A stretch of 64,000 nt of DNA from contig OZ241858.1 of NCBI GenBank assembly GCA_965203035.1, positions 2,201,437 to 2,265,436 on the forward strand. The letters run 5' to 3'. The DNA is from Candidatus Spongiisocius sp. (lineage in GTDB: Bacteria > Actinomycetota > Acidimicrobiia > Spongiisociales > Spongiisociaceae). This document shows positions 1 to 64,000 of this stretch, piece after piece. Both the position numbers and the translations under genes were made by a program. How positions within the stretch are numbered: the first letter of the stretch is position 1; the number at the start of each line of letters is the position of its first letter. The notes under the pieces were generated by a model, which made no database searches, was not told where the DNA came from, and saw only the letters and a program-made list of their open reading frames with translations.

Positions 1-361
1 GCGCCATCGCCTGGTCCAAGCGTTCCGTCCTATCCTCCGTTCCGGCACCGTTGTCTGCCCCGAAGGCCACCTCGTCCGAAACACGGTCGCGGAACAGTTG
101 GGCGTCGGGATTCTGGAACACCAAGCCGATGCTGCGCGAGAGTTTGGCGGGTCTCACCTTCGCCGTGTCCGTGCCGTCGACCGTCACCGTGCCCGTGGTG
201 GGTTTGAGCAGGCCGTTGAACAGGCGGAGCATCGTCGATTTACCGGCGCCGTTGTGCCCGAGGACGAACAGGACCTCGCCGACGGACACGTCCAGGTTCA
301 GTTCGCGTATCGCCTCCACACCCTTCGGGTACGTGTAGCTGACATCGCGAAGCCGTATCAC
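1..361 (-). CDS. ABC ATPase of ECF/cobalt-type transporter (EcfA2/CbiO-like). The 3' end runs off the window. GTG start at 361 overlaps the upstream stop (GTGA).
   Basis: Minus-strand translation gives VIRLRDVSYTYPKG...GEVLFVLGHNGAGKSTMLRL...IGLVFQNPDAQLF. Walker A and an ECF-ATPase-like N-terminus are present. Not in the ORF track because it lacks an ATG start and is truncated. Confidence 0.75.
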   Translation of the reverse strand, partial: MIRLRDVSYTYPKGVEAIRELNLDVSVGEVLFVLGHNGAGKSTMLRLFNGLLKPTTGTVTVDGTDTAKVRPAKLSRSIGLVFQNPDAQLFRDRVSDEVAFGADNGAGTEDRTERLDQAMA

Positions 362-1266
362 CTCGAGCCTCCTGCCCCGACGGAGGCTCGGAGTGACTCC
401 AGCAACTGATCCGTCCCTAGGGGCGCCTGATCACCCAGGTCCATCCCGCGTTCGCTGAGCTCGGCCCAGATAGCGACGTAGCGAGGGATCAGGACCTTGC
501 CGGAGAGCGGTCCCGGGTCGGCGAGCAGGGAAGCAGGGCTCCCATCCGCCGTCACTCGACCCTCCTCCAGGATGACCAGCCGGTCGGTGACGGCCAACCA
601 GCGGCTCAGGTCCTGGGCTACCAGTACCACCGTCGTGTGCTCCCTGCGCAGCTTCTTGACTATGGACACCACCTCCGCGGTCCCGGTGGGATCGAGTTGG
701 GAGGTCGGGTCGTCGAGGACCAAGATGGGTTTGTGCTGGGCCAGAGCACACGCTATTGCCAGCCGCTGCGACTGGCCGCCCGAAAGGCGGCGGGGGTGGT
801 GCCCGGCCATCTCGGCCAGCCCGACGCTCTCCAAGGCCTCCAGGACCCTGGAGATGATCTCGGCAGGGGGTAGTCCCTCGTTCTCCAAGGCGTAGGCGGC
901 CTCGTCGAACACCGTCCTCGTGGCAGCGGTCAGCTGGTCGAAGGGGTTGTCGAAGACCATGCCGATGGACTCGATGATCGCGTGCGGCACGGCGGACTCC
1001 ACGTCGTGGCCGAGCACCCGTGCCGAACCCTCCACCTTCCCGCTCAACAGCCTCGGAACGAAACCGGCCACAACCCGGGCCAGCGTGGACTTGCCGCTCC
1101 CGGAAGGCCCCGTGATAAGGGTGAGCTGGTCACTGTAGAGCTCGAGGGTCACCCCGGTCAGCGAGGGCTCGGATGCGGTGTCGTAGGTAATTCCAAAGTG
1201 ATCGAACGTGGCGAACGCCGCGTTCGCCGACCCGGTGGAGTCCGGCGAGCCGGCGCCGCTCACCAT
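358..1266 (-). CDS. ABC ATPase of ECF/cobalt-type transporter (EcfA1/CbiO-like)
   Basis: Walker A (GPSGSGKST), ABC signature (LSGGQSQRLAIACAL) and Walker B (ILVLDDPTSQLD). It lies in tandem with a second ATPase and an EcfT-like gene. Confidence 0.8.
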   Translation of the reverse strand: MVSGAGSPDSTGSANAAFATFDHFGITYDTASEPSLTGVTLELYSDQLTLITGPSGSGKSTLARVVAGFVPRLLSGKVEGSARVLGHDVESAVPHAIIESIGMVFDNPFDQLTAATRTVFDEAAYALENEGLPPAEIISRVLEALESVGLAEMAGHHPRRLSGGQSQRLAIACALAQHKPILVLDDPTSQLDPTGTAEVVSIVKKLRREHTTVVLVAQDLSRWLAVTDRLVILEEGRVTADGSPASLLADPGPLSGKVLIPRYVAIWAELSERGMDLGDQAPLGTDQLLESLRASVGAGGSR

Positions 1267-2051
1267 AGGATGGCGAGGACGACGAGCGGGATCACAGCCA
1301 GCAGCAACGCCTTCTGCAGCAGCTTCCCCTTATCTTCCACTGCGACGGCAGAGGTGCGGCGCCCGGGCCGCGCGAACCCCCTCGATTCGAGGGCCAGGGT
1401 CCTCATCTCGACCGCGATCAGGGAACTGACCAGCAGGGGCTTGAGCAGCGCGAAGAGGGTCCGGAGCCGTCGCGGCAGACTTCCCTTCGTATCGAAGCCC
1501 CGCGACTGCTGGGCATCGAGGATCTGGGCAGCCCGGAGCCGCATCTCCGGGAGCAGTTCCGCTCCCGCGAGGTACGCGTACGCCAGCTTGTGCGAGACCC
1601 CGCGCTGGATGAGGGCGGTCGCGAAGCGCTTGGGGTGCACGGTCGTCATGGCGGCGGTCACTGCGATGACGAAGACGGCCAAGCGGGCGGCGGTGGTTCC
1701 GGCGAGTGCCAGGCCTTCAGCGTTGATGGAGATGGGACCCCAGCTGGCGATCGGTTCCGAGTCGTAGGGGCGGACCACCCCGTGTATCACGAAGAGGGCG
1801 AACGTCATCGGGGCCATGAGGCGGAGGGACTTGAGCACGACCATCCACAGGCGGCTCGCTAGGAGGATCGCCACCGCCACCAGCAGCAGGACCGCGGGAA
1901 CCTGGAACGTGTCGCCGGCGAATCCCGCAACCGATAGTGGAAGCACTGCGGCCAGCTTGGTCAGGGGGTGCACCCGGTGGAGCCAGGTGCTCCCGACATC
2001 GTACAGCGCGGCTACCCGCGCCGGGGACCAGGTGGTCGTGTCGGCTTCCAC
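1260..2051 (-). CDS. ECF transporter transmembrane (T) component, EcfT/CbiQ family
   Basis: A 263-aa polytopic membrane protein with a CbiQ-like C-terminal region (ARLAVFVIAVTAAMTT...ALESRGF). It overlaps the downstream ATPase start. Confidence 0.7.
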   Translation of the reverse strand: MEADTTTWSPARVAALYDVGSTWLHRVHPLTKLAAVLPLSVAGFAGDTFQVPAVLLLVAVAILLASRLWMVVLKSLRLMAPMTFALFVIHGVVRPYDSEPIASWGPISINAEGLALAGTTAARLAVFVIAVTAAMTTVHPKRFATALIQRGVSHKLAYAYLAGAELLPEMRLRAAQILDAQQSRGFDTKGSLPRRLRTLFALLKPLLVSSLIAVEMRTLALESRGFARPGRRTSAVAVEDKGKLLQKALLLAVIPLVVLAILW

Positions 2052-2119
2052 TACCGCTTCATATTTCGCGTGGTCTGCCCGTGAGGCATTTCGGGCCCCA
2101 CGGGCAGACTGCTATCCGG

Positions 2120-2723
2120 TTAGAACGGAATTACCTCTCGGCCAAACGGAGGCCTGTAGCGTGCCGGGGTTCCCTTTATGAGGAGGAACGCCAGGAGCAC
2201 AGTGATCACCTTGTCGCCCGGAGTCGTGAGCAGCTGCTGACCGATGACGGATTCGACCATCCCTTGCCCCGATGCCACGAAGAAACCGGTTACTGCGTCG
2301 ACGCCCGACCCGGAGACACCTTCGAATACGAGGACGACGATGGGCGTGGCGGTGACAATCGTGACCACGGTCAGCACAACCATCATCCAGATCACCTTGC
2401 CGGTTGAGCGAAGGAACCCACGCGCCGCCATGACGCCGGCCGCTATCCCGAGTGCGGCATTGACAATCCCGAACGGAATCGATGTCGCCTCGAGGGTTAG
2501 TCCGATCACCAGGTTCGTAAGGACCCCGGCAACTGCCGCGACCCACGGACCCGCCAGGAAGGCCAGCATGGTGGTGCCTATGGTGTCGAGGAAGAGCGGC
2601 AGGTTGAGAACCTGGGTGAAGGTCCTTCCGATCATGTTGATCCCGATTGCCACCGGGATGAGTACCCATGCCGCTGTAGTGAAAGCTGTCTTGAATCTGA
2701 GTCCGTCTTGGATGGCAGTCATC
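2120..2723 (-). CDS. Small polytopic membrane protein (~200 aa, about 6 TM). Candidate ECF substrate-specific (S) component; an ABC-2-type permease for the upstream ATPase is the alternative.
   Basis: Hydrophobic helices throughout. The true start is probably the internal Met (MTAIQDGLRF) at 2723. The ORF-track N-terminal extension lies in a low-GC leader and does not look coding. Confidence 0.45.
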
Positions 2724-2893
2724 AGCGTCCGCTCCCTTCGCTGCTCTATACCTATCAAGGAGCATATTGATCGGAGACGGACGATGTCGGTGAAAAGTGA
2801 ATATAGATCGGGATACCTGTGACTCACGGTGTGCAACAAGGGACGCCGGATGGAGGTGTCAGATGAAAACGGTTGGTTTACCTGTCACAACCT

Positions 2894-3781
2894 TCACGAT
2901 GCCACCGCTTCCCTGAAGAGATCCGAGAGCGTAGGCGGACCGTACGAGAACTCCCGCACCGCCCTGCCGTCCGAGAGCGCGGTCATTATCTCCTCCATGC
3001 CGAGTTCGGCGGGCACCCTGAGAATGTGACGGGTACCGATCGATTCCACCAACCGGACACCCGGAAGGGCGGGGGTGGGGGCCGGCGATGAGTCCACATC
3101 CACCTCGACCCTCCGGTGAGCCGCCCGGTCCTTGAGCGTCTTGACGGGCCCGGACAGAGCTACCCGGCCCTGGTTGATGATGGCGACGTCATCACATAGG
3201 TGCTCTACGAGATCCAGCTGATGGCTGGAGAAGAGCACCGCCGATCCTTGTTCCGCACGCTCTCTGAGTATCCGGGACATCTCCTCGACTCCGAGCGGGT
3301 CCAGGCCGCTGAAGGGCTCATCCAGCACCAGCAGCTCCGGATCGTGTACCAGTGCGGTTACGAGCTGCACCCTCTGCTGGTTTCCGTGAGAGAGGTCGTC
3401 GATCCGTGAGTCTGCCCGCTCCTCGAGCCCGATCCGGGCGATCCACCGGTCGGCTGCGCCGGCGGCGGCTGCCTTGCTGAGCCCGTGGAGACGACCGAAG
3501 TAGATCACCTGGCGGCGTACCGGCATGCGGGGGTACAGGCCGCGCATCTCCGGCATGTATCCGAACCGCCGGCGCGCGCCGTGGGTGACTGTTCGGCCCA
3601 TCCAGGTCACGGTGCCCGCATCGAGGCGCAGCAGGCCGAAGACGGCGCGCATGGCGCTGGTCTTGCCGGCGCCGTTGGGACCGAGGAAACCAACCAGCCG
3701 CCCCGGCTTTACGGAGAAACCGCAGTCATCCAAGGCAACCACGTCGCCGTAGCGCTTGGTAAGGCCGTCAAGTTCGAGCAT
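2894..3781 (-). CDS. ABC transporter ATP-binding protein (ABC-2/DrrA-like, with a C-terminal extension)
   Basis: Walker A (GPNGAGKTS), signature (LSHGNQQRVQLVTAL) and Walker B (LLVLDEPFSGLDP). Confidence 0.8.
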   Translation of the reverse strand: MLELDGLTKRYGDVVALDDCGFSVKPGRLVGFLGPNGAGKTSAMRAVFGLLRLDAGTVTWMGRTVTHGARRRFGYMPEMRGLYPRMPVRRQVIYFGRLHGLSKAAAAGAADRWIARIGLEERADSRIDDLSHGNQQRVQLVTALVHDPELLVLDEPFSGLDPLGVEEMSRILRERAEQGSAVLFSSHQLDLVEHLCDDVAIINQGRVALSGPVKTLKDRAAHRRVEVDVDSSPAPTPALPGVRLVESIGTRHILRVPAELGMEEIMTALSDGRAVREFSYGPPTLSDLFREAVAS

Positions 3782-3838
3782 GGACCGTAAGGAGGGTAAT
3801 CACCCGCGTGCCCGTACTCCCGCGGGCCGACCCGCTCC

Positions 3839-4552
3839 GTGGGAGGCAAGGGGCTTCCCATGGACGTCCTTGGCCGGTACAAGTACGGGGGCGTTGTGGA
3901 TGGAGGAGGTGCCATGTCCGAGACGTCATCCGGGCGCGGCATTCGCGCCGGGGCGCCGGGTATTCCAGTGTCCCGCCGGGGCGCTTCGCTCGTCCTGGGA
4001 GGCGCGCTGGTGCTCGTGATCGGATTCGCCCTCTGGAACCGGCCCCAGGCACCTCCGGCGGAGTCCCAACCCTCCCCGGAGGTTCTGGTCGTGCCCGTGT
4101 CCGCGGTCGAGACCCCTCCGGCTCTGGCGACCGTTCATGTCTCGGGCGCGGTCGCGGCGCCCGGCCTGGTGGTGTTGCCGGAAGGAAGCCGGGTGGCCGA
4201 TGCGATCGCGGGGGTGGGCGGCGCACTGCCCGGCTCGGAGCTTCGACTGATCAACCTGGCTGCGCCGGTAGCGGACGGCATGCATCTCGATGTTCCGTGG
4301 GCCGGCGACGGGACGGGCACGGGGATCGCACCGTCCGGCGCGGCGGGATCGGGCTACCCGGTAGACCTGAACCGGGCGGATCACGAGGCTCTCACCGGCA
4401 TTCCCGGGGTGGGCGAGGTGCTGGCGCTGCGCATCGCCGCACACAGGGAGGCCCACGGTCCGTTCACCACCATGGAGGACCTCCTGGACGTTCCGGGCAT
4501 CGGCGAAGGCAGGCTGGCCGGAATGCGCGACTACGTGGAGGTGGGTCGATAG
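3839..4552 (+). CDS. comEA: Competence protein ComEA (helix-hairpin-helix DNA-binding/uptake protein)
   Basis: N-terminal TM helix and C-terminal tandem HhH motifs (LNRADHEALTGIPGVGEVLALRIAAHREAHGPFTTMEDLLDVPGIGEGRL). The start could instead be a downstream in-frame ATG. Confidence 0.8.
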   Translation: MGGKGLPMDVLGRYKYGGVVDGGGAMSETSSGRGIRAGAPGIPVSRRGASLVLGGALVLVIGFALWNRPQAPPAESQPSPEVLVVPVSAVETPPALATVHVSGAVAAPGLVVLPEGSRVADAIAGVGGALPGSELRLINLAAPVADGMHLDVPWAGDGTGTGIAPSGAAGSGYPVDLNRADHEALTGIPGVGEVLALRIAAHREAHGPFTTMEDLLDVPGIGEGRLAGMRDYVEVGR

Positions 4553-4614
4553 GCCGCCTGCCGGACCCGGGAGCGAGATGGTTCCTGGCCGGCGCCGGCG
4601 CCATCTGGATCGGA

Positions 4615-6702
4615 GTGGTCGCCGGGATCCGGGCCCCCTGGATCGCTGTCCTGGCCTTCGGCGCCGCAGCCGTGGCCGGCGTCCTGCGCAGTTGGGGAGC
4701 CGTCGTGGTGGCGGGCCTCGCCACACTCGGAGCCCTCGGCGGCCTGTTCCTGGGCGCCCGCCATCAGGAGACGGTGGAGTCAGTGCTGCCCCAGGGTGAG
4801 GTGACACTACTGGTCGAGACTCTGGCCGATGCTTCGGGCGGTCCGGGGCAGGACCGGGTTCTCGTACGGATTCTGGCCGTCGAGGGAGCGGCAGGGCCGA
4901 TCGCCTGGGACGGTCCGGCAGGCAGGCTCCGAGGTGACGTGGCCGGCTGGACACGGGACAGCCGGTGGTGGGTTGAGACGACGATGTACCCCGGCGCCGA
5001 TCCCGTTGCCAGGGACAGAGCCAGGAACCCCATCGTCTGGCAGGGCCGGGTAGTACGCGCTCGTCCCGCGCCCGAACGGGTCGGATGGGTGGCGGGACAG
5101 GCTGCGCGGGTCCGTTCCCTGATGATCGATCGCCTCCGCCCGGACGCCGGCCGGGGTAGGGCGCTCCTGGCCGGATTCCTGCTCGGGGACGTTTCGAACC
5201 TGCGACCGTGGGAGGAGGAGGCGATGCGCCGCGCCGGCCTGTCGCACTTCGTGGCCGTGTCCGGAAGCAACGTGGCGCTGTTCCTGGGCGCCCTGTTCCT
5301 GGTAGCGGGCCCGCTGGGTTGGAGTTCCATACGTCGAGCAGTCCTGGGTCTGGCCGGCCTGGTCTTCTTCGTGTTCCTCATCGGGCCGGACCCGTCGGTG
5401 GTACGGGCCGCCACCATGGCGGGGCTGGTGCTGGTCGCCCGATCTTTCGGCCTGCGCCCGGACATCTGGCGGGTGATCGGGGTGGGGGTGGGGCTGCTCC
5501 TTCTGGTTTCTCCCGAGCTGGCCTACAGCCTCGGATTCCAGCTCTCGGTAGCAGCCACGGCCGGGGTGGTGGTCGGAACCGGGTGGTTCCGCAACCTCCG
5601 CCCCCGGTGGCTCGCCACCTCGCTGGGAGCTGCCTGCGGCGCCCAGCTGGCGGTAGCCCCGGTCCTGCTGCTCGCGATCGGGCATCTTCCCCTCTGGTCG
5701 CCGGTCGCCAACGTCGCGGCTGCGCCGCTCGTGGTGGCGGCAACCGGGTTGGGAGGAGCGGGGGCCGTCGCGAATGTGGACGGGCTGGTGGAGGCAGGCG
5801 CCCTTCTGGCTCGCGGGGTCCTGGGGATAGCCGATCTGTCGTCAACCCTGCCGCAGATCGGATGGACGGCCACCCTCCTGCTGGCCGGGTGCGGGTTGGT
5901 GGCGATCTCTCGCCGGTTCCGGCCGCTCGCGGTACTGGCGGCCAGCCTGTTCGCGTGCGTGTTGACGGTCTCCACCGTTCCGCATGCGGTGGCGGGTGCT
6001 CCGGCCCGGCCGGCGTTCATCGCCCTTGACGTCGGTCAGGGCGATGCGTTGCTGCTCCTGGGCGAGGAGGGCGAGACGGTGCTGGTCGACGGGGGGAGCG
6101 ACGGCGCCAGGATCCGGGCCGGCCTGGCCCGGTTCGATGTCAGGGCCGTGGACCTGCTGGTCCTGTCCCATGCCCATCATGACCACTACGGCGGACTGGT
6201 CGACGTCATCGGATCGCTTCCGGTCGGGCAGGTGTGGTACGCACCTTTCCCGGGCCGGACGGACGGGTACGCGAGCCTGGTGGAGGCAGCCGAGCAGGTG
6301 ACCCGGGTCGCGGTACCGAGCCTCGGCGTTCACGTGATCGGATCCATCCGGCTTGAGGTGCTGGGTCCGATCCGTCGGTATGCCTCTCCCAACGATCAGT
6401 CGATAGCCATCCGGGCCACGCTCGGCGGTGGGACCGTACTGCTGACCGGCGATATGGAACGTATTTCCCAGGCCGAGATCGACCCTCCCCGCGTAGATGT
6501 GCTGAAGGTTCCCCACCAGGGCGCCGCCACCTCCGATCCGGAGTGGTTGGTAAGAACAGGCGCGTCCGTGGCGGTGGTGAGCGTCGGACCCAACCGGTTC
6601 GGCCACCCCTCTGAGGAATTGCTCGCCACGCTCGAGAGGGCCGGCATGCAGGTGCGTCGCACCGACCGTGAAGGCGACGTGGTGGTCGGGCTCGGACAGT
6701 GA
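4615..6702 (+). CDS. comEC: DNA internalization competence protein ComEC/Rec2 (competence domain plus C-terminal metallo-beta-lactamase domain)
   Basis: ComEC competence domain (GLSHFVAVSGSNVALFLGALF) and an MBL motif (LLVLSHAHHDHYGGL). It lies in frame 1 of the long 3808..6702 ORF. The start is uncertain (no ATG; GTG at 4615 or CTG at 4558). Confidence 0.8.
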   Translation: MVAGIRAPWIAVLAFGAAAVAGVLRSWGAVVVAGLATLGALGGLFLGARHQETVESVLPQGEVTLLVETLADASGGPGQDRVLVRILAVEGAAGPIAWDGPAGRLRGDVAGWTRDSRWWVETTMYPGADPVARDRARNPIVWQGRVVRARPAPERVGWVAGQAARVRSLMIDRLRPDAGRGRALLAGFLLGDVSNLRPWEEEAMRRAGLSHFVAVSGSNVALFLGALFLVAGPLGWSSIRRAVLGLAGLVFFVFLIGPDPSVVRAATMAGLVLVARSFGLRPDIWRVIGVGVGLLLLVSPELAYSLGFQLSVAATAGVVVGTGWFRNLRPRWLATSLGAACGAQLAVAPVLLLAIGHLPLWSPVANVAAAPLVVAATGLGGAGAVANVDGLVEAGALLARGVLGIADLSSTLPQIGWTATLLLAGCGLVAISRRFRPLAVLAASLFACVLTVSTVPHAVAGAPARPAFIALDVGQGDALLLLGEEGETVLVDGGSDGARIRAGLARFDVRAVDLLVLSHAHHDHYGGLVDVIGSLPVGQVWYAPFPGRTDGYASLVEAAEQVTRVAVPSLGVHVIGSIRLEVLGPIRRYASPNDQSIAIRATLGGGTVLLTGDMERISQAEIDPPRVDVLKVPHQGAATSDPEWLVRTGASVAVVSVGPNRFGHPSEELLATLERAGMQVRRTDREGDVVVGLGQ

Positions 6703-6750
6703 CAGCTCGGCTCGGTTCTAAGCGACCTCCCATCGCTACGATCCGGCCCG

Positions 6751-7500
6751 ATGGCCATGACGACTCAGCGCAAGCGGATCCTGATCACCGGAGCCGGCAG
6801 GTGGAACAAGGGGGAGGAGGGGGGCCTGGGCGCGGCGCTGGCGATCCGGCTCGCCGGCCAGGGACACACCGTCGTCGTCAACCACCGTTCCAGCGGCGAA
6901 TCGGCCGAGCGGCTGGTCGAGGCGATCCGGAACCGGGCGGCGAGCGCACTGGCCGTCCGGGCGGACGTCACCGATCCGGACGACGTGGAGAGGATGGGGA
7001 GGACCATCGAGCAGGAACTCGGCGGACTCGACGCGGTGATCAACAACGCCGGCCTTTTCCTGATCAAGGACTACGAACACCTGACCCCCGATGAGTGGGA
7101 GTCGCAGATAGCGTCGACCGCGACGGCCACCTACTACGTGTCCAACATCCTGCTGCCCTTGCTGCGCGAGCAGGGCGGAAGGATCATCAACATCGCCGAC
7201 GCGGGCGCCGATCGGATCACCGCCCGGCCCCGCACCCTTCCGTACCACATCGGCAAGATGGGAGTGCTGATGATCACCCGGACCATGGCCAGGGCGGAGG
7301 CCGGCCATGGTGTCACTGTCAACGCCATCCTTCCGGGGGTCCTGGAGAACTCCGAACCCCTTCCGGATCGGGCCCGCATACCGGCGGGACGCCACGGCAC
7401 CGCGGACGACGTCCTGGAAGCGGTCACGTTCCTCCTGAGCGAGAAGGCCGGCTACGTCACCGGCGCCTTCATCCAGGTCGGTGGGGGCTGGAACCTCTAG
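6751..7500 (+). CDS. SDR-family short-chain dehydrogenase/reductase
   Basis: Rossmann TGAGRWNKG...GxG motif, NNAG motif, and the YxxxK catalytic region (LPYHIGKMG). Confidence 0.75.
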   Translation: MAMTTQRKRILITGAGRWNKGEEGGLGAALAIRLAGQGHTVVVNHRSSGESAERLVEAIRNRAASALAVRADVTDPDDVERMGRTIEQELGGLDAVINNAGLFLIKDYEHLTPDEWESQIASTATATYYVSNILLPLLREQGGRIINIADAGADRITARPRTLPYHIGKMGVLMITRTMARAEAGHGVTVNAILPGVLENSEPLPDRARIPAGRHGTADDVLEAVTFLLSEKAGYVTGAFIQVGGGWNL

Positions 7501-7582
7501 TGGTTCGCGGGATGACGGTGTGCTACGACCGCCGGGCCATGCCTGATGGTTCAGCACGCATACCCTCGGCCCGGATCCGCTC

Positions 7583-8572
7583 GTGAATGCCCTTACCCAC
7601 CTCAAGGGTCCCTCCAGACCCGGTCCGGGCGACCGGAAAGTTCTGCTGGACCGGGCCGGTGAGCTGTTCGCCGGCGCCGAGATCGAGCCGACCGACATCA
7701 TCCGGATCGACGTGCCGGGCCGGGGCCAGTCGGTAGGGGGAGAGGGCCTGCTGAGGCCCGAGCTCGAACCGATCGTGCCCGCCCTGCAGTCGGGATCCCT
7801 GTTCGGCGGGCGTACGGGTGTCATGTTGATGGACGCTCAGCTACTCCAGTCCGATGAGGCTGCCGTCGTGACCGATCTACTCGCTCACCAGGCCGGTGGG
7901 ATCCCGCCGGTGGTGCTGGTCACGAGCGGAAAGCTCCCGTCCCCGCTCGCAGCCCATGTGAAGAGGAACGCCGAGGTGATAACGGTCCGCAAGCTGGCCG
8001 ACCGTGACGTCGCCCTGTGGGTGCGCGACGCCGCCCGCCGGCGCGGGTTACGCCTCGGTTCGGACGCCGCTCAGGCCCTTGTCCAGCGCTTCGGATCCGA
8101 CGTCGGGGCCATCGACCACGCTCTCGACCAACTGAGCATTTCCGGGGGGCCGGTAACCGAACAGGTCATCCTGGACCGCTTCCGCAACCGGCCGGACCAG
8201 CCCCTTTGGAAGCTGACCGACGCCCTCGGGAAGGGGGCCGCAGAGGAAGCCATCCGCCGGCTGCATGATCTCCTCACCCACGGGCACCCCCTCGTTCTTG
8301 TGGCGACCATCGAGAACGACCTCCGGAAAAGGGCGCTGGCCGCGGCCGCGCCGGATATCGCCACGTTCGCGGAGTGGATCGGCGGTAAGCCCGGCGCCTA
8401 CCCGACCCGGAAGGCATGGCAGGCAGGACGGGCCATGTCAAGGGAGGATCTGAACAGGGCCGTAGATGCTGTTCGCAGGGCCGATGCCACGCTGAAAGGT
8501 ATGCCGCCAGAGACCCACCTACCGACCTTGGAGCGCTTGGTGGCCGCCCTCTGCATCTGGTACCGCGGTTAG
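7583..8572 (+). CDS. holA: DNA polymerase III delta subunit
   Basis: Conserved position downstream of comEC. Length and overall similarity fit the HolA family. The stop codon TAG is the first unit of the heptamer array. Confidence 0.7.
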   Translation: MNALTHLKGPSRPGPGDRKVLLDRAGELFAGAEIEPTDIIRIDVPGRGQSVGGEGLLRPELEPIVPALQSGSLFGGRTGVMLMDAQLLQSDEAAVVTDLLAHQAGGIPPVVLVTSGKLPSPLAAHVKRNAEVITVRKLADRDVALWVRDAARRRGLRLGSDAAQALVQRFGSDVGAIDHALDQLSISGGPVTEQVILDRFRNRPDQPLWKLTDALGKGAAEEAIRRLHDLLTHGHPLVLVATIENDLRKRALAAAAPDIATFAEWIGGKPGAYPTRKAWQAGRAMSREDLNRAVDAVRRADATLKGMPPETHLPTLERLVAALCIWYRG

Positions 8573-8639
8573 TTGTTAGTTGTTAGTTGTTAGTTGTTAG
8601 TTGTTAGTTGTTCCGATGTAACTAACGACTACAAACTAG
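8570..8639. repeat. Heptamer hairpin element A: (TAGTTGT)x6 direct array (8570-8611), loop TCCGATGT, then three inverted degenerate copies (AACTAAC GACTACA AACTAG, 8621-8639).
   Basis: Read directly from the sequence. An AT-rich island at the convergent holA/rpsT junction. The stop codons of both genes lie inside the element. Confidence 0.9.
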
Positions 8640-8889
8640 AAACGAGACGGGCCAGGCGCGCCTTCCGGCGGTTGGCGGTGTTCTTCTTGAGCACACCTTT
8701 CGCCACAGCCTGATCGATACGCTTCTGGGCGCTTCGCAAGGCCTGCTCGGTTGCCTCACGGTCACCGCTCTCGGCGGCTTCCTCCACCTGGCGCGCCCGG
8801 GTCTTCAGCTCCGAACGGATCGACCTGTTGCGGACCCTGCTGGCAATGGCCTGCCTGTCGCGCTTTTCCTGGGACTTGGTGTGTGGCAT
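8629..8889 (-). CDS. rpsT: 30S ribosomal protein S20
   Basis: MPHTKSQEKRDRQAIASRVRNRS...KNTANRRKARLARLVSSL, about 86 aa and S20-like. The start is the internal Met at 8889; the ORF-track N-extension is rejected. Confidence 0.9.
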   Translation of the reverse strand: MPHTKSQEKRDRQAIASRVRNRSIRSELKTRARQVEEAAESGDREATEQALRSAQKRIDQAVAKGVLKKNTANRRKARLARLVSSL

Positions 8890-9064
8890 CTTGTGACCCG
8901 CCGTGTTCGAGTTGCTTGCCGGATAGGCTCGAACCTGTCGAGCGGCACCAGGGGTGAGCGTGCGGACCGTGAGGCTAGCAGGCGCGGCCGACCGGTCCAA
9001 CGTAAACCACCCTTCGCATCGTCACCCCTGGTAGCGCCGGTGGGTACGGGTATCATGTCCGGCC

Positions 9065-10072
9065 ATGTTGGACGGTCGAAGGGCGCGGATCCTGCGCATC
9101 ATGATCGAGGAGCACATCCGCACGGGTGAGCCGGTGAGTTCCCGCGCCATTCTCGAGTCCGGCAACCTGGCGGTTTCCAGCGCCACGATCCGGACCGAGT
9201 TGGTGGCACTGGAGGCTGCCGGCTACGCCTTCCAGCCTCACACCTCCGCCGGGCGGATACCGACGCCGCAGGCCTATCGCTACTACGTGGACAGCCTGAT
9301 GCGTCCCCGGGAGACGCCGGTCGCCTCCGCCAGAGTGGCCGAGTTCTTCGCATCGGTCCAGACGGAGTTGGGCCGCCTGCTCAAGGCCACGTCCGCCCTG
9401 CTCAGCGAGATCACCCACTTCCCGTCGGTGGTGACCAGCCCCAGCATTGCAAGCGAGGTCATCCGGGCGGTGCATCTGGTTCGGACCACGGTCAATACGG
9501 TCCTCATGGTGGTGGTGACGGTCGCCGGACGCGTATCCCAGACGCTCCTGCATCTGCCGGTGCCGGTGGATAGCGCCGACGTGCAGGAGGCCGAGAGGCT
9601 GATCCGGCGCTTCCAGGTGGGCGCTTCGATGGCCGAGAGCCTCGATCTGGAGGCGATGTCCCTGGCCAACCCGACCGAACGGGTGGCATCCGTTCTCCGG
9701 CAGGCGGCGGCGGCATTCGAGAACACCGGAGCAGCGGACCACGAGTTGTACATGGGTCCGGCGTCCTACCTGACGGCTGCCTGGGGGGAACTGTCCAAGG
9801 TTCAAGGCGTCCTCGACGTCCTGGAGCGCGAGGCGGCACTGCTCGAGGTACTGGGTCACCTTCCGGCCGGCACGGAAGTGCGGATCGGCTCCGAACTGGG
9901 CATCGACTCCGCCACGGACATCTCCCTGGTGACCACCACTTACGGCGAGGAGTCGGCGGGTCCCGCCGGTCGGCTCGGAGTGCTGGGACCGATGCGTATG
10001 GACTACGGCCGGACCATCCGGGTACTCGAGGAGATCGGCGACGGCCTCGACGAGAGCCTCGGCGAGTCCTAG
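9065..10072 (+). CDS. hrcA: Heat-inducible transcription repressor HrcA
   Basis: HrcA-family N-terminal winged-helix (RRARILRIMIEEHIRTGEPVSSRAI) and overall length. Immediately followed by dnaJ. Confidence 0.9.
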   Translation: MLDGRRARILRIMIEEHIRTGEPVSSRAILESGNLAVSSATIRTELVALEAAGYAFQPHTSAGRIPTPQAYRYYVDSLMRPRETPVASARVAEFFASVQTELGRLLKATSALLSEITHFPSVVTSPSIASEVIRAVHLVRTTVNTVLMVVVTVAGRVSQTLLHLPVPVDSADVQEAERLIRRFQVGASMAESLDLEAMSLANPTERVASVLRQAAAAFENTGAADHELYMGPASYLTAAWGELSKVQGVLDVLEREAALLEVLGHLPAGTEVRIGSELGIDSATDISLVTTTYGEESAGPAGRLGVLGPMRMDYGRTIRVLEEIGDGLDESLGES

Positions 10073-10092
10073 GCGCCGGCAGAGGGACCGAA

Positions 10093-11151
10093 GTGGCCGA
10101 CTACTACCGCACCCTGGACGTTGAGCGCGACGCGTCCCGAGACGAGATCAAGCGGGCCTTCCGGCGGCTGGCCAGGGAGTCCCACCCCGACGCCAATCCC
10201 GATGACCCGACGGCCGAGGCTCGTTTCCGCCAGGTTGCGGAGGCCTACGAGGTTCTGTCCGATCCCGAGCGGCGAGCCCGGTACGACCGTGGGGAGACTC
10301 TCGATCCGGGCGGATTCTTCCAGGGTGCGAGTTCGCTCGACGACCTGCTGCGGTCGGTCTTCGGCGACAGCGGCCTCTTCGGAACCGTTACCCGTGAACC
10401 ACGGGTCAATCGAGGGCGGGACGTTCGGGTCAACGTGGTGCTCACCTTGGAGGAGGCGGCCTTCGGGGTCGAGAAACCAGTCGTGTTCCGTACGGCGCTG
10501 ACCTGCGAATCGTGTGCGGGCTCGGGCTCCGGGGACGGCGCCGGTCTCCGGGCGTGCCGGATCTGCGGAGGGAGCGGCCAGGTGAGGATGGCCCGGCGCA
10601 GCGTGTTCGGCTCATTGATGACCTTGACCACGTGCCGGGCCTGCCAGGGCGACGGCTCGGTGCTGGCCGATCCGTGCGGGAGTTGCCGCGGAGAAGGAAC
10701 CAGGGAGGGCGAGAAAACCGTCCGGGTCGAGATTCCACCCGGAGTGGAGGAAGGTAACCGACTCCGGCTTCCCGCCAGGGGGGAAGCCGGTCGCCGCGGT
10801 GCCCGTGCGGGCGACCTGTACCTCGATCTGATCATCCAGCCGCACTCCGTCTTCGAGCGTGACGGAGACGACCTGGTCAGTGACGTGGAGGTGGGTATCG
10901 TCGCCGCGACGCTGGGAACCCAGGTAGAGGTGCCGCTCCTCGACGGCGGGACCCATCGGATCAAAGTCCCGGCCGGATCCCAGTACGGAGAGGTCATCCG
11001 GGTGCCGGGCAAGGGGATCACCCGGCTTCGCAGCTCGCGTCGAGGTGACCTCTACCTTCGCGTCAAGGTGGTCGTGCCCACCAGGCTCAGCCGCTCCCAG
11101 CGCAAGCTCCTGCGCCAGTTCGCCGATGACGCCGGTGAAGAACTCCTGTGA
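10093..11151 (+). CDS. dnaJ: Chaperone DnaJ (J-domain, CxxCxGxG zinc finger, C-terminal domain)
   Basis: J-domain HPD motif (ESHPDANPDD) and four CxxCxG repeats. Confidence 0.9.
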   Translation: MADYYRTLDVERDASRDEIKRAFRRLARESHPDANPDDPTAEARFRQVAEAYEVLSDPERRARYDRGETLDPGGFFQGASSLDDLLRSVFGDSGLFGTVTREPRVNRGRDVRVNVVLTLEEAAFGVEKPVVFRTALTCESCAGSGSGDGAGLRACRICGGSGQVRMARRSVFGSLMTLTTCRACQGDGSVLADPCGSCRGEGTREGEKTVRVEIPPGVEEGNRLRLPARGEAGRRGARAGDLYLDLIIQPHSVFERDGDDLVSDVEVGIVAATLGTQVEVPLLDGGTHRIKVPAGSQYGEVIRVPGKGITRLRSSRRGDLYLRVKVVVPTRLSRSQRKLLRQFADDAGEELL

Positions 11152-11264
11152 GCAACCTCACCGCCATCCTGCAGGAAGTGCACGGCGCACCTCATCGATA
11201 GGCTGACCGTTCGTGGTATCCTGACCAGGCCTTTGGAGCTCCGCACCATCGCCCTGTCGCGCTA

Positions 11265-12242
11265 ATGCCTCCCGTCGCGCCGCCTGCCCGAACCCTGCAC
11301 GTGCCCGGTATCAGCCTGATGCTGGACCTGCTCGGCGAACGGGATTCCCACCTCCGGCTGGTGGAGTCGGCATACCCTGAAGCCGTAATCGTGGCGCGTG
11401 GCGACGAGATCGTGTTCCAGGGCGAGGAGCGGTCGGCCCGCCGGGCCCACAAAGTGGTGGAGGAGCTGCTGATGCTGGTACAGCGGGGTATGAGCCTGGA
11501 GCGCGAGGGCGTGCACCGCGTCATCGAGATGGTCAATGACTCGGTGCCGTCTCCCAGCGGTGTCCTCGGGGAGACCATCGAGGTAGCCCGGGGGAAGATC
11601 GTCCGACCCAAGACGGTGGGGCAACTCCGCTATGTAGAGGCGATCCGCCGATCGACCCTCGTTTTCGGAATCGGACCGGCCGGGACCGGCAAGACCTATC
11701 TCGCCATGGCGGCCGCGACCGAGTCCCTGATCACCGGCAAGGTCAAGCGGATCGTCCTCACCAGACCGGCGGTCGAGGCCGGGGAGAGGCTCGGCTTCCT
11801 GCCCGGCGATCTGGAAGCGAAGTTCAACCCCTACCTACGACCGCTGTACGACGCCCTGTACGAGATGCTGGGGCCTGACGACGTAATGGGATACATGGAG
11901 AGGGGAACGATCGAGATCGCCCCGCTGGCCTACATGCGAGGCCGCACGCTCAACGATTCGATCGTGGTGCTGGACGAGGCGCAGAACACGTCCCGGGCAC
12001 AGATGAAGATGTTCCTCACCCGGCTGGGATTCAACTCGAAGATGATCATCACAGGCGACGCCACCCAGGTCGATCTGCCGCGCGATCGCCTCTCGGGGAT
12101 GGTCCACGCCCGGACCATCCTGGAGGAGGTGCGCGACGTGGCGGTGGTCCACCTGAGCGCCGCCGATGTGGTTCGCCACCGTCTAGTGGCAGAGATCGTG
12201 GAAGCTTACGAGGCAGCGGACAGCCGGTCGCCCGACCGATGA
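11265..12242 (+). CDS. phoH: PhoH-family ATPase
   Basis: Walker A (GPAGTGKTYLAMAAA) and PhoH signature (RLGFLPGDLEAKFNPYLRPLYDAL). Confidence 0.9.
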   Translation: MPPVAPPARTLHVPGISLMLDLLGERDSHLRLVESAYPEAVIVARGDEIVFQGEERSARRAHKVVEELLMLVQRGMSLEREGVHRVIEMVNDSVPSPSGVLGETIEVARGKIVRPKTVGQLRYVEAIRRSTLVFGIGPAGTGKTYLAMAAATESLITGKVKRIVLTRPAVEAGERLGFLPGDLEAKFNPYLRPLYDALYEMLGPDDVMGYMERGTIEIAPLAYMRGRTLNDSIVVLDEAQNTSRAQMKMFLTRLGFNSKMIITGDATQVDLPRDRLSGMVHARTILEEVRDVAVVHLSAADVVRHRLVAEIVEAYEAADSRSPDR

Positions 12243-14839
12243 CACCTCGCGTCAAGTCCATCATCACCGGGGTGATCCTGGTGGCGACCGCGGGTCTCTC
12301 CTGGGCCGGCATGCTGATCGAGCAGCAGTTCACCACTGTCCAGGTGGTCCCGGGGGAGCCGGCGCCTCAGGCCTTCGTGGCGGAGTCCCCGATCGAGATC
12401 GAGGATTCCGCCGCCACCGAGATCGCCCGCCAGGCGGCCCGGGATTCGGTAAACCCGGTCTACGGGCGGCACGAGGACATCGACGCCTTGGTGATCAACG
12501 ACATCCAGGCATTTTTCCGGTCGCTCAGAGTCGCCACCGTGGATCAGGGTGCCCGCCCCTTGCCGGTGGTTACCACCACTAGCACGGTGGTCCCACCGGC
12601 GGCGGCCACCACGACCGTTGCCACGACCGTTGACTCAGTGGCCGCTCCCGGCACGGAGGCGGAACCGCCCACGGTTTCCGAGGAGGCGCCCACGCCGACC
12701 ACCCTGCCCGCGGCCGTGGCCGCGACGGCGGGTGTCACCGGGCGGGTGTTCATCGACACCGACGCCAACGGGTTCTTCAGCCTGGGCGTGGATCACGGAC
12801 TGGGCGAGGTGAGGGTGGTGGCCTACGACACGACCGGCACCCGCTTCGAAACGGTCACCTTCTCCGACGGCCGGTACTCGCTCGGGCGGATGGCTCCAGG
12901 GCCCGCGGCCGTCCTCATAGACACCGACACCGTTCCTGACCGGTTGACCGGACCGGAGCGGTTTCTCTACCAGGATGTCGAACTCGTGGAAGGCCAGGAG
13001 ACATCGACCATCCACATTCCGCTCCGGCTCGCGGTGACACCTAAGGACACCCAGTTGGCCAGCCTCCAGGCGAGCGGCCTGCTGCTGTCCGATAGTGCGG
13101 TTTCCCTTCTAGTGGACATCGCCACGGGGGACGTCCTGCGCGAGATACTGGGTGATGAGGCGTGGCTGCTCTCTATCGAACGCGAGACCCTCCTGCTGGC
13201 GACCGAGGCCCTGAATACCGACGGCGGGATCCTCAGCGAGGAGCTTCGCGACGTCCAGATACAGTTCCGCTCGACCCCTAGGTTCGTGCAGCTCCCTGAC
13301 GCCGATTCGGCGGTCTGGCAACAAGTCTCCCAGGTGGTTCCCGAAGTTGCCACCGTGTTCCTGGCTGCCAACAAGACGGTCGACGCCGTGGCCACGGAGA
13401 GCCTCCGGGAGGAGGAGGCCGCTGGAGTGGCCTCCTTGACCACCCGGTTCGAAGCGGGTGAAGTGATCATCGACGAGGGTCAGGAGGTGACGGAGGAGAT
13501 CGAGGCCGCCCTGTCCGAGGCGGGATTGCTCGGGGCGGCGGCACCCCGTTACCTGGCGCTGGCCGCAGCGGTGGCCATCGTGGTCGGGCTGCCGGCGCTC
13601 TACCTGTACCGGTTCCAGTCGAGTGTGTGGAAGTCGATGCGCCGCATGTCCCTGTTCGGCCTGCTGGTGGTGCTCGCGGCGGTGTCCGCCCGCGGGGCGG
13701 CCGTGTTGGCGGCCGGGGGAGACGGTGCGATCGGGTTCCTGATGCCGGCGGCCGCCTTCGGCCTGATGACCGCCATCCTCTTCGATGCGCGGACCGCGGT
13801 GTTGATGGCGGTGGTGGTGGGGTCTATGACGGCCATCGCCACCACCGATCCGGCCTACACGCTGTACGCCGGCCTGTCGGTCCTGGTCCCGATCACGTTC
13901 GTATCGGCCATCTCGGCGCGGCGCGACCTGCGGAGGGCGGGCCTGTACATCATGGCGATGTGCGGGGCCTTCGCAGCTCTGATCGCCTGGTTCTTCCCCC
14001 AGGACATCAGCATTCTCCGGGCGGCCGCGTTCGCGGTCGGAGGCGGCGCCATCTCCTGGCTGGTCGGGAGTTCGCTACTCTCCGTTTTCGAGATCGTGTT
14101 CGACATCACAACGTCTTTGCGCCTCCTGGACCTGACCGATCGCAACCATCCTGCGCTCCGCCTCCTCGAGGAGAAGGCCATCGGCTCCTTCAACCACTCC
14201 CTGATGGTGGGCACGCTGGCCGATCGCGCGGCCCGGGCGGTGGGGGCCAACCCCTTGCTGGCCCGAGCCGCCGCCTACTACCACGATCTCGGCAAGACCG
14301 AGCACCCGCAGTTCTTCATCGAGAACCAATTCGGCATCCAGAACCCCCACGACGAGATGCCCCCGTTGCAGTCCGCCGAGGTGCTGCGCCGTCATGTGCT
14401 CGACGGGCTTAGCCTGGCCCGCAAGTTCAGGATTCCCGGAGATGTGGCCGAGGCCGTCATCACCCATCATGGCGACGGCATCATGCATTTCTTCTACGAC
14501 AAGGCCCGGAAGGAGTACGGCGCCGATGCCGTGGACCGGGAGGATTACCGTCACGCCGGGCGCAAACCGGTCAAGAAGGAAATGGCCATTGTGATGATGG
14601 CCGACTCGGTCGAAGGCGCCTGCCGGGCGGTCTTCCAGGTGGAGGAGCCGACGCCCGAGCGTATCGAGCGGTTGGTCGAGAAGGTGGTGGGAGAGAAGGT
14701 GACCGACGGCCAGCTCTCTGCTTCGGATGTGACGCTTGGTGACCTCACCAAGGTGAAGGAAGCCATGGTCGAGGCGCTGGTAGGGCATTACCACCAGCGC
14801 ATCCCCTACCCGAACTTTCCCGAAGGAGAACCGGTTTGA
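12239..14839 (+). CDS. 7TM-HD membrane phosphohydrolase (YqfF/7TMR-HDED family) with an extended T/P/A-rich extracellular region
   Basis: HD domain (HSLMVGTLADRAA...AYYHDLGK) after a 7-TM block. Conserved phoH-yqfF-ybeY-era neighbourhood. Confidence 0.85.
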   Translation: MTPRVKSIITGVILVATAGLSWAGMLIEQQFTTVQVVPGEPAPQAFVAESPIEIEDSAATEIARQAARDSVNPVYGRHEDIDALVINDIQAFFRSLRVATVDQGARPLPVVTTTSTVVPPAAATTTVATTVDSVAAPGTEAEPPTVSEEAPTPTTLPAAVAATAGVTGRVFIDTDANGFFSLGVDHGLGEVRVVAYDTTGTRFETVTFSDGRYSLGRMAPGPAAVLIDTDTVPDRLTGPERFLYQDVELVEGQETSTIHIPLRLAVTPKDTQLASLQASGLLLSDSAVSLLVDIATGDVLREILGDEAWLLSIERETLLLATEALNTDGGILSEELRDVQIQFRSTPRFVQLPDADSAVWQQVSQVVPEVATVFLAANKTVDAVATESLREEEAAGVASLTTRFEAGEVIIDEGQEVTEEIEAALSEAGLLGAAAPRYLALAAAVAIVVGLPALYLYRFQSSVWKSMRRMSLFGLLVVLAAVSARGAAVLAAGGDGAIGFLMPAAAFGLMTAILFDARTAVLMAVVVGSMTAIATTDPAYTLYAGLSVLVPITFVSAISARRDLRRAGLYIMAMCGAFAALIAWFFPQDISILRAAAFAVGGGAISWLVGSSLLSVFEIVFDITTSLRLLDLTDRNHPALRLLEEKAIGSFNHSLMVGTLADRAARAVGANPLLARAAAYYHDLGKTEHPQFFIENQFGIQNPHDEMPPLQSAEVLRRHVLDGLSLARKFRIPGDVAEAVITHHGDGIMHFFYDKARKEYGADAVDREDYRHAGRKPVKKEMAIVMMADSVEGACRAVFQVEEPTPERIERLVEKVVGEKVTDGQLSASDVTLGDLTKVKEAMVEALVGHYHQRIPYPNFPEGEPV

Positions 14840-14889
14840 CCACCGAACGCCCGGCGCCCCACCCGAGTCCGGCAGCGGGGGACTAGCCC

Positions 14890-15360
14890 ATGGAGATCAA
14901 CTTGGCGAACCATCAGGACCTGCCGGTGGACGCGGACGCGCTCCGCGCCCTGGCGAAAGCCGTGCTGGAGAACGAAGACATGCCCTCGTCAACCGAGGTG
15001 GGGCTCATGCTGGTTACCGACGATGACATGGCGGTGCATAATCAGCGGTTCATGGGCCGGGACGGGCCCACCGACGTGCTGGCGCTACCCCTCGCTCCAC
15101 CCGGCTTGGAACATCGGGATAGGGCCACCCGAAGCGGTTCGGGGGTTCCGTACGCGCTCGGCGATGTGATCATTGCACCCGGTTACGTACGCGGCCAGGC
15201 GCAGCGTCTCGGCACCGCGTACGAGGTGGAGATCGCGCTCATGGTCGCCCACGGGCTGCTGCATCTGATCGGCTACGACCACGAGTCGGACTCGGAAGCT
15301 GAACGCATGGAATCGAGGGAGCGCCACCTCCTGGCGGCGATGGGGATGGAGCGGCCATGA
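14890..15360 (+). CDS. ybeY: rRNA maturation endoribonuclease YbeY
   Basis: HGLLHLIGYDHE zinc-binding motif. Conserved position. Confidence 0.9.
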   Translation: MEINLANHQDLPVDADALRALAKAVLENEDMPSSTEVGLMLVTDDDMAVHNQRFMGRDGPTDVLALPLAPPGLEHRDRATRSGSGVPYALGDVIIAPGYVRGQAQRLGTAYEVEIALMVAHGLLHLIGYDHESDSEAERMESRERHLLAAMGMERP

Positions 15361-16553
15361 GTTGGCTGGCCTGGGCGGCGGCGGCGATGGTTCTCGCGCT
15401 GGCGGCGGCACTGAGGGCGGCCGGGGAATCGCTGGTCCGCACGCCACGGGCCGATGCCCTTCACGACGCCGCGGATGGCAACGAGGGCGCCGGGATCGTG
15501 GCAGGCCTGCTGGAGGACAGGGCCCGGATCCAACCGGCCATCTCGCTGATGCATGCCACCCTCCTGGTAACCACCGCGCTGGCCGCAGCCTGGGTCACCG
15601 GCACCGTGCTGAGCGGGTCCCGGCTGGTGATGGCGCTGGTCATGACGGCCGGAATTATCGTGCTGCTCGGAGATGTGCTGCCGCGTTCGGTCGGCCGGAA
15701 ACGACCCCACCGCATCGCATACCGGCTGGCCAGGCTGTTGCGGCTGACGATTTCGATCGGCGGACGTGCGGCCGACCTGATCGAGGATGAGGAGGACGGC
15801 GCCCCGGCCCCGGCCCCGGCCAACGGCGATCACGACCCGTCCGATCGAGAGGAGATCCGCATGATCTCCTCCGTTCTCGAGTTCTCCGATGCCATCGTGC
15901 GCGAGGTGATGGTCCCGCGGACGGACATGGTGACGCTGGGCGTCGCCAGTACCACTGCCGAGGCCCTGGATCTCATCCTGGACTGCGGCTACTCGCGAGT
16001 GCCGGTCACCGGCAAGGGGACGGACGACATCGTGGGGATGGTGTACGCGAAGGATCTACTGCGCCGGGTGGGGGCATCACGGGATCCGGAACCGGTCACG
16101 GAGATCTCTCGCGAGCCCTACTTCGTTCCCGAGTCCAAGCCGGTGCGTGACCTGCTGCGGGAGATGCAGTCGCGACAGATCCACATTGCCATTGCTGTTG
16201 ACGAGTTCGGCGGGACCGCCGGGCTGGTCACGATCGAGGACCTGATCGAGGAGTTGGTGGGCGAGATCGTCGACGAGTACGACACGGAGGCGCCCATGGT
16301 GCAGCCTCTGGAGGACGGAGGGTTCCTGGTGGCGGCCCGATTGTCGGTGGACGACCTCAACCAGGTATTGGGCGCCGATCTGCCCGACCACGAATGGGAC
16401 ACCGTGGGAGGCCTGGTGCTCGGCCTGGCCGGACGGGTACCAATGGTGGGCGAGAGGTTCGAGATGGGGGAAGCCGTACTCGTAGCCGACCGGGTACAGG
16501 GTCGGCGGGTCGAGCGGGTGCTGGTCCACCGGGTGGGCGACACCGGTCGCTAG
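15357..16553 (+). CDS. CNNM/CorC-family membrane protein (DUF21, tandem CBS, CorC-HlyC domain)
   Basis: N-terminal TM region followed by a CBS pair and a transporter-associated C-terminus. Conserved position between ybeY and era. Confidence 0.85.
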   Translation: MSWLAWAAAAMVLALAAALRAAGESLVRTPRADALHDAADGNEGAGIVAGLLEDRARIQPAISLMHATLLVTTALAAAWVTGTVLSGSRLVMALVMTAGIIVLLGDVLPRSVGRKRPHRIAYRLARLLRLTISIGGRAADLIEDEEDGAPAPAPANGDHDPSDREEIRMISSVLEFSDAIVREVMVPRTDMVTLGVASTTAEALDLILDCGYSRVPVTGKGTDDIVGMVYAKDLLRRVGASRDPEPVTEISREPYFVPESKPVRDLLREMQSRQIHIAIAVDEFGGTAGLVTIEDLIEELVGEIVDEYDTEAPMVQPLEDGGFLVAARLSVDDLNQVLGADLPDHEWDTVGGLVLGLAGRVPMVGERFEMGEAVLVADRVQGRRVERVLVHRVGDTGR

Positions 16554-16644
16554 CCCTGATTATTCATGTTCCCAGCACGCCGACCCGGATCAGGCCACCA
16601 TCCGGACAAACCGCCGTCCATGAATAATTGGGGCTGAGGCACGC

Positions 16645-17529
16645 GTGCGTTCCGGATTCGTCGCGGTTGTGGGGCGGCCCAACGTCGGCAAGTCGACGTT
16701 GATAAACAGCCTGGTCGGGCACAAGGTGACCATCACCTCCCGGCGGCCCCAGACCACCCGGCTGAGCGTCCGGGGCGTGCTGACGGTCGACGATCCCGCC
16801 GCCCAGATCGTATTCGTGGACACCCCCGGCCTCCACCGCCCCCGGACGGCCCTCGGCGAGCGCCTCAACTCGACCGCATACCGGACCCTGACCGACACCG
16901 ACTGCACGGCGTTCGTCATCGACGCCACCGCCCGCGTCGGGCCCGGAGACCGCCGGATCGCCGAGCATCTCCTCGAAACGGTCGATCCTGAGCAGGTGAT
17001 CCTGATCGTCAACAAGGTGGATGCCGCCCGACGGGGCCGTGTGGCCGAGCGGCTCAGCGAGGCGGCGCTGTGGGACTTCGGCGCCTACATCCCGGTCTCG
17101 GCTCTCGAGGGCGACGGCCTGGACAGGGTGGTGGCCGAGCTGATCCCGCGCCTCCCGGAAGGCCCGGCCCTGTATCCGCCTGATGTGGTGAGCGACCGGC
17201 CGGATGAGGTGTTGATCGCCGAGACGGTCCGGGAGAAGTTGCTACCGGGGCTCTGGCAGGAGTTGCCCCATTCGGTGGCGGTCAAGACCGAGGGAATCGA
17301 GGTCCGGGAGGACGGCCTGACGCGCATCGAGGCGGTGATCTACGTGGAGCGGGAGTCCCAGAAGGGGATCGTGGTGGGGGCAGGAGGGTCCAACCTGCGG
17401 GACGCCGGTACCAGGGCGCGGCACGAGCTGGAGGAAGCGTTGGGACGGCGGGTGTTTCTCGATCTCCGCGTGAAGGTCGAGAAGGACTGGCAGCGCTATC
17501 CGGATCGGATGGAGCGCCTCGGCCTGTAG
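16645..17529 (+). CDS. era: GTPase Era
   Basis: G1 motif (GRPNVGKST), G3 (DTPG), G4 (NKVD), and a C-terminal KH domain. GTG start. Confidence 0.95.
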   Translation: MRSGFVAVVGRPNVGKSTLINSLVGHKVTITSRRPQTTRLSVRGVLTVDDPAAQIVFVDTPGLHRPRTALGERLNSTAYRTLTDTDCTAFVIDATARVGPGDRRIAEHLLETVDPEQVILIVNKVDAARRGRVAERLSEAALWDFGAYIPVSALEGDGLDRVVAELIPRLPEGPALYPPDVVSDRPDEVLIAETVREKLLPGLWQELPHSVAVKTEGIEVREDGLTRIEAVIYVERESQKGIVVGAGGSNLRDAGTRARHELEEALGRRVFLDLRVKVEKDWQRYPDRMERLGL

Positions 17530-17614
17530 CTGTCCATCGTGCCGGGTATGCCGTGCCGGGTACAATCGCGCGACCCGCCCGTGAGGGCGAATGTCGAGGT
17601 CACGAAGGTGAGGG

Positions 17615-19009
17615 TTGGTGCGATTCCGGATCGAGAAGGACTCCATGGGGGAGGTGCAGGTGCCGTCGGATGCCCTGTACGGCGCCTCGACCCGGCGGGC
17701 ACTCGAGAACTTCCCGATATCCGACCGGAGGTTCGGCCGCTCGTTCATCTGGGCGCTCGGCCTGATCAAGGGCTCGGCCGCCCAGATGGCCGGGGCGGCG
17801 GGTCATCTGCCCGGTGAGATCGCCGAGGCGGTTTCCCAGGCGTCCGACGAGGTCATGGCCGGAGACTGGGACGAGCAGTTCGTGCTCGATGTCTTCCAGA
17901 CCGGGTCCGGTACCTCCACCAATACCAACGCCAACGAGGTGATCGCCAACCGGGCAGCCCAGCTGCTCGGAGGGTCGATCGGGGACCGGTCGGTCCACCC
18001 CAACGATCACGTGAACTTCGGCCAGTCCTCGAACGACGTGATCCCCACCGCCATACACCTGGCGGCTGCACGGGCTACCAGAGAGGACCTGGTGCCGGCA
18101 CTGGAGGCGCTGGCGGGGTCACTGGGGGAGCGGGCCGCCGACTTCTCGGGCGTGGTCAAGTCCGGCCGCACTCACCTCATGGACGCCACGCCGGTGACGC
18201 TGGGCCAGGAGTTCTCCTCGTACGCGGCCCAGATCGACAAGGGCGTCGAGCGCCTGGAGGCTGTGTTGCCGGGCCTCGACGAGCTCGCCCTGGGAGGCAC
18301 CGCAGTCGGCACGGGGATCAACGCACCCCCCGGGTTCGCGGCGTCGGTGGTCGGGCTGATGGCCACGAGGACCGGTTACCCGCTCCGCGAGGCCGACAAC
18401 CACTTCGAGGCCCAGGCCGCGAAGGATGCGGTCGTGATGGCTTCGGGCGCCCTGAAGACCGTCGCCGTGTCCCTGTTCAAGATCGCCAACGACCTGCGCT
18501 GGCTCTCGTCCGGACCCCGTACGGGACTGGGGGAGATCAGGCTTCCCGCCCTCCAGCCGGGATCCTCGATCATGCCCGGCAAGGTCAATCCGGTCATTCC
18601 CGAGATGGTCTGCCAGGTTGCCGCGCAGGTGATCGGAAACGACTCGGCCATCGCCTGGGGTGGCGCCAACGGCAATCTGGAACTCAACGTGATGATGCCG
18701 ATGATGGCCCACAACCTCCTGGACTCGATCGGGCTGCTGGCAAGCGCCTCGTCCACGTTCCGGGAGCGTTGTGTCGACGGGATAGAGGCGGATGCGGACC
18801 GGGCTCGCCGGCTGGTGGAGAGCAACCTGATCGTGGTCACCGCCCTCAACCCGAGGATCGGTTACGACAGGGCCGCCGAAGTGGCCAAGGAGGCCTACGC
18901 CTCGGGCCGCACCATCCGTGACGTCGTGCTCGACATGGGCCTGATGGAGCCGGAGGAGTTGGACGAGGTGCTGGACATCAAGCGGATGACCGAAGGCGGG
19001 ATTCTCTAG
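17615..19009 (+). CDS. Aspartate ammonia-lyase / class II fumarate hydratase family lyase. Motifs lean towards AspA.
   Basis: [11 protein letters not shown] signature loop. The VNPVIPE and FVLDVFQ motifs are closer to AspA; [11 protein letters not shown] resembles FumC. Confidence 0.85.
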
Positions 19010-19017
19010 TTTCAACG

Positions 19018-19179
19018 TGGTTGGTCTGTGTTTCGGCGGCGTGCTCTGAACCGCCATCGACGCCTCTGGCTGCGTCCTGCCTCCTCAACGTACCCTGCGG
19101 GTACGCCTTCGTCAGCAAATCCTTGCCATAGACGCCGCTGCCGGCGCCAGACCCCACCGCCGCGCCACAGACCAACCAC
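19018..19179. repeat. 162-bp element bounded by perfect 14-bp inverted repeats (GTGGTTGGTCTGTG ... CACAGACCAACCAC), with several internal short hairpins
   Basis: Read directly from the sequence. Located in the convergent aspA/sufU intergenic region. Confidence 0.6.
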
Positions 19180-19224
19180 GGGACGCGCGATTGCTGACGA
19201 CTGCGCATAACGTGAACACGGCCA

Positions 19225-19273
19225 AGTTGCTAGTTGTTCCATTGGCTAGAAACTATTGACTATCAACTACCAA
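19225..19273. repeat. Heptamer hairpin element B: AGTTGCT AGTTGTT, loop CCATTGG, then four inverted degenerate copies (CTAGAAA CTATTGA CTATCAA CTACCAA).
   Basis: Same architecture and loop context as element A (TAGTTGTTCC...CTAGAAAC). The sufU stop codon is embedded. Confidence 0.8.
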
Positions 19274-19724
19274 CAAAGTTGTTAATGGCCTGTTCCAGGG
19301 TAGTCCAGGGCAGGTTGGCGCACTTGATCCGGACCGGGAACTTACGGACTCCCTGAAGTGCCTCGAGATCACCGAGTACCGCACCGGGCCGGCTCGGATC
19401 GAGCCCGGGGTCTCCGGCGCCGTCGATGCTCATCATCCCCTTGAACCGGCCGGTGACTGTTCGTATCGTCTCGATGCTCCTGCCCTTCACGGCGTCGCCC
19501 ATCATCGAACCCGATGCCTGGGATATCGAACACCCGTGACCGGTGACCCCGATCGCGGTGACGTGGTCCCCCTCGATCAGCAATTCGACCCGGACCTCGT
19601 CACCACACAGCGGATTGTTGCCGTCGGCTACCGCGTTGGCCCGCGCCAGGGCCTTCCGGTTACGGGGGCTCCGGTAGTGGTCGAGGATTACCTCACGGTA
19701 GAGATCTTCAAGCGCCATGAGCAT
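19263..19724 (-). CDS. sufU: SUF-system Fe-S cluster scaffold SufU/IscU-family protein
   Basis: Conserved Cys motifs (NPLCGDEV, GHGCSIS). Confidence 0.85.
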   Translation of the reverse strand: MLMALEDLYREVILDHYRSPRNRKALARANAVADGNNPLCGDEVRVELLIEGDHVTAIGVTGHGCSISQASGSMMGDAVKGRSIETIRTVTGRFKGMMSIDGAGDPGLDPSRPGAVLGDLEALQGVRKFPVRIKCANLPWTTLEQAINNFVGS

Positions 19725-19792
19725 CCAACGATAGAGATCGCAGCCGGTTCGCGGCGATTACCGGATCGTCGGCTGTCGGCAATCCCGGCCTC

Positions 19793-21028
19793 TCAGGCGC
19801 CGTAGAGTCCGAATATGCGGCGGGCCACGCCGAGGGCGTCCACCAGCGCGTCCACGTCCTCGGCCACGTTGTAGACATAGAACGAGGCCCGGGTCGTGGC
19901 GATCAGGCCCAGGCTCCGGAGCAAGGGCTTGGCGCAGTGGTGCCCGGCTCGGACCGCCACTCCTTCCTGGTCGAGGATGGTGGCCACGTCGTGAGCGTGG
20001 ATGCCCTCGAGGTCGAAGCTGATCGCCCCGCCCCGGTCAACGGTGTCTGCCGGGCCTTGGACAGAAAGGCCGGGAACCTCGGCAAGTCGCTCCAGGGCGT
20101 AGCCGGTGAGATCCCGGTCATGTTCCACAACGGCATGCATCCCGATGGCGGACAGGTAGTCCACCGCCGCCCCCAACCCGATCGCCTCCACGAACGGCGG
20201 CGTTCCGGCCTCGAACTTGTGGGGCACTTCCGCCCAGTCCGACTCGTGCAGGCGGACATCACGGATCATCTCGCCCCCGCCCTCGGCGGGCTCCATGCCC
20301 TCCAGCAGTTCCCTCCGGCCCCACAGGACCCCGATGCCGGTCGGCCCGAGCATCTTGTGGCCCGAGAATCCGAGGAAGTCTGCTCCGAGGGTCTGGACGT
20401 CCACAGGGGCGTGGGGGACCAGTTGGGCGCCGTCGACCAGGAGCACCGCGCCGACCTCGTGAGCCAGACCGGCGATCTCGTCCACCGGAGGCATGGTGCC
20501 CAACACGTTGGACATTCCCGACACCGCCACGACCTTGACCCGCTCGTCGAACCGCTCGCGAGCGCTCTCCATATCGAGCCGGTAGTCGTCGGTCAGCTCC
20601 ATGTAGCACAGTTCCGCCCCGGTGTGGCGGGCGATGATGTGCCAGGGCACGATATTGGCGTGATGCTCCATCACGCTGGTCAGGATCCGGTCACCGGGTT
20701 TCAGGATGTTGAGACCCCATCCGTACGCGAAGAGGTTCATCGCCGCGGTGGCGCTTCGGGTGAAGATGATCTCCTCGTCGCATGCGGCGTTCAGGAAGAC
20801 GGCCACCTTGTGGCGGGCCTCCTCGTAGGCCTCGGTGGCCTCCTGCGAAAGGGTGTAGGCGCCGCGGTGGACGTTGGCATAGGAGTTCCGGTAGACATCC
20901 ATCATCGCGTCTAGCACCTGAACCGGCTTCTGGGAGCTCGCTGCGGAGTCGAGAAAAGCCATCCTGCGACCGTTGATCCTCCGCTCCAGGATCGGAAAGT
21001 CGCTGCGTATGGCGTCCGTGTCCATCAT
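19793..21028 (-). CDS. sufS: Cysteine desulfurase SufS (class V aminotransferase)
   Basis: PLP-binding motif (SGHKMLGPTG) and the C-terminal catalytic Cys region (RAGHHCAKPL). Confidence 0.9.
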   Translation of the reverse strand: MMDTDAIRSDFPILERRINGRRMAFLDSAASSQKPVQVLDAMMDVYRNSYANVHRGAYTLSQEATEAYEEARHKVAVFLNAACDEEIIFTRSATAAMNLFAYGWGLNILKPGDRILTSVMEHHANIVPWHIIARHTGAELCYMELTDDYRLDMESARERFDERVKVVAVSGMSNVLGTMPPVDEIAGLAHEVGAVLLVDGAQLVPHAPVDVQTLGADFLGFSGHKMLGPTGIGVLWGRRELLEGMEPAEGGGEMIRDVRLHESDWAEVPHKFEAGTPPFVEAIGLGAAVDYLSAIGMHAVVEHDRDLTGYALERLAEVPGLSVQGPADTVDRGGAISFDLEGIHAHDVATILDQEGVAVRAGHHCAKPLLRSLGLIATTRASFYVYNVAEDVDALVDALGVARRIFGLYGA

Positions 21029-21783
21029 GGCGCCGGGGCGGATCGGAAGGCCTCGTATCCTTCCTCCTCGAGCCGGCGGGCCAGCTCGGCGCCACCGGAT
21101 CTCACGATCCGGCCATCCACCAGTACGTGGACGTGGTCGGGCGTGATGTAGTCGAGCAGCCGCTGGTAATGGGTGATCACCACGAACCCGCGCTCGGCCC
21201 CGGCCAGGCGGTTCACCCCTTCGGCCACCACCTGCAGCGCGTCGATGTCGAGCCCCGAGTCCGTCTCGTCCATGATGGCCAGTTCCGGCTCGAGCACCGC
21301 CATCTGCAGGACCTCGTTGCGCTTGCGCTCGCCTCCGGAGAACCCCTGGTTCACGTAGCGGTCGGCGAAGGATGCGTCCATTCCGAGCGACTCCATCGCG
21401 TCCATGACCCGCAACCGCAACTCCAGCACGGTGTAATCGACACCGGTCCGGTTGCTGAGCGCGGTGCGCAGGAAGTTGACGACCGATACGCCCGGTATCT
21501 CCTCCGGATACTGGAAGGCGAGGAACATCCCCATGTTGGCCCGGGTGGGCGGGTCGGCATCGGTGATGTCCTCCCCCTTGAAAGAGACGGTCCCGGACGT
21601 GACCTCGTAACCCGGATGTCCCATCAGGACCTTGGCCAGGGTGGACTTCCCGGAGCCGTTGGGCCCCATGATGGCGTGGACCTCGCCCCGGCAGGTCGCC
21701 AGGTCGACGCCTTGCAGGATGGGTTGCCCATCGACAGACGCATGCAGGCCTTCAACGGCCAGCAGGGGGCCAGGGTCGGTCAA
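21025..21783 (-). CDS. sufC: Fe-S cluster assembly ATPase SufC
   Basis: Walker A (GPNGSGKST), signature (FSGGERKRNEVLQMAVLEP), Walker B (IMDETDSGLD). The start is probably TTG at 21783; the ORF-track extension is rejected. Confidence 0.85.
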   Translation of the reverse strand: MTDPGPLLAVEGLHASVDGQPILQGVDLATCRGEVHAIMGPNGSGKSTLAKVLMGHPGYEVTSGTVSFKGEDITDADPPTRANMGMFLAFQYPEEIPGVSVVNFLRTALSNRTGVDYTVLELRLRVMDAMESLGMDASFADRYVNQGFSGGERKRNEVLQMAVLEPELAIMDETDSGLDIDALQVVAEGVNRLAGAERGFVVITHYQRLLDYITPDHVHVLVDGRIVRSGGAELARRLEEEGYEAFRSAPAP

Positions 21784-22094
21784 GATCGGATCTCCTGGAG
21801 AGCGAAGCGAGTGCGCGCCCCAGGCTACCCGTCCCGCTGCGGTGTCGGTAAACCAATGGACGGTTACCACCGCCGTCCACCTGAAGGGTGCCGGGAAATG
21901 TCGTCCTGCCGACGCCCAAGACTTGATTTCGGTCAGCGGAAGCCCGGCCGGATCAAGCCGTCCCCATCGACGCCCCCTCCCGGTACTGTCGACCCAAGAT
22001 CACGACTGCGAGCCGCAGCCCGGGAACCGATCGGCGGTCCCGGTACGTCATAGGGAGGAATTGGCTGATCAGATGTCCCTATGGAAGGAGCCGA

Positions 22095-24232
22095 GGATGA
22101 GAAGGCACGCATCTTGGTTGGTGGGCTTGGCCCTCATTGCCGGGGCTTGCGCTCCCGACCCGGCCACGGCGCCCCCGCCGGACGCATCGATCGTAGGCAC
22201 CACCGAACATCGGGAGCCGACGGTGGCGACGGCCGGCGGTTCTATAGCCTCGACCACCGTTCTCGACAACGCGGTGGGCCTGTTCGCCTCGGCACTGGTG
22301 GAGTTCGACTCCTGCGATGCGTTCCTCGGCCACGTCAAGGCGGAAGCAATGGAGCGCGTCGGACCCTACGGCCTGCCCGGTGCGGGCTATTTCGGCCCGG
22401 AGCTCTGGAACGGCGAGATTCTGGAAGAGGCCATGGTCGAGGAGGCGGCCGCCGACGCGTCTGACACCGCGACGGCAGCATCCTCCCCGGCACCGCAGGC
22501 CGGAGTGGATTACTCGACGACCAACGTCCAGGAGATCGGCGTCGACGAACCCGACATCGTCAAGACCGACGGAAATCGGATCCTCGTGCTGGCTCAGGGC
22601 ATCCTGTACTACGTCGACGTGTCGTCAGGTCGCCCTGACCTCCTGGGATGGTTGGATCTCTGGTCCCGGGATTCCCGGGAGGGTGAGGACGCGGAGTTCT
22701 GGCGTCACGAGATGTTCCTCGGCGCCGGCAGCGCGTTGCTGATTGCCGGCGGGCGCGGGGCGGACGGAGATCTCACCCAGGTGGTCCAGGTCGATCTGTC
22801 CGACCCCGAGAACCTGGCCGTGACGGCCACTCTCACGGTGGAGGGCAGGTACGTGTCGGCCCGCCTGGTGGGGGAACGGGCCAGCCTGGTCATCTCCTCC
22901 CGGCCGCACGAGCGGCTCCCGTGGGTATATCCCGGATCGAGGTCGGCCGAGCCGAGGGCCGAGCTGAGCAACCGGATGACCATCGAGGAGTCGACTCTGG
23001 AGGACTGGGCCCCGGGCTATGTCCGCGAGGGCACCGGCGGCGTCTCCGAAGGCCTGTTCCTCGACTGCGCGTCGGCATTCGCCCCCAAGGAGTTCTCCGG
23101 GTTCGACTTCCTGTCCGTGCTGAGCCTGGACATCGCCGGCGGTGTCGAGATCGACGCGGTATCCACCGTGATGTCAGGAGGCGACACGATCTACGCCTCG
23201 TCAACCGACCTCTACGTGGCCACCGAGCGCTGGGTTGATTGGTCCGTCCTCGATGAGGAGGAGGCGATCAGCGAAGCCGAGACCATCCGCACCTATATCC
23301 ATCAATTCGACATCGCCGGGGCGGACGGGGCCGAGTATCTCGCGAGCGGATCGGTGAACGGATACCTCCTGAACCAGTTCGCCATGTCAGAGCACGACGG
23401 CCATCTGCGGGTGGCGTCCACCAACGAGCCGCCCTGGGGTTGGTGGTTCGACGAGAACCGACCTTCCGTGAGCCGGGTTGACGTCCTGGCGAGGGATGGC
23501 CGCCAACTCCGGGTCGTCGGGTCAGTGGGCGGCCTCGGTGAGGGCGAGCGGATCTTCGCCGTCCGGTTCATCGGCGAGGTCGGGTACGTGGTCACCTTCC
23601 GCCAGACCGATCCGCTGTACACCATCGACCTGTCCGACCCAGAAGACCCCCGGGTGGTGGGCGAGCTCAAGATCCTCGGCTACTCCGCCTACCTGCACCC
23701 GATCGGAGAGGGGCTCCTGCTGGGAATCGGTCAGGACGCTGATGAGCAGGGCAGGACGCGCGGCGCCCAGGTCTCGGTGTTCGACGTGTCCGATCTGGCC
23801 AACCCGATTCGTATCCATCAGTTCACCCTCGAGGACTCGTTCTCCGAGGTTGAGTGGGATCACCGAGCTTTCCTGTACTGGGCCCCGGAGGAGATAGCCG
23901 TCATGCCGGTCAGCTGGTGGGAGCAGGATGTCCAGTCGGGCTCCTGGGATGGTCGCGCGGGCGCATTCGTCCTGTCGGTCGGCGCCGGAGGCATCCGGCA
24001 GCGGGCGACTATAGAGCACGAGATCAAGAACGCGCGCGGCATCTCCGAGGAGGAACTCCGCTACATGTACTGGTGGCTCCTGCCGATCCGCCGCTCCCTG
24101 GTGGTGGGTGACACCCTCTTTACCCTCTCGGAAGGCGGCCTGCTGGGATCGGACCTGGGGACATTCGAGCCAACCTCCTGGATCGGGTTTCAGATCCCGG
24201 ACTACGGGGTGCCGGAACCCGTCATCTACTGA
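22095..24232 (+). CDS. Secreted lipoprotein with a beta-propeller domain (Beta_propel-like family). Function unknown.
   Basis: Lipobox (LALIAGAC) at the second in-frame ATG, preceded by AAGGAG. Repeated propeller-like blocks. No catalytic motifs recognised. Confidence 0.65.
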
Positions 24233-24256
24233 GGCGGTCCGTCCCTCTTGAACCGA

Positions 24257-24287
24257 GCGCCCTGCGGTCCGCGAGACTGCAGGGCGC
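24257..24287 (+). terminator. GC-rich hairpin (9-bp stem GCGCCCTGC/GCAGGGCGC) downstream of the lipoprotein gene. Candidate intrinsic terminator with a weak U-tract.
   Basis: Perfect inverted repeat read from the sequence. Confidence 0.35.
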
Positions 24288-24340
24288 CCCCTTCCCCCTG
24301 TCCTGATCTCTGCGAACGGCAGGACAGGTAGGATTCCCGG

Positions 24341-24784
24341 ATGCCCTCCGATCCGGTCATCGCACTAGGGGCGGCGCTGATCCTGCTGGTCCTGGCCGCC
24401 GTCGGGGTGGCCGTCCGGATGGGACGCAGAAGCAACCGGGCAGATCGGCAACCCGTCTACGTCATCAACGACGCCATCGACCACGCGGTGGAGCATCTCG
24501 ACCCGGAGGTACTGGACCGGATCCGCCGCGCCGGCGCGCAACGCATCATCGAATGGTCGGTGCACTACCTTCAGGGTCTGGCGGTTCCTGCTCGCCGACG
24601 GAGGGGCTTGCGGGTGGTGGCCGGGGGAGAGGGCAACGCCATCGAGTACATCCGCGGCGAGCTGGCAGAAAGAGGATACGATTACACCCCGTCCGACATT
24701 GCCGCGGTACTGGCCGGAGAGGCGACGTACCTGGCGGGCATAGGAGCAATGGGAGAGCGGGTCGAGGAAGGGAACCCTGTATGA
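24341..24784 (+). CDS. Hypothetical membrane-anchored protein (single N-terminal TM)
   Basis: N-terminal TM helix followed by a soluble domain. Stop overlaps the next start (ATGA). Confidence 0.5.
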   Translation: MPSDPVIALGAALILLVLAAVGVAVRMGRRSNRADRQPVYVINDAIDHAVEHLDPEVLDRIRRAGAQRIIEWSVHYLQGLAVPARRRRGLRVVAGGEGNAIEYIRGELAERGYDYTPSDIAAVLAGEATYLAGIGAMGERVEEGNPV

Positions 24785-25071
24785 GGGCACGCTGCGGTCG
24801 CTGCGGCACCGGTTTCGAGGTAATGGCGCCGGGCCGCTACGCCTGTCCGGCCTGCGGTGTCACCAACGAGGTGCGCGGCCCCGCCGGCGGTCCGCCCGGC
24901 GCCGGACCTCGGGCACAGGACATGGCGCCCCCACCCCCTCCGCCCGAGGCCCCCTCCCGGAGAACCCGATGCCGTGCCGCCCAGTGTGGTTTCAGCTTCA
25001 TCGTCGGCGACGTGAACGTGGCGCCCTGCCCGATGTGCGGGACCGAGGTGCGCGTCGGGAGAGGGGTCTGA
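24781..25071 (+). CDS. Small double zinc-ribbon protein (two CxxC...CPxC units separated by a Pro-rich linker)
   Basis: RCGRCGTGF...YACPACG and RCRAAQCGF...PCPMCGT. Translationally coupled to its neighbours. Confidence 0.55.
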   Translation: MRARCGRCGTGFEVMAPGRYACPACGVTNEVRGPAGGPPGAGPRAQDMAPPPPPPEAPSRRTRCRAAQCGFSFIVGDVNVAPCPMCGTEVRVGRGV

Positions 25072-25290
25072 GTGGCCACCGGGACATCCTCGCGCCTATC
25101 CAGATTCGAGAAGAGCCGCTTTATCGGCGCCAGGGACACGATGATCGTCTACGACTGCGACGATGCCGGCCAGTTCGCCCGGCTCGAGGCCCGGCTCGGG
25201 GACGACAACCTGCTGGGTCGCAACCTGATCCAGAGCTTCGCCCCCGACACGCTGGCCGAGGCCCGCAACCGGGGATTTCGTAGTTTGTAG
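25072..25290 (+). CDS. Hypothetical small protein (72 aa, GTG start). Its C-terminal RSL* is encoded by the heptamer array.
   Basis: The ORF directly follows the upstream stop. No recognisable motifs. Confidence 0.3.
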   Translation: MATGTSSRLSRFEKSRFIGARDTMIVYDCDDAGQFARLEARLGDDNLLGRNLIQSFAPDTLAEARNRGFRSL

Positions 25291-25359
25291 TTGCTGGTTT
25301 CCAGTTGGTAGTGGCTACCTGTGCCTAACAACTGACAACTCCCAACTAACAACTAAAGA
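25281..25359. repeat. Heptamer hairpin element C: left array TAGTTTG TAGTTGC TGGTTTC CAGTTGG TAGTGGC, loop TACCTGTGC, right inverted array CTAACAA CTGACAA CTCCCAA CTAACAA CTAAAGA.
   Basis: Read directly from the sequence. Stop codons of the convergent ORFs on both strands lie inside the arrays. Confidence 0.85.
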
Positions 25360-25445
25360 ACTCCGAGCAGGAACCAGGCACCCACCCCCACCAGTATCAC
25401 CATGGCGGTGATCAACGCCGCGATGATCAGGTACCTGGTAGGCAT
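25353..25445 (-). CDS. Possible 30-aa single-TM hydrophobic peptide (MPTRYLIIAALITAMVILVGVGAWFLLGVL)
   Basis: Manual minus-strand translation. Too short for the ORF track. Its stop TAG is the first unit of the minus-strand heptamer array. The SD is weak. Confidence 0.25.
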   Translation of the reverse strand: MPTRYLIIAALITAMVILVGVGAWFLLGVL

Positions 25446-25530
25446 GCCGGGAGGGTAACCATGAGTTTGCCCGCTCCGTCCGCACCGGCTAATTGTCAGC
25501 GGCGGGTCGCCACTAGGCTGGGCGCTTCCC

Positions 25531-26934
25531 TTGGCGAACCGGAGAGTCGCATCTGTGTATGACGTAATCGTGATCGGCGGTGGCCCGGGCGGCTACGGCG
25601 CCGCCCTGTTCGCGCACAACTTCGGACTATCTGTGGCTCTGGTCGAGAAGGACGAGGTGGGCGGCACCTGCCTGCTGCGCGGATGCATACCGGCCAAGAG
25701 TTGGCTCCAATCGGCCGAGGTGTATTCGACGGTTCGCTCCGCGGGGGAGTTCGGAGTGGTGATCGGGGAGGCATCCTTCGACTGGCCGAAGGCGCTGGCG
25801 CGCAAGGACCGCATCGTGAACGGCCTGGTACGGGGCCTGTCCGGCCTGCTGAGGATGCGCAAGGTCGAGGTCGTCAAGGGCGCGGGCCGGATGGCCGGAC
25901 CGGGAAGGGTCGAGGTCGACCAGGACGGATCAACCCGTGTTCTGGAAGGCCGGAGCGTGATACTCGCCACCGGATCGGCTCCGATCGAGCTACCGGCCTT
26001 TCCCTACGACGGAGTGAGGATCGTCAGCTCCGATCATGCACTCGACTGGACCGAGCGGCCCGACCGGGTGGGAATAATCGGGGGCGGGATCGTGGGATGC
26101 GAGTTCGCCAGCCTGCTGGCCGACGTCGGGAGCCAGGTGGTGGTCTTCGAGATGCTGGACCAGATCATCCCCGGCTTCGAGCCGGCCGCCGCGCGCGAGC
26201 TCCAGAAGCAACTGAGGCGCAAGAAGGTGCGGTTCTTCCTCGAGGCGGCGGCGAGGGTCGACAACTCCGGCGACCATCCCGTTCTCCTGGGCGGGACCGG
26301 CGCCGCCGAGCAGGGAATCGAGGTTGACGCAGTGCTGGTGGCGGTGGGGCGACGTCCGGTCACCGAGAACCTGGGGCTGGATACGGTGCGGGCCGAGACC
26401 GACCGGGGCTTCGTGATTGCCGATCGGGAAACCATGCAGACCGCCGAGCCGGGTGTGTTCGCGGTCGGCGACATCGTGGCCGGCACTCCCGGTCTTGCCC
26501 ATGGCGCCTTCGCCGAGGCCATCGCCGCCGTCACCTTCATAGCCACCGGGAGACCCCGTCCGGTCGACTACCAGGCCCTCCCGAGTGTCGTCTACACCCA
26601 CCCTGAGGTGGCGTCCGTGGGACTCACCTCGGTCGATGCGGCCGCCGGGGGAATCGAGGTCGAGGAGCACGACCACTCCTTCGTAGGCGTGGGCCGGGCC
26701 CGCATCATCGGGAAGAACCAGGGATTCGTGAAGATCCTGAACGAGGTCGGTGGGCCTATCGTGGGCGCCACCGTGGTGGGACCGCAGGCCGGCGAGATGA
26801 TCCACGAGTTGATGTACGCGGTGGGCTGGGAGGCCCTTCCGGAGGAGATGGCGGCGTTCATACATGCCCATCCCACCCTGAGCGAGGCGATAGGAGAGAC
26901 CCTGCTGTCCTCGTCCGGTCTTTCCCTTCACTGA
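25531..26934 (+). CDS. lpd: Dihydrolipoyl dehydrogenase (E3)
   Basis: FAD motif (GGGPGGYGAA), redox-active disulfide (GGTCLLRGCIPAK), NAD motif. Confidence 0.9.
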   Translation: MANRRVASVYDVIVIGGGPGGYGAALFAHNFGLSVALVEKDEVGGTCLLRGCIPAKSWLQSAEVYSTVRSAGEFGVVIGEASFDWPKALARKDRIVNGLVRGLSGLLRMRKVEVVKGAGRMAGPGRVEVDQDGSTRVLEGRSVILATGSAPIELPAFPYDGVRIVSSDHALDWTERPDRVGIIGGGIVGCEFASLLADVGSQVVVFEMLDQIIPGFEPAAARELQKQLRRKKVRFFLEAAARVDNSGDHPVLLGGTGAAEQGIEVDAVLVAVGRRPVTENLGLDTVRAETDRGFVIADRETMQTAEPGVFAVGDIVAGTPGLAHGAFAEAIAAVTFIATGRPRPVDYQALPSVVYTHPEVASVGLTSVDAAAGGIEVEEHDHSFVGVGRARIIGKNQGFVKILNEVGGPIVGATVVGPQAGEMIHELMYAVGWEALPEEMAAFIHAHPTLSEAIGETLLSSSGLSLH

Positions 26935-26975
26935 GTCCACGGATGAGGCCCCGAACCCCGGAAAGGTAAAGAAAC

Positions 26976-28286
26976 ATGCCAACCACAGTGTCCATGCCGC
27001 AGTTGGGCGAGACGGTGACGGAGGGCACCGTGCTCCGGTGGATGAAGCAGGTGGGTGACTCCATCGCTCGCGACGAGGCCATCGTCGAGATCTCCACGGA
27101 CAAGGTCGACACGGAAGTTCCGTCGCCGGTGGCCGGTGTGGTCAGCGAGATACTTGTCGGAGAGGGTGACACGATCGAGGTTGGCACGGCCATGGTGGTG
27201 ATCGCCTCGCCGGACGAAGACTCGACGGCCGCACCTTCCGTGGGGGTCGAGACGCCCGACTCGGAGGAGGGGGGTGTGCCCCGGTCGGCGGCCGCTCCGG
27301 TTGCCGCTCCGGCCCTTACACCTGCGCGTTCCGACCGGCCCGGGCCCCGCAAGTTCCTGTCGCCGGTGGTTCGCCGCCTGGCCCGGGAGCACGACATCGA
27401 CCCGAGCGTCATCGACGGCACCGGGCGGGACGGCCGGGTGACGCGCAACGATGTGCTCGCCTACATCGAGAGCATGAAGGCGAAGCCCGAACCGGCGCCC
27501 GCGCCACCGCCCGATCCGTCCCCGTCCCCGGCCCCGGCCCCGGCCCCGGCTGATCCTGTCCCCCCGACCGATGAGCCCGCGAAGCTCAGCCGGCTGCGGG
27601 TGCGAATCGCCGACAACATGGTCGCTTCCCTGCGAACCGCCGCCCACGTGTGGACCTCGATGGAGGTCGACTACGAGCAGGTGGAGAGGGTGCGCCGGGC
27701 CCATCGCGAGTCCTTCCGCCGGCAGGAAGGGTTCTCGCTCACCTACCTGCCGTTCATCGCCCGCGCCACGCTGGACGCCCTCCGGGCCTTTCCGGTGGTC
27801 AACAGCTCTTTCGACCAGCAGGGGCGCACCGCCACCTTCCACCAGGATGTCGACCTCGGCATCGCCGTCGACCTCAACCAGGATGGCCTGATGGTGGTCA
27901 CCATCCGGAAGGCGGATGACTACTCGGTGAGAGCCCTCGCCAGAAAGGTTCGCGACCTGGCGGTACGCGCACGCAGCGGTCGGGTGGGCCCCGGTGACGT
28001 ATCGGGTAGCACCTTCACGATCACCAACCCCGGACCCTACGGATCGTTCATGTCGGTCCCGATCATCAACGTTCCCAATGTGGCCATCCTCTCGACCGAC
28101 GGGATCGCCAAACGCCCCAAGGTGATAACCACGCCCGATGGAGCGGACGCCATCGCCATCAGGCACCTGGGTTACCTCGGCCTGTCGTGGGATCATCGAG
28201 CCTTCGACGGATCCGTCGCGGTCCTGTTCCTGCGCCGGATAAAGGAAAACCTGGAGAACTGGGATTGGGAACAGCAACTGATCTAG
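26976..28286 (+). CDS. Dihydrolipoamide acyltransferase E2 component (lipoyl domain, E3-binding domain, catalytic domain)
   Basis: Lipoyl-lysine motif (EISTDKVDTEV), Pro/Ala-rich linkers, and a catalytic C-terminus (DHRAFDG). Confidence 0.9.
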   Translation: MPTTVSMPQLGETVTEGTVLRWMKQVGDSIARDEAIVEISTDKVDTEVPSPVAGVVSEILVGEGDTIEVGTAMVVIASPDEDSTAAPSVGVETPDSEEGGVPRSAAAPVAAPALTPARSDRPGPRKFLSPVVRRLAREHDIDPSVIDGTGRDGRVTRNDVLAYIESMKAKPEPAPAPPPDPSPSPAPAPAPADPVPPTDEPAKLSRLRVRIADNMVASLRTAAHVWTSMEVDYEQVERVRRAHRESFRRQEGFSLTYLPFIARATLDALRAFPVVNSSFDQQGRTATFHQDVDLGIAVDLNQDGLMVVTIRKADDYSVRALARKVRDLAVRARSGRVGPGDVSGSTFTITNPGPYGSFMSVPIINVPNVAILSTDGIAKRPKVITTPDGADAIAIRHLGYLGLSWDHRAFDGSVAVLFLRRIKENLENWDWEQQLI

Positions 28287-30043
28287 AACCGGTCCTGCTC
28301 ACGGCCGAACCTGACCGGCGGTTCCGGGTCGCGGCCGACCCGGCCCGGCTGCGTACCAGGTGGTTGGGCCGTCTCGCCTACGGCGAGGCCTGGGATCTGC
28401 AACGCGCCTTCTGGGAAGGTCGGCAGACCGGCCGGGCCACGTCCGATTACCTGCTCCTCCAAGAACATCCCCATGTCTATACGGTGGGGCGCAACGGCGA
28501 CGGCTCCCACCTCCTGATTCCCGAAGAGGGCTTGGCCGGCATAGGCGCGCGGCGTTTCGACATCGATCGCGGTGGCGACATCACCTACCACGGCCCCGGA
28601 CAGCTGGTCGGCTATCCCATCGTGGCCCTGGCCGACCTGCGGAAGATCGTCCCCTACGTCCGGGCCGTGGAGGAGGTTCTGATCCGTACGCTCTCCGACT
28701 TCGGAGTGGAGGCTTGGCGCGATACCGGGTACACGGGAGTCTGGACCGACCGGGGGAAGATCGCAGCGATCGGCGTACGCGTGGCGCGGGGCGTCACTAT
28801 GCATGGCTTCGCCCTGAACGTCGATCCCGATATGGGCTATTTCGATCATATGAACCCCTGCGGCATCACCGACCGGCCCGTCACCTCCCTGGTGGAGTTG
28901 CTGGGATGGAAGGTCTCCATCGAGGAGGCGGTGGACGTACTGGTCCCTCGCTTCGTGGAGGTGTTCGGATACCAGGAGAACGACCTCCAGCTGGGCGCCT
29001 TCACGCGGGGACAGGGACGGCCCCGGGCATTCGAGGTGGATCGGCTGCTCGCCGAGGGAACCTTCGCTCCGAAGGGTCGGGCCGCCGTGCCGGTGACGAT
29101 CGGCAAGCGGCTGGAGGGCGAGCCGCCCCGGGCGCCCTGGATGAAGGTGACCGCCCGCCTGGGACCCGAATACCGGCAGCTCGGGAGGCTGATGCGGGAG
29201 CTCGACCTCCACACCGTGTGCGAGGAAGCAGGCTGCCCGAACATCTACGAGTGCTGGAGCGAGGGCGCCGCCACCATCATGATCCTCGGTGGCGTCTGCA
29301 CCCGGGCATGCGGTTTCTGCGACGTCACGACGGGCCGCCCCCAGGGACTCGACCTGAACGAGCCGGCCCGGGTGGCCGAGGCGATAGCTGCCATGGGACT
29401 GCGCCACGCCGTGATCACGTCGGTCAACCGCGATGACCTGCCCGACGGCGGCTCGACCGTCTTCGCCAGGACGGTGCAGGAGGTGCGGAGTCGGGTACCG
29501 GAGTGCGACGTCGAGGTGCTGATTCCCGACTTCAAGGGGGTCAGGGGGGACCTGGAGCGGGTCATGGATGCGGGGCCGGCGGTCCTGAACCACAACACCG
29601 AGACCGTGCTCCGGTTGCAGCGTGAGGTGCGAACCGCCGCCTCGTACGGACGCTCACTCGCCCTCCTGGCCCGTGCGAAGTGGCACCGGCCGGACGGGGT
29701 GGTGAAGTCGGGCTTGATCGTGGGCATGGGCGAGACCCGTGAGGAGGTCCTGGGCGCCATAGCCGACCTCCGGGCGGTCGGTGTGGATGTGGTCACGGTA
29801 GGCCAGTACCTGCGGCCCACGGTCAGGCACCGCCCCGTCCACCGCTACGTGCACCCCGACGAGTTCGACGAGTACGCCGACTTCGGCCGGCGGATCGGTC
29901 TGGCGCACATCGAGTCAGGCCCGCTGGTGCGGTCGTCGTACCACGCCCGGGACTCCCTGGACGCAGCCGCCACGTCCGAGGGTCGGCAACCATCGGCGGT
30001 CGCCGGCCCTGATCCGTCCCGGTTGCCGGCAACACTCACGTAG
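28265..30043 (+). CDS. Apparent fusion of octanoyltransferase LipB (N-terminal) and lipoyl synthase LipA (C-terminal) in one uninterrupted reading frame
   Basis: LipB block (LQEHPHVYTVGRNG...HGPGQLVGYPIV...NPCGI). LipA radical-SAM block (CEEAGCPNIYECW...CTRACGFCDV). No stop codon separates them. The start is uncertain (TTG at 28265 or 28364). Confidence 0.75.
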   Translation: MGTATDLEPVLLTAEPDRRFRVAADPARLRTRWLGRLAYGEAWDLQRAFWEGRQTGRATSDYLLLQEHPHVYTVGRNGDGSHLLIPEEGLAGIGARRFDIDRGGDITYHGPGQLVGYPIVALADLRKIVPYVRAVEEVLIRTLSDFGVEAWRDTGYTGVWTDRGKIAAIGVRVARGVTMHGFALNVDPDMGYFDHMNPCGITDRPVTSLVELLGWKVSIEEAVDVLVPRFVEVFGYQENDLQLGAFTRGQGRPRAFEVDRLLAEGTFAPKGRAAVPVTIGKRLEGEPPRAPWMKVTARLGPEYRQLGRLMRELDLHTVCEEAGCPNIYECWSEGAATIMILGGVCTRACGFCDVTTGRPQGLDLNEPARVAEAIAAMGLRHAVITSVNRDDLPDGGSTVFARTVQEVRSRVPECDVEVLIPDFKGVRGDLERVMDAGPAVLNHNTETVLRLQREVRTAASYGRSLALLARAKWHRPDGVVKSGLIVGMGETREEVLGAIADLRAVGVDVVTVGQYLRPTVRHRPVHRYVHPDEFDEYADFGRRIGLAHIESGPLVRSSYHARDSLDAAATSEGRQPSAVAGPDPSRLPATLT

Positions 30044-30171
30044 TGGAGCTGCCGCGACCGCATCACGGGGGTGCGGGCACCCCTGACCAGGTCGCGCCGG
30101 ATGGCAGGTCGGCGCGACGGACCTCGCGACGCGATTAGCCTCCGGCCCAAGCCGATCGTAAGCGAGGAGAC

Positions 30172-32133
30172 GTGGCCGAGCGCACCATCGAAAACCTATT
30201 GCAGGAAGATCGCATCTTCCGGCCGTCGCCGGAGTTCACCGGACAGGCCAACGCCCAACCCGGCCTCCACGAGCAGGCTGCCATTGACCCGGTCGCATAC
30301 TGGGAGACGCAGGCCCGCAACCGCGTGACCTGGTTCAAGGAGCCCACCGTCCTCCTGGACGACTCCAATCCGCCCTTCTTCAAGTGGTTCACCGACGGCG
30401 AGCTCAACATGTCCTACAACTGCCTCGACCGCCACCTAGAGGCAGGCAAGGGCGGCAAGGTGGCCTATTACTGGGAGGGCGAGCCGGGGGACGAGCGTGC
30501 CATCACGTACCAGGATCTCTACGAGGAGGTTTGCCGGTTCGCCAACGGTCTGCGCTCGATCGGTGTCCGGAAGGGCGACCGGGTGGCCGTCTACATGGGC
30601 ATGGTTCCTGAACTGGCGGTGGCCATGCTGGCCTGTGCTCGCATCGGCGCCGCCCACAGCGTCATCTTCGGCGGTTTCTCGTCCGACGCCATCTACGACC
30701 GCGTCGAGGACGCCGGCGCCCGGGTTCTGATCACCTGCGACGGCGCCTGGCGCCGGGGGAAAGTCGTGGATCTGAAGGTGGCCGCCGACCGCGCCATGGA
30801 CAGGACCGACCTGGTCGAGCGCTGCGTGGTGCTACGCCGGACCGAGAACGACGTGACCATGGAGGAGGGTCGGGACATCTGGTGGCACGACCTCGTCGAC
30901 GGCCAGAGCGCGGTGTGCGAGCCCGAGGTGATGAATGCCGAGGACCTGCTCTACCTCCTGTACACGTCCGGCACCACCGCCAAGCCCAAGGGCATCATGC
31001 ACACCACGGGCGGATACCTGGTGGGCGCGGCGACCACGCACAGCTTCGTGTTCGACATCAAGCCCGACCAGGACATCTGGTGGTGCGCCGCCGACATCGG
31101 CTGGGTGACCGGTCACACCTACATCGTCTACGGGCCTCTGGCCAACCAGACCACCTCGGTCATGTACGAGGGCACGCCCGACTACCCGGACAAGGACCGG
31201 CTGTGGTCGATCATAGCCAAGTACAAGGTGACGCAGCTCTATACCGCCCCCACCGCCATCCGGGCCTTCATGAAGTGGGGTGAGGAGTACCCGCAACGGC
31301 ACGATCTGTCCACACTGCGGGTTCTCGGCACGGTGGGCGAGCCCATCAACCCCGAGGCTTGGATGTGGTATCACGAGCACATCGGCGGTGGCAAGGCGCC
31401 GGTGACGGACACCTGGTGGCAGACCGAGACCGGTTCGATCATGATCGCCCCCCTACCCGGCGTCACCGCCACCAAGCCGGGCTCGGCCACCAACCCGATG
31501 CCGGGCATCCAAGCCGACGTGGTCGACGACGCGGGCAACCCGGTCGGCAGGGGAGGGGGCGGCTATCTGGTGATCCGCAACACCTGGCCCTCCATGCTGC
31601 GCTCCATCTGGGGCGACGATCAGCGGTACGTAGACACCTACTGGTCCCAGTTCGATGGCATGTACTTCCCGGGCGACGGGGCCAAGCTGGACGACGACGG
31701 GTACCTGTGGTTGCTGGGCCGGGTGGACGACGTCATGCTGGTGTCCGGTCACAACATCTCGACCATGGAGGTGGAGTCGGCCCTCGTCTCGCATCCGTCC
31801 GTGGCGGAGGCGGCCGTCGTCGGCCGGTCCGATCCCCTCACCGGCCAGGCGATCGCCGCCTTCGTCAGCCTGCGGGCCGGCATCGAGGGTGACGGATCCC
31901 TGCTGGCCGAGCTACGGGATCATGTCGCCAACTCGATCGGTCCGATCGCCAAGCCCAAGAGCATCGTCTTCACGCCGGACGTGCCCAAGACCCGTTCGGG
32001 CAAGATCATGAGGCGCCTGCTGAGGGATATCTCGGAGCAGCGGAAGCTGGGCGATGTGACCACGCTGGCCAACGCCGATATCGTGGCCGAGATCGCGGAG
32101 ATGGCGGCCGCGGCTCCTGCTGACGAGGACTGA
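30172..32133 (+). CDS. acs: Acetyl-CoA synthetase (acetate-CoA ligase)
   Basis: AMP-binding motif (YTSGTTAKPKG) and an Acs-specific N-terminus (NMSYNCLDRH). Confidence 0.95.
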   Translation: MAERTIENLLQEDRIFRPSPEFTGQANAQPGLHEQAAIDPVAYWETQARNRVTWFKEPTVLLDDSNPPFFKWFTDGELNMSYNCLDRHLEAGKGGKVAYYWEGEPGDERAITYQDLYEEVCRFANGLRSIGVRKGDRVAVYMGMVPELAVAMLACARIGAAHSVIFGGFSSDAIYDRVEDAGARVLITCDGAWRRGKVVDLKVAADRAMDRTDLVERCVVLRRTENDVTMEEGRDIWWHDLVDGQSAVCEPEVMNAEDLLYLLYTSGTTAKPKGIMHTTGGYLVGAATTHSFVFDIKPDQDIWWCAADIGWVTGHTYIVYGPLANQTTSVMYEGTPDYPDKDRLWSIIAKYKVTQLYTAPTAIRAFMKWGEEYPQRHDLSTLRVLGTVGEPINPEAWMWYHEHIGGGKAPVTDTWWQTETGSIMIAPLPGVTATKPGSATNPMPGIQADVVDDAGNPVGRGGGGYLVIRNTWPSMLRSIWGDDQRYVDTYWSQFDGMYFPGDGAKLDDDGYLWLLGRVDDVMLVSGHNISTMEVESALVSHPSVAEAAVVGRSDPLTGQAIAAFVSLRAGIEGDGSLLAELRDHVANSIGPIAKPKSIVFTPDVPKTRSGKIMRRLLRDISEQRKLGDVTTLANADIVAEIAEMAAAAPADED

Positions 32134-32163
32134 GCCGGCTGCCTGCGTGCCGGAGGAGAGGTC

Positions 32164-32937
32164 ATGCTGCTGACAGGTAAACGGTTGCTGGTGACCGGCG
32201 TGCTCACGCACGGTTCGATCGCCTGGCACAGCGCCAAGGTGGCCCAGGAGCAGGGCGCCGAGATCGTGCTGACCGGTTTCGGAAGGGGGATGCGCCTCAC
32301 GGAGCGCTCAGCCCGCCGCCTCCCGGATCCCCCCGAAGTGTTGGAACTCGACATCAACGATCCCGTTCACATGGAGCGCCTGGTGGACGATTTGGAGGAC
32401 CGCTGGGGGAGCCTGGACGGGGCCCTTCACGCCATAGCATTCGCGCCCGAGGACGCGCTGGGGGGCAAGTTCCTGACCACCCCCGTAGAGAGCGCCGCCC
32501 TTGCCTTCACCACCTCGGCCTTCTCGTACAAGACGCTGGCCGTGGGGCTGCTGCCGCTCCTCGAGAAGGCAGGCGGAGGCTCGCTGGTGACCCTCGACTT
32601 CGACAACAGCACCCAGGCCTGGCCCGCCTACGACTGGATGGGCGTCTCGAAGGCCGCGCTGGCCTCGGTGACCCGCTACCTGGCCCGCGACCTGGGGCAC
32701 TCCAACGTCCGGGTCAACGCTGTATCGGCCGGGCCGTTGTCGACGATGGCGGCCAAGGGCATTCCCGGGTTCGACCGGTTCCAGGATGTCTGGAACGAGC
32801 GAGCTCCGCTCGCCTGGGACACCGCGGATCCCACCCCGGTGGCCAACATGATCTGCGTAATGCTCTCCGACTTCGCCACCAAGGTCACCGGCGAGGTCAT
32901 CCATGTGGATGCCGGCTTCCACGCCATCGCCACCTGA
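32164..32937 (+). CDS. fabI: Enoyl-ACP reductase (NADH), FabI/InhA type
   Basis: Close similarity to InhA/FabI across the N-terminal Rossmann region (GKRLLVTGVLTHGSIAWHSAKVAQEQGAEIVLTGF). Confidence 0.9.
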   Translation: MLLTGKRLLVTGVLTHGSIAWHSAKVAQEQGAEIVLTGFGRGMRLTERSARRLPDPPEVLELDINDPVHMERLVDDLEDRWGSLDGALHAIAFAPEDALGGKFLTTPVESAALAFTTSAFSYKTLAVGLLPLLEKAGGGSLVTLDFDNSTQAWPAYDWMGVSKAALASVTRYLARDLGHSNVRVNAVSAGPLSTMAAKGIPGFDRFQDVWNERAPLAWDTADPTPVANMICVMLSDFATKVTGEVIHVDAGFHAIAT

Positions 32938-33007
32938 ACCGCTCCCCGGAGGCCTGATCGACCGGCCTCGTCGCCCTTCTGGGTCAGCTAGCGAAGAGCG
33001 AGGACCC

Positions 33008-33039
33008 AAAAAAAGACCCGGCCCCAAATGGGCCGGGTG
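33008..33039 (-). terminator. Rho-independent terminator on the minus strand: 10-bp GC stem (GACCCGGCCC/GGGCCGGGTC), loop ATTTG, then a T7 tract.
   Basis: The plus strand shows AAAAAAA GACCCGGCCC caaat GGGCCGGGT. No annotated minus-strand gene lies upstream of it. Confidence 0.55.
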
Positions 33040-33510
33040 GGTAACCGCCCTCTAACGCTGGCGCGTCAGGGGCGAAGCGCTGGGATCGAATGTAACACGA
33101 GTCAAGGTCCAGAGACAAGGAGCAGGTTGAGTCACCAGTCTGGGGGACGTCGATACGGTCCTACCGTCTCCGGGAGTTGACATGAGCGGAAATCGTCTTC
33201 CGTGAGCCGGTACCACCAATGGTTGCCGACACCCTCATCCGGATCTCCCTGTAGATCCCCAGCTGTCGGGTTACGGCGCGGGTGCCGGTCGGACGGGAAC
33301 CACGCACGAAATGCTGAATCCGACACTTTCGGAACCGTTCGCACTACGTTTTCGGAATCATTTGCCACTACGTTTCCGGAGTCTGCCCTCTCCGGCAAGG
33401 CAACTGTGGACCGTGGCCGGACATGTCTGGAGGTGCGCTGTTCCGGATCTCCTGCGACCGTGCGAAGATAGGTCCGCGTTGAACGGTCCAGCCAACCCAG
33501 GTGTGGAGAT

Positions 33511-34263
33511 ATGGATCCAGCCGGATATCTGAGCGCCCTGGTCTTCGGGGCACTTTCCTTCGTGTCGCCCTGCGTCCTGCCCCTGTTGCCCGGATACCTG
33601 GGGCTCATGTCCGGCTACTCGGTGGCTGACCTGCAGCAGGGGAAGGCCTCCACCGCCCGGATGCTCCGGGTCACCGTGATGTTCGTGGTCGGGCTGACGA
33701 TCGTGTTCGTGGCCCTAGGAGCGGGGGCAACCTCGGTGGCCGGCCTGCTCGCCCGCAACAAGGGAGCCATCACCACGGTGGCGGGCTGGATGATCGCCGT
33801 GTTCGGGCTGGTCATCGTGCTGATGGCGCTCAGCACGTCGCCCCGCCTGGCCTTCCTCTACCGGGAGCGCCGGCTCCACTTGCGCCCTTCGCAGTTGGGG
33901 GGTTGGGCGCCGCTGTTGATGGGCATGGCATTCGGTTTCGGCTGGACCCCGTGCATCGGGCCGGTGCTGGCGGCCATCCTCACACAGGCCGCCACCCAGG
34001 AGACGGTCGGCCGGGGGATGCTCCTGCTGTTCGTCTTCTCGATGGGTATGGGCCTTCCGTTCATCGCCGCCGGGATCGGGGTGACCAAGCTCTACTCGGG
34101 GATCAAGCTCCTCCAGCGCCACCTGCGGACCATCAACGTCCTGTCGGGCCTCCTGATGATGGTCTTCGGCTGGCTGTTCATCACAGGCCGTATCACGGAC
34201 CTGTCGAGCCTGGTGAGTGAGTGGATGATCCGGCTCGGCCTCGAGGGTCTGGCCTCAATCTGA
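33511..34263 (+). CDS. ccdA: Cytochrome c biogenesis protein CcdA (DsbD-family thiol-disulfide transporter)
   Basis: Conserved Cys pair in TM1 (FVSPCVLPLLPGY) and the 6-TM DsbD-core topology. Confidence 0.85.
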   Translation: MDPAGYLSALVFGALSFVSPCVLPLLPGYLGLMSGYSVADLQQGKASTARMLRVTVMFVVGLTIVFVALGAGATSVAGLLARNKGAITTVAGWMIAVFGLVIVLMALSTSPRLAFLYRERRLHLRPSQLGGWAPLLMGMAFGFGWTPCIGPVLAAILTQAATQETVGRGMLLLFVFSMGMGLPFIAAGIGVTKLYSGIKLLQRHLRTINVLSGLLMMVFGWLFITGRITDLSSLVSEWMIRLGLEGLASI

Positions 34264-34373
34264 TCTAATCGTGGTCACGGGGGACCCGCAATAGCGAATC
34301 GCTCACGGCGTGTGGCGTCCTCACCCACCCGCTAGCCTCGTAGCGCTCCCGGTGGCAAGGCGCAGGTCGCCGG

Positions 34374-35873
34374 GTGATGGGAGGACTCGTGGGCAGGCCG
34401 GCTGCCTGGGTATTGGCCGTTGTCCTTGTCGCGGGCCTGGTGGTCACGGAGCCGCCCGGCGCCGTTCAAGCCCAGGATGCGGAGCTCTGCGACGCCTCCG
34501 GCGCCCGCCTTTTCGCCGACGTCGCTGCCGGCGACTACGCCGCCGAGTACATCCTCTGCATGAGGGTTCTCAGCCTCACCCAAGGGAACTCCAGCGGGGG
34601 ATACGGCCCGGACGACACCTTGAACCGGGGGCAGATGGCGTCGTTCATCGTGCGCCTCTGGCGGGACATCCTCGGCGGGGAGTGCCCGACCGGAGACACG
34701 CCCTTCACGGATGTGCCGAGCACAGGCACCCACGCCGCCAATATCGCGTGCCTGTACAACCTCGGGATCACCAAGGGCGTCTCCGACACCGAGTTCGCTT
34801 CGCACAACCCGGTGAAGACCTCCCAGGTGTCCAGGTTCTTCCTAAGGATCTACGAGCGACACGGTGGTAAGTGTCCTGATCGGGCGTCGGAACTCGACGA
34901 GGCGGTCGAGTGCCTGGAATCCCTCCATGTCATCCCCACAGCCGGCGAGGGCCGGAGCAGCCGGGCCATGATCAGATCGCAGATGGCCGTCTACATGATC
35001 GGCCTGTGGCACAACCTCGAGTACGGTCCTCCGCCCGTTCCGCCCCTCCTCGGCACCCCGACCGAAGTCCGTGGCGCTGGCCTCGCGCCGGCCCTGCTCT
35101 CGCAGATCACGGTCGCTCCGGAGTGGATCACCGGCTACAGCCGCAGCCTCTTCGACCATTGGAAGGACCTGGACGGGGACGGTTGCGACACCCGCCGCGA
35201 GGTGCTGATCAGGGACTCGAGAATCGATCCGGCGATGGACAGTGGCCGCACCTGCTGGGTGACCTCGGGTCTCTGGTACTCGTACTACGACGGCATCTGG
35301 CTCACGGATCCCTCCGAACTCGACATCGACCATCTGGTTCCGCTGGCGGAGGCCTGGGCGTCGGGCGCCCATCTCTGGAACCCTGACCGGCGCGAACAAT
35401 TCGCCAATGACGAGAACGCGCTCGTAGCGGTCACGGCCGGGTCCAACCGGAGCAAGGGCGCCCGCGATCCGGCCGAGTGGATGCCGGCCGACGACGCCGG
35501 CTACTGCCCGTACGCAGCGGCATGGGTGGCCGTCAAGGCCCGCTACGACCTCACTATGGATCGGACGGAGTACGACTTCCTCGCGGACGTGCTCGACGGG
35601 ACCTGTGCCACCACGACCGTGAACCTGGACACACCGATCCTGGCGTTCCCCGTGCTGGCGATTCCGGAACTGCCGGCCGTCGCGCCCACGACCACCACCA
35701 CGTCAGCCCAGGGGAGGCCTCCGGACCCGGGCGACAGCAAGAACTGCTCCGATTTCTCCACCCACCGCGATGCGCAGGAATGGTTCGATCGCTACTTCCC
35801 CTACTACGGCGACGTGGCCAGGCTGGACCGGGACGGCGACGGTGTGGCCTGCGAGTCCCTCCCGCGGGGCTGA
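34374..35873 (+). CDS. Secreted multidomain protein: signal peptide, three SLH-like repeats, DUF1524 HNH-like nuclease domain, C-terminal Excalibur calcium-binding domain
   Basis: SLH-like F(A/T)DV motifs. DUF1524 block (DIDHLVPLAEAW...NRSKGARDP). Excalibur block (NCSDF...LDRDGDGVACE). Confidence 0.7.
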   Translation: MMGGLVGRPAAWVLAVVLVAGLVVTEPPGAVQAQDAELCDASGARLFADVAAGDYAAEYILCMRVLSLTQGNSSGGYGPDDTLNRGQMASFIVRLWRDILGGECPTGDTPFTDVPSTGTHAANIACLYNLGITKGVSDTEFASHNPVKTSQVSRFFLRIYERHGGKCPDRASELDEAVECLESLHVIPTAGEGRSSRAMIRSQMAVYMIGLWHNLEYGPPPVPPLLGTPTEVRGAGLAPALLSQITVAPEWITGYSRSLFDHWKDLDGDGCDTRREVLIRDSRIDPAMDSGRTCWVTSGLWYSYYDGIWLTDPSELDIDHLVPLAEAWASGAHLWNPDRREQFANDENALVAVTAGSNRSKGARDPAEWMPADDAGYCPYAAAWVAVKARYDLTMDRTEYDFLADVLDGTCATTTVNLDTPILAFPVLAIPELPAVAPTTTTTSAQGRPPDPGDSKNCSDFSTHRDAQEWFDRYFPYYGDVARLDRDGDGVACESLPRG

Positions 35874-35908
35874 CCGGACCCCCGGTCCGTATCGACAACA
35901 GGAGGCTG

Positions 35909-37345
35909 CTACCGCCAATCCCTGGCCAGGTCGCTCAGCCGTGCCCTGCCGAACAGTTGTGCGGCCGCCTCGGCGGCCACGGCCCTCACCTCGTCCTCGT
36001 CCACCCTCGTGGAACGCCCATCCTCAACGATGACTTCGCCCGCCACGATCACCATCTCGACATCGGCCGCGCTGCCGGAGTGAACCACCGACGCAACCGG
36101 GCGGCTCCATGGCGTATGCCGGACGCCGGAGACGTCGACAACCACCAGATCGGCCGCCCGGCCCGGTTCCAGCGAACCGGCCTCCAGACCGGTCATGGCC
36201 GCACCGCCCAGCGTTCCCAGTTCGAGAAACTGCTCCACAGTGGTGGCGGTCGAGTCCAGGCTGGCCACCCGGTGCATCAGCATGCCGGCCTTCATGGCCT
36301 CGAAGATGTCCTGCCCGGCGACTGCCACCCCGTCGCTGCCGAGGGCCACGGTGGCTCCGGCCGACAAGAGCGGATCCAGGTGGAGCACGCCGGAGGCCAG
36401 GTACTGGTTGGAGATCGGGTTGTGCACGGCTGTAGCGTTGGCAGCGCCCATGGCTGCTACCTCGTCGGGATCCAACCAGACGGCGTGAGCGAGCGTGGTG
36501 TGGCGGCTGAGCAGCCCGCGGTCCGCCAGCCAGGCCACCGGCCGGGTTCCGTGCACCTCCGTGAAGAACGAGATCTCGTCCTGGACCTCCGAACAGTGCA
36601 TGTGCCAGCGAACGTCGCCGGCCTCAGCCATCTCCGCGGAGGCCTCGATCAGCTCCGGCCATACGTAGACGATGTTCTCCGGACACGGCCAGACCTCGAC
36701 CAGGCCGCCTCGCGGGCGCTCCGCCATGCACTCCGCGGTGATGTCGAGTTCGTCCTGATTTGTCAGGGCGAACAGGTCCGGATCAACCCCCATCAGCTCT
36801 CCGCCAGGGTTCATCTCGCCGAAGATTCCCCGGGCGATGGCGCCCCTGATCCCCACCTCCTCCACCGCGTCGGCCACGGCCAGGATGGTCTCCGTGTCGG
36901 TAGGCGCATAGTGGTTGTCCACCACCATGGTGGTTCCGGACAGGGCGGCCTGAAGCGCGCCGAGGCGGACGGCGGCCACGCTCATCTCCCTGGTGATGGC
37001 CTTCGAGTAGGGGAGCATGAACCTCTGGAGCCAGGGAACCAGCGTCATGCCGTCGCCGAGCCCGCGGCCCAACGACTGGAACAGGTGCGTGTGGCCGTCG
37101 GTCATCCCGGGGAGGACCACCTTGCCCCGGCAGTCGATGACCTTCCCGGCAGTCTCCCGCAGTTCACGGAGTTCCCCGCTGTCGCCGACCGCCGTGATCT
37201 TCCCGTCTGCGAGGGCCACGGCGCCGCCATCCAGCACCCGCCGGTTCCCGTCGAGGGTGATCACCACCCCGCCCTCGAGCAAGAGGTCGCACTCGAGACG
37301 ATCAGGGGAAGAAGGAGTCTGGCTCATGGGTGACCTCCGTGTCAT
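35909..37345 (-). CDS. Metal-dependent amidohydrolase (MtaD/SsnA/chlorohydrolase-like deaminase family)
   Basis: HxH metal motif (DGHTHLFQS) and an amidohydrolase fold. Confidence 0.8.
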   Translation of the reverse strand: MTRRSPMSQTPSSPDRLECDLLLEGGVVITLDGNRRVLDGGAVALADGKITAVGDSGELRELRETAGKVIDCRGKVVLPGMTDGHTHLFQSLGRGLGDGMTLVPWLQRFMLPYSKAITREMSVAAVRLGALQAALSGTTMVVDNHYAPTDTETILAVADAVEEVGIRGAIARGIFGEMNPGGELMGVDPDLFALTNQDELDITAECMAERPRGGLVEVWPCPENIVYVWPELIEASAEMAEAGDVRWHMHCSEVQDEISFFTEVHGTRPVAWLADRGLLSRHTTLAHAVWLDPDEVAAMGAANATAVHNPISNQYLASGVLHLDPLLSAGATVALGSDGVAVAGQDIFEAMKAGMLMHRVASLDSTATTVEQFLELGTLGGAAMTGLEAGSLEPGRAADLVVVDVSGVRHTPWSRPVASVVHSGSAADVEMVIVAGEVIVEDGRSTRVDEDEVRAVAAEAAAQLFGRARLSDLARDWR

Positions 37346-37464
37346 GAAGCACCTGCCCGGCGCTGTTGCCCGATCGTAACTATCCGGGCGGTAAGGACCT
37401 GTAGAGCGCGGTGTTCCGGTGCGGGCAGTCTTGCGGATGGCCCGCCGGGCGCGCTAAACTCGGG

Positions 37465-37539
<75 letters not shown>

Positions 37540-37559
37540 ACCCCCGCTACCCGATACAG

Positions 37560-37602
37560 CCCTCGTTCCCCAATCGATGGGGACGGGGGTTGTTGCTTTG
37601 TG
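37560..37602 (+). terminator. Candidate hairpin plus T-rich tract after tRNA-fMet
   Basis: CCCTCGTTCCCC aatcgat GGGGACGGGGG, followed by TTGTTGCTTTGTG. Confidence 0.3.
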
Positions 37603-37655
37603 ATCTGCCGGCTTCCCGGCGACGGTGGCGAAAGGACCAGGCATTGAGTGCTCCG

Positions 37656-38186
37656 ATGACGGTGTTCGAGGCGATGCGAAGGCGCCGCATGCACCGGCAG
37701 TACCGGCCCGAACCACCCGATCAGGAGACCCTTGAACGCTTGGTCTACGCCGCCGGACGCGCCCAGGTGGCCCGCCCTGGCATCCGCCACCTGATCGTGG
37801 TCACCGACCCGCGGATCGTCCGCACCATGCGCCAGGCATGTCCGGGATTCGTGAACAACGCCCCGGCCGCCATCGCCGTATGCAGCGATCTGAAGAGGTC
37901 GGAGCAGGAGTCGGGGATACGGGGCGTAGAGGTGGTGAGCAGGCTTGATGCGGGTGCGTCCGCCGCCTTCATGGCCATCGCGGCGCCCGCACTCGGAATC
38001 GGCGTATGCAAGATCACCAGTTGGAGCGAGGAAGTGGTCCAGGCCATCCTGGGCCTTCCGGAGCATGTACGTCCGGAGGTGCTCATGGCGGTGGGGATAC
38101 CGGTTGCCAATCCCTCCAAGCCGCTGAAGGGCTTCCAGCCGTCCGTCCATGCCGACCGGTTCGGTCGCCCGTGGGGTGCGCCATGA
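37656..38186 (+). CDS. Nitroreductase-family protein
   Basis: Nitroreductase-family N-terminus (RRRMHRQY...) and overall fold. The start is set at the internal Met. Confidence 0.7.
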   Translation: MTVFEAMRRRRMHRQYRPEPPDQETLERLVYAAGRAQVARPGIRHLIVVTDPRIVRTMRQACPGFVNNAPAAIAVCSDLKRSEQESGIRGVEVVSRLDAGASAAFMAIAAPALGIGVCKITSWSEEVVQAILGLPEHVRPEVLMAVGIPVANPSKPLKGFQPSVHADRFGRPWGAP

Positions 38187-38503
38187 GCAGCCAGGATGCC
38201 GATCCCCGGGAGTTCCTGTTCGACTTCGTGCTGTACCTCGTTACCTGCGCGCGGCTCCACCTCGATGAGAAGCCCATCTACGGGGCGTTCCGGATGATCG
38301 AGGGCGCCAGCCGTCTCATCGAGGCGGCAGAGGATCTGCCCGGCTGGGAGGTGGACGGGTTCCTGGCCGAGCAGCGGGCGGCGATCGAGGCCAACAAGGC
38401 TCGGATGACGGTCGACAAGGACGGCTTCCGCGACTGGCTGAGCGACCTGGCCAGAGACCTGGCCGCCGAAGCCACCAGGAGAAACCTCGATCCGGCGGGG
38501 TGA
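38183..38503 (+). CDS. Hypothetical protein (106 aa), translationally coupled to the nitroreductase (ATGA)
   Basis: An ORF with no recognisable motifs. Confidence 0.35.
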   Translation: MSSQDADPREFLFDFVLYLVTCARLHLDEKPIYGAFRMIEGASRLIEAAEDLPGWEVDGFLAEQRAAIEANKARMTVDKDGFRDWLSDLARDLAAEATRRNLDPAG

Positions 38504-38577
38504 GCAGGGGAACGGAGCCCCTCTCTCGCGCATTAATCGATGGACCGGGGCGATCGCGCCCCTATAGTTCTGTATCC

Positions 38578-39432
38578 ATGCGGATCCGAATCAGCGTGGT
38601 AGCGGTTCTGGCTACCCTCGTTCTCCCTGTTCCCGGCGCCGTCGCCCAGGCCGGAGACGACGCCGCGCGCCAAACCGCATCACTGCGCAGCTCGCTCGAG
38701 CCCGGCGACGTCCTCCTGCGCGGTCAATCGCTCCGATCCCCGGACGGCGCCCACCGACTGGCGTTCCTGCCGGACGGCAACCTGGTCCTGTATCGAGGCG
38801 CCGAAGAGGTCTGGTCCTCGGGAACGAGCCGCCAGGCAGGCAACCGCCTTCTCATGCAGCACGACGGTGACCTCGTCATGTACCTGGCGCTTCAGTTCGG
38901 AACCGTGCCGGTCTGGCGTTCCGGTACCGGCGGCTTCGATGGCGCTGAGCTGAGACTGCCCGAGGATGGGGGAGCGACCATCCGCCGCCACGATGCGCAG
39001 CTTCTCTGGTCGGCCGGGTTGACGGCGCCCGATGTGGGTCTTGCCGGCCGTCAGCACGCCGTCTATGACCGGCGCGGCGAGAAGATGATGGCCTGGCTGG
39101 TCGAAGCCGACGGGACGCTGACGGACACCTACCCCGTGAGCGGCATGTTCCGGAACCCGCCCGCCGGTCACTACGAGATCTACTCGAAGTCCGAGGTGGC
39201 CTACGGTTTCCGAGGGGGCAGCATGAAACACATGGTCCGCTTCGCCTGGGGAGCGAGCGGTTGGCGGATAGGCTTCCATTCGATCGGTGTGGACGCGAGC
39301 GGAGCACCGAACCAGACGCTCGACCAACTCGGCCAGGGGTTGTCGGCAGGTTGTGTTCGGCAGCGTGACGACAAGGCGGCGTTCCTGTACGACTGGGCGC
39401 CGATCGGCATGCCGGTTGTGGTGCTGGGCTGA
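38578..39432 (+). CDS. Secreted bulb-type (B_lectin) mannose-binding lectin domain fused to an L,D-transpeptidase (YkuD) catalytic domain
   Basis: Signal peptide. QSLRSPDGAHRLAFLPDGNLVLY and LMQHDGDLVMY lectin repeats. H...SAGCVRQ catalytic motif. Confidence 0.7.
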   Translation: MRIRISVVAVLATLVLPVPGAVAQAGDDAARQTASLRSSLEPGDVLLRGQSLRSPDGAHRLAFLPDGNLVLYRGAEEVWSSGTSRQAGNRLLMQHDGDLVMYLALQFGTVPVWRSGTGGFDGAELRLPEDGGATIRRHDAQLLWSAGLTAPDVGLAGRQHAVYDRRGEKMMAWLVEADGTLTDTYPVSGMFRNPPAGHYEIYSKSEVAYGFRGGSMKHMVRFAWGASGWRIGFHSIGVDASGAPNQTLDQLGQGLSAGCVRQRDDKAAFLYDWAPIGMPVVVLG

Positions 39433-39531
39433 CACCCTCGCTCCATGAAGGGCACCTGAAGCACGACCACGACCTGGTTGGCGCCTGGGTGAGGTTCCGG
39501 GGTTCCGGCACGGGCGACTCTCTTCGGTAAC

Positions 39532-41019
39532 GTGGACCGCATGAAAGTCACTCCGAGCCCGGCCGGGTTCCGCCGCCTTGCCGAGCATGCTTCTGTGGTC
39601 CCGATCAGGATGGCCTTGCTGTCTGACCGGGAGACTCCGGTCAGCGCGTTCGGCAAGCTGGTCGGCGACTCGCCCGGCTTCCTGCTCGAATCCCTCGAAG
39701 GAGGGGAGCGTTGGGCGCGCTGGTCGTTCCTCGGATGGGATCCGATCTTCACGCTCACAAGCCGGGACGGGGTAAGCCATATCGACCATCCCCGGGTCCG
39801 GTTACCCGAGGGAGACCCGCTCACGGTCCTCGAACGGCTGCTTGCCCGCTACGCCATGGACCCGATGGACGACCTGCCCCCCTTGCATTCCGGAGCGGTC
39901 GGATATCTCTCCTATGACGCGGTCCGCTACATCGAGCGGCTTCCCGACCGGCCTCAGGACGACCGTGGCCTGCCCGAAATGATGTGGCAGTTCGTGGGCA
40001 GCCTGGCGGCCCTCGATCATCCCGGTCAGACCTTGCACCTGGTCCGCAACGTCTTCACCGACCTCGAGGAAGACCTGGACGCCGCCTACCAAGACGCGGT
40101 AACCCGGCTCCACGACGCCGCTGATCGGCTCGGGACCGCCCTCCGTTACCGCCCGGCCGCCGGGCTCGACCATGCGGCCCGGCCCGCCCTGCCCGCAGCT
40201 TCGACCCTCGATCAGGAGGAGTTCGAACGGGCTGTCCTGAAGGTCAAGGACTACATCCGGGAGGGCGACGCCTACCAGGTAGTGCTCAGCCGCCGCATCG
40301 GGACCCCATTCGACGGGGATCCGTTCGATCTGTACCGCGCCCTGCGCCTCATCAACCCCTCGCCCTTCCTCTTCTACCTCCGGCACCCGGACCTCACCGT
40401 GGCGGGCTCGTCGCCGGAGCTGATGACCCGGGTGAGGGATGGGACCGTGTTCTCCCGTCCCATCGCCGGCACCCGGCGGCGGGGCGTCTCCCCGGAGGAG
40501 GACCACGCCCTGGAGAAGGAGATGCTGGCCGACCCGAAGGAACGGGCCGAACACGTCATGCTCATCGACCTGGCCCGCAACGATCTGGGCCGGGTCTGCG
40601 ACTTCGGCACGGTGACCGTGGACGACCTGATGGTGGTGGAGCGCTACTCGCACGTCATGCATTTGGTGTCGGGCGTATCGGGACGGCTCCGAGACGGGCT
40701 GGGCCCGGTCGACGTGGTCAGGGCGGTGTTCCCCCACGGCACCGTATCGGGAGCGCCCAAGGTGCGAGCGATGGAGATCATCGACGAGATCGAGCCGGTG
40801 GCCCGCGGTCCCTATGCCGGCGCCGCCGGGTATATGGACTTCAGCGGCAACGTGGATACCGCCATCTGCCTGCGGACCGTCGTGATAGCCGGTGGCACCG
40901 CCTGGGTCCAGGCCGGCGCAGGCCTGGTGGCGGATTCCGATCCCGAGACCGAGTTCCAGGAAACCGAGGACAAGGCGGCCGCGGCGCTGGCGGCCGTTGC
41001 GGGGGCGGAGTTGCTTTGA
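39532..41019 (+). CDS. trpE: Anthranilate synthase component I
   Basis: Chorismate-binding enzyme motifs (LINPSPFLFYL, GAPK, the PYAGAAGY region). Confidence 0.95.
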   Translation: MDRMKVTPSPAGFRRLAEHASVVPIRMALLSDRETPVSAFGKLVGDSPGFLLESLEGGERWARWSFLGWDPIFTLTSRDGVSHIDHPRVRLPEGDPLTVLERLLARYAMDPMDDLPPLHSGAVGYLSYDAVRYIERLPDRPQDDRGLPEMMWQFVGSLAALDHPGQTLHLVRNVFTDLEEDLDAAYQDAVTRLHDAADRLGTALRYRPAAGLDHAARPALPAASTLDQEEFERAVLKVKDYIREGDAYQVVLSRRIGTPFDGDPFDLYRALRLINPSPFLFYLRHPDLTVAGSSPELMTRVRDGTVFSRPIAGTRRRGVSPEEDHALEKEMLADPKERAEHVMLIDLARNDLGRVCDFGTVTVDDLMVVERYSHVMHLVSGVSGRLRDGLGPVDVVRAVFPHGTVSGAPKVRAMEIIDEIEPVARGPYAGAAGYMDFSGNVDTAICLRTVVIAGGTAWVQAGAGLVADSDPETEFQETEDKAAAALAAVAGAELL

Positions 41020-41957
41020 CCGTGCGACCAGGCGAGCCCGGCGACTCCAGGGACCGGTACGCCCGCGCCAGGACCGGCGCGGGATTCGCCACAGACATGC
41101 TGGGCCTGTTCTGGGCCGTCGGGCCGGATGCGATCTCCTTCCTCCAGGGCATACTCAGCCAGGACGTAGGGGGGCTTTCTCCCGGTCAGGCGGCGAGGTC
41201 CTTCCTCCTGCAACCCCGCGGGAAGCTCGACGCCCTGCTCTGGGTACTGCGCGACGAGGACCGGGTGGGGATCGTCGCGGACGCCACCCACCAGGATGGG
41301 GCAATCGCCTCGCTGTCCCGGTGGCGCCTGCGCGTCGACGTCGAGTTCCACCAGGACCGGCGTCCCGTTCTCGACGTCTGGGGGCCCTCGGATCGGGTGC
41401 CCGGAGCGCCGGGTGGCTGGCGGGATGAGCAGGGGACGCTGGTCGCGGAACTGCGCGCGCAACCGGTGCGGCGCCGCATCATCGCCGGATGGAGCCCGCA
41501 ACAGATCGGGCAACTCGGCGCCGTACCGATCGACCGCGCCGCGGTCGACGCGTTCCGGGTCGAGGCCGGAGAACCCCGGATGGGCATCGATGTAGACGGC
41601 AGGACCATTCCCCAGGAGACGGGCCTGGTCCCCGAGGCGGTCTCGTTCACCAAGGGGTGTTTTCTCGGCCAGGAACTGGTGGCTCGCATCGACAGCCGGG
41701 GCCGGGTCAACCGCCATCTCCGGGCGATAAGGATGCTCGGGCAGGCCATCCCGCCCCCGGGCGCCCGCGTCTCCCACGGGGCGAGGGTGGTGGGAGAGGT
41801 CACCACCGTTGCGGAGAGTCCCGTCCACCAGGCCCCGATCGCGCTGGCGTTGATCCGGCGCGAAGCCCCGCCGGGCAGCCGCGTCACGGTGACCTGGGAG
41901 GACGGCCAGACCGAGGCCGAGGTGCGCGGCCTACCGATGACCGTCCGGGCCGGATGA
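41016..41957 (+). CDS. YgfZ/GcvT-like folate-binding protein
   Basis: KGCFLGQELVARIDSRGRVNRHL matches the YgfZ signature (KGCYxGQE). Confidence 0.7.
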   Translation: MTVRPGEPGDSRDRYARARTGAGFATDMLGLFWAVGPDAISFLQGILSQDVGGLSPGQAARSFLLQPRGKLDALLWVLRDEDRVGIVADATHQDGAIASLSRWRLRVDVEFHQDRRPVLDVWGPSDRVPGAPGGWRDEQGTLVAELRAQPVRRRIIAGWSPQQIGQLGAVPIDRAAVDAFRVEAGEPRMGIDVDGRTIPQETGLVPEAVSFTKGCFLGQELVARIDSRGRVNRHLRAIRMLGQAIPPPGARVSHGARVVGEVTTVAESPVHQAPIALALIRREAPPGSRVTVTWEDGQTEAEVRGLPMTVRAG

Positions 41958-42051
41958 GGTTCCGACCGATCTGAACCGCGGCGCCCCGCGACGCCGCGGC
42001 GGCGCCGGCCGTATGCCTATACCGCCACGAGTCCGAGTAGCCTTCGACCCC

Positions 42052-42819
42052 ATGCTGGACAAGGTTCTCGCATCGACGCGCCGCCGCCTTCCCGTGGTCA
42101 TCGCGCGCCAGGACGATCTACGCCGGACCGTCCGGGACATGCCCCCCGCACGAGGTTTCGCGGAAGCTCTGACGGCGCCCGGCCTGTCGGTCATCGCTGA
42201 GTTCAAGCGCGCCTCTCCCTCCAAGGGAGTCATCAACGCCGGCATGGTTCCCGGAGAGCAGGCGGCGAGTTTCCAGGCTGGTGGCGCGTCGGCGCTCTCG
42301 GTGCTCACCGAGCCCGATCACTTCCTCGGCGGCCCGGACGACCTCCGGGATGCCCGCGAAGCGGTGAGCCTGCCGGTACTGCGGAAGGACTTCACGCTCG
42401 ACCCGGCCCAGGTCTGGGAGACGCGGGCGATGGGAGCGGATGCGGTGCTGCTGATCGTCTCCCTCCTGGATGACCCGCTCCTGTCCGCCCTGATCGAGAC
42501 GGCCACCGAGGCCGGCCTGACCGCCCTCGTGGAGGTCCATGACCGGCTGGAGGCCAAGCGGGCCACCGAGGCCGGCGCCACCGTCATCGGGGTCAACAAC
42601 CGGGACCTGCGCACCTTCCGGGTCGACCTGGCCACCTCCGAGCGGATCGCGCCGCTCCTCGACGATGTCGACGTCCGGGTGGCGGAGAGCGGCGTTCACG
42701 GCCCGGCCGACGCGACCCGGCTGCGGGACGCCGGCTACGACGCGGTGCTGGTGGGCGAGTACCTGTCGAGGGCCGAGGACGCCGGCACGGCCGTCCGCGG
42801 CCTCAAGATGCTCCCATGA
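42052..42819 (+). CDS. trpC: Indole-3-glycerol phosphate synthase
   Basis: EFKRASPSKG and the LRKDF motif. An alternative start lies at 42013. Confidence 0.9.
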   Translation: MLDKVLASTRRRLPVVIARQDDLRRTVRDMPPARGFAEALTAPGLSVIAEFKRASPSKGVINAGMVPGEQAASFQAGGASALSVLTEPDHFLGGPDDLRDAREAVSLPVLRKDFTLDPAQVWETRAMGADAVLLIVSLLDDPLLSALIETATEAGLTALVEVHDRLEAKRATEAGATVIGVNNRDLRTFRVDLATSERIAPLLDDVDVRVAESGVHGPADATRLRDAGYDAVLVGEYLSRAEDAGTAVRGLKMLP

Positions 42820-43424
42820 CCTGGGTCAAGGTCTGCGGAATGCGCACCGTCAGCGACCTGGAGGCGGCCGCCGAGGCCGGCGCCGACGCGGTCGGTCTCG
42901 TGCTGGTCGATGGTTCCCCCCGCCGTCTCACGGTTGCGGAGGCCTCCCGGCTGGCCGGGGCGACACCCCTCCCGGCAGTGATACTGACGGCCGATACCAG
43001 CCCCGACCGGCTCCTCGAGTTGGTCGAGCAGGTGGGCGCCTCGGGTGTCCAGCCCTATGGCGAGGATTCGAGCCGGGCCGCCGCGGCGGCCGGAGAGGCC
43101 GGGGCGTTCGTCCTCCTACCGGTGCGCGCCAGGGGACCGGTGAACCTGGAGCGCTTCCCGGAGAACCAGACCCCGCTCCTCGACGCCTATTCGCCGGACC
43201 GGCTCGGCGGTACCGGCAGGACCGTCCCCGCCGAGTGGCTACCGCCTGAGGGCGCCCGGTACGTGCTGGCCGGAGGTCTGGACCCCCGCAACGTGGCAGG
43301 CGCCGTAGCCCGCTACCGTCCCTGGGGTGTGGACGCCTCGTCCGGACTCGAGTCATCACCGGGCGTTAAGGACCCTGCACGGATCATCGACTTCGTACGC
43401 AACGCCAAGGGGGTCGGCGAATGA
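42816..43424 (+). CDS. trpF: Phosphoribosylanthranilate isomerase
   Basis: VKVCG N-terminus, the LAGGL motif, and [10 protein letters not shown]. Confidence 0.85.
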
Positions 43425-44629
43425 CGTCAGCCACGGATGGTCGAGCCAGCCTCCGCCTGGACCGCCCGGACGAGCAGGGCCGCTTCGGCGACTACGGCGG
43501 GATGTTCGCTCCGGAGACCCTGATGCCGGCCCTGCAACGGCTGGCCACCGACTTCGCCGATGCGTGGGCGGATGCCGGATTCGTAGCCCACTTCCATGAC
43601 CTCCTGGAGAAGTACACAGGGCGGCCCACGCCGTTGCACGCCGCCGATCACCTGTCGGAGGAAACCGGGACGAGGGTGCTGCTCAAGCGCGAGGACCTGG
43701 CGCATACCGGCGCCCACAAGATCAACAACGCCATCGGCCAGGCCATCCTGGCTACCCGCACTGCCAAGACCCGGCTCATAGCCGAGACCGGCGCAGGGCA
43801 GCACGGGGTGGCCACCGCCACCGCCGCCGCCTACGCCGGCCTGGAATGCGTGGTCTACATGGGAGAGAAGGACATCGAGCGCCAGTCCCTCAACGTCCAG
43901 CGCATGCGCATGCTCGGCGCGGACGTGGTTCCGGTCTCAGCCGGCGCGGCCACCCTCAAGGATGCGGTCAACGAGGCCATGCGGGACTGGGTGCGCACGG
44001 TGGAGACCACCCACTACATCATCGGCTCGGCGGTCGGGCCCCATCCCTTCCCCTGGATGGTGAGGGAGTTCCAGAGGATCATCGGGGACGAGAGCATCCG
44101 CCAGCTACAGGGAGAATCCGTCGATGTGGTGGTGGCGTGCGTGGGGGGCGGCTCGAACGCCATCGGCATGTTCTACCCCTTCGCCGGGCGTGACGGCGTC
44201 GACCTGGTCGGTGTCGAGGCGGCGGGCCACGGGATCCAAACCGGACGGCACGGCGCCTCGATCGGCGCCGGATCGCCGGGAATCCTGCATGGCGCCCGCA
44301 CCTACATGCTCCAGGACGACGAGGGCCAGGTCCTGGAGGCCCACTCGATCTCGGCCGGCCTCGACTACCCGGGGGTCGGGCCGGAGCACGCCTACTTCGC
44401 CGACACCGGCCTGGCGCGATACGTCTCGATCACTGACGAGGAGGCTCTGGGTGGAGTCGATCTCCTCTCCCGAACCGAAGGTATCATCCCGGCGCTCGAG
44501 TCGGCGCATGCCATCGCCTGGGTGGCCAAGGATGCGGCCCGGCTGGCAGGAAAGACGGTGCTCATCAACCTGTCAGGCCGAGGCGACAAGGACATGGACA
44601 TGATCGCGGCCAAGGCAGGTATCGGGTGA
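43421..44629 (+). CDS. trpB: Tryptophan synthase beta chain
   Basis: PLP motif ([10 protein letters not shown]) and GGGSNAIG. Confidence 0.95.
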
Positions 44630-45420
44630 GCCGCCGCGGGCTGGACGACCTGTTCACGCGGGTACGGGCAGAGGGGAGAACCGCCTTCCTGCCCTTCATG
44701 ACCGCCGGGCTGCCCAGCCCGGACCGGACCGTGGAGTGCTTCGAGGCGATGGCGGACGCCGGCGCGGACGCCTTCGAAGTCGGCATCCCCTACAGCGATC
44801 CCATGATGGACGGGCCGACCATTCAGGTGGCCAGCGCCCGCGCCATCGAACAGGGTATGACCCTCAAGGGCGGGTTCGGTGTCCTCCGCCGGGTGGTCGA
44901 TGCGACCGGCAAGCCCTCGCTGGCCATGTCCTACGCCAACCCGGTGTTCCGGCTGGGACCGGATGAATTCGCCCGCCGGGCCGCCGATGCGGGCGCCGCA
45001 GGGCTGATAATCGCGGATCTTCCCCTGGAGGAGGCGGCGCCGGTGGCCGAGGCATGCGACCGGTCCGGAATCGGCCTGGTGCTGTTCGCGGCACCCACCA
45101 CCCAGGACGAGCGCCTGGAACGGATCGCCGAACGTGCCCCGGTCTTCATCTACGGGGTCGCCGAACTGGGCGTGACCGGCGAGCGGGACGAGCAGTCGGA
45201 CCACCCCAGAACCTTGGCCGCGCGAATCCGGGCCATAACGCGCGTGCCGCTGGTGATGGGTGTCGGCATAAGCACGCCTGCGCAGGCCGCGGCGCTGGCG
45301 CCGGACGTGGACGGGATCATCGTGGGCTCGGCCCTGGTGCGCCGGGCGCTCCAGTCCCCCCGTCCGATCACCGACATAGCCGATGCCACCAGGAGACTGG
45401 TAGACGTCCTGTCCGATTGA
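44626..45420 (+). CDS. trpA: Tryptophan synthase alpha chain
   Basis: TIM-barrel fold with conserved catalytic Glu and Asp ([15 protein letters not shown]). Confidence 0.9.
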
Positions 45421-45432
45421 CCGGCTCGGCCG

Positions 45433-47238
45433 TTAACCGGCGCCCCTCGCGCGCGTGCCGGGCATCCGCATGACCGACACGAAGGCCTCCGGCGGTATCT
45501 CAACCCGTCCGATCGCCTTCATGCGCCGCTTGCCCGCCTTCTGCTTCGCCAGCAGCTTGCGCTTCCGGGTGACATCTCCGCCGTAGAGCTTGGCGGTCAC
45601 GTCCTTGCGGAAGGCCTTGACCGTCTCGCGGGCGATGATCCGGCCTCCGATCGCCGCCTGGATGGGGACGTCGTACTGCTGGCGCGGGATCAGTTCCATG
45701 AGCTTCTCGGTCATCTGCCGTCCGTAGGGATAGGAAGAATCCCGGTGGACGATCGCGCTGAAGGCGTCTACCGGCTCGTGATGCAGCAGGATGTCCACCT
45801 TCACCAGATCGGCATCCTCGTAGTGTCCGGCGTCGTAGTCCAGGCTGGCATATCCCTGTGTCCGGCTCTTGAGCTGGTCGTAGAAGTCTGTTACCACCTC
45901 GGCCAGCGGCAGGTGGTAACGGAGTTCCACCCGTTCGGGAGACAGGTACTCCATGCCCTTGATGCGTCCCCGGCGGCCCTGGCAGAGATCCATCAGACGG
46001 CCGGTGTAGCGGGCCGGGCTGATGATGCTCGCCGCCAGGATCGGCTCGGCGATGGACAGCACCTCGCCGGCCGGAGGCATCTTGGCGGGGCTGTCAACGG
46101 GAACTTCCTCCCCGGCCGTCGTCCGCACCCGATACTCCACCGACGGCTTGGTGGCGATGATGTCCAGGGCGAACTCGCGCTCGAGGCGCTGGGTGATGAT
46201 CTCCATGTGCAAGAGGCCGAGGAAGCCACACCGGTAGCCGAACCCGAGTGCGGTGGAGGTCTCCGGCTCGTAGCTGAAGCTGGAGTCGTTGAGGCGTAGC
46301 CGGTCTAGGGCGTCTCGTAGTTCGGGATACTCGTCCCCGTCCAGGGGATAGAGGCCGCAGAACACCATGGGTTTGGGCTCGCGATAGCCCGGTAGGGGGG
46401 TGGAGGCTGGATGGGCGGCGTCGGTGACGGTCTCGCCGGGACGGGCCTCCGCCGTGTTCTTGACCCCGGATATGAGGTATCCCACCTCTCCGGGGCCCAG
46501 CTGCTCCACGGGAACGGCGGACGGCGTGCGCACCCCGATCTCCTGGAGGTTGTACATGGCGCCGGTCTGCATGAAACGCACCCGCGAGCCGGCGCGCAGC
46601 CTACCCCGCACGATCCGGATCGAGCTGATGACCCCCCGGTAGCTGTCGAAATGGGAATCGAACACCAGGGCCGCCAGCTCCGCATCCTCATCGCCGTCCG
46701 GCGGCGGTACGCGCCGGCAGACCGCGTCGAGGAGCCCGGCAACTCCCTCGCCGGTCTTGGCCGACACCCGCAGCACCTCTTCGGCCGCTATTCCCAGGAC
46801 CTGCTCGATCTCCTCGGCCACCCGGTCGGGATCGGCGGCGGGAAGATCGACCTTGTTGAGAACCGGTACCACGGTCAGATCGTGTTCCAGCGCCAGCGCG
46901 CAGTTGGCCAGGGTCTGCGCCTCGATGCCCTGCGAGGCGTCGACCAGCAGGATCACCCCCTCGCACGCCGCCAGGGACCGCGATACCTCGTACCCGAAGT
47001 CGACGTGGCCCGGCGTGTCGATCAGATTGATCCTCCACGGCCCGTACTCCAGGCTGACGCTCTGGAGCTTGATGGTGATACCGCGCTCCCGCTCGAGATC
47101 CATATTGTCGAGGTACTGGGCTCGCATCCGGCGTGCGTCCACAGCCCCGCACAACTCCAGGAATCGATCCGCGAGCGTCGACTTGCCGTGGTCGATATGA
47201 GCAATAATGGCTACGTTGCGTATGCGAGATTGATCCAT
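45433..47238 (-). CDS. lepA: Elongation factor 4
   Basis: GTPase motifs ([21 protein letters not shown]) and the LepA C-terminal domain. Confidence 0.95.
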
Positions 47239-47368
47239 GCCTGGGGAGGGGGGTCGAAAACCGAATCCTGGGAGGCTCGCCGGTCGGGCAAACCACGGTC
47301 CTAGACGCAGGCTAGCCAGCGAACCGCACGTTCCGGCTTCGAGTGACCCCCGGGTAAGATCATCTCCA

Positions 47369-47452
47369 GCCGGGATGGCGGAATTGGTAGACGCGCCGGA
47401 CTCAAAATCCGGTGCCCCTTGGGGCGTATGGGTTCGAGTCCCATTCCCGGTA
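47369..47452 (+). tRNA. tRNA-Leu (anticodon CAA), type II with long variable arm
   Basis: GCCGGGATGGCGGAATTGGTAGACGCGCCGGACTCAAAATCCGG...GGGTTCGAGTCCCATTCCCGGTA. Confidence 0.85.
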
Positions 47453-47456
47453 CGGG

Positions 47457-47610
47457 CAGTGGCCAGTGGCCGGTTGCCAGTGGCCAGAGGCGACTTGGTC
47501 TAATCAATTCCCTTGTGCCCTTTCCTCTGTTCGATGGCATGTGTCATTCCCTTCCTGGGTTACAACATCACTGACCACTGACCACTGACCACTGACCACT
47601 GACCACTGCC
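47457..47610. repeat. Heptamer element D: left array (CAGTGGC)x5 with two degenerate units (47457-47491), a 77-nt AT-richer spacer, and right inverted array (CACTGAC)x5 plus CACTGCC (47569-47610). It ends 16 nt before the polA ATG.
   Basis: Read directly from the sequence. The reverse complement of the right array is (CAGTGGT)n, so the two arrays are mutually inverted. Confidence 0.9.
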
Positions 47611-47626
47611 ACGCTACGATCATCGC

Positions 47627-50284
<2,658 letters not shown>

Positions 50285-50503
50285 TATGGGGGACGGTTGA
50301 CGGATACCCTCCTAGAATGCGCCTGCGTGGCCAGGCGGGGAGGTGTTATTCTTCGCCTCGCTCCGTCACCGCAACGCACCAGCGGTACGGTTTTCCTGCC
50401 TGGAGGTCCACAACCAGCCATACCCAACCCGATCAATCCGGCCGGGCGTGATCCGTTCCGGCCCAGACCCCAAGCCCAGGCCTCCACGCAGAGAAATAGG
50501 AAA

Positions 50504-51923
50504 GATGGAAACTCCCACCGACAAGACAGAGCAGACCCAAGACACCGGCATCGAGAACCCGGCTACATCCTTTGGACCGGTGGTATCCCTTCCGCCGGTC
50601 GTGGTGCCGACCGAGATGGTCGCCAACCCGGATGAGGACAACCCGGTCATGGGGCCGCCCGCTATCAAGGCTCGTAGCGTCAGTTCCCTGCCGGACGACC
50701 TCGGCCCGGAGGACTTCGAAGCCGCCATTGCCGAGACCGTCCTCGAATTCAAAGAGGGTGACATCCTCGAGGGACACGTCGTCAACATGGGCCAGGACGA
50801 AGTCCTGGTCGATATCGGCTACAAGTCCGAGGGCGTCGTTCCGCTCAAGGAACTCTCGATTCGCAAGAACGTCACTCCGGACCAGATCGTTTCGATCGGC
50901 CAGAAGATCGAGGTACTGGTCATCGACAAGGAGGACGAGCAGGGCCGCCTGATCCTGTCCAAGAAGCGGGCCCTCTACGAACGGGTCTGGGGCCAGATAG
51001 AAGCGGTCAAGGAGCACAAGGGCACCGTTCGGGGCACTGTGATCGAGGTGGTCAAGGGCGGATTGATCGTGGACATCGGACTCAGGGGCTTCCTGCCCGC
51101 CTCGCTGGTCGATCTCCGCCGGGTTCGTGATCTCGAACCGTTCATAGGCGAGGACATCGAAGCCAAGGTCATCGAGTTGGACCGTAACCGCAACAACGTA
51201 GTGCTGTCGCGGCGCGCCTACCTGGAGGAGGCCCAGGCCGAGCAAAGAGGCGCGTTCCTCAGCAACCTCACGGTGGGCGAGACCCGGACCGGCTCGGTCT
51301 CGTCGGTGGTGAACTTCGGGGCCTTCGTGGACCTCGGAGGAATGGACGGGCTGGTTCACGTCTCCGAATTGAGTTGGAAGCACGTCAACCATCCGTCCGA
51401 GGTGGTCAAGGTCGGCCAGAAGGTGACCGTCAAGGTCCTGGAAATCGACCACAACCGGGAACGGATTTCCCTGTCCATCAAGCAGACCACCGCCGATCCG
51501 TGGCAGGCGTTCAGCCGCCGGCACGAGGTCGGGACGGTCCTCGAGGGAGAGGTGATCAAGACGGTTCCCTTCGGGGCCTTCGTAGCGGTTGGAGACGGCG
51601 TCGAGGGCTTGGTCCACGTCTCGGAGATCGCCATGCATCGGGTCGAGTCTCCCGAGTTGGAACTCTCCATCGGCCAGCGGGTCAAGGTCAAGCTGACCGA
51701 GATGGACGAGGGACGCCGCCGGGTGAGTTTCTCCATCAAGCAGGCCCTACCCGAGTTCAGTGCCCGGCAGTCGGGCCACCGTCCTCCACGTCGCCGGCGC
51801 CCCGCCGTATCCGAGTTCGAACGAGCGGACACCAAAGAGGAGAAGCAGCCCTCCTTCGACGTGGATGCCTCCCTGGAGGCGATCCTCCAGGAGCTGAAGG
51901 AGCGGGGGATCGGCCGCCGGTAG
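50504..51923 (+). CDS. rpsA: 30S ribosomal protein S1
   Basis: Four tandem S1 domains. The start is the internal Met (METPTDK). There is a long structured 5' leader. Confidence 0.9.
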
Positions 51924-51937
51924 AGACGGGGCCGATC

Positions 51938-52558
51938 ATGAAACCGCTGCGGTTGGTCATCGGCGGGGGGATCGGTTCGGGTAAGTCACGGGTAGGCAGG
52001 TTGCTGGTCGAGCGCGGCTTCGCCGTTCTCGACGCGGACCGGGTAGGTCATTCGCTCCTGTCGGGGGACCATCCGGTAGCCCGCCGGGTTGCCGAGCGCT
52101 GGCCGGACGCCGTGACGACCGGCGGGACGATCGACCGGCGCGCGCTGGGGCGCATAGTCTTTGGCGACCGCGACCAGCTCGCCGAACTCGAGGCCATCAC
52201 CCACCCGGCTATTCGCGACGGCATAGCCGGATGGGCTCGGGAGGCGGGAAGGCGTCCCGCGGCCGTGGAGATTCCGATCCTGGCGGACCTGGTCGACGGC
52301 AGCTGGTTGTGGGTGATAATCGAAGCGCCCCTCGAACTCAGGAAGAAGCGGCTACGGGGGCGGGGCATGTCGGACGGGGAAGTCGAGGCTCGCCTGGCCT
52401 CCCAGCCCAGCCACGGGGAATGGTTGGATGCAGCCGACTTCGTGATCGGCAACGCGGGAACCCCGGAGCAACTCGGCCGGGCGCTCGACGACACCCTGGC
52501 ACGGATCATGGCCTCGACCCGCGCCCGATCCGCGGCCGACCCGACCGGCGCGGGTTAG
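51938..52558 (+). CDS. coaE: Dephospho-CoA kinase
   Basis: P-loop (GGIGSGKS) and a CoaE-like fold. Confidence 0.85.
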   Translation: MKPLRLVIGGGIGSGKSRVGRLLVERGFAVLDADRVGHSLLSGDHPVARRVAERWPDAVTTGGTIDRRALGRIVFGDRDQLAELEAITHPAIRDGIAGWAREAGRRPAAVEIPILADLVDGSWLWVIIEAPLELRKKRLRGRGMSDGEVEARLASQPSHGEWLDAADFVIGNAGTPEQLGRALDDTLARIMASTRARSAADPTGAG

Positions 52559-53625
52559 GGCGTTCCCCGGATCCGTTCGCCGCGTTCGTCCTCAACGACC
52601 GGTCTCCGGACGCCGGTACCCGACTGTTTCTTGACAGCGAGCGCCGACAGGGCCTCCATCACCACGCGGTTGGCAGCCATCGACGTCAGGTCGGCGTGGT
52701 CGAAGGGTGGTGAGACCTCCACCACGTCCATGCCCGCCAACTCGACCGCACCGACTATCCGCCGGACCGCCCGCAGGAGCTCGCGGGTGCTCATCCCGCC
52801 GGGCTCGGCCGTTCCCGTCCCCGGGGCATAGGCCGGGTCGAGGACGTCGATGTCCACGCTGAGATACACGGCATCGGCGCCGTCGAGCGCCTCGTCGATC
52901 GCCCGGTCGATCACCGCCTCGGCGCCATGCTCCTCGATCTCGGTGATGAAGTGTGACCGGAAGCCCTTCTCCTCCATCCAGGCCAGCGTCTCCCGGTCCG
53001 GCCAGTAACCCCTGAGCCCGACCTGGACGAAGTTCGGCCCGGCGATCGCTCCCGACTCCAGGAGCTTCCGCATCGGAGCCCCGTGGTTCGCGATCGGTCC
53101 GGTCACCTCGCCTGTGTCGGCGTGCGCGTCGAAATGGACCATCCCGATCCTCGCCGGATCGTTGACCTCCGCGATGGCCGTGGCCGATGGCCAGGTGATG
53201 CCATGGTCGCCTCCGAGAACGATCGGAACCGCACCCGTTCCGGCCAGGTCGCGCACCTTCCGGTAGATCATCGCGTAGCCCCGTTCCAGCCATACCGGCT
53301 CGATGTTGGCGTCACCTGCGTCGACTACGTCCAGAACATCGAAGAGGCTCACGCCGAGCTGGAGGGAGTAGAAGCTGCCGTAGTTGTTGTTGCCCGTCCG
53401 TATGGCCCTGGGCCCGAATCTCGCCCCCGGCCGGTAGGTGGTGCCGTCGTCGAGCGGAGCCCCCACGATTACCGCGTCAGGGGCCAGGTCGGCAACCTGC
53501 TCGATGTCGGTCACCAGTGGCAGCTTGGCGAACGTCGTGGCCCCCATGTACGCAGGCAGGGCGGAGTCAGGGCGTTCGACGAACTCCTCGCTGTGCCATC
53601 CGTGCATGTTCCCGTAGTCAGGCAT
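52555..53625 (-). CDS. Agmatinase/ureohydrolase-family (arginase fold) enzyme
   Basis: Mn-binding motifs (GGDHGIT, VHFDAHADT, SVDIDVLDPAYAPGTGT). The start is set at an internal Met; the ORF-track extension is rejected. Confidence 0.8.
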   Translation of the reverse strand: MPDYGNMHGWHSEEFVERPDSALPAYMGATTFAKLPLVTDIEQVADLAPDAVIVGAPLDDGTTYRPGARFGPRAIRTGNNNYGSFYSLQLGVSLFDVLDVVDAGDANIEPVWLERGYAMIYRKVRDLAGTGAVPIVLGGDHGITWPSATAIAEVNDPARIGMVHFDAHADTGEVTGPIANHGAPMRKLLESGAIAGPNFVQVGLRGYWPDRETLAWMEEKGFRSHFITEIEEHGAEAVIDRAIDEALDGADAVYLSVDIDVLDPAYAPGTGTAEPGGMSTRELLRAVRRIVGAVELAGMDVVEVSPPFDHADLTSMAANRVVMEALSALAVKKQSGTGVRRPVVEDERGERIRGTP

Positions 53626-53860
53626 CGCCCCTCGTGTCATCGTCCGCGACGAACGATAGACCATCCGGGCGCCGTTCAAGCACCCCGCCATTGCGCGCCG
53701 CCCCCACCGGGACATCTCCTCCGGGCGGTGTCCTGGGCAAGGTTTCGGAGGCTACCGAAACATGTCCGGTCGGACCGACAGCCCGGCACGGAATGCGAGT
53801 CGCGTCGTGGCGGGCCAACCGATCCCCGCCTGTCTCAGCACCCTTCTATGATCGAGCGGC

Positions 53861-55879
53861 GTGGCGGACTTCGCAGTTGTCTCGGACTTCAACCCGGCCG
53901 GTGATCAACCGGCCGCCATCGACGCGCTGGTCGAGGGTGTGGAACGCGGCGATGCGTTCCAGACCCTGCTGGGCATCACCGGCTCCGGGAAGTCCGCCAC
54001 CATCGCCTGGACGATCGAGCGAGCCCAACGGCCTGCCCTGGTGATCGCTCCGAACAAGGCCCTCGCCGCCCAGCTGGCCTCCGAGTTCCGCCAGTTCTTC
54101 CCCGGCAATCGGGTGGAGTACTTCGTCTCCTACTACGACTACTACCAACCGGAGGCCTACATCCCCCAGACCGATACCTACATCGAGAAGGACGCCACCA
54201 TCAACGACGAGATCGACCGGCTCCGTCATGCTGCCACCTCGTCGCTGCTGTTCCGGGACGATGTGGTGATAGTGGCCAGCGTTTCCTGCATCTACGGGCT
54301 GGGCAGTCCGGATGAGTACGCCGGGCAGGTCCTCCGGCTGATCCGGGGCGTCGAATTCCCGCTCCACCAGGCCATCCGCCGGCTGGTGGACATCCAGTAC
54401 CAGCGCAACGAGGTCAACCTGGTGCGGGGCCGGTTCCGCGTCAGGGGCGACACCCTCGAAGTCTTCCCCGCCTACGAGGAGACCATCGCCCGGGTGGAGT
54501 ACTTCGGAGATGAGGTGGAGAGGATCGTCCGCATCAACCCCGTCACCGGCGAGATCATCGACGAGATGAAGGAACTGTGGGTGTACCCGGCCACCCACTA
54601 TGCCGCCTCGGAGGAGCGCATGGAGCGGGCGATGGTGGGTATCCAGGCCGAGCTACGAGAGCGCCTGGCGGAACTGGAGCAGCAGGGAAAGCTGCTCGAG
54701 GCGCAACGGCTCCGCATGCGTACCACCTACGACCTGGAGATGATCCGCGAGGTGGGGTTCTGCTCCGGGATCGAGAACTACAGCCGCCACATCGACGGTA
54801 GGGCGCCCGGGGAGGCCCCCTACACGCTGCTCGACTACTTCCCGGATGACTTCCTGACCATCATCGACGAGAGCCATGTGGCCATCCCGCAGCTCCACGG
54901 CCAGTACGAGGGGGATCGAAGCCGCAAGGACGTGCTCGTGGAGCACGGTTTCCGCCTGCCTTCGGCACTCGACAACCGGCCGCTGCGCTTCGATGAGTGG
55001 CTGGAGAAGACCGGCCAGGTGATCTTCATGTCGGCCACGCCCAGCCCCTTCGAGCGCCGGCATTCCGACAACATCGTCGAGCAGATAGTGCGGCCCACCG
55101 GGCTGGTCGATCCGGAGGTGGTGGTCAGGCCCGCAAAGGGTCAGATAGACGATCTCATCGGGGAGATCCGGGACCAGGCTGTGCTGGGCAACCGGGTGCT
55201 GGTCACCACGCTGACCAAGAAGATGTCCGAGGATCTCACCGACTACCTGCTGGAAATGGGGATCCGGGCTCGCTACCTCCATTCGGAGATCGACACCCTG
55301 GAACGCGTTCAGTTGCTGCGCGAACTGCGGTTGGGGGAGTACGACGTGCTGGTAGGCATCAACCTGCTCCGGGAGGGACTGGACCTGCCCGAGGTGTCGT
55401 TGGTGGCGATCCTGGATGCCGACAAGGAAGGCTTCCTCCGCTCCGAGACCAGCCTGATCCAGATCATCGGCCGGGCGGCTCGGAACGTCTCGGGCCGGGT
55501 GATCATGTACGCGGACGACGTGACCGACTCCATGAGGGCCGCTATCGGGGAGACCAACCGGCGCCGCTACCTGCAGGTGCGCTACAACGAGGAGCACGGC
55601 ATCGACCCCCAGACCATCCGCAAGAAGGTGTCCGACATCCTCGAGCTGGTGTCATCGAGCGGGCCATCGTCGCGCCGCCGGGACAGGAGCCTGGGCTCGA
55701 TGGAGGTGAGCTCCCCGGTGGAGCTGGCCGGCGAGGACCTGGGCCGCATGATCCAGAGCCTTGAGGACGAGATGCGGGAAGCTGCCCGGGAACTCCGCTT
55801 CGAGTACGCCGCCCGCCTCCGGGACGAGGTGGCCGAACTCAAACGAGAGATGAAGGAACTCAGCGAGGTAACGAGGTAG
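53861..55879 (+). CDS. uvrB: Excinuclease ABC subunit B
   Basis: Walker A (GITGSGKS), helicase motifs, and a C-terminal UVR domain. Confidence 0.95.
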
Positions 55880-55967
55880 TCACCGCGTCGCCGGCCGAGC
55901 CTTGCCCTGGCCGCCGGGCCGGCTGGTCACGGGCAACCGCTAGCATGGCGGGTATCCCGCCTCCCCT

Positions 55968-58808
55968 GTGTCGAACCGCCCGAGCTTCATGACCAGAGAC
56001 CAGCTCATCGTTCGCGGAGCACGCGAGCACAACCTCCAGGACATCTCCGTCGAGCTTCCCCGCGAGAGGTTCATCGTCTTCACCGGCCTGTCCGGATCGG
56101 GGAAGTCCAGCCTGGCGTTCGACACCATCTACGCGGAGGGCCAGCGCCGCTACGTGGAGAGCCTGTCCGCTTACGCCCGCCAGTTCCTGGGTCAGATGGA
56201 CAAGCCCGATGTGGACTTCATCGAGGGCCTGTCACCCGCCATCTCGATCGACCAGAAGACCGCCAGCCGGAATCCCCGTTCCACGGTCGGCACCGTCACC
56301 GAGATCCATGACTACCTCCGCCTCCTCTACGCCCGCATCGGGAAGCCCCACTGTCCCCGCTGCGGGAAGGTGGTGGCGCGCCAGACTCCCCAGCAGATCG
56401 TTGACCGGATAGCCGAGCTCGAGGAGGGCACTCGCTTCCAGGTACTGGCGCCCATCGTCCGCGGACGTAAGGGGGAGTACGAGGAGCTGTTCCGGGACCT
56501 GTCCCGCCAGGGTTTCAGCCGGGCCCGGGTGGACGGTGAGATCATGGACCTGGCCGAGTCCATCCGTCTCGACCGCTATTACACCCACACCATCGAGGTG
56601 GTGGTCGACCGGCTGGTGGCGGGCCGGGGCGATATCCGGCGCCTCACCGACTCCCTGGAAACCGCCTTGGGCCTGACCGGTGGCACCGCGGTGGTCGACG
56701 TCATCGACGGGTCTGAGCTGACCTTCAGCCAGCACCTCTCCTGCGACAGCTGCGGCATCTCGTTCGACCAGCTGGAGCCCCGGTCGTTCTCCTTCAACAG
56801 CCCCTACGGCGCCTGCGAGGCCTGCTCCGGCATCGGCACCAGGTTCGAGGTGGATCCCCGCCTGGTCGTACCGGATGACGAGCTCTCCATCGCGGATGGC
56901 GCGCTCGCCCCATGGGCTACGAACAGCAACCGCTACTACCAGCATCTCCTCAACGGCCTGGCCCGGACGCTGGGCTTCGACGTAGACGCCCGGTTCTGCG
57001 ACCTGGACATCGAGCACCAGCAGGCGGTGCTGCACGGCACCGGAGACCTCCGGGTCCAGGTGTCATTCACCAACCGGTTCGGCCGGCGACGGCGCTACCG
57101 GGCCAAATACGAAGGGGTGATCCCGGTGTTGCGCCGCCGCCACGAGCAGACCGAGTCGGATCGAGCCCGGTCGTTGTACGAGGAGTACATGCGCCAGGTG
57201 CCCTGCCCGACCTGCTCCGGCGCCCGCCTCAACCCGGTGTCGCTGGCCGTCACCGTGGGGGGGCTGAACATCTTCGAGGTCTGCGACCGGTCCATCCGGG
57301 GCACGCTCGAAGCTCTCGACCGGCTCGAGCTCGGGGAACGGGATGCGACCATCGCCGGTCCGGTGCTGAAGGAGATCCACGAGCGCCTCCGTTTCCTCCT
57401 CGATGTGGGCCTCGAGTACCTGACCCTCTACCGCGGCGCCGCCACCCTTTCGGGAGGCGAGGCGCAGCGCATCCGCCTCGCAACGCAGATCGGCTCGGGA
57501 CTGGTGGGCGTTCTATACGTGCTCGACGAGCCGTCCATCGGCCTTCACCAGCGGGACAACCGGCGGCTGCTGGAGACTCTGCTCCGGCTCCGTGATCTCG
57601 GTAACACCCTGATCGTGGTCGAGCACGACGAAGAGACCATTCGGACCGCCGATCACGTGGTCGACCTGGGCCCGGGAGCGGGTGAGCGGGGCGGGCACGT
57701 GGTGGCTGAAGGGGACCTGACGGACCTTCTGGCCGAGCCGGAATCGCTGACGGGCGCCTATCTGGCAGGGCGCCGGCACATCCCCACACCCGGGCGGCGT
57801 CGCAACGGAGACGGCCGGTCGCTCAAGGTGATCGGAGCCGCCGAGAACAACCTGCGCAACCTCGACGTGGAACTCCCTCTGGGGAAGCTGATCGCCGTCA
57901 CGGGGGTGTCCGGGAGCGGCAAGTCCTCCCTGGTGCAGGAAATCCTGTCGAAAGGCCTGCACAGCCGGCTGTATCGCTCGCGGGCCGTTCCCGGACGGCA
58001 TCGCCGCATCGTCGGGGTCGAATACCTCGACAAGGTGATAAACATCGACCAGTCGCCCATCGGCCGCACCCCGCGCTCGAACGCCGCCACATACACGAAG
58101 GTGTTCGACCGGATCCGCAAGCTGTTCTCCTCCACGCCGGAGGCCCGGGCCCGCGGCTACCTGCCGGGGCGCTTCTCCTTCAATGTCAAGGGCGGTCGGT
58201 GCGAGGCCTGCCGGGGCGATGGCAACATCAGGATCGAGATGCACTTCCTGCCGGACGTCTACGTGACCTGCGAGGTCTGCGAGGGCCGGCGCTACAACCG
58301 GGACACCTTGCAGGTGCTGTGGAAGGGCCGGTCGATCGCCGACGTCCTCAACATGCCGGCCGAGGAGGCACTCTCGTTCTTCGAAGCGCAGCCCCCGATC
58401 GCCCGGATCGTCCAGACCATCTGCGATGTCGGCCTCGGTTACATCCGTCTGGGCCAGCCGGCCCCGACCCTTTCCGGCGGGGAGGCCCAGCGGGTGAAGC
58501 TGGCATCCGAGCTGGGCAAGCGCGCCACGGGCAATACCTTCTACATCCTCGACGAGCCCACCACCGGACTCCACTTCGAGGACACCCGCAAGCTCCTTGA
58601 GGTACTCCACCGCCTCGTGGACACCGGCAACACGGTGGTGGTGATCGAACACAACCTGGACGTGGTGCGCTCTGCCGACTGGATCATCGACCTCGGCCCG
58701 GAAGGCGGAGATGAGGGCGGGCGGATCGTCGCCTCGGGCACCCCCGAGCAGGTGGCCGCCGTGCCCGAGTCCTATACCGGCAAGTTCCTCCGCGACGTAC
58801 TCCCGTAA
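55968..58808 (+). CDS. uvrA: Excinuclease ABC subunit A
   Basis: Two ABC modules ([24 protein letters not shown]) and zinc-finger Cys clusters. Confidence 0.95.
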
Positions 58809-58841
58809 GAGCCGGCGCTCAGAAACAGTCAGCTGAGGCTA

Positions 58842-58869
58842 AACTTAGTCTATGAACTTAGTCTATAGT
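58842..58869 (+). promoter_or_regulatory. Two 12-bp direct repeats (AACTTAGTCTAT, spacer of 1 nt) overlapping a TATAGT -10-like hexamer upstream of the TA operon. Candidate autoregulatory operator.
   Basis: Read directly from the sequence. A GAGGAG SD lies 8 nt before the ATG at 58895. Confidence 0.4.
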
Positions 58870-58894
58870 GAGCCATGTGAGAGGAGCAGTTCGT

Positions 58895-59131
58895 ATGGCC
58901 GTGACCGTGAACGTACATCAGGCCAAGACGCACCTGTCGAGGTTGCTGGATCGCGCCCACGCCGGAGAGGAGATCATCCTCGCCAAGGCGGGCAAGCCCT
59001 ATGCCGTGCTCGGACCCCTTCCTCCATCCGATGTGGGCCGCCGCCCCGGCCGGCTGGCCGATCAGACTGTCGGCCCGGAGATACTCCTGCCCCTTCCGTC
59101 CGCCGAACTCGATGCCTGGGAAGGGAGATGA
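58895..59131 (+). CDS. Type II antitoxin (VapB/Phd-YefM-like small DNA-binding protein)
   Basis: MAVTVNVHQAKTHLSRLLDRAHAGEEIILAKAGKPYAVL. Stop overlaps the toxin start (ATGA). Confidence 0.7.
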   Translation: MAVTVNVHQAKTHLSRLLDRAHAGEEIILAKAGKPYAVLGPLPPSDVGRRPGRLADQTVGPEILLPLPSAELDAWEGR

Positions 59132-59517
59132 TGCGGCTATTGCTAGACACGCATACCTTGTTGTGGTGGTGGACCAACAACCCCAACCTCTCGGCCCTCG
59201 CCCGGAATTCCATTGCTGACGGGACATCCGAGGTATTCGTCAGCGCGGCGAGCGCTTGGGAAATCGCTACTTTAAGACGGCTAGGACGCCTGGATCGCGC
59301 TCCCGACGCCACCGGCCGCTTCCATGAGTTGGTTGCGGCAGATGAGTTCCGTCACCTGGCAATCACCTACAGACACTGTCTCCGTGCCGGCGCCTATACG
59401 GCAGAGCATCGCGATCCCTTCGACCGGATGCTGGCCGCCCAGAGCGAGATGGAGTCACTCACCCTGGTGACCAAGGATCTCGCGTTCGGGCAATTCGAAA
59501 CCACGGTTATCTGGTAA
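59128..59517 (+). CDS. vapC: PIN-domain ribonuclease toxin (VapC family)
   Basis: N-terminal LLDTHTLLWWW with the acidic PIN residues, and the size (129 aa). Paired with the upstream antitoxin. Confidence 0.75.
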   Translation: MMRLLLDTHTLLWWWTNNPNLSALARNSIADGTSEVFVSAASAWEIATLRRLGRLDRAPDATGRFHELVAADEFRHLAITYRHCLRAGAYTAEHRDPFDRMLAAQSEMESLTLVTKDLAFGQFETTVIW

Positions 59518-59593
59518 GACAGGCGGTGACCTCCGCCGTGGCAACAGCCGCGAATTACCTCACCGGGACCGCCGCTGATGGGAGTGGATAGCC

Positions 59594-60346
59594 GTGAGCA
59601 CGCCAGGGAAACATGAACGAGCAGACGACTGGATCGACCTAGCCGGCTGGTGGATGGCCGAGGCCGATGACCCGGCCTACCGGGAGGCGGTGGTTCCGCT
59701 CTTCCTCGAAGTGTTCCGGCCGCAGAGCGGGAAGGTGGTGCTGGATCTCGGTTGCGGGGACGGGCGCATCGGCGAGATGGTGGCGGCTCAGGGCGTCACG
59801 GTGGTCGGTGTGGACGTCAACATCGAACTGGCCCGTATGGCAGCCGGTCGCCATCCGGTGTTCCTCAGGCGGCTACCCGATCTGGCCTGCGTACGCGACG
59901 AGGCTGTGGACGGCGCCTACGCCGTCCTGGCGCTGGAGCACTTCGAGGGCTCGGGGTGCTTCTTCACCGAGACCGCCCGGGTCACCCGCGCCGGCGGATC
60001 GTTGACGGTCGTCGTCAACCATCCCGTATACACGGCGCCCCGGTCCGGGCCGGTGATCGATCCGAGCGACGGCGAGCTGCTGTGGCGGTTCGGCCGCTAC
60101 CTGAGCCGGGGAAACAGTTTCGAGCCCGCCGGTGACCAGGCCGTCGAGTTCCGGCACCGGCCCATCGGAGTGCTGCTCACCGACGCGGCCGGCGCCGGAT
60201 GGCAGGTGGAGGAAGTCCGCGAGCGGGGCATGGGTACTGAAACCGGCGCCCGCGACGACCTGCTGGCCCGGCATGGCGACATCCCCCACCTCATGGCCAT
60301 CCGGTGGCGCCGACGTAGTAGACCCGGCCCTCCGCCTAAGCGATAG
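59594..60346 (+). CDS. Class I SAM-dependent methyltransferase
   Basis: SAM-binding motif I (VLDLGCGDGRIG). Confidence 0.8.
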   Translation: MSTPGKHERADDWIDLAGWWMAEADDPAYREAVVPLFLEVFRPQSGKVVLDLGCGDGRIGEMVAAQGVTVVGVDVNIELARMAAGRHPVFLRRLPDLACVRDEAVDGAYAVLALEHFEGSGCFFTETARVTRAGGSLTVVVNHPVYTAPRSGPVIDPSDGELLWRFGRYLSRGNSFEPAGDQAVEFRHRPIGVLLTDAAGAGWQVEEVRERGMGTETGARDDLLARHGDIPHLMAIRWRRRSRPGPPPKR

Positions 60347-60387
60347 GGCCGGGTCTGGTTGTCCGATGTTCGATTTCGGCTAACGGA

Positions 60388-61326
60388 TCAGCCTGCCGCT
60401 CGCGCCGACGCCAGCCAGCCGTCGACCATGTCGCGGTTAGCAGCGATCCAAGCCTCGGCATCGCCTTCGATATCAGCCTCGGAGTATTCCCCGGCGGCCA
60501 TCCTGGCGTTCTGTGCCGCGATGTCAGCCAGCGGGATCGCCACCAACTCGAGGAGTTGGCGGATGTCCGGGTTCCTATCCAAGAAGTCGGTGTTGGCCAC
60601 CGCTCGGATGTCGTTGATGTCGGACTGCACCCACACGGCATTCTGGCCCGGCACCAGGGCGGTGCTGGTCCAGTTGGGCGTCCAGGCATAGAACAACGCC
60701 GACTCGCCGGCCGCTACCTCATCGATGACGCCTCTGATCAACTGGTCGTAGGTGCCGGAGATCTGCTCCACACCGGCGCCCCAGCTCTCGTTGGCGATCT
60801 GTTCGTTGAACTCGACCTGGCATCCCCATCCGACATTGCAGCCGATGAAGTCGGCCTTGCCGTTGCCGTTCTTATCGAAGGCCCCGGCATTGGCGGCCAC
60901 GCCGTCCATCGAGGAGATTCCCAGCCTGTCGGCTGTGGCCTTATCGACCATGATGCCCGAGCCGCCGCCGCCGGCTACCTGCCAGCCAACCACCTCAATG
61001 GGTAGATCGACCGCTTGGCCGGTGACGTTCTCTCCCTCCAGGAAGATGCCATGAAGGGGGAACCAGCCGTTGGCCCAGAGGTCGTACTGGCCCGCGGCTA
61101 GGGCGGGATAGAACGAGTAAGGCCTGAGTTCGGCGGCTGCCGGATCGGTGACCTCGTGTCCGAGCTCCTCGATCAGCTGCGCATAGATGGCAGCCTGCAT
61201 GTAGCCGGAACTCCAGTCGGCCCGGGCGATCGCCACGGGGCCCTCCTCTTCTTGGACGGCGCAGGCCGAAAGCACGAGCACTGAAGCCGCTATAGCGGCG
61301 ATCAGTTTGCTCGATCTCTTGATCAC
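60388..61326 (-). CDS. Glycine betaine/osmoprotectant-binding lipoprotein (ProX/OpuAC-like substrate-binding protein)
   Basis: Lipobox (LVLSAC). Substrate-binding-protein fold with aromatic-box Trp residues (LWANGWFP). Confidence 0.75.
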   Translation of the reverse strand: MIKRSSKLIAAIAASVLVLSACAVQEEEGPVAIARADWSSGYMQAAIYAQLIEELGHEVTDPAAAELRPYSFYPALAAGQYDLWANGWFPLHGIFLEGENVTGQAVDLPIEVVGWQVAGGGGSGIMVDKATADRLGISSMDGVAANAGAFDKNGNGKADFIGCNVGWGCQVEFNEQIANESWGAGVEQISGTYDQLIRGVIDEVAAGESALFYAWTPNWTSTALVPGQNAVWVQSDINDIRAVANTDFLDRNPDIRQLLELVAIPLADIAAQNARMAAGEYSEADIEGDAEAWIAANRDMVDGWLASARAAG

Positions 61327-63101
61327 TTTTCACCTCCTTGTCCCAGTCGCTCGATCAAGCCGCTGTGTTGTGCTTGGAAGATGGCCTCGTCGTAGTGGCT
61401 CTCCAAGAGGTCGAGCTCTTCGTCGAAGGCCTTCTTCAAGCTCCACAGCATTATCAGGAGCACGAAGAGGAAGGGCAGTCCGGTCGCCACGGCAGCCGTC
61501 TGCAGGGCCGACAGGCCCCCTCCGATCAGCAGAACGATGGCCACCAAGCCTTCCATCAACGCCCAGAACACGCGCTGCGGCTTGGGCGAGTCGAGCTTTC
61601 CGCCCGACGTGAGGTGGTCCACCACGAGTGATCCCGAGTCCGACGAGGTGACGAAGAACGATATCAGCAACAGGATGCCCACTATCGAGACGAAGAAGGT
61701 CCATGGGAAGGCCTCCAGCATCACGAATAGGGCTGTCGCCACGTTCTCGTTTACCGCCGTCGCAACGTCCAGTTCGCCGGTCATCTGCAGATTCATGGCC
61801 GCTCCGCCGAACACCGCGAACCACAGGAAGCACAGCAGGCAGGGAAGGACGATCACACCGATGATCATCTCCCTCACCGAGCGGCCCTTGGAGATCCGGG
61901 CGATGAACATTCCTACGAAGGGCGACCATGAGATCCACCATCCCCAGTAGAAGATGGTCCACCATTGCTGCCACTGCGTGTCGAGCAGGGCTGCGTTCCA
62001 GAAGGAGAACTCCGGCAGGATCTGGATGTAGACACCGATGCTCTCCACGTACAGCGAGAGAACCAGCAGCGTCGGTCCCACCGCCAGCACGAATACCAGG
62101 AAGGCGGCAGCCAGCCACACATTCAGGGCGCTCAGCCTCTTGACTCCGGCGTCCAAGCCGGCCACAACCGAGATGGTGGCCAGCCCCGTGATGCCGGCGA
62201 TCAGCAGTATCTGGGTCAGGAGGGTGTCGGGGAGACCGAAGACCTGATTCAGCCCCGCGGCAGCCTGCGAGGCGCCGAACCCCAGCGAGGTAGCGAGCCC
62301 GAACAGGGTGGCCACCACGGTGAGCACGTCGATCGCATTGCCCCACGCTCCGTAGATCCTCGGACCCAGGATCGGGTAGAACACCGACCGGAATGTCAGT
62401 GGTAGGCCCCGGTTATACGCGAAGAATCCCAGTGCCAGGGCCACCAGACCGTACAGCGCCCATCCATGGATCCCCCAGTGGAGGTAGGAGGTCGCCAGCG
62501 AGGCTCTGGCCGCGCCCGTCGACAAGGGCTCTACATCGAACAGGGGTGGCGGCGCCGTCAGGTGGAAGATCGGCTCTGCCACACCCCAGAACATCAGCCC
62601 GATGCCGAGACCGGCCGAGATCAACATGGCGTACCAGGCAGGGGTGGAGAACTCCGGAAGAGCCGCCGGCCCGCCTAGCCGGATCTTGCCGTACCTGCCC
62701 AACGCGAAGTAGAGCGCGGCGCCGATGAAGACGTTGAACGCGATGATGTAGAGCCAGCCCACCTTCTCGTTGATGAAGCTGAGGATGGCGCTGAACACCC
62801 CGCCCGCCTGATCCGGGAAGATCAGGGTGGCCGCGATGAAGACCAGGAGGAATCCGGCCGCGGAGAACGTCACCTGGGGATGTATGTCGAATCCCCACCG
62901 GATTATGTTCTTGTCACCGGGCTCCCGGTCGGCCACCTCGGGATAGAAGTCGATGTCAGGATCGACCTGAAGGCCCTCGAATCGCGCCCGATGCCGGATG
63001 GCATCATCGCGACGTCGTTCCCGGTCCTTCTCCCAGTCGTCGTAGGCCCCGGAGATGCTGGTGAGGTCAAGGTCCTGGTCGTGGCCTTTGTCGTCAGCCA
63101 T
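61323..63101 (-). CDS. BCCT-family betaine/carnitine/choline transporter
   Basis: BCCT signature (WTIFYWGWWISWSPFVGMFIARISKGRSVREMI). 12 TM. Confidence 0.9.
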   Translation of the reverse strand: MADDKGHDQDLDLTSISGAYDDWEKDRERRRDDAIRHRARFEGLQVDPDIDFYPEVADREPGDKNIIRWGFDIHPQVTFSAAGFLLVFIAATLIFPDQAGGVFSAILSFINEKVGWLYIIAFNVFIGAALYFALGRYGKIRLGGPAALPEFSTPAWYAMLISAGLGIGLMFWGVAEPIFHLTAPPPLFDVEPLSTGAARASLATSYLHWGIHGWALYGLVALALGFFAYNRGLPLTFRSVFYPILGPRIYGAWGNAIDVLTVVATLFGLATSLGFGASQAAAGLNQVFGLPDTLLTQILLIAGITGLATISVVAGLDAGVKRLSALNVWLAAAFLVFVLAVGPTLLVLSLYVESIGVYIQILPEFSFWNAALLDTQWQQWWTIFYWGWWISWSPFVGMFIARISKGRSVREMIIGVIVLPCLLCFLWFAVFGGAAMNLQMTGELDVATAVNENVATALFVMLEAFPWTFFVSIVGILLLISFFVTSSDSGSLVVDHLTSGGKLDSPKPQRVFWALMEGLVAIVLLIGGGLSALQTAAVATGLPFLFVLLIMLWSLKKAFDEELDLLESHYDEAIFQAQHSGLIERLGQGGEK

Positions 63102-63299
63102 GACGACCTCTCCCGATTCTCACGACCATACGAACTCCTTTCAGTCGCCTGGAAGTCCCGGCGCCGTCGCCGGCCCGGAACCTGTGCCTGTTCACTATAT
63201 GTACAAGGCAGTCCGAGCGATCACGGAAACGCGATATTTGTTTCGGTAACTGAGCAGAAAACACAGCTAGCCTTGGCACAGCCCCTACCGGAGACCGCT

Positions 63300-64000
63300 G
63301 TGCGACGCACCCTGATCGCCTGTTCGCTGTCGGCCGTGGTGCTGCTGGCCGTGGGGGCGGTGGTCCCCGCTTCGGGTCAGCCGGAGGAAGAACCCGCCGA
63401 GCCGAAGACCGTGCGGATAGCCCGGGCCACCTGGGACACCGGCTGGTTCCAGGCCGAGGTGTACCGGCTCCTGCTGCTGCGCCTGGGGTATCGCGTGGAT
63501 GGTCCGGTCACCATGGAGAACCCGGACTTCTATCGCGCGGTGGCAGCGGGCGAGGTCGATCTCTGGGCGAACGGATGGTTCCCGACCCATGACGGCCTCA
63601 TCGAAGAGGAACTCGTGGAGGCGGTCGGCACGCAGGTCGACGCGGGGGCGCTCCAGGGCTACTTCGTCGACGCGGCCACGGCCGGGGCTCACGGCATAAC
63701 CAACCTCGGAGATCTGGCCGATCCCGAAGTAGCCGCGCTGTTCGACCGCGACGGCGACGGGCGAGCCGACCTGATCGGCTGCGAGACCGGGTGGACCTGC
63801 TCCCATGTCATCGAACACCATCTAGACGTGTTCGGACTGGCCGCCACCGTGGAGCAGGTACAGGGGGACTACTCGCCGCTGATAGCGGATACCATCGCCC
63901 GTTTCGAGGCCGGACAGCCGGTCCTCTACTACACGTGGACTCCGAACTGGACCGTCGGCGAGCTGGTTCCCGGTCGTGACGTGGTGTGGCTGGAGACACC
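63300..64000 (+). CDS. Second glycine betaine-binding protein paralogue. The 3' end runs off the window.
   Basis: GTG start, signal peptide, and LWANGWFPTHDG. Paralogous to the 60388..61326 product. Not in the ORF track because it has no ATG start and no stop before the window end. Confidence 0.7.
   Translation, partial: MRRTLIACSLSAVVLLAVGAVVPASGQPEEEPAEPKTVRIARATWDTGWFQAEVYRLLLLRLGYRVDGPVTMENPDFYRAVAAGEVDLWANGWFPTHDGLIEEELVEAVGTQVDAGALQGYFVDAATAGAHGITNLGDLADPEVAALFDRDGDGRADLIGCETGWTCSHVIEHHLDVFGLAATVEQVQGDYSPLIADTIARFEAGQPVLYYTWTPNWTVGELVPGRDVVWLET

Follow-up and report, generated by a model that had tools for sequence, protein, structure and literature searches.

A heptanucleotide-repeat hairpin containing both stop codons at the convergent holA/rpsT junction of Candidatus Spongiisocius, and a dispersed family of probable 3′-end elements to which it belongs

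In the genome of Candidatus Spongiisocius the convergently transcribed genes holA and rpsT end within a hairpin that is built from 7-nt tandem repeats and that belongs to a wider family of such elements in the sponge-associated Ca. Spongiisociaceae. The reading that we favour, with a probability of roughly 0.6, is that these arrays grow by replication slippage, that their two arms are kept complementary and that the resulting hairpin serves as an RNA 3′-end structure for both transcripts. Throughout, the window is the whole stretch of DNA that was analysed, 64,000 nt in length, and the hairpin at the holA/rpsT junction is called element A. The junction and its flanking genes are laid out as follows.

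7583-8572, plus strand: holA (DNA polymerase III delta), an ORF of 329 aa (TIGR01128, 99.2 bits against a cut-off of 80)
8570-8611, plus strand: left arm of element A, six perfect TAGTTGT units, a copy-number-variable simple sequence repeat (SSR; from sequence, TRF and alleles)
8612-8619, no strand assigned: loop of element A, TCCGATGT (from sequence), with surroundings identical in all same-species contigs
8620-8639, minus strand: right arm of element A, the degenerate inverted units AACTAAC GACTACA AACTAG (from sequence)
8629-8889, minus strand: rpsT (ribosomal protein S20; TIGR00029, 84 bits)

Read on the plus strand, the junction runs TAC CGC GGT TAG TTGT (TAGTTGT)x5 TCCGATGT AACTAAC GACTACA AACTAG AAACGAG. 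TRF resolves the left array as period 7 with 6.4 copies at 100% matches (score 90), and its first heptamer unit supplies the holA stop TAG (8570-8572). The right arm reads TAGTTTG TAGTCGT TAGTT on the minus strand. Embedded in these inverted copies is the rpsT stop (8629-8631), the 3′ end of the gene being AGT-AGT-TTG-TAG, or S-S-L-stop, such that the protein ends in ...V-S-S-L-stop. A first-pass annotation of this DNA had described six perfect units, a short loop and three degenerate inverted copies carrying both stop codons. The sequence and TRF bear out the repeat structure, and the ORFs with their TIGR01128 and TIGR00029 matches bear out the position of the stops. The same annotation placed the element in a genome of 68% GC; the value measured for the window is 66.8%, and the AT-rich character of the element stands, as the 56-nt gap between holA and rpsT has a GC content of 32%.

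The hairpin that had been proposed is recovered in predicted RNA folds of both strands, with energies of -21.5 to -23.9 kcal/mol when read in the direction of holA and -13.4 to -15.7 kcal/mol in that of rpsT. The z-scores of the fold against shuffled sequences are modest (approximately -1.4 to -3.8), and the AT-rich stem is weaker than the GC-rich hairpins of other junctions. No U-tract occurs at element A on either strand and a consensus terminator scan of positions 8300-9100 returned 0 terminator-like sites. Therefore, element A is not a canonical intrinsic terminator, and its earlier description as bidirectional and terminator-like can be called plausible only if taken loosely. Likewise, consensus promoter and terminator scans around element A and around the related elements C and D (described below) gave no matches, and an Rfam covariance-model scan of the 64-kb window at gathering score reported two tRNAs only and no repeat element. 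In (TAGTTGT)n, as in its complement (ACAACTA)n, none of the three frames stays open beyond 7 codons.

Five elements of this kind, A to E, were found in the 64-kb window, with C and D forming an inverted pair. Elements A to D exist as the first-pass annotation described them, although its count of four fell short, having missed element E. The four further elements are the following.

19224-19274, no strand assigned: element E, units AAGTTGC TAGTTGT, a loop, then TAGAAAC TATTGAC TATCAAC TACCAAC, at the convergent fumC/sufU junction
25281-25356, no strand assigned: element B, units TAGTTTG TAGTTGC TGGTTTC CAGTTGG TAGTGGC, a loop, then four to five inverted units (from sequence)
47457-47491, plus strand: element C, five CAGTGGC-type units, starting 4 nt after tRNA-Leu(CAA) (47369-47453)
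47569-47610, plus strand: element D, (CACTGAC)x5 followed by CACTGCC, the inverse of C, ending 16 nt before the polA ATG (47627)

Embedded stop codons recur among these elements. The sufU stop (19263-19265) lies within element E, and in L208 the first unit of that element provides the fumC stop TAG. Element B embeds two stops, one belonging to a 49/72-aa ORF on the plus strand (25288-25290) and the other to a 30-aa membrane-like ORF on the minus strand (25353-25355). Elements C and D are predicted to form a stem that encloses a 77-nt loop, at -66 kcal/mol (z = -3.3); the consensus terminator scan of this region (47200-47700) gave 0 terminator-like sites. In element C, all six frames of (CAGTGGC)n are free of stops. 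Termination in all frames, which had been proposed as a property of the array, thus applies to element A and not to the family, and we regard it as a by-product of units seeded by TAG or TGA. As a separate observation, a MITE-like element with terminal inverted repeats, distinct from the heptamer hairpins, inserts into them, making the arrays hot spots for a small mobile element.

The preference for a period of seven is marked. A period-7 autocorrelation scan of the window recovered four arrays with none at periods 5, 8 or 9, and a scan for YAGT at every seventh nucleotide found 4-6 sites compared to 0.02-0.28 in Markov shuffles. Arrays of period 7 were found in the window and in four relatives (L009, L011, L017 and L021), all of them sequences in which periods 5, 6, 8 and 9 are scarce or absent. 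Across the window and L008-L026 (443 kb) they occupy 8 of 58 convergent junctions versus 4 of 281 other junctions (odds ratio 11, p = 1.3e-4), counts that are approximate because the genes of the relatives were called with our own GC3-based caller. This agrees with the earlier suggestion of a dispersed family tied to the 3′ ends of genes. The arrays start between -9 and +2 nt from the upstream stop. Moreover, at all eight independent junctions (8/8, p = 0.008) the G/T-rich, stop-bearing arm is the 5′ one on both strands. On the strand read 5′ to 3′ the consensus unit is YAGTKGN, with YAGT as the common core, and every array of the window has an inverted partner.

Element A is polymorphic within the species. 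The exact S20 protein was found on 12 metagenome contigs, of which six (L001-L006) were examined, and in all six the flanks of the element are identical to those of the window. On the holA side, four contigs (L001, L002, L003 and L006) have an array of 2 units and two (L004 and L005) one of 4, compared with 6 in the window. As the array begins at a stop codon, changes in unit number leave both ORFs intact; accordingly, the holA and rpsT ORFs are the same in the 2-, 4- and 6-unit alleles. Array D likewise varies, from 5 perfect units in the window to 4 in L087, whereas the degenerate element B is constant in length, showing no copy-number variation across the 7 contigs compared. Pure arrays that slip alongside a degenerate one that does not is classic SSR behaviour, as would be expected if slippage needs pure repeats. 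The right arm of element A carries a C/T SNP among strains (TAGTCGT versus TAGTTGT). Compared to L004, the second unit of the left arm in L005 has two adjacent substitutions (TAGTTGT to TAGTTTG), which exactly mirror the irregular CAAACTA of the opposite arm and yield a perfect 19-21-bp palindrome (-29.5 kcal/mol). This allele is the signature of either templated quasipalindrome correction or strong selection for pairing.

The orthologous junctions of relatives were located by an HrcA-anchored scan of reference genomes, which also assigns the window to the sponge-associated Acidimicrobiia, within Ca. Spongiisociaceae. Genus-level relatives (L008-L013; Ca. Spongiisociaceae, Acidimicrobiia) carry heptamer-built elements at the holA/rpsT junction, assembled from other units: TAGTCAC/GTGACTA in L008, TAGTTGC/GCGACTA in L009 and GTAGTTGTTAGTT/AACTAACAACTAC in L010. 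A clear hairpin is predicted at this junction in L008, L009, L010 and L013, while L011 and L012 fold weakly. The comparison with related genomes that had been suggested therefore shows a hairpin kept in four of these relatives from differing units. Predicted folds of the junction segments of L001-L009 range from -14 to -30 kcal/mol, and in the longer segments of L010 and L013 the same hairpin lies inside a larger predicted structure. Across 5 distinct sequences the 12-bp core of the stem keeps 100% pairing, three of its pairs having changed on both sides, a covariation record that comprises these five sequences only, all related to each other. L007, with 96% HolA identity, has no heptamers, and a GC-rich hairpin (GCCGGCC...GGCCGGC) is found at the junction. 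More distant members of the family mostly lack heptamers, L021 (CAGTGGT) and L017 being the exceptions.

The heptamer-bearing clade is also marked in its proteins. The S20 tail LVSSL/LVASL is specific to this clade and is coded by heptamer-like units, and TAG makes up approximately 40% of the clade's stop codons. Besides stop codons, the arrays provide C-terminal tails peculiar to the clade (S20 ...LVSSL). Furthermore, a single junction that has 2, 4 or 6 units, a perfect palindrome or a GC-rich hairpin in near-identical genomes from public metagenomes constitutes a natural experiment. Matching metatranscriptomes could therefore be used to test arm length and pairing against transcript 3′ ends. 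The arrays would also serve as VNTR strain markers for this uncultured sponge symbiont.

In the mechanism that we propose, two inverted arrays of 7-nt units occupy a convergent gap, each with its start on a stop codon or no more than a few bases from one. They gain and lose units through slipped-strand mispairing as the DNA is replicated, a step that the natural alleles demonstrate. Complementarity between the arms would be kept either by selection for pairing or by hairpin-templated (quasipalindrome) correction. The hairpin may then act on RNA as a barrier to 3′-to-5′ exonucleases, as a tail-less pause or termination hairpin, or as both, and would limit read-through into the opposing gene for the two convergent transcripts. 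The embedded stops and short coding tails would be a consequence of arrays seeded at, or growing into, gene ends. Judging from position, from the conservation of pairing and from the GC-rich replacement in L007, a transcript 3′-end structure is the most likely function of the hairpin. Nonetheless, pairing could persist through templated mutation at the DNA level, without selection on RNA.

A more ambitious version, which we think distinctly improbable as a whole, would see a selected and self-renewing 3′-end system in which stop-seeded arrays grow by slippage and are re-matched by templated correction, with copy-number alleles that, at convergent junctions, tune read-through and mRNA stability. 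Such a system would be a transposase-free analogue of REP sequences that also supplies stops and C-terminal tails. If this were true, it would provide a function for the long-unexplained excess of heptanucleotide repeats in bacteria.

Foremost among the alternatives to a slippage-grown hairpin acting at RNA 3′ ends is a neutral microsatellite, an explanation that we consider rather unlikely yet better placed than any other rival. Here the arrays would be by-products of slippage, along the lines of the polymerase-footprint idea of Mrazek, that are tolerated only in harmless places such as short, promoter-free convergent gaps, and neither hairpin nor stops would have a function. That copy number varies freely among conspecifics, that the units at the same site differ between species and that L007 has no array at all would follow readily. 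Moreover, (TAGTTGN)3 occurs in at least 120 metagenome contigs spanning 22-68% GC, arrays of many unrelated units are common and no function for such repeats is found in the literature (PMC4692102). Viral contigs contain (TAGTTGT)3 44 times, compared to 13 and 107 for the same-composition controls (ATGTTGT)3 and (ATTGGTT)3; on these figures, from a database not ideal for such a test, we also rejected the YAGT-core heptamer as a special cross-phylum motif. However, neutrality accounts for the tolerance of arrays at convergent junctions and not for their paired arms. No array of the window is without its inverted counterpart, stems continue to pair by means of compensatory changes, the junction always holds some hairpin (GC-rich where heptamers are absent) and the orientation rule applies at 8/8 junctions. 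Among the (TAGTTGN)3 matches listed, an inverted partner lies downstream in 8 of 96 (~8%) and upstream in 3, with 3 of 330 control windows for comparison. Pairing is therefore not intrinsic to heptamer SSRs generally. Were the arrays neutral after all, they would represent an ordinary microsatellite family. Two further observations concern heptamer arrays elsewhere: many low-GC metagenome contigs with TAGTTGN/TAGTGGN arrays appear, as an impression only, to be cyanobacterial, and inverted heptamer arrays flanking intergenic spacers recur in Ruminococcus.

We attach little credence to the possibility that the heptamers are reiterated DNA or RNA sites for a lineage-specific factor (a regulator, a nucleoid protein or an S1-, Csp- or CsrA-like protein), with element D exerting translational control of polA. 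The units do have the YAGT core in common, element D ends 16 nt before the polA start with no obvious Shine-Dalgarno sequence between, which parallels TAACTGA arrays (PMC4679880), and a heptamer-binding protein has been the subject of speculation for Nostoc (10.1101/2022.06.06.494920). Yet the units at orthologous sites differ (TAGTTGT, TAGTCAC, TAGTTGC, CAGTGGT), which argues against sequence-specific recognition. In addition, copy number is not conserved, most arrays lie at 3′ rather than 5′ ends and no candidate protein was identified.

Still less probable, in our estimation, is that these are mobile palindromes of the REP/REPIN or MITE type spread by a transposase, as opposed to locally grown repeats. 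Their position and shape resemble REP sequences, which are extragenic palindromes at 3′ ends, and the heptamer hairpins are indeed targets for the insertion of a true MITE-like element bearing terminal inverted repeats. Against this, the 7-nt unit is the only sequence that the elements have in common, neither their length nor their ends are fixed, alleles at one fixed site are distinguished by entire units and the orthologous position is retained between species. Neither a target duplication nor a RAYT or other transposase was noticed in their vicinity. Several other ideas were considered but set aside: primase initiation triplets in arrays (CTA/CTG on the opposite strand), RNase E sites, rut sites in the G-free (ACAACUA)n tail, integron attC sites, uptake sequences and Chi-like sites (the L017 unit CACCAGC being the complement of GCTGGTG). 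Lastly, we reject the idea that the array is an assembly artefact of a low-complexity region, which the first-pass annotation had held out as a potential refutation, or else a phase-variation switch that changes the reading frame: short-read assemblers can collapse low-complexity arrays and SSRs are classic contingency loci, but a sequencing read exceeds the 42 nt of the array, at least 7 independent assemblies contain the element, with unit-step differences between flanks that are otherwise identical (six of them same-species contigs with 2 or 4 units), and an array that begins at a stop codon leaves both ORFs unchanged whatever its unit number.

It had been claimed that the elements match no described repeat class. 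This does not hold, as heptanucleotide SSRs (PMC4679880, PMC4692102) and the Xanthomonas and Nostoc arrays have been described. According to the accounts of Mrazek's 2007 work given in two later papers (PMC4679880, PMC4692102), heptanucleotide SSRs are the most abundant and most over-represented class of long SSRs (LSSRs) in bacteria, polymerase slippage has been proposed as their cause, and Actinobacteria are among the richest genomes for the LSSR class (Mrazek, Guo & Shah 2007). Neither function nor mechanism has been established for bacterial heptamer repeats (PMC4692102, PMC4679880). The arrays described here resemble this class in being tandem 7-nt units that are intergenic, occur at multiple loci, favour period 7 and differ in copy number between close relatives: element A has 6.4 copies at 100%, elements A and D show unit-step polymorphism and there are 5 elements in 64 kb. 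They differ in that the class is a purely statistical one, whose description in those accounts does not include the hairpin pairing, stop embedding and convergent bias found here.

The closest parallel in arrangement comes from Xanthomonas, where 89-93% of GGGAATC arrays are intergenic and the arrays follow the preceding ORF at a mean distance of 28 nt (Rehm et al. 2015, PMC4692102). Of the 186 arrays, 70 belong to inverted pairs of convergent orientation that could fold into stem-loops; few arrays lie between divergent genes, and the site is kept while length and sequence differ between sister species (PMC4692102). Some of the Nostoc GGGGA(C/T)T arrays likewise form inverted repeats, and the G3-4 tracts of the Xanthomonas and Nostoc units form G-quadruplexes in vitro (Rehm et al. 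2015, PMC4692102). A separate Nostoc study speculates on regulation and on a heptamer-binding protein (10.1101/2022.06.06.494920). With the Xanthomonas arrays, those of Ca. Spongiisociaceae have in common a high-GC host, proximity to the end of the upstream ORF, frequent inverted pairing and retention of the site. In contrast to both systems, there is no GGG in TAGTTGT, CAGTGGC or CACTGAC, and the arrays overlap stops and last codons.

Cyanobacterial STRR heptamers (CCCCAGT, TTGGTCA and CAACAGT), reportedly described by Mazel and colleagues in 1990, are said to be dispersed tandem repeats in non-coding DNA. The likeness extends to a CAGT core, found also in elements C and D; however, the units, the phylum (the host here is an actinomycetote of the Acidimicrobiia) and the GC content are other ones, and STRRs are not, so far as is known, defined as 3′-end hairpins. 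TAACTGA repeats, known from marine Beggiatoaceae, Cyanobacteria and Bacteroidetes, lie mostly upstream of start codons and are almost all direct, with one indirect repeat in 170 sets (MacGregor 2015, PMC4679880). In Beggiatoaceae they have been proposed as reiterated binding sites (PMC4679880). They too embed stop triplets, their reverse complement CAGTTAT approaches YAGTKGN except at the sixth base, and element D similarly lies just upstream of a start codon. The TAACTGA unit itself is absent here, though, and the inverted pairs are mostly 3′ of genes, with only element D near a start codon.

The REP and BIME sequences of enterobacteria are imperfect palindromes at the 3′ ends of genes, often between convergent genes, where they stabilise upstream mRNA or terminate transcription. 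REP and BIME sequences, as well as the DUS/USS uptake sequences, have a fixed consensus, to which REP adds a RAYT transposase; none is assembled from tandem units or known to vary in unit steps. The elements of Ca. Spongiisociaceae are alike in being dispersed imperfect palindromes at gene 3′ ends, often at convergent junctions, but they are tandem-unit built, vary by unit steps and have no fixed consensus. Inverted pairs of DUS/USS uptake sequences occur in terminators, and tail-less 'I-shaped' hairpin terminators have been proposed for mycobacteria. Element A resembles an intrinsic terminator in placing a stem-loop directly after the stop, symmetrically between convergent genes, and departs from one in its missing U-tract, its AT-rich stem and its 0 matches in the consensus scan. 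Taken together, these comparisons place element A as a new lineage and a new set of units within the known class of heptanucleotide SSRs.

The six genus-level relatives (L008-L013) and the window form a heptamer-bearing clade, whose stop codons we compared with those of L027-L040. According to in-house gene calls, TAG accounts for 55 of the 137 stops (40%) in the clade. Other Spongiisociaceae use it for 25% of their stops, and other Acidimicrobiia for 15% (p = 8e-7). The higher TAG usage parallels the occurrence of heptamer arrays that are themselves initiated by TAG.

Moreover, heptamer hairpins are found next to a MITE-like element, recognised by its terminal inverted repeats (CGTGGTTGGTCTGTG / CACAGACCAACCACG):

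Window 19010-19223, MITE-like element at the fumC stop
L209 about 817-900, MITE-like element at the fumC stop
L013 about 205-320, related copy within the holA/rpsT junction

In the window, the fumC stop TAG belonging to heptamer hairpin E (19224-19274, at the convergent fumC/sufU junction) is followed immediately by the insertion. The element is about 215 nt here and about 77 nt in L209, where it is bordered by CTAG...CTAG; the fumC stop of L208 is without it. The copy in Ca. Spongiisocius variivorans (L013) adjoins the heptamer hairpin of its holA/rpsT junction. Taken together, these data suggest a small mobile element with heptamer hairpins or CTAG as its target.

Arrays C (47457-47491) and D (47569-47610) are mutually inverse and enclose a spacer, and a relative carries a long-loop hairpin:

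Window 47492-47568, spacer of 77 nt flanked by C and D in the tRNA-Leu/polA interval
L011 20041-20200, long-loop hairpin between convergent genes

A consensus scan found no sigma-70-like promoter in 47492-47568, and no obvious Shine-Dalgarno sequence was seen on inspection before the polA ATG. The L011 hairpin is a second case of the long-loop C/D type. Here a TGA stop is followed immediately by (TCAGTGG)x6, whose partner, a set of degenerate inverse units, lies about 70 nt downstream (predicted -86 kcal/mol).

Two further repeats were found in the window:

33327-33380, 24-nt tandem repeat TTTCGGAACCATTCGCCACTACGT (2.3 copies, 83% matches)
58842-58866, perfect 13-nt direct repeat (AACTTAGTCTATG x2)

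The intergenic region that holds the former is 573 nt long and precedes an ORF at 33511; the repeat is a possible operator or iteron-like site. The latter is located in a 59-nt AT-rich gap, its last base 1 nt ahead of an 87-aa ORF (58868-59131), downstream of which the in-house gene caller made no strong ORF call (59132-59593).

Lastly, arrays with other units were found in a relative and in Clostridia:

L017 2437-2551, hairpin with two different units at a convergent junction
L069 10996-11246 and 17922-18435, heptamer arrays

The arms of the L017 hairpin, (GGTGAAT)n versus (CACCAGC)n, are each internally homogeneous. In every unit only a core of 4-5 nt pairs, and the stem becomes a ladder-like series of short helices; GCTGGTG, the complement of the latter unit, resembles the core of E. 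coli Chi. Heptamer arrays are also present in MAGs of Ruminococcus and other Clostridia at 42-48% GC (L055-L058, L062, L064, L067-L070), with the units GGAGTGT/GGAGTTT, TAATTGT and GAATKCG. In L069 an array begins with the hrcA stop TAG. Its inverse copy follows after about 180 nt and directly precedes the Shine-Dalgarno sequence of the downstream gene; the pair encloses the entire intergenic spacer, as do C and D in the window.

Follow-up and report, generated by a model that had tools for sequence, protein, structure and literature searches.

Small mobile repeats shape bacterial genomes: they create strain variation, add terminators, promoters or RNA structures near genes, and break assemblies. 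The ERIC/IRU, Correia/NEMIS and RUP elements of Proteobacteria and Firmicutes are imperfect palindromes of 100–170 bp, dispersed through intergenic and often transcribed regions, which can form long RNA hairpins, show presence/absence polymorphism and are essentially symmetric; a TA/CTAG-type target is typical of foldback repeats mobilized by IS630. REPs are shorter (20–40 nt), occur in hundreds of copies and carry GTAG before the hairpin, whilst the system as such is defined by a REP-flanked RAYT gene. MITEPsy1 is an IS5-derived element of 100 nt that duplicates 4 nt (CTAG or YTAA) and has, at its very tips, 18-nt inverted repeats resembling its parent ISPsy2 (PMC3189936), and references given in PMC2170065 describe a duplication of TA within CTAG for IS630.

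The literature that we searched contained nothing on Ca. Spongiisocius and no description of the repeat analysed here, which is a new family of MITE/foldback repeat, a known kind of selfish DNA, in an uncultured lineage. We analysed a 64-kb stretch of DNA (hereafter the window) with a long palindrome between fumC and sufU, and found that this element is probably one copy of a small, non-coding, non-autonomous mobile DNA family, MITE-like and of foldback type, that targets CTAG in sponge-associated Acidimicrobiia, namely Ca. Spongiisocius and its relatives. It is referred to below as family A.

Anatomy of the element between fumC and sufU

The element lies in a convergent spacer, where fumC on the plus strand faces sufU on the minus strand, as had been predicted originally (Table 1). 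Its core is a perfect 15-bp inverted repeat, CGTGGTTGGTCTGTG, whose arms are 135 nt apart and extend, in a repeat search, to 33 nt with 82 % complementarity. Exact occurrences of the 15-mer in the 64-kb window are limited to the two arms, and by arithmetic the chance expectation for a perfect 15-bp inverted pair within 200 nt in a window of this length is ∼0.01. The original prediction had named a 14-bp repeat, GTGGTTGGTCTGTG, starting at 19018, with its exact reverse complement 134 bp away; this sequence pair is indeed present, but at 19017–19030 and 19166–19179, with the longer spacing and as part of the 15-bp repeat. The whole 165 nt are a near-complete palindrome that folds into one hairpin. 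On the minus strand the predicted fold is nearly continuous, at about −107 to −108.2 kcal/mol (z = −8.5), compared with about −74 to −76 kcal/mol (z = −3.4) on the plus strand. The short palindrome GTACCC-TGC-GGGTAC, singled out earlier, forms the apex, whilst the separate GC hairpins proposed alongside it turned out to be alternative local folds of the two arms.

Three ORFs cross the element (76, 76 and 60 aa), none of which contains a Pfam family, and as such it has no coding capacity. A search with Rfam covariance models, which had been suggested as a check for a structured RNA, returned no match to any known family over the element, either at the gathering score or at E-values up to 10; the only Rfam matches in the window were two tRNA genes on the plus strand (37475–37549 and 47369–47452). 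No promoter or terminator consensus was found on either strand between 18800 and 19500, nor did this region contain a canonical intrinsic terminator consisting of a GC-rich stem and a U-tract. An integron attC site (RYYYAAC in the 5′ arm, GTTRRRY in the 3′ arm) was also considered and rejected, as GTT and AAC lie on the opposite arms and the flanks are housekeeping genes with no integrase.

The palindrome is part of a larger repeated unit of ∼217 nt (19010–19226), in which a left CTAG is followed by a 6-nt linker, the hairpin, a conserved 42-nt tail and a degenerate second CTAG. Conservation within the family runs from about 19006 to 19226, and a profile HMM places the window unit at 19007–19233. 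The linker has the family consensus TTGAT (5 nt) and differs among strains in the length of its T-run. The tail, in which no supported structure was found, has a family consensus of ∼45 nt (GGGACCCGCGGTACCGnAACGACTGCGCATAGCGTGAACGCGCC) followed by CTAG or a one-base variant, and was kept in all main-family copies as well as in two hairpin-deleted alleles (L045 and L047, see below). In other copies the second CTAG reads CTAG, GTAG, TTAG or ATAG. Of 13 copies, 12 have CTAG or a one-base variant ahead of the unit, and most copies have it at both outer ends; in a copy of a diverged subfamily (L039, 7057–7222) CTAG is found directly at the hairpin arm.

The 14-bp repeats had been taken for the termini of a 162-bp element. 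They in fact lie inside this larger, asymmetric unit; direct repeats are missing immediately beside the 162 bp, but a duplicated CTAG flanks the ∼217-nt unit. The unit has outer tips (TTGATCG… and …GAACGCGCC) that lack complementarity and do not form the terminal inverted repeats (TIRs) characteristic of MITEs, the sole inverted repeat being the hairpin base, which lies 5 nt (consensus; 6 nt in the window copy) inside one end and ∼42–46 nt inside the other. We compared the unit ends with the TIRs of IS5, MITEPsy1 and ISPsy19 (GGAAGGT… / GAGGGTG…) and obtained no meaningful alignment at either end; IS5-type ends were therefore rejected for family A.

Table 1. Features of the fumC–sufU element and its surroundings in the window, with copies of the co-resident family B in other loci
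Feature	Position	Strand	Basis or remark
fumC (class II fumarate hydratase), upstream flank, outside element	17615-19009	+	Pfam
Left CTAG, target-site copy	19006-19009	+	TAG at 19007-19009 is the fumC stop codon
Left linker TTTCAA	19010-19015	+	Between CTAG and hairpin; alignments
Left arm of perfect 15-bp inverted repeat	19016-19030	+	CGTGGTTGGTCTGTG
Long imperfect hairpin (165 nt), core of the repeat family	19016-19180	-	Folds best on minus strand
Hairpin apex GTACCC-TGC-GGGTAC	19081-19095	.	Sequence and fold
Right arm of perfect 15-bp inverted repeat	19166-19180	+	CACAGACCAACCACG; most conserved stretch of the family
Conserved 42-nt tail GGACGCGCGATTGCTGACGACTGCGCATAACGTGAACACGGC	19181-19222	+	On one side only; makes the unit asymmetric
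CAAG, degenerate second CTAG copy	19223-19226	+	Copy comparison and L022 empty site
sufU/NifU-like scaffold gene, convergent flank, outside element	19263-19724	-	Pfam
SufS gene, beyond sufU	19793-21028	-	Pfam
Family B copies (others exist)	L004 4242-4340; L010 7138-7236 and 5853-5951; L011 1964-2062; L018 4204-4303; L021 126-224 and 6567-6676		

Copies in other genomes and alleles of the fumC–sufU site

The 64-kb window, which sets the scope for its own genome, holds one copy. Other genomes were surveyed by scanning a species-representative genome collection with a pattern common to both arms, followed by a profile search. The arm-pattern scan returned 18 loci, of which 13 were real copies and five, all in other phyla (L005, L012, L013, L016 and L020), were chance matches with no extended similarity. 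The copies elsewhere that the original prediction called for were thus present: the sponge-associated Acidimicrobiia MAG APA_bin_98 has at least 11 loci on different contigs, and further copies occur in five other genomes. In APA_bin_98 full units are found on at least nine contigs, 84–92 % identical to the window copy over the 165-nt hairpin, together with one minimal copy and one tandem partial copy. The additional copies were found in Ca. S. variivorans, three other Acidimicrobiia assemblies and the sister strain L002. One copy is on a 4.08-Mb Acidimicrobiia chromosome (OZ246890.1); there (L006), a truncated type I restriction R-subunit gene (3367–5173; HSDR_N plus partial SWI2/SNF2, 395 codons) lies upstream of a 5′-truncated family-A unit. 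A metagenome scan chiefly re-found the APA_bin_98 loci or the same sponge population, and also recovered members of the diverged subfamily; the plasmid collection held no match to the element.

The genes beside the copies are unrelated and of housekeeping type, among them those for peptidases of the M1 and M20 families, a pyridine nucleotide-disulphide oxidoreductase, a protein of the LytR family, isocitrate dehydrogenase and a pyrroline-5-carboxylate reductase-like protein, the last assigned by eye from its translated C-terminus. Most copies lie 0–70 nt downstream of a stop codon. Their orientation relative to these genes is mixed, with most co-directional, three antisense and three in divergent spacers. 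Searches with blastn and tblastx for orthologues of the loci flanking the APA_bin_98 copies, in the window and the sampled relatives, found none and thus provided no extra empty sites. One metagenome contig (L024, Ga0209020_1011884) joins the flank of the L010 copy to that of the L015 copy across the repeat, which points either to recombination between copies or to an assembly that is chimeric at the repeat.

At the fumC–sufU site itself, relatives of the window strain carry filled, empty and decayed alleles. In L022 and L039 (FumC 89 % identical) the site is empty and the stop codons of fumC and sufU are 3 nt apart (ctCTAGttgCTA). The L022 site has a single CTAG, with ctCTAG followed directly by ttgCTA, whilst the window reads ctCTAG, then 213 nt (19010–19222), then CAAGttgCTAG; the difference from the empty site is thus one unit and an additional CTAG copy, which is mutated. 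L046 (FumC 96 %) is also empty, again with a single CTAG. Among strains with FumC identities of 98–100 %, three carry the full element: the window strain, L044 and L002 (FumC 99 %, a 3.38-Mb contig), where it occupies the same site with about five differences. As L046 is empty and strains at 98–100 % are filled, the element entered the site after the split from the 96 % lineage.

Two further strains (L045 and L047, FumC 98–99 %) have lost most or all of the hairpin and kept linker and tail. L045, whose FumC protein is the same as that of L044, retains a rearranged 57-nt hairpin remnant in which part of one arm is inverted, whilst in L047 14 nt of the left arm are fused straight to the tail. 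The hairpin has been deleted in situ in near-identical strains and is therefore not required at the fumC–sufU locus. In the relatives with an empty site, the spacer measures 3–22 nt. The 718-nt fumC–sufU spacer of L040 (FumC 79 %) did not contain family A. In L003, a further relative with FumC at 89 %, the spacer is 364 nt long (11366–11729) and starts TAGcgcccTTGATCGTTGGTCCGCGAG...CTCGTGAACGAGCC; by eye it resembles the left end and the tail end of the family, a profile search at E < 1 missed it, and it may represent a heavily decayed copy. The short-read scaffold L001 (FumC 100 %) ends exactly at CTAGTT, which is at least as well explained by heterogeneity of the T-run and the element between co-occurring strains as by a repeat-induced break.

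A second insertion polymorphism was found between the gene for an HD-domain membrane protein and ybeY, where L039 has a diverged copy (7020–7225), L003 keeps an arm fragment only (about 7280–7330), and the window and L002 have no copy. A 33-nt direct repeat of one arm stands ahead of the L039 copy, which runs antisense to the two genes. In the window (about 14840–14890) and in L002 the same spacer ends in GGCAGCGGGGGACTAG, possibly an older arm remnant.

The sequence between the element and sufU also varies. The CTATCAA heptamer, noted earlier as heptamer element B, adjoins or overlaps the sufU stop codon (window 19250–19275), with about two copies in the window and L047, three in L002, five in L044 and seven in L045, and is absent from the empty-site relatives L022 and L046. 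Read on the minus strand it is (TTGATAG)n, which resembles the CTAG-TTGAT left junction of the element. Between element and heptamers, positions 19227–19249 contain two more CTAGs 12 nt apart (CTAGTTGTTCCATTGGCTAG); this stretch is missing from the L022 empty site and may be the footprint of another insertion or excision.

CTAG targets, co-resident repeats and the search for an enzyme

CTAG is rare in the window, with 36 occurrences observed against 197 expected from composition, a depletion of ∼5.5-fold (GATC occurs 580 times), and many of these CTAGs are found at gene ends or in spacers. TAG serves as the stop codon of 19 of 46 genes in a crude gene call. With CTAG depleted and TAG a common stop, tolerated targets are concentrated at gene ends. 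Seven loci, of which six are independent, have a long co-directional gene upstream whose TAG stop comes from the left CTAG of the family-A unit, and in no locus does the right CTAG supply the stop of a convergent gene; stop-abutting insertions are thus oriented 6 : 0, always with the left end at the stop. CTAG or a one-base variant stands at both ends of the unit, and CTAG once in the empty sites, as expected of a target-site duplication with a length of 2, 3 or 4 bp, although at the level of sequence a 4-bp duplication would look the same as an element-borne terminal CTAG joined to a CTAG target.

Two other repeat families, B and C, were found in the flanks of the APA_bin_98 copies, both with clean TIRs. 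Family B is a classical MITE of 104 bp with TIRs GGAGGGTGCTGAGCAAT and CTAG on both sides, present in many copies in APA_bin_98 (Table 1) and not found in the 64-kb window; its TIR starts GAGGGTG, like that of the IS5-family element ISPsy19. Family C has terminal repeats CCCTGATTCTTCATG and is likewise bracketed by CTAG. Copies of both are in some cases nested with family A, sharing a CTAG with it, and family B abuts family-A units in this manner in L021 and L004. The window does contain a family-C-like element (16554–16634; CTAG, CCCTGATTATTCATG...CATGAATAATTGGGG, CTGAG) with TIRs of ∼15 bp, which sits on the TAG stop codon (16551–16553) of a CNNM/CBS/CorC gene. The family-C-like end motif was also seen at the orthologous site in L001, L002 and L022/L039. 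Together with the IS5 and IS630 precedents, these CTAG-bracketed families make a CTAG-targeting transposition activity plausible in this lineage.

Pfam searches detected no transposase among 30 genes of the 64-kb window or among the neighbours of 10 copies, and no Y1 transposase or RAYT gene was found in the ∼64-kb window plus ∼300 kb of loci. Motif scans of the sampled loci revealed no element of 1–2 kb bounded by ends of family A, B or C, and an all-against-all comparison of 72 kb of APA_bin_98 loci gave no repeats of ≥ 300 nt. An autonomous IS with matching ends was likewise not found in the window and the sampled loci, although ISs are often missing from MAGs.

Mobility of family A as a non-autonomous element inserting at CTAG is well supported, given its dispersed copies, empty sites, CTAG bracket, lack of coding capacity and decay by deletion. 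We propose that a transposase supplied in trans would recognize the conserved base of the palindrome and insert the unit at CTAG, with duplication of that target; this 4-bp signature is known from the IS5 family, and would fit a TA duplication of IS630 type too. The left CTAG of the duplication would restore the stop codon of the gene entered. After insertion, the long and unstable palindrome would decay by internal deletion or rearrangement, and any effect on the host, for instance termination without a U-tract at the hairpin separating fumC from the suf operon, would be incidental and dispensable. The simplest reading is that the enzyme would be a DDE transposase, of the type that mobilizes the CTAG-flanked MITEs alongside which family A occurs.

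Strand asymmetry, competing explanations and known systems

Several observations count against a DDE-mobilized, MITE-like element: the inverted repeats are not terminal, in contrast with a classical DDE transposase substrate, no autonomous partner was found in the window, beside the copies or among the 72 kb of APA_bin_98 loci, the 64-kb window holds a single copy, stop-abutting insertions share one orientation, and wobble pairing is strand-asymmetric, which a purely double-stranded mechanism does not predict. The asymmetry was evident from a structure alignment of 12 copies, two diverged ones included, on the minus-strand fold. This structure has 59 pairs with 95 % of cells paired, compared with 82.8 % when these pairs are mirrored on the plus strand. 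G·U cells number 92 and A·C cells 7, and an unbiased arm-against-arm alignment gave ∼8 versus 2 per copy or consensus. Compensatory double changes occur at seven pairs and span subfamilies; none of 500 shuffles reached seven, and slid controls gave 0–5. Furthermore, the minus strand is the more stable in 15 of 15 copies with RNA and DNA parameters alike. The plus strand of the hairpin is C-rich (GC skew −0.12 to −0.21) in loci that are mostly G-rich in that orientation, which makes local mutational skew unlikely as the cause; the local skew itself is positive in unit orientation at 11 of 15 loci, a count confounded with gene orientation. The asymmetry goes back in large part to a common ancestor, and it therefore represents few independent events.

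Such one-sidedness might instead arise if the element moved as single-stranded DNA via an HUH-type enzyme, like REP/RAYT systems, IS200/IS605-derived PATEs or IS91/Helitron-type rolling-circle elements; the minus-strand hairpin would then be the recognition structure and CTAG both target and terminal cleavage site, with no true target-site duplication. We regard this as unlikely. The lack of TIRs and the asymmetric unit with its subterminal hairpin are in keeping with it, but the known IS200/IS605 elements require hairpins at both ends, whilst the tail has no supported structure, and the diverged subfamily, in which CTAG immediately borders the arm, has the appearance of a regular foldback MITE. 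The more stable minus strand, the wobble bias, the plus strand that is C-rich against local skew and the compensatory pairs that keep the structure across subfamilies also favour single-stranded movement; nevertheless, the shared ancestry of the copies reduces the asymmetry to few independent events, at ∼8 versus 2 per consensus. Further points in its favour are the 6 : 0 orientation bias and the tandem partial copies in L015 and L039, which recall BIME arrays. Additionally, the minus-strand hairpin lies 5 nt (consensus; 6 nt in the window copy) upstream of the 3′ CTAG and is reminiscent of Helitron ends, which consist of a hairpin plus CTRR. Against this, the window and the neighbourhoods of the copies showed neither a Y1 nor a Y2 transposase, and the co-resident MITEs with TIRs are CTAG-flanked as well, making CTAG duplication of DDE type the simpler common cause. 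We likewise give a rather small chance to the hairpin being the cis site of a single-strand-specific mobilization (HUH/RAYT-like or rolling-circle), or to the element spreading a functional minus-strand RNA hairpin, either of which would explain the missing TIRs, the asymmetric unit, the wobble bias and the orientation bias at stop codons.

The original prediction had left a MITE-like element and a structured sRNA side by side; copies, empty sites and the duplicated CTAG speak for the former, and no positive support emerged for the latter. A functional RNA hairpin, dispersed by transposition and afterwards kept as a U-less (‘I-shaped’) bidirectional terminator or 3′-end stabilizer for fumC and suf, or as an antisense or 3′UTR-derived sRNA, would suit the very stable fold (z = −8.5) on the strand of the suf operon, the bias towards that strand of G·U pairs, which RNA tolerates, the compensatory change in the stem and the position of most copies just past a stop codon. 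We consider it quite improbable, however, as in most other copies the sense strand is the poorly folding plus strand, three copies lie in divergent promoter regions, and neither an Rfam match nor a promoter or terminator consensus was found. At the fumC–sufU locus in particular, near-identical strains have deleted the hairpin and relatives without the element manage with the short spacer, and a primary RNA function is therefore unlikely. That the palindrome is a chance or locus-specific structure, either a single-copy long terminator stem or an assembly artefact, is hardly credible: it is true that the 64-kb window holds only one copy, but many copies exist in other genomes and assemblies, long-read chromosomes included, which excludes a single-copy terminator stem, and the independent assemblies L002 and L044 have the same element at the same site.

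Families A, B and C together show that CTAG-targeting miniature elements form a set in the genomes of uncultured sponge-symbiont Acidimicrobiia; these elements insert preferentially at the TAG stops of housekeeping genes, after which they decay rapidly. Full, truncated and empty alleles, along with the neighbouring heptamer VNTR, provide strain markers, and family A accounts for contig breaks in short-read metagenomes. Should a single-strand mechanism prove true, family A would offer a handle on an undescribed transposition system, which would be REP-like, have an unusually large hairpin and come from a phylum with hardly any such systems on record; failing that, it adds one to the list of MITE families.

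Among described elements, MITEPsy1 of Pseudomonas syringae resembles family A in being small and non-coding, in occurring in several copies, in inserting at CTAG with an apparent 4-nt duplication and in having no transposase of its own. Unlike MITEPsy1, family A has no repeats at its tips, no known parent IS and no IS5-type ends, and possesses instead an internal palindrome of 165 nt and a one-sided tail. We know of no sequence similarity between family A and ERIC/IRU, Correia/NEMIS or RUP; it is like them a dispersed imperfect palindrome with presence/absence polymorphism, but differs in its asymmetric tail and subterminal repeats. With REP/BIME and RAYT systems and the IS200/IS605-derived PATEs it shares a strand-specific hairpin preceded by a tetranucleotide (here CTAG), a location just past stop codons, tandem or partial arrays and the lack of TIRs, whereas its hairpin is four to eight times longer than that of REPs, both ends of the unit carry CTAG and no RAYT was seen. 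Finally, families B and C differ from family A in their clean TIRs, but share its genomes and its CTAG flanks, and occur nested with it at common CTAGs.

Follow-up and report, generated by a model that had tools for sequence, protein, structure and literature searches.

Genes and features at the sufU/aspA junction

The window, a 64,000-nt stretch of DNA from Candidatus Spongiisocius sp. (GCA_965203035.1 OZ241858.1:2201437-2265436), contains an AT-rich repeat, element B (19225–19273), at the junction of two convergent genes. On the minus strand, sufU (19263–19724) is the last gene of a sufC–sufS–sufU run, and its product matches the SufU equivalog TIGR01994 at 147 bits (cut-off 92.5). The facing gene on the plus strand, called ‘aspA’ here (17615–19009), encodes a member of the aspartate ammonia-lyase/fumarase family and scores 575 bits against the NF008909 subfamily (cut-off 510). 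Gene context was taken from an open reading frame (ORF) listing, NCBIfam and the called genes of syntenic loci. A GC3-based gene caller gave several miscalls, for example on the antisense strand of sufS, and served for a rough junction list only.

Element B lies in the 253-nt sufU/aspA spacer and overlaps coding sequence only in the last 3–4 codons of sufU. The sufU stop codon (TGA, 19263–19265, minus strand) falls inside the first full unit, TAGTTGA. The original prediction placed the closing F-V-G-S codons and the stop within the repeat; the stop and the S, G and V codons are indeed found there, with the F codon (19275–19277) just outside, beyond 19273. GC content is 0.44 per 100 nt around the element and 0.28 in its lowest 40-nt segment, compared with 0.67 (66.8%) for the whole window. 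The region 19225–19290 is one of the three lowest-GC islands of the window, the other two being elements A and C described below.

Between element B and the aspA stop codon lies a GC-rich, near-perfect palindrome of 165 nt (19016–19180, with a flank at 19181–19224), whose terminal 15-mers (CGTGGTTGGTCTGTG) are exact inverted copies of each other. A 226-nt stretch that includes it folds at −116.8 kcal/mol (z −5.55), and no further copies were found in the window or the fetched loci. The palindrome is a separate element from B and the likelier terminator for both genes, probably the actual bidirectional one; alternatively, it may be a separate palindromic insertion.

Element B is composed of degenerate heptamers

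The plus strand of element B reads AGTTGCT AGTTGTT CCATTGG CTAGAAA CTATTGA CTATCAA CTACCAA, exactly as predicted: two units, a CCATTGG loop and four inverted degenerate units. On the sense strand of sufU (minus), the coding tail and element read ...AAC AAC TTT GTT GGT AGT TGA / TAGTCAA TAGTTTC TAGCCAA TGG AACAACT AGCAACT TGG. Four TAG-led heptamers are thus followed by a short spacer and two inverted heptamers. TAG occurs four times with a period of 7 on this strand (offsets 31, 38, 45 and 52), and the lag-7 autocorrelation peaks at 0.57 over 19225–19273 and at 0.49 over 19225–19290. The lag-7 value of the element was matched by 1 of 20,000 shuffles (p = 5e-5). Autocorrelation and TAG spacing together identify a head-to-tail 7-nt repetition. 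Tandem Repeats Finder reported elements A and C and did not report element B, which is degenerate.

The sufU-side arm (19246–19273, minus strand) contains four units, (TTGG)TAGTTGA TAGTCAA TAGTTTC TAG(CCAA) in the sufU sense, which have orthologues in L002, L213, L211, L129, L001 and L212. It is joined through the CCATTGG spacer (19239–19245) to the aspA-side arm (19225–19238, plus strand), composed of the two units AGTTGCT AGTTGTT (AACAACT AGCAACT in the sufU sense). In the window, this second arm is now separated from the aspA stop codon by the GC-rich insert; in the insert-free lineages L001, L126 and L212, the aspA stop codon lies within the last unit of the arm. On the sufU side, unit-like sequence runs on into the coding region to about 19288. 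A small unit-like palindrome at 19274–19288 (AACAACTTTGTTG), within the codons for N-N-F-V, forms a 7-bp local stem in the minus-strand fold.

Relation to elements A and C

The TAGTTGN/NCAACTA unit is common to elements A, B and C. Element A (8568–8643) contains six perfect TAGTTGT units and three degenerate inverted units, and the TAG stop codons of both holA and rpsT are located inside it. Element C (25280–25357) forms the best hairpin among the heptamer elements of the window. Its left arm contains the stop codon of a conserved 72-aa ORF, and it lies ∼200 nt upstream of lpdA, as estimated from ORF length. Searches of the window for AGTTGCTAGTTGTTCC with up to 3 mismatches gave 6 matches (0.07 expected), all in A or B; searches for AGTTGTTAGTTG with up to 2 mismatches gave 14 (0.42 expected), all in A, B or C.

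The polarity of the units is also shared. In A and B, the TAGTTG units are read first by each of the two convergent genes, and in C they are read first by the 72-aa ORF. A single-arm array after a beta-propeller gene in L001 and L003 likewise reads TAGTTG first. An alignment of the three elements, suggested with the original prediction, recovers this common unit and nothing alignable beyond it. The claim that the loop contexts of A and B are nearly identical was an overstatement: the likeness consists of a shared TAGTTGTTCC and a shared CTAGAAAC, with a spacing of 21 nt in A and 5 nt in B. Element C is present at the orthologous site in L001–L004, L129 and L211, where the number of units varies widely, and is absent in L126.

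A second pair of heptamer arrays, with a different unit from TAGTTGN, is present elsewhere in the window. A (CAGTGGC)5 array directly follows tRNA-Leu(caa) at 47457–47491, and 77 nt away an inverted (CCACTGA)6 array (47569–47612) ends ∼15 nt before the polA start codon. With its G-rich array following a 3′ end and its C-rich array preceding a start codon, this pair has the polarity of the TAGTTGN elements. The CCACTGA unit resembles the TAACTGA repeats of Beggiatoaceae.

Hairpin strength

Only the two left units of element B pair, with the two outermost right units, over 11 nt at 91% complementarity (one mismatch), and 27 nt separate the paired arms. The predicted folds are −20.5 kcal/mol for the plus strand (z −1.95 relative to shuffles) and −20.7 kcal/mol for the minus strand (z −1.67). 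The proposal that B has the same heptamer hairpin architecture as its neighbors stands for the unit and the arm polarity shared with A and C; as a hairpin, B is marginal, with a stem formed by just two unit pairs. Element A gives z-scores of −2.0 and −1.4, and element C folds clearly better than B (−3.37 and −2.1). Among orthologues of B, the one in L212 folds strongly (z −4.5 and −6.8), and those in L129, L213 and L211 have close to no fold (z 0.15 to −0.5).

Covariation gives no support for the stem: across five alignable orthologues, a sample without power for this test, 0 of 14 pairs changed on both sides, a result no better than that from shuffles. One additional position has U-A in L002, C-G in L213 and a mismatch (C/A) in the window; as a compensatory change it would be suggestive only. 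At gathering scores, Rfam reported two tRNAs in the whole window and no family at element B. A consensus promoter and terminator scan of 18800–19500 gave no terminator-like or promoter-like site. The stem of B is AT-rich and is not followed by a T run, so the combination of GC-rich stem and U-tract is absent; ordinary GC-rich stems are seen at other junctions of the window.

We observed one heptamer hairpin elsewhere that ends differently. In L058, a Saprospiraceae MAG (metagenome-assembled genome), a (TAGTTGT)3 ... (AACAACT)3 hairpin at ∼1745–1835 is directly followed by seven T residues, and from its sequence it looks like a canonical intrinsic terminator.

The junction in related lineages

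SufU homologues at 89–91% identity come from Acidimicrobiia MAGs, one of them assigned to Candidatus Spongiisocius sp.; this genus belongs to the order Candidatus Spongiisociales of the Actinomycetota. Gene order around sufU is conserved among these relatives. We read the sufU/aspA junction in eleven lineages and constructed a neighbor-joining tree from sufS+sufU DNA. The junction carries the element in nine of ten clade lineages (among them the window, L213, L211, L002, L129, L126, L212 and L001). These orthologous copies at the same junction of nine related lineages, together with a core that has no paralogue in the window or the fetched loci, bear out the earlier suggestion of an evolving family as opposed to a recent duplication.

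Unit number and sequence vary at this fixed locus. In clade I (the window, L213, L211 and L002), all elements have 4+2 units like B and differ by point changes only, and the spacer contains a GC-rich insert of ∼215 nt. The sister lineage L129 also has 4+2 units, with a shortened insert. In clade II, L126 has 4+4 units of different composition, L001 has 4+3, and L212 has 5+4 (TAGTCGA TAGTTTC TAGTCGA TAGTTGC TCGTTTC / AACAACT AACAACT AGCAACT AACAACT). In these three lineages, the element fills the entire 39–68-nt spacer and both stop codons lie inside its arms. The GC-rich palindrome is present in the four clade I lineages, shortened in the middle in L129, and absent from L001, L126 and L212. 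No heptamers are found in the outgroups L128 and L130 (∼74% DNA identity).

The element is absent from L003 (also L004 and L005) of clade II. L003 and L001 are 98% identical in sufS+sufU, yet the whole heptamer hairpin is cleanly gone in L003 (10440–10470 in L003, L004 and L005 compared with 10440–10510 in L001). There, sufU and aspA overlap by CTAG, a palindrome that supplies TAG on one strand and CTA on the other. Because the deletion is clean and leaves the genes overlapping by these four nucleotides, neither sufU nor aspA needs the element. The simplest history consistent with the tree would be a single gain in the clade ancestor, remodelling in place and one recent clean deletion in L003.

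Over 53 compared positions, B differs from its clade I orthologues at 2, 5 and 6 and from L129 at 11. The third-codon-position divergence of sufS for the same pairs is 3.6, 6.1, 5.8 and 23%. The divergence of B is thus close to that of third positions, which amounts to roughly neutral drift with an unchanged copy number. With a third-position difference of 6.8%, L001 and L212 nevertheless carry elements of different composition that are several whole units apart (4+3 and 5+4). Such turnover is the behavior of simple-sequence repeats: an array is unstable while pure and frozen once degenerate. The arms of an element also evolve independently, as separately homogenized arrays and not as a co-evolving palindrome. 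In L212, one arm alternates TAGTCGA and TAGTTTC, whereas the other is a nearly pure AACAACT array.

The C-terminus of SufU follows the repeat, a point raised for checking with the original prediction. The conserved domain always ends in ...TTLE(E/Q)A(I/L), and the last 2–3 residues and the stop codon change with the unit sequence. Tails encoded with the element are FVGS*, FVDS*, FFDS*, FVDSD*, FISSQ* and FVSSR*; those without it are FVSTD*, NYQPEE* and QFEGV*.

A metagenome scan with SufU returned only distant Acidimicrobiia (≤67% identity), and ∼495 kb of their sequence contained only two heptamer arrays, homologous to each other, so that this set is useful solely as negative background. The heptamer trait is thus lineage-specific within the Acidimicrobiia. 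Runs of N that mark assembly gaps adjoin heptamer arrays or the GC-rich palindrome in L211 (∼4010 and ∼10225) and L055, and copy numbers in such metagenome assemblies should be treated with care.

TAGTTGN arrays in other phyla

A scan for three tandem TAGTTGN units (TAGTTGNTAGTTGNTAGTTG), with one genome per species, gave at least 120 loci (L006–L125). About half are from filamentous cyanobacteria (Stigonema, Calothrix, Rivularia, Microcoleus and Prochloron), and the remaining matches listed include Acidobacteriota, Planctomycetota, Bacteroidota and one other actinomycetote. Viral contigs contain another 103 stretches with TAGTTGN arrays. Element B therefore shares its TAGTTGN unit with cyanobacterial arrays. 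The idea of a distinctive new hairpin family did not survive this comparison: the unit is an ordinary heptanucleotide tandem repeat of many phyla, and the hairpin of B is weak and lacks covariation support.

The neighbors of 100 interior arrays among the matches listed were analysed for ORFs within 40 nt. A long ORF on the TAGTTG-reading strand ends at the 5′ edge of the array in 48 of the 100 listed, and an ORF on the opposite strand starts there in 19. At the 3′ edge, an ORF starts in 6 and ends in 6 of the same 100. Among the matches listed, the most common ORF-end distance is −3 (17 cases), at which the ORF terminates on the opening TAG of the array; ∼30 of 57 ORF ends are on the first unit or at most 5 nt before it, and stops show an excess at the first unit (17–20 cases, compared with 5 in the second and 3 in the third). 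Where an inverted CAACT array accompanies a TAGTTG array among these matches, it is downstream in 14 cases and upstream in none. Neither the anchoring on stop codons nor the fixed polarity is described in the heptamer-repeat literature examined.

A Thermoguttaceae MAG (L080) contains two copies of a dispersed element ∼1.2 kb apart (100–420 and 1270–1590), in which TAGTTGC/CAACTAG heptamer arms flank a GC-rich core. Heptamer arms may be carried by, or may attract, other small elements. Element B and one L080 copy have 16 nt in common (CTAGAAACTATTGACT). We considered horizontal transfer and rejected it because the 16 nt occur in only one of the two L080 copies and are best explained by shared unit variants.

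Relation to known repeats

Among the long simple-sequence repeats of many bacteria, those with a heptanucleotide unit are the most over-represented, with slippage proposed as their origin and Actinobacteria among the repeat-rich genomes, according to Mrazek et al. (2007) as cited in PMC4679880 and PMC4692102. Element B resembles these repeats, as characterized in those two papers, in its unit length of 7, intergenic bias, turnover at a fixed locus and proposed slippage. By purity it is too degenerate for the class, and its inverted layout and stop anchoring are outside the description of that work given there.

The STRR sequences (short, tandemly repeated and repetitive) of cyanobacteria are 7-bp repeats able to form hairpins, for example at hupS-hupL; suggested roles are transcript stability and translational coupling, and their function is unknown (PMC2670836). 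Like them, B has tandem 7-bp units, is intergenic and can form a hairpin when the units are inverted (PMC2670836; Mazel et al. 1990 as cited in PMC4692102). The likeness is one of description, and TAGTTGN itself is abundant in cyanobacteria such as Stigonema, Calothrix, Rivularia, Microcoleus and Prochloron. Differences are the 67% GC acidimicrobial host, the short and degenerate arrays (2–6 units) and the fact that arrays of the Spongiisocius clade are nearly always inverted pairs on stop codons. The heptamer repeats of Nostoc have no established function (bioRxiv 10.1101/2022.06.06.494920).

TAACTGA repeats occur in marine Beggiatoaceae, cyanobacteria and Bacteroidetes, and forward copies stop all three frames, so they overlap ORF ends only (PMC4679880). 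They are a related heptamer (compare CAACTGA, CAACTAA and CCACTGA here), and they share with B the three-frame stops in one orientation, a scattered distribution across phyla and an orientation bias relative to neighboring genes (PMC4679880). They are mostly direct and located just upstream of start codons, with one inverted set only (PMC4679880), whereas B and its relatives are inverted pairs on stop codons. The GGGAATC repeats of Xanthomonas differ between relatives in length and sequence but keep the same flanking genes, and they sometimes form inverted pairs between convergent genes (PMC4692102). B is similar to some of the GGGAATC and GGGGA(T/C)T repeats of Xanthomonas and Nostoc in this last respect; those repeats are under-represented between divergent genes and have no established function (PMC4692102). 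Their units are G-rich and form quadruplexes, whereas TAGTTGN cannot form a G-quadruplex.

Element B also has features in common with REP/BIME/REPIN sequences and intrinsic terminators, which are imperfect palindromes at gene 3′ ends and convergent junctions. Unlike the former, it has no near-identical dispersed copies in the window or fetched loci, and REP elements have no internal 7-nt periodicity. Unlike the latter, it does not combine a GC-rich stem with a U-tract.

Origin and possible function

We think it rather probable that element B is an old, vertically inherited inverted pair of heptanucleotide tandem arrays (TAGTTGN) of the STRR type, generated by slippage and tolerated at ORF ends. 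Its periodicity, its orthology with unit turnover in related lineages and its neutral drift are direct observations. Its origin is what we infer from two of these comparisons: 7-nt indels between orthologues and perfect runs in one arm only suggest that replication slippage makes and remodels the arrays, and template switching would add the inverted arm. One array would start at the end of sufU, and the other would originally have been at the end of the convergent aspA-like gene. Because every unit carries TAG, three units stop all three frames. With all frames closed, an array can abut or overlap the end of an ORF harmlessly and supply its stop codon and final two or three residues. Where two arrays face two convergent genes, the AGTTG...CAACT arm order follows automatically, and a hairpin becomes possible in either transcript.

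In the lineage of the window, later insertion of the 165-nt GC-rich palindrome would have split the aspA-side arm from the aspA stop codon, and B appears to have decayed since. It would now be worn to 4+2 impure units of fixed copy number, drifting near-neutrally and folding weakly. On this comparative evidence, B probably has next to no function, acting at most as a weak bidirectional attenuator or weak terminator and a fail-safe stop.

Several observations sit less easily with neutrality. The inverted arm is not always due to converging genes, since C (z −3.4) adjoins one gene end only, and a good hairpin beside a single gene end hints that the hairpin as such is under selection. The L212 orthologue, a very good hairpin (z −4.5 and −6.8), counts against the neutral reading. 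The element has been kept at the junction over ∼20% synonymous-site divergence, and a purely neutral repeat might not survive so long. Slippage alone also leaves the occurrence of TAGTTGN in unrelated phyla and the exact starts on stop codons unexplained.

These points bear on the proposal that heptamer hairpins are selected as factor-independent bidirectional terminators or 3′-end stabilizers that dispense with a U-tract, B being a weak member that would end both the suf operon and the aspA transcripts. All four loci of the clade (A, B, C, and D in L001/L003) are located at gene 3′ ends that are likely ends of transcription units, and nine of ten clade lineages retain the element at the junction. 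C and the L212 orthologue fold far better than shuffles, C has a second arm with no second gene end to account for it, and the L058 hairpin runs into its seven T residues. The U-A, C/A and C-G states in L002, the window and L213 and the transcript stabilization proposed for STRR hairpins (PMC2670836) are consistent with this role as well. We nevertheless consider it unlikely. The fold of B is weak (z between −1.7 and −2.0), with values near 0 in L213, L211 and L129; no tested pair changed on both sides; drift matches the third-codon-position rate; and L003 lost the element outright, leaving genes that simply overlap. The consensus terminator scan was empty, other junctions in the window have GC-rich stems, and next to B there is the 165-nt GC-rich palindrome. 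A more doubtful reading treats TAGTTGN arrays as a cross-phylum polar signal anchored on stop codons and read by conserved machinery, in place of neutral products of slippage. On the sense strand, UAGUUGN would begin on the upstream gene's stop codon and CAACUAN would precede start codons; the readers could be RNA polymerase as it pauses or terminates, release factors or ribosomes acting at the stop, or an RNA-binding protein. The hairpins of the Spongiisocius clade, including B, would then be the form that this signal takes where two genes converge.

Slightly less credible again is the suggestion that the arrays are multivalent sites for a sequence-specific protein, binding RNA or DNA, that recognizes (U)AGUUG after stops and CAACUA before starts, with the hairpin incidental. 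We identified no candidate protein, one genome holds different heptamers side by side, and B decays neutrally. The TAG/AGTTG core is conserved and variation falls on the final one or two bases of a unit, and binders have been proposed for the TAACTGA and Nostoc heptamers (PMC4679880; bioRxiv 10.1101/2022.06.06.494920). Polarity across phyla is strict among the matches listed (48 versus 6 at 3′ ends, 19 versus 6 at 5′ ends and 14 versus 0 for arm order), and the (CAGTGGC)5 and (CCACTGA)6 arrays at tRNA-Leu and polA share it; stop codons within the units, however, also explain the 3′-end polarity. The last reading, that B is a miniature mobile element of the MITE, REP or REPIN type inserting at gene ends, is very improbable. 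B is palindromic, intergenic and AT-rich in a GC-rich genome, and TAGTTGN arrays occur in viral contigs too, but a search with its 30-nt core, allowing up to 3 mismatches, finds nothing but the core itself in the 64-kb window and nothing but orthologous sites in 316 fetched loci, and we rejected a MITE on the strength of this single-copy core. A, B and C are unalignable outside the unit, and no target-site duplication flanks B. The presence of the element in L001 and its absence from L003 could be taken for insertion, but the tree makes the L003 state a derived deletion and not an empty target site.

Element B, under the preferred reading of tolerated slippage-derived arrays, belongs to the TAGTTGN heptamer repeats of the known cyanobacterial kind, newly seen here in sponge-associated Acidimicrobiia, which join the lineages that carry such repeats. 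For genome annotation, these repeats account for AT-rich islands at gene ends, variable last residues (SufU, S20 and others) and assembly gaps beside arrays. The sufU/aspA locus provides a dated series of gain, unit turnover, decay and clean deletion at one site. The interest of B itself is modest compared with the cross-phylum stop anchoring and polarity of TAGTTGN. If these are functional and not mere tolerance, the role of bacterial heptamer repeats would be open to simple reporter tests.

Additional features of the window

Three other regions of the window were noted. The crude GC3-based caller found no gene over ∼1.3 kb at 38187–39492. A 534-nt gap at 32938–33471 contains 2.3 copies of a 24-nt tandem repeat (TTTCGGAACCATTCGCCACTACGT) at 33327–33380, and the long intergenic region around this repeat folds strongly (−220 kcal/mol over 551 nt). 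At 58842–58866, an exact 13-nt direct repeat (AACTTAGTCTATG) is present twice in AT-rich sequence downstream of a long ORF that ends at 58808; from its sequence and position, it could be an operator or promoter element.

Follow-up and report, generated by a model that had tools for sequence, protein, structure and literature searches.

Heptanucleotide repeats of the STRR, LSSR and TAACTGA kinds have been known in bacteria for decades without an accepted origin or function. The STRR are tandem 7-nt units that are intergenic, dispersed, variable between strains and functionally unexplained; the cyanobacterial heptamers CCCCAGT, TTGGTCA and CAACAGT were reportedly described by Mazel and colleagues in 1990. 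REP, BIME and REPIN sequences of proteobacteria are short hairpin-forming intergenic repeats that often lie between convergent genes and reach hundreds of copies. REP arms are unique palindromes of 20-40 nt mobilised by RAYT transposases, and a REPIN is two inverted copies in one hairpin; the role proposed for these repeats is to protect mRNA 3' ends or to dampen read-through. The BOX elements of pneumococcus contain a module of variable copy number, and Correia elements belong to Neisseria. A spacing of 7 nt is also found in the anti-terminator site of HutP, a protein that binds UAG-N4 triplets and whose site consists of two sets of three UAG.

Among genomes rich in long simple sequence repeats (LSSR), Mrazek, Guo and Shah (2007, as summarised in PMC4679880) include Actinobacteria, with slippage as the ascribed cause. 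Direct TAACTGA repeats occur in marine Beggiatoaceae, Cyanobacteria and Bacteroidetes; a Beggiatoaceae genome has 169 direct sets and only one inverted, mostly immediately 5' of start codons, and a post-transcriptional regulator has been proposed for them (MacGregor 2015, PMC4679880).

Here we compare these systems with element C, a pair of opposed heptamer arrays in Candidatus Spongiisocius sp., a sponge-associated actinobacterium on which a literature search returned no papers. The window is the whole 64,000-nt stretch of DNA analysed, and three further elements (A, B and D) lie within it (Table 1). Element C is a lineage-specific version of the long-known and functionally unexplained bacterial heptamer repeats.

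Architecture of element C

Table 1. Coordinates of element C, its flanking genes and the other heptamer elements of the window
Feature	Position	Strand	Description
72-aa gene	25072..25290	+	last in a cluster of 147-aa, Zn-ribbon and 72-aa genes
Element C left arm	25281..25315	+	unit 1 and the TAG of unit 2 encode S, L and stop of the 72-aa gene
Element C loop (TACCT)	25316..25320	none	
Element C right arm	25321..25355	-	TAG of the outermost unit (25353-25355) is the 30-aa gene stop codon
30-aa gene, MPTRYLIIAALITAMVILVGVGAWFLLGVL	25353..25445	-	predicted single-pass hydrophobic peptide
Element A	8570..8645		(TAGTTGT)x6, 9-nt loop, inverse units TAGTTAC TAGTCGT TAGTTTG TCGTTTC
Element B	19224..19276		AAGTTGC TAGTTGT, loop, inverse units TAGTTTC TAGTCAA TAGTTGA TTGTTGG
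Element D (composite form)	47457..47610	+	left array, 77-nt core, right array

Read directly from the sequence, the left arm is TAGTTTG TAGTTGC TGGTTTC CAGTTGG TAGTGGC, that is, the five TAGTTGN-like units reported by the first-pass annotation, its CAGTTGG and TAGTGGC among them. The right arm, taken as the reverse complement from 25355 to 25321, is TAGTTGT TAGTTGG GAGTTGT CAGTTGT TAGGCAC; of the five inverted units that had been claimed, four are good and the innermost is only a degenerate one. The array itself reaches 25355 and not 25359, the remaining AAAG being flank. Because TAGGCAC is degenerate, the apical region extends to about 25325, and a repeat search pairs 25281-25311 with 25325-25355 as inverted arms of 31 nt, 74% complementary and 13 nt apart.

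For plus-strand RNA of element C the fold reaches -25.7 kcal/mol (z = -3.55; of 200 shuffles, one did as well), and the minus strand gives z = -1.48. The AU-rich stem is broken by an internal loop every 7 nt, and neither strand has a T-run 3' of it; element C is not a canonical terminator. Nor is it an assembly artefact, since the independent Logan contig L001 has the same element with one SNP different. A cassette of stops in three frames was considered as the element's reason and set aside: it holds for perfect arrays such as element A, whereas on the incoming strand the arms of element C have stops in two frames and none in the third. Arrays of TAGTTG[C/T] carry stops on both strands.

Two convergent genes that end in the element

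The 72-aa protein has 732 homologues, which share a core up to ...AEARNRGFR followed by a variable tail. Tails are SL, SV or LASC where an array is present and unrelated where it is absent, and the C-terminal tail after ...NRGFR (here SL-stop) is set by element C. The gene closes with CGT AGT TTG TAG, R-S-L-stop as annotated at first pass, and its stop is the TAG of the second left-arm unit. The same string had been said to end rpsT, and indeed TAGTTTGTAG has two exact occurrences in the window, this one and a minus-strand copy at 8629-8638 in which rpsT (Pfam S20, 1.2e-24) ends ...L-V-S-S-L-stop. A weak match of the 72-aa protein to RNA polymerase subunit K was dismissed (17 bits, with the cutoff at 57; E = 0.0045), and the sole record of the exact protein is a 1.3-kb Logan contig.

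On the opposite strand, the possible 30-aa ORF does stop in the TAG of the outermost right-arm unit, as had been proposed. It is kept in nine genomes, where its variable sites fall 6, 3 and 21 at codon positions 1, 2 and 3, a distribution that points to purifying selection; among the relatives that were examined, just one has it in its gene annotation. With 732 homologues for one ORF and nine genomes for the other, the description of the arrays as common to two convergent small ORFs stands, and both are genuine convergent genes, each taking its TAG stop from the element. Pfam, Rfam and NCBIfam gave no match for either small protein or for elements C and D. At the gathering score Rfam recognised only two tRNAs in the window, with nothing at E<=1 in 25200-25480 or 47440-47640.

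The heptamer family in the window

A search of the 64-kb window for the two-unit pattern YAGTKGNYAGTKG, with at most one mismatch, gave 21 matches against 1.6 expected; the largest shuffle gave 5, and none of 100 reached 21. Every match falls within one of the four elements; left arms are matched on the plus strand, right arms on the minus strand. Self-similarity at period 7 marks four segments, and at periods 5, 8 and 9 none, while TRF finds period-7 arrays at 25325-25356 (the right arm of element C), 8568-8612, 47457-47491 and 47569-47612. All four elements are intergenic, their neighbours have no common function, and each copy is a couple of opposed arrays whose pairing gives a stem of 5-6-bp helices broken every 7 nt.

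Gene ends coincide with these elements repeatedly. In element A, the TAG of the first unit (8570-8572) is the stop of a holA-like gene, and rpsT terminates within the right arm (stop 8629-8631). In element B, the stop TGA (19263-19265) of a NifU-like gene is the last three bases of unit TAGTTGA; the fumC stop lies in a detached first unit, TAGTTTC at 19007-19013, with a MITE-like insert in between. That MITE-like element of the same genome has 15-nt terminal inverted repeats and looks unlike the heptamer elements.

Element D lies between tRNA-Leu(CAA) (47369-47453) and the polA start codon (47627). Its left array (47457-47491) reads CAGTGGC CAGTGGC CGGTTGC CAGTGGC CAGAGGC, its core spans 47492-47568 (77 nt), and its right array (47569-47610) is (CACTGAC)x5 CACTGCC. 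It folds with z = -3.5 on the plus strand and -6.4 on the minus strand, and its G.U versus C.A asymmetry favours the antisense strand, which is at odds with simple selection on the sense RNA.

The association with 3' ends extends beyond the window. The TAG of the first unit is the stop of the upstream gene at holA, at fumC in most relatives and, in L124 and L129, at an adh_short gene; at the relatives' annotated loci, divergent gaps showed no array. Of 100 listed arrays from many phyla, 29 have a sense ORF of at least 80 aa whose stop lies in one of the first three units, against 8 in the antisense control, and families of reversed polarity adjoin ORF ends too (left 11/17, right 8/17). D-type right arrays end 15-20 nt before the start codon of the next gene, which is polA in the window and the 147-aa gene in L122. 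The idea that a hairpin is needed at every convergent gap was rejected, as no significant structure forms in further convergent gaps of the window.

Turnover at orthologous sites

The clade sample amounts to only about 250 kb, much of it orthologous, and within it orthologous elements are present in several assemblies from different projects. Site C carries a hairpin of 5+5 units in the window, about 4+3 units in L122, and variants in L123, L126 and L131. In L129 the same site is D-type, with TAGTGGC/CAGTGGC, a spacer of about 80 nt and then (CCACTGA)x6. It is empty in L124, L127 and L128, which have no strong structure there, and in L124 the stop codons are 10 nt apart. Relatives have further array sites E, F and G. 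Sites B, E and F show the same turnover as site C, and at B and E the type is also exchanged between relatives. Site E of L123 is a hybrid of TAGTTGG arrays and a D-like core; the window and L128 have no array at this site, and the window has an ordinary 13-bp GC-rich hairpin there.

At site C both arms differ between the window (CAGTTGG/CAACTGA) and L131 (TAGTTTG/CAACTAA), and orthologous and paralogous copies fold with z of -2.9 to -6.5 despite differing sequences in L131, L126, L124-B, L126-B, L128-B and L129-F. Some orthologues have decayed (fold z = -1.2 and -1.9), and the single SNP between L001 and the window at element C is uncompensated. At four independent sites, in one case inverted, the D-type core can be aligned from end to end, the copies being only about 66% identical. 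Searching with a D-core profile, nhmmer matched only the six sequences from which the model was built; in D-type flanks no target-site duplication was recognisable, and no parent IS or transposase was identified.

The first-pass annotation had suggested that TAGTTGN and CAGTGGC units form one loose family, about YAGTKGN, and had named more copies as the means to refute the link. Further copies have now been examined and the link survives: the type swaps at orthologous sites C, B and E, together with the hybrid element of L123, support a single YAGTKGN family.

Heptamer arrays in other phyla

YAGTKGN is one family among many heptamer repeats. In two loci from other phyla (L006, L065), TAGTGGN and TAGTTGN units are mixed within single arrays. 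Over all loci of the wider collection, period 7 accounts for 217 arrays, period 6 for 2 and period 8 for 13. An AGT/ACT core is found in 45 of 100 other, non-TAGTTGN period-7 arrays against 23% expected, an enrichment and not a rule, so that a universal YAGT core for heptamer repeats was rejected. Period 7, not the sequence of the unit, is the general feature across many phyla.

A universal polarity, [TAGTTGN]n-loop-[NCAACTA]n, was likewise given up. It held in the clade, in genomic arrays (partner arm of [TAGTTGN]n downstream in 11 and upstream in 0 of 100 listed) and in viral contigs (2 forward elements, 0 reversed), but at least 27 reversed metagenome elements rule it out. One reversed family comes from a single 66%-GC genome and has a conserved loop, ACAAGTGAGGAAC. 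On the phage contig L133 a forward array hairpin is followed by a T-run.

Comparison with described systems

Elements of the window resemble STRR in their exact 7-nt head-to-tail units, in their many dispersed intergenic copies and in copy numbers that differ among strains or relatives. Among the matches listed, Calothrix, Rivularia, Stigonema, Microcoleus and other cyanobacteria are frequent hosts of exact TAGTTGN arrays, and the D-type unit GTGGTCA equals the STRR heptamer TTGGTCA at 6 of 7 positions. They fall outside the strict definition of cyanobacterial STRR, with a 67%-GC actinobacterium (Acidimicrobiia) as host, TAGTTGN and CAGTGGC as units, and opposed arrays that form one hairpin, lie on stop codons and also take a composite form with a conserved core. 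With LSSR they share the over-representation of period 7 and slippage as the presumed engine; LSSR, however, are a statistical class without architecture, which predicts no inverted pairing, gene-end placement or shared core.

The right-arm units CAACTGA and CAACTAA and the D-type CCACTGA are nearly the same as TAACTGA, and they too are intergenic and spread across phyla. D-type right arrays alone resemble the TAACTGA placement before start codons, whereas element C, an inverted pair between two stop codons, falls outside that network. Unlike those of REP and REPIN, the arms are arrays of 7-nt units and not unique palindromes. The D-type form, at about 155 nt, with inverted termini, a conserved core, unrelated sites, either orientation and a long RNA hairpin, recalls Correia, BOX and MITE elements, but its termini are heptamer arrays and not fixed terminal inverted repeats. 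The contiguous 7-nt units have no spacers, in contrast to CRISPR, whose direct repeats of 23-50 nt alternate with unique spacers of about the same length, and the AU-rich, interrupted stem without a T-run sets the elements apart from canonical intrinsic terminators. UAG at 7-nt spacing in the arms is reminiscent of the HutP site, yet units without UAG substitute at the same sites.

Origin and function

The reading that we favour, at a probability of about 55%, is that element C is one copy of a lineage-wide, unstable and self-complementary heptanucleotide family situated downstream of genes in Spongiisocius-like Acidimicrobiia. The family would comprise units of about YAGTKGN, in elements with or without a core of about 80 nt. 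Arrays would grow, shrink and homogenise by replication slippage, the complementarity of their arms would be kept by hairpin-templated correction, by selection for pairing or by both, and new sites may be seeded by some copy mechanism; a D-type core found at four unrelated sites speaks for dispersal of the whole unit. As most units contain TAG, genes that enter an element would end within a few codons, so that an insertion at the end of a gene would be tolerable. Transcribed from either convergent gene, the element would form an imperfect 3'-terminal hairpin straight after the stop codon. Such a hairpin is most likely a modest barrier to read-through or to 3' exonucleases, and probably useful but dispensable; relatives without an element at site C, and other gaps without a hairpin, indicate that any function can be dispensed with.

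It seems doubtful that the arrays are a purely local by-product, grown in place from two convergent TAG stops by 7-nt slippage, with neither dispersal nor function. Heptanucleotide repeats are indeed the most abundant class of long SSR in many bacteria, an abundance put down to polymerase slippage (Mrazek 2007, as summarised in PMC4679880). Many unrelated units are found among period-7 arrays, copy number differs among relatives, and arrays often start exactly at a TAG stop. Independent growth, however, predicts neither complementary arms nor the same unit family at every site, and it has no place for the hybrid element of L123, for a composite with a conserved 77-nt core at four unrelated sites in both orientations, or for the co-directional sites E, F and D, where the right arm has no stop codon as seed. 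Chance similarity or artefact is barely credible: arrays are able to break assemblies, as the N run in the orthologous array of L130 illustrates, but no shuffle attains the number of matches in the window, the element recurs on an independent contig, and its orthologues come from assemblies of different projects.

A dedicated bidirectional intrinsic terminator, kept by selection for both convergent genes and with its heptamer make-up incidental, is unlikely. Position between convergent stop codons, a significant plus-strand hairpin, hairpins at the orthologous site in several relatives, the conventional GC-rich hairpin at site E where arrays are absent, and the T-run behind the array hairpin of L133 would all suit it. 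Against this, element C has no T-tract, and its stem is AU-rich and interrupted; a terminator scan of 18500-26500 flagged neither element B nor element C, while the genome does have a canonical stem-plus-T-run terminator at 33015-33038. The minus-strand z is only -1.48, some orthologues have decayed, L124, L127 and L128 have no strong structure at site C, and other convergent gaps in the window do without hairpins. Improbable, too, is a regulon in which the arrays are multivalent sites for an RNA- or DNA-binding protein, one motif per 7 nt. TAGTTGN arms do present UAG every 7 nt, D-type right arrays stand 15-20 nt before start codons as Beggiatoaceae TAACTGA repeats do, the right-arm CAACTGA matches TAACTGA at 6/7 positions, and deletion of heptamer repeats altered reporter expression in Nostoc (bioRxiv 10.1101/2022.06.06.494920). 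Units without UAG (CAGTGGC, CGGTGGC) nevertheless stand in for TAGTTGN at the same sites, copies disappear with nothing in their place, the genes on either side share no function, and pairing of the arms would hide single-stranded motifs.

The favoured reading, a dispersed and unstable heptamer family, can be taken further. YAGTKGN hairpins could make up an undescribed class of small mobile or self-renewing elements with heptamer-array termini, in which the D-type is the form that carries cargo. Such elements would settle preferentially at stop codons and gene 3' ends and bring their own stops and hairpin. This is a speculative extension, and quite unlikely. If true, the class would have relatives in Cyanobacteria, Planctomycetota, Acidobacteriota and Bacteroidota, and the 35-year-old puzzle of STRR-type repeats would become the footprint of one propagation mechanism.

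Use of the clade and consequences for annotation

The clade offers a natural experiment, in which the same sites hold a TAGTTGN hairpin, a CAGTGGC composite, a hybrid, a GC-rich hairpin or nothing. With element states differing at the same sites, effects on transcript 3' ends, read-through between convergent genes and mRNA stability could be readable from sponge metatranscriptomes. For annotation, heptamer elements set the C-termini and stop codons of real genes, ribosomal protein S20 included, and element C conceals a conserved predicted 30-aa membrane peptide usually missed by gene callers. Heptamer arrays also break assemblies: in L130 a run of N lies inside the orthologous array.

Element C as opposed heptamer arrays

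Element C, the heptamer-repeat hairpin between the convergent genes for a 72-aa product and a 30-aa product, is a series of 7-nt units. GC content is 66.8% for the window and 52-54% in 100-nt windows across the element. In a repeat search its arms form an inverted repeat of 31 nt with 74% complementarity and a gap of 13 nt, and TRF detects a period-7 array in the right arm; in the predicted fold of the plus-strand RNA (-25.7 kcal/mol, z = -3.55), helices of 4-6 bp make up a single long hairpin that an internal loop interrupts every 7 nt. The feature is real and statistically secure, and the first-pass annotation described it correctly, with one adjustment: of the two opposed arrays of five units that it proposed, the left (plus strand) has all five and the right (minus strand) has four good units and a degenerate one. 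The 72-aa ORF does end in CGT AGT TTG TAG, the ten-base TAGTTTGTAG occurs just twice in the window, at this ORF end and at that of rpsT (minus strand), and the minus-strand 30-aa ORF takes its stop codon, TAG, from the outermost unit of the right arm.

Chance is excluded because the two-unit family pattern has 21 matches in the window against 1.6 expected, all within four heptamer-array elements (A, B, C, and D). Left arms match on the plus strand and right arms on the minus strand; period-7 self-similarity is confined to the same elements, and the window has none at periods 5, 8, and 9. Element C is also present, one SNP different, in an independent short-read contig (L001), and is therefore no assembly artefact; the probability that it reflects either artefact or chance is negligible. 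Heptamer repeats of this family break short-read assemblies: in one relative (L130), runs of N (scaffold gaps) lie exactly inside orthologous heptamer arrays.

Coordinates of the heptamer-array elements and of other features in the window and compared contigs
Feature	Sequence	Position	Strand	Content
Element A	window	8570-8645		two-unit pattern matches
MITE-like element	window	19016-19180		palindromic, ~165 nt
Element B	window	19224-19276		two-unit pattern matches
Site E hairpin	window	24257-24287		13 bp, GC-rich
Three-gene cluster	window	24341-25290		147-aa protein without family, double zinc-ribbon protein (~96 aa), 72-aa protein
Element C	window	25281-25355		left arm TAGTTTG TAGTTGC TGGTTTC CAGTTGG TAGTGGC, short loop, right arm (opposite strand) TAGTTGT TAGTTGG GAGTTGT CAGTTGT TAGGCAC
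30-aa gene	window	25353-25445	minus	conserved hydrophobic peptide MPTRYLIIAALITAMVILVGVGAWFLLGVL; divergent from lpdA
Canonical terminator	window	33008-33038	minus	stem GACCCGGCCCC/GGGCCGGGT
Tandem repeat	window	33327-33380		24-nt unit x2.3 (TTTCGGAACCATTCGCCACTACGT)
Element D	window	47457-47610		two-unit pattern matches; between tRNA-Leu and polA
Tandem repeat	window	58842-58866		13-nt unit x1.9 (AACTTAGTCTATG)
Second MITE-like copy	L122	19158-19324		89% over 168 nt
Five-gene island	L127	10346-13130		includes McrB-like AAA protein
IS	L128	10447-11202		DDE_Tnp_1 and DUF4096 domains
Scaffold gaps	L130	10276-10288, 4069-4075		N runs
Forward array hairpin	L133	~10670-10740		TAGTTGT/CAACTAA

Two small genes beside the element

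Both small ORFs beside element C are genes. For the 72-aa product, 732 homologues were found at E up to 0.001, most of them 67-72 aa long; the closest named one, from Candidatus Spongiisocius (Acidimicrobiia, sponge-associated), gives the window its taxonomic placement. An invariant core ends in ...PDTLAEARNRGFR and is followed by a variable tail; the protein has the invariant motifs RDTMxVYDCDD and PDxLAEARNRGF and belongs to no Pfam or NCBIfam family, and a weak match to RNA polymerase subunit K fell below threshold and was set aside. Its three-gene cluster is conserved, and in these Acidimicrobiia its position is always upstream of lpdA-E2-lipB/lipA. The 30-aa ORF stands at the same position in nine genomes, including the distant L127 and some without the repeat element, and its variable sites in these genomes number 6 at first, 3 at second, and 21 at third codon positions, the pattern that marks a translated gene. 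Gene callers usually miss it (the gene finder called it in only one relative), and its peptide has no Pfam or NCBIfam family.

Turnover at orthologous intergenic sites

Synteny is kept in relatives from fumC and the convergent NifU-like gene to, further downstream, the beta-propeller, 147-aa, Zn-ribbon, and 72-aa genes and, beyond these, the convergent 30-aa gene, lpdA, and E2, so that the elements can be compared site by site. They turn over fast at fixed intergenic sites. At site C, the position of element C, the TAGTTGN hairpins of the window, L001, L130, and L131 are closely related, with SNPs and one unit setting them apart; the hairpin is shorter in L122, versions in L123 and L126 are divergent, and L124, L127, and L128 are without the array (in L124, 10 nt lie between the two stop codons). 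In L129 the site holds TAGTGGC/CAGTGGC units, a spacer of ~80 nt, and (CCACTGA)x6. At two other compared positions, sites B and E, relatives switch between TAGTTGN-type and CAGTGGC/CGGTGGC-type arrays, and L123 has at site E a core like that of element D flanked by TAGTTGG arrays.

Other insertions occur nearby. An apparent insertion hotspot lies between lpdA and the small-gene pair, and holds the island of L127 and the IS of L128, both more distant relatives. A MITE-like element whose 15-nt terminal inverted repeats are perfect (CGTGGTTGGTCTGTG / CACAGACCAACCACG) separates the fumC stop unit (TAGTTTC) from the remainder of element B. This insert is common to L122 and partly to L130, is absent in other relatives, and is spanned by a probably spurious 64-aa minus-strand ORF. 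L122 has a second copy.

One loose family and its distribution

The L129 site C element aligns full length with element D, and also with an inverted copy at L129 site B and with the site E copies of L122, L130, and L131; these copies share conserved core blocks (GCGAC..., TAATCA, and GTTACAAC next to the right array), which marks the D-type as a composite element that is dispersed. Its arrays are predicted to pair across the core, with z = -3.5 for the plus strand and -6.4 for the minus strand. The earlier proposal that TAGTTGN and CAGTGGC units are one family passes its own refuting check and agrees with the further copies, namely sites B, C, and E, the L123 hybrid, and single direct arrays from other phyla, where L006 shifts from TAGTGGA/TAGTGGG to TAGTTGG and L065 mixes TAGTTGG with TAGTGGC. 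In order of rising GC the units run TAGTTGT, TAGTTGC, TAGTGGC, CAGTGGC, CGGTGGC. Taken together, the copies support one loose family.

A three-unit TAGTTGN pattern searched in species-representative genomes gave, among the matches listed, mostly Cyanobacteria, with Bacteroidota, Acidobacteriota, Planctomycetota, Kiritimatiellae, an Actinomycetota MAG, and others; opposed-array hairpins are also found in several high-GC genomes (L066, L067, L076, L106). Across all loci gathered, arrays of period 7 number 217, those of period 6 and 8 only 2 and 13, and AGT/ACT is present in just 45% of 100 non-TAGTTGN period-7 arrays (23% expected); the 7-nt period is therefore general and YAGTKGN one family.

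Polarity is lineage- or family-specific. In the genome set, among the matches listed, the partner of a TAGTTG arm lies downstream in 11 cases and upstream in none, and viral contigs gave 2 forward elements and 0 reversed; a universal rule placing the TAGTTG arm first is ruled out by 27 reversed elements in metagenomes, including one family with its own conserved loop. Reversed hairpins in one 66%-GC genome (sample Ga0190274; L134, L135, L136, L143, L151, L159), several of them between convergent ORFs, have the form (CAACTAN)n - ACAAGTGAGGAAC... - (TAGTTGN)n with a conserved loop start, and look like a separate, similarly organised family. In L133, a phage-like IMG/VR contig, a T-run directly follows the forward hairpin and precedes a Shine-Dalgarno-like AGGAGG and ATG, a terminator-like context for the same repeat.

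Gene ends and possible roles

The elements are located at gene 3' ends, where genes have come to use them for stop codons and for C-terminal codons. The first unit's TAG is the stop of the holA-like gene, of fumC in most relatives, and, in L124 and L129, of the adh_short gene. In rpsT and the 72-aa gene two codons (S-L) of the element are read before the next TAG, and the NifU-like gene stops at TGA, the final three bases of unit TAGTTGA. Tails of 72-aa homologues with the array (SL, SV, or LASC) are TAGTTGN units translated in different frames; tails of those without it are unrelated. No arrays were seen in divergent gaps of the annotated loci of relatives. Arrays elsewhere tend the same way: among the matches listed, 29 of 100 TAGTTGN arrays, from many phyla, contain within their first three units the end of a sense ORF of 80 aa or more, against 8 in the antisense control; reversed-polarity metagenome elements likewise adjoin ORF ends.

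We are dealing with a dispersed family of self-complementary heptamer-array elements, and the explanation we favor, at a probability of roughly 0.55, is a composite one, in which a dispersed, slippage-changing family supplies a modest, dispensable 3'-end hairpin. Arrays would alter by slippage, rough arm complementarity would be kept through hairpin-templated correction or selection, and whole elements, at least of the D-type, would be copied to new sites. One change between the window and L131 is present on both arms, and the one SNP of L001 is uncompensated, a combination compatible with either correction or selection. That slippage is purely local, with neither dispersal nor function, we consider rather unlikely. 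A binding array for a heptad-reading protein seems quite improbable.

Under the composite explanation, convergent transcripts would both end in the same imperfect RNA hairpin, most likely limiting read-through or exonuclease attack. For a hairpin being wanted at such gene ends the evidence is limited, and comes from the array-free site E of the window, where an ordinary hairpin (GCGCCCTGCGGTC...GACTGCAGGGCGC) follows the beta-propeller gene exactly where relatives have heptamer-array elements. Evidence that it is not essential is stronger, since strong structure is absent at site C in three relatives, other convergent gaps of the window have no significant hairpin, and element C has neither a T-tract nor a terminator call. 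A selected bidirectional terminator is unlikely: the terminator scan does not flag element C, and the genome does use a canonical terminator near 33015-33038, with AAAAAAA before its stem on the plus strand.

Relation to known repeats

STRR-like heptamer repeats are a long-known kind of repeat. The cyanobacterial STRR heptamers, reportedly described by Mazel et al. in 1990, are the closest known counterparts of these elements, together with the heptanucleotide LSSR class and TAACTGA repeats; the last match the right-arm unit CAACTGA of element C at 6/7 positions. TAACTGA repeats occur in Beggiatoaceae, Cyanobacteria, and Bacteroidetes (PMC4679880), and slippage is the explanation offered for the bacterial heptanucleotide-repeat excess (Mrazek 2007, as quoted in PMC4679880). 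The only experimental hint found on the function of any of these three kinds is from Nostoc, where deletion of heptamer repeats altered reporter expression (bioRxiv 10.1101/2022.06.06.494920). The elements also behave like REP/REPIN and Correia- or BOX-type small repeats, but differ in defining features, their arms being heptamer arrays, neither unique palindromes nor fixed terminal inverted repeats; Rfam gave no match to them, and a literature search for Spongiisocius found no paper. New here is how STRR-like heptamers are organised in a high-GC sponge symbiont: the arrays oppose each other, a composite form exists, and stop codons are captured. Since orthologous sites are polymorphic for presence, absence, and type, the old question about the role of heptamer repeats becomes directly testable. 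Two other intergenic tandem repeats of the window, with 24-nt and 13-nt units, are unrelated to the heptamer family.

Follow-up and report, generated by a model that had tools for sequence, protein, structure and literature searches.

The window, the 64-kb stretch of DNA analysed here in its entirety, carries a gene, lipBA, in which the octanoyltransferase LipB and the lipoyl synthase LipA share a single reading frame. Its structure, conservation and junction make it very probable that lipBA is a genuine, vertically inherited fusion, whose product would be a single 65 kDa enzyme carrying out both steps of de novo protein lipoylation.

An uninterrupted reading frame spans LipB and LipA

The ORF listing of the window gives a frame at 28187–30043 on the forward strand that is 618 aa long when counted from the first GTG, and when the sequence is read directly no stop lies between the LipB and LipA blocks. 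Pfam places LplA-B_cat at residues 65–256, LIAS_N at 314–350 and Radical_SAM at 366–526 of this longest reading. The likely start, however, is the TTG at 28265, the last potential start codon before the first LipB beta-strand, with the GTG at 28187 as an alternative. As no ATG, GTG or TTG occurs from 28268 to that strand, the start does not lie further downstream. Counted from the TTG, lipBA overlaps the gene for the lipoyl-bearing E2 acyltransferase, which stops with TAG at 28284–28286, by 22 nt. Nearly all Acidimicrobiia-type loci have the E2 gene running up to or into the start of lipBA, and synteny with lpd is kept in most related loci (Table 1). We propose that lipBA is translationally coupled to the overlapping E2 gene, and that the E2 protein would itself be a substrate of the lipBA enzyme.

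An earlier note on this DNA had described LipB and LipA as one continuous ORF lying directly after lpd and the lipoyl-E2 gene, with an expected product of 60–65 kDa. The continuous frame is confirmed by 592 open codons in which both halves are complete and the catalytic motifs intact, the placement is borne out by ORF positions, Pfam domains and synteny in relatives, and the computed mass of the predicted protein is 65 kDa.

Table 1 Coordinates of lipBA, its parts and the neighbouring genes (window positions).
Feature	Position	Strand	Details
lpd (dihydrolipoamide dehydrogenase, E3)	25531..26934	+	Pfam Pyr_redox_2 and Pyr_redox_dim; first gene of the lpd-E2-lipBA block
Lipoyl-bearing E2 acyltransferase	26976..28286	+	Pfam Biotin_lipoyl, E3_binding and 2-oxoacid_dh
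GGAG Shine-Dalgarno-like motif	28253..28256	+	Within the E2 coding sequence, with 8 nt to TTG 28265; read from the sequence, with the start region compared to that of relatives
lipBA fusion gene	28265..30043	+	592 codons plus TAG (stop 30041-30043); 65.0 kDa
LipB octanoyltransferase domain	28349..28972	+	Residues 29-236; NF010925, TIGR00214, 2QHS/1W66 fold
Fusion-specific junction, QENDLQLGAFTRGQGRPRAFEVDRLLAEGTFAPKGRA	28973..29083	+	Residues 237-273; without counterpart in stand-alone LipB or LipA
LipA lipoyl synthase part	29084..30043	+	Residues 274-592; TIGR00510, NF004019, 5EXI, 5EXK/4U0P fold
Auxiliary-cluster motif CX4CX5C, CEEAGCPNIYEC	29219-29254	+	In the LipA half
Radical-SAM motif CX3CX2C, CTRACGFC	29297-29320	+	In the LipA half
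C-terminal RSSY (serine ligand)	29930-29941	+	In the LipA half

Both halves retain their catalytic residues

The LipB half scores above the equivalog cut-offs of both its profiles (NF010925, 200.6 bits against 155; TIGR00214, 149.9 against 83.55). Its catalytic residues, Lys165 in GKIAAIG (codon 28757–28759) and Cys199 in NPCG (codon 28859–28861), show no variation in 121 homologues. We take this pair to be the counterpart of the Cys/Lys dyad C176/K142 of M. tuberculosis LipB (1W66), with the motifs PCG and K-[IV]-A-A-I-G. In the AF2 model, the LipB half superimposes on 2QHS with a TM of 0.94 and an rmsd of 1.5 Å, and on 1W66 with a TM of 0.89. The LipA half likewise exceeds its cut-offs (TIGR00510, 346.1 bits against 310.25; NF004019, 394 against 203), matches M. 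tuberculosis LipA (PDB 5EXI) in sequence with E = 6e-91, and reaches a TM of 0.88–0.90 to 5EXK, 5EXJ and 4U0P. Every motif cysteine of this half, together with RSSY, is invariant among the 121 homologues.

These features bear on whether one half might be a degenerate or regulatory remnant, leaving a protein that is effectively lipoyl synthase alone, or LipB alone. The names given by NCBI, PGAP and IMG, which read just "lipoyl synthase" or "lipoic acid synthetase", would fit such a reading. With both halves above equivalog cut-offs, all catalytic residues invariant, dN/dS equally low in the two halves, and a search of the 64-kb window for a second copy of lipA or lipB finding neither, we regard it as very improbable.

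AF2 folds the whole chain into one confident two-domain model (pLDDT 82.4, pTM 0.86), in which the interdomain arrangement is judged by the global pTM alone. We infer that both activities reside in one polypeptide and that the proximity of the active sites speeds the hand-off between them; that the octanoyl-domain intermediate would be channelled, as the earlier note proposed, is a reasonable extension of this. In the proposed reaction, the LipB half would take octanoate from octanoyl-ACP onto Cys199 and transfer it to the lipoyl-lysine within the lipoyl domains of E2 or GcvH. The LipA half, a predicted radical-SAM enzyme whose second [4Fe-4S] cluster is sacrificial, would then put sulfur into C6 and C8 of the protein-bound octanoyl group. 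Fusion would provide 1:1 production of the two activities and would keep the second active site beside the product of the first.

The fusion is conserved throughout the Acidimicrobiia-type genomes examined

Orthologous loci, whose comparison the earlier note had proposed, separate into two groups. All 67 loci of Acidimicrobiia-type GTDB species in which both halves were found lack a stop in the junction, seven of them having been assigned as fused upon reading of their junction translations, which contain no stop. The named groups in which the fused form was observed are Ca. Microthrix, Ca. Actinomarina and sponge-associated metagenome-assembled genomes. At least one stop separates lipB from lipA in each of the 11 Actinomycetes loci (Mycobacterium, Rhodococcus, Dietzia and others), so that the separate genes noted earlier for Mycobacterium extend to the other Actinomycetes sampled, and among the sampled genomes the fusion sets the Acidimicrobiia type apart from them. 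Neighbour joining groups the fused sequences into one clade, apart from the split sequences. The fusion probably originated when an ancestor of the class Acidimicrobiia lost the stop codon of lipB, a single-event reading that is based on these 78 loci, which were picked by similarity to the query.

More than 120 protein clusters, formed at 90% identity, contain LipB and LipA Pfam domains together, with 67–92% identity to the window protein. Look-ups for an exact copy of the window protein, as the 592-aa and as the 618-aa version, returned no record. An independent metagenome-assembled genome, GCA_009839965.1, has the same fused gene with the same neighbours at 92% identity, and the 67 fused genomes include several complete chromosomes.

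This breadth decides whether the open frame could be an assembly or sequencing artefact, in which the window would have lost a true stop or frameshift that divides neighbouring lipB and lipA genes. Actinomycetes normally have lipB and lipA next to each other in the same direction, and at 67% GC a junction of 54 codons is open by chance with P = 0.16–0.58, as estimated from the ORF's own non-coding frames. A single indel can also alter the gene calls made here, as illustrated by the 1041-aa ENA protein P0141, which joins E2 to LipB-LipA, apparently by a frame change near the E2 end. The open junction in one sequence is thus not far beyond chance, and its significance comes only from conservation. 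As the same open frame recurs in the 67 independent species-level genomes and the protein clusters, with a junction that is conserved as protein at low dN/dS, an artefact is refuted for practical purposes and we consider its likelihood negligible.

The junction evolves as protein

The junction includes about 37 aa without a stand-alone counterpart, and 54 aa separate the conserved LipB and LipA cores, so the linker of about 30 aa given in the earlier note was roughly right. Homologues keep the motif QLGAFTRGQGRPRxFEVDRLLAxGTF. Values of dN/dS are 0.11–0.22 for the junction, 0.07–0.19 for LipB and 0.07–0.27 for LipA, in comparisons with pS of 0.5–0.77, where synonymous sites are close to saturation. 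On these sequence comparisons, purifying selection on the 37-residue junction is as strong as on the LipB and LipA enzymes. In the AF2 model the junction has a pLDDT of 62–76 and forms a strand (residues 238–243) and a helix (257–263). After the fusion, the junction would have turned into a conserved, partly structured protein segment.

The same evidence bears on whether the continuous ORF could nevertheless yield two separate proteins, by proteolysis of the linker or by internal initiation within the junction, such as at the GTG of FEVDRLL that was suggested previously as an internal start. The frame offers GTG codons at 29036, 29087 and 29093 as well as one ATG, at 29141, and the moderate pLDDT of the junction could mean that it is open to proteases. 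None of these candidate starts has a Shine-Dalgarno sequence at the proper distance, however, and the FEVD valine is encoded by GTG, GTC or GTA in relatives, many of them using GTC or GTA, so that a start at this position has not been conserved. M293, in PWMK, aligns to PWIK of the solved stand-alone M. tuberculosis LipA and is therefore an internal LipA position. Furthermore, separate proteins alone give no reason for an open frame and purifying selection on the junction in 67 genomes. We therefore think two products unlikely and favour a single chain.

Across Acidimicrobiia sub-lineages the junction ranges from 28 to 123 aa in length and also differs greatly in sequence, so precise interdomain geometry is not obviously required. 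A Pfam hmmscan of four junction sequences at E ≤ 10 returned no match, and the idea that the Acidimicrobiales-type junction (VRLLGRLAEAGV...) forms a peripheral-subunit-binding (E3_binding) helix was rejected on this result.

It is conceivable, although we think it rather doubtful, that the junction is more than a passive tether and acts as a structured element fixing both active sites at one lipoyl-domain docking surface, or as a recruiter of a partner, for example ACP or an Fe-S cluster donor. If it fixes both sites, a lipoyl domain could be octanoylated and thiolated without release, in a true processive hand-off. If the junction plays such a part, the natural fusions would show that organisms with separate enzymes also form a LipB-LipA complex, and could serve directly as material for solving its structure.

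Relation to split genes and to other fusions

The closest known systems are the separate lipB and lipA genes of Actinomycetes (M. tuberculosis Rv2217/Rv2218), which have the same order as in the window, downstream of a dlaT-like E2 gene. Identity to the window protein is 41–50% for LipB and 49–54% for LipA. The folds match those of M. tuberculosis (structures 1W66 and 5EXI/5EXJ/5EXK; TM 0.89 for LipB and 0.88 for LipA), and the catalytic motifs are alike. The difference is that Actinomycetes keep the genes apart by a stop and a short spacer, whereas in the window the stop is gone and the conserved 37-aa junction joins the LipB C-terminus to the N-terminal tail of LipA.

The LipB-LipA architecture is not new, as it is already catalogued in other phyla. 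The protein of Desulfoscipio gibsoniae DSM 7213 (AGL03434.1; UniProt R4KL99) carries the name "lipoate-protein ligase B/lipoate synthase", and UniProt lists it as "Multifunctional fusion protein". Further examples come from Desulfotruncus arcticus (A0A1I2UVA1) and from metagenome-assembled genomes of Planctomycetota, Elusimicrobia, NPL-UPA2 and Binatia. These single chains of about 490–550 aa have the domain order and Pfam architecture of the window protein, with halves that are 36–49% (LipB) and 41–53% (LipA) identical to it, while their junctions differ in length and are unrelated in sequence. Unrelated junctions, together with halves no closer than those of the split Actinomycetes genes, point to independent fusion events. 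We conclude from these comparisons that the window gene and the catalogued Bacillota and Planctomycetota fusions probably arose independently, with a common architecture. The rarity implied in the earlier note is not supported, since all the Acidimicrobiia-type loci examined have the fusion and labelled fusions exist in Bacillota, Planctomycetota and other phyla; the window fusion is real yet fairly ordinary.

The same two enzymes are also joined in inverted order, as LipA-LipB (P0188, P0193, P0206, P0209, P0211, P0244 and P0249), with a very short junction, the matched halves apparently lying −5 to 10 aa apart. The sole reverse-order locus inspected (P0188, locus L081) is without lpd or E2 nearby. 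Repeated joining of LipB and LipA in both orders is classic "Rosetta stone" evidence for work in physical proximity. In a third arrangement, LplA-LipA (NF053790, "bifunctional lipoate--protein ligase/lipoyl synthase", e.g. P0295), an attaching enzyme of the same superfamily lies N-terminal to LipA. There the enzyme ahead of LipA is ATP-dependent LplA, which brings its C-terminal accessory domain, whereas in the window protein it is LipB. Against NF053790 the window protein scores 348.6 bits, below the 800-bit cut-off, and the match covers only profile positions 335–605, which are the LipA part.

Literature and consequences for annotation

A search of the published literature found no description or characterisation of a natural LipB-LipA fusion protein, nor proteomics or enzyme activity for any such fusion. 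LplA/LplB fusions are treated in a survey of lipoate assembly published in PLoS Biology in 2023 (PMC10332631), whose passages containing "fusion" or "fused" do not include LipB-LipA. The fusion does not overturn the current understanding of lipoate assembly. As a natural single chain, it could suit structural study of how the octanoyl-domain passes between the two enzymes.

The eggNOG line of one catalogued fusion gives K03644 (lipA) only, and because PGAP and IMG name fusions as lipoyl synthase only, metabolic reconstructions of Acidimicrobiia could miss lipB and wrongly infer lipoate auxotrophy. Such a misreading could touch sponge symbionts, for example Ca. Spongiisociaceae, the group closest to the window.

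A single reading frame for LipB and LipA

The gene lipBA is a true gene fusion, in which LipB (octanoyltransferase) and LipA (lipoyl synthase) are encoded by one continuous ORF, as the earlier note had proposed. The ORF listing of the window gives a single forward-strand ORF at 28187-30043 (618 aa from the first GTG), no stop is read between the LipB-like and LipA-like blocks, and the product passes equivalog cut-offs for both enzymes. The gene does lie directly after lpd and the lipoyl-E2 gene, and it is followed by genes for acetyl-CoA synthetase and enoyl-ACP reductase. The lpd-E2-lipBA block is kept in most of the compared loci.

Features of the lipBA region (domain residues numbered on the 618-aa reading)
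Feature	Position	Strand	Basis or remark
Beta_propel (PF09826) large protein	21611-24232	+	E = 3e-129
Three small ORFs	about 24341-25290		one with paired CxxC motifs, zinc-ribbon-like
lpd	25531..26934	+	Pfam; directly upstream block
Lipoyl-E2 acyltransferase	26976..28286	+	Pfam; directly upstream of lipBA
lipBA	28265..30043	+	from TTG start
LplA-B_cat	residues 65-256	+	Pfam
LIAS_N	residues 314-350	+	Pfam
Radical_SAM	residues 366-526	+	Pfam
NF010925 (LipB)			200.6 bits vs cut-off 155; NCBIfam equivalog, passed
TIGR00214 (LipB)			149.9 bits vs cut-off 83.55; NCBIfam equivalog, passed
TIGR00510 (LipA)			346.1 bits vs cut-off 310.25; NCBIfam equivalog, passed
NF004019 (LipA)			394 bits vs cut-off 203; NCBIfam equivalog, passed
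S-layer homology, GmrSD_C restriction-endonuclease C-terminal and Excalibur calcium-binding domains in one protein	34344-35873	+	odd set for a nuclease-type domain

The Beta_propel gene and the small ORFs that follow it, upstream of lpd, are kept in a related MAG locus (L082), as is the S-layer/GmrSD_C/Excalibur protein.

TTG 28265 is the closest possible start 5' of the first LipB beta-strand, with no ATG, GTG or TTG read between the two, and GGAG lies 8 nt upstream of it. From this codon lipBA shares 22 nt with the end of the E2 gene, stop codon included, and encodes 592 aa (65.0 kDa); gene callers do not agree with one another, and their products range from 581 to 608 aa. Candidate starts at -57 and -31/-33 codons (window 28187-28286) fall, in the other frame, inside the conserved E2 motifs LSWDHR and WDW, so their conservation in relatives is not independent evidence on the choice of start. 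The lipBA frame is open for ~270 nt within the E2 gene, from 28010, and one indel would therefore suffice to create an E2-LipB-LipA triple fusion. Such a product is seen in the homologue P0141 (ENA gene call, 1041 aa), where protein-sequence comparison places an apparent frame change near the E2 C-terminus, between ..AVLF and PATDTRQPGELGLATT.. (window equivalent about 28010-28290); it is probably an assembly error.

The fusion is shared across Acidimicrobiia-type genomes

At 67% GC, a 54-codon span between the conserved cores is expected to be open by chance with P = 0.16-0.58 (from non-coding frames of the same ORF), and the case for a fusion thus rests on comparative data. The alternative, that a real stop or frameshift between lipB and lipA had been missed, is rejected by the comparison of orthologous loci that the earlier note recommended. 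In one genome per GTDB species, 80 loci were recovered and both halves located in 78, and the junction is stop-free in 67 of these, all Acidimicrobiia-type, including Ca. Spongiisociaceae (80-82% identity), Ca. Actinomarina/OCS155, Ca. Microthrix, Acidimicrobiales and Ca. Poriferisocius. The fusion recurs, at 92% identity and in a matching neighborhood (beta-propeller protein, lpd, E2, lipBA, acs, fabI, DsbD-like gene), in an independent sponge-type MAG (GCA_009839965.1). Among 5.8 billion proteins searched, both Pfam domains occur together in at least 120 of the 90%-identity clusters (522-608 aa, 67-92% identical to the window protein).

The remaining 11 loci, all from Actinomycetes/Actinomycetota, contain one to three junction stops; they comprise Mycobacterium, in which the genes had correctly been described as separate, Dietzia, Rhodococcus, Nocardioides, Micromonospora, Dactylosporangium, Microtetraspora, and three Actinomycetes or Actinomycetota MAGs. 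When the two halves are concatenated, neighbor joining groups the fused sequences into one clade, with a long branch between it and the split ones. Fused Acidimicrobiia-type MAG records include several labeled Gammaproteobacteria, Gemmatimonadales or Bordetella parapertussis, and some split-type records are labeled as Mycobacterium or Micromonospora MAGs (L009, L024, L027, L045, L062, L068); the taxonomy that submitters assigned to these contigs seems untrustworthy, or else the bins are contaminated.

The junction is conserved as protein

Across 121 homologues, LipB K165 (GKIAAIG) and C199 (NPCG) are invariant, as are the LipA auxiliary-cluster CX4CX5C, radical-SAM CX3CX2C and RSSY motifs. Within the clade of the window, conservation of the junction is striking (QLGAFTRGQGRPRxFEVDRLLAxGTFSP). 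Nei-Gojobori dN/dS between the window and six relatives, whose synonymous sites are almost saturated (pS 0.5-0.77), is 0.11-0.22 for the junction, 0.07-0.19 for the LipB half and 0.07-0.27 for the LipA half, and the low junction value indicates selection as protein. The internal GTG start at FEVDRLL that had been offered as an alternative is not upheld, since the valine codon is GTG, GTC or GTA among relatives and no properly spaced Shine-Dalgarno sequence was found before any in-frame junction start.

Junction length ranges from 28 to 123 aa across the class Acidimicrobiia. The Acidimicrobiales pattern is different yet recognizably related (DLSxFSRGxGPG ... VRLLGRLAEAGV ... RKPE), with a second part similar to the N-terminal tail that LipA has as a stand-alone protein in actinomycetes. 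This likeness fits an origin by simple read-through, in which the junction would be made up of the C-terminal tail of LipB, what was once the spacer, and the N-terminal tail of LipA.

Predicted structure and possible mechanism

An AlphaFold2 model of the full chain (121-sequence alignment) has a mean pLDDT of 82.4 and a pTM of 0.86, and the high pTM suggests a defined arrangement between the domains. Within the junction (pLDDT 62-76), residues 238-243 are modeled as a short strand and EVDRLLA (257-263) as a helix. The LipB half matches 2QHS (TM 0.94) and 1W66 (TM 0.89), the LipA half matches M. tuberculosis, human and cyanobacterial lipoyl synthases (TM 0.85-0.90), and a structure search returned no solved chain spanning both halves (query-normalized TM at most 0.46).

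LipB takes octanoate from octanoyl-ACP and, via a cysteine thioester, loads it onto the lipoyl-lysine of an E2 or GcvH domain. On that protein-bound octanoyl group LipA then builds the dithiolane precursor, using two SAM-derived radicals and auxiliary-cluster sulfur. Fusing the two enzymes would impose their 1:1 synthesis and may hold the second active site near the product of the first; the intermediate might also be channeled, as the earlier note proposed. The overlap with the E2 gene could couple translation to that of a substrate. With their conserved junction, the fusions offer a natural system for studying the LipB-to-LipA hand-off.

Related fusions in other phyla

The rarity implied in the earlier note does not hold: lipBA is a trait of all sampled Acidimicrobiia-type genomes and one case of a recurrent, catalogued architecture, which is neither confined to Acidimicrobiia nor new to databases. 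The best 150 representatives of 50%-identity clusters include 52 LipB-LipA fusions, 7 reverse-order LipA-LipB fusions and one LplA-LipA fusion (P0295) of the type modeled by NCBIfam NF053790. The window protein does not belong to that family (348.6 bits vs cut-off 800, the match being limited to the LipA half). In the reverse-order proteins (P0188, P0193, P0206, P0209, P0211, P0244, P0249), Radical_SAM precedes LplA-B_cat almost without a linker; the one such locus inspected (L081, 4001-5539, on a 7.85 Mb contig) adjoins a TetR-family gene and not lpd/E2.

A further search that started from a distant fusion protein revealed the LipB-LipA architecture in the cultured Bacillota Desulfoscipio gibsoniae DSM 7213 (AGL03434.1, 'lipoate-protein ligase B/lipoate synthase'; UniProt R4KL99, 'Multifunctional fusion protein'), Desulfotruncus arcticus and Desulfotomaculum copahuensis; it also occurs in MAGs of Planctomycetota, Elusimicrobia, NPL-UPA2 and Binatia. 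Because the junctions in other phyla are unrelated to that of the window protein, and their halves no nearer to it than split actinomycete LipB and LipA, such fusions probably arose several times. Full-text literature searching turned up no publication in which a natural LipB-LipA fusion is described or tested, and the 'fusion' and 'fused' passages of a 2023 lipoate-assembly survey concern only LplA/LplB (PMC10332631).

Annotation pipelines label the fused proteins only 'lipoyl synthase', and with such names and a lipA-only KO, lipB can appear missing; KO-based pathway reconstruction would count it absent in fusion-bearing organisms. The eggNOG-style line for the D. gibsoniae protein (P0332, Desgi_4179) lists COG0321 and COG0320, with K03644 (lipA) as its only KO.
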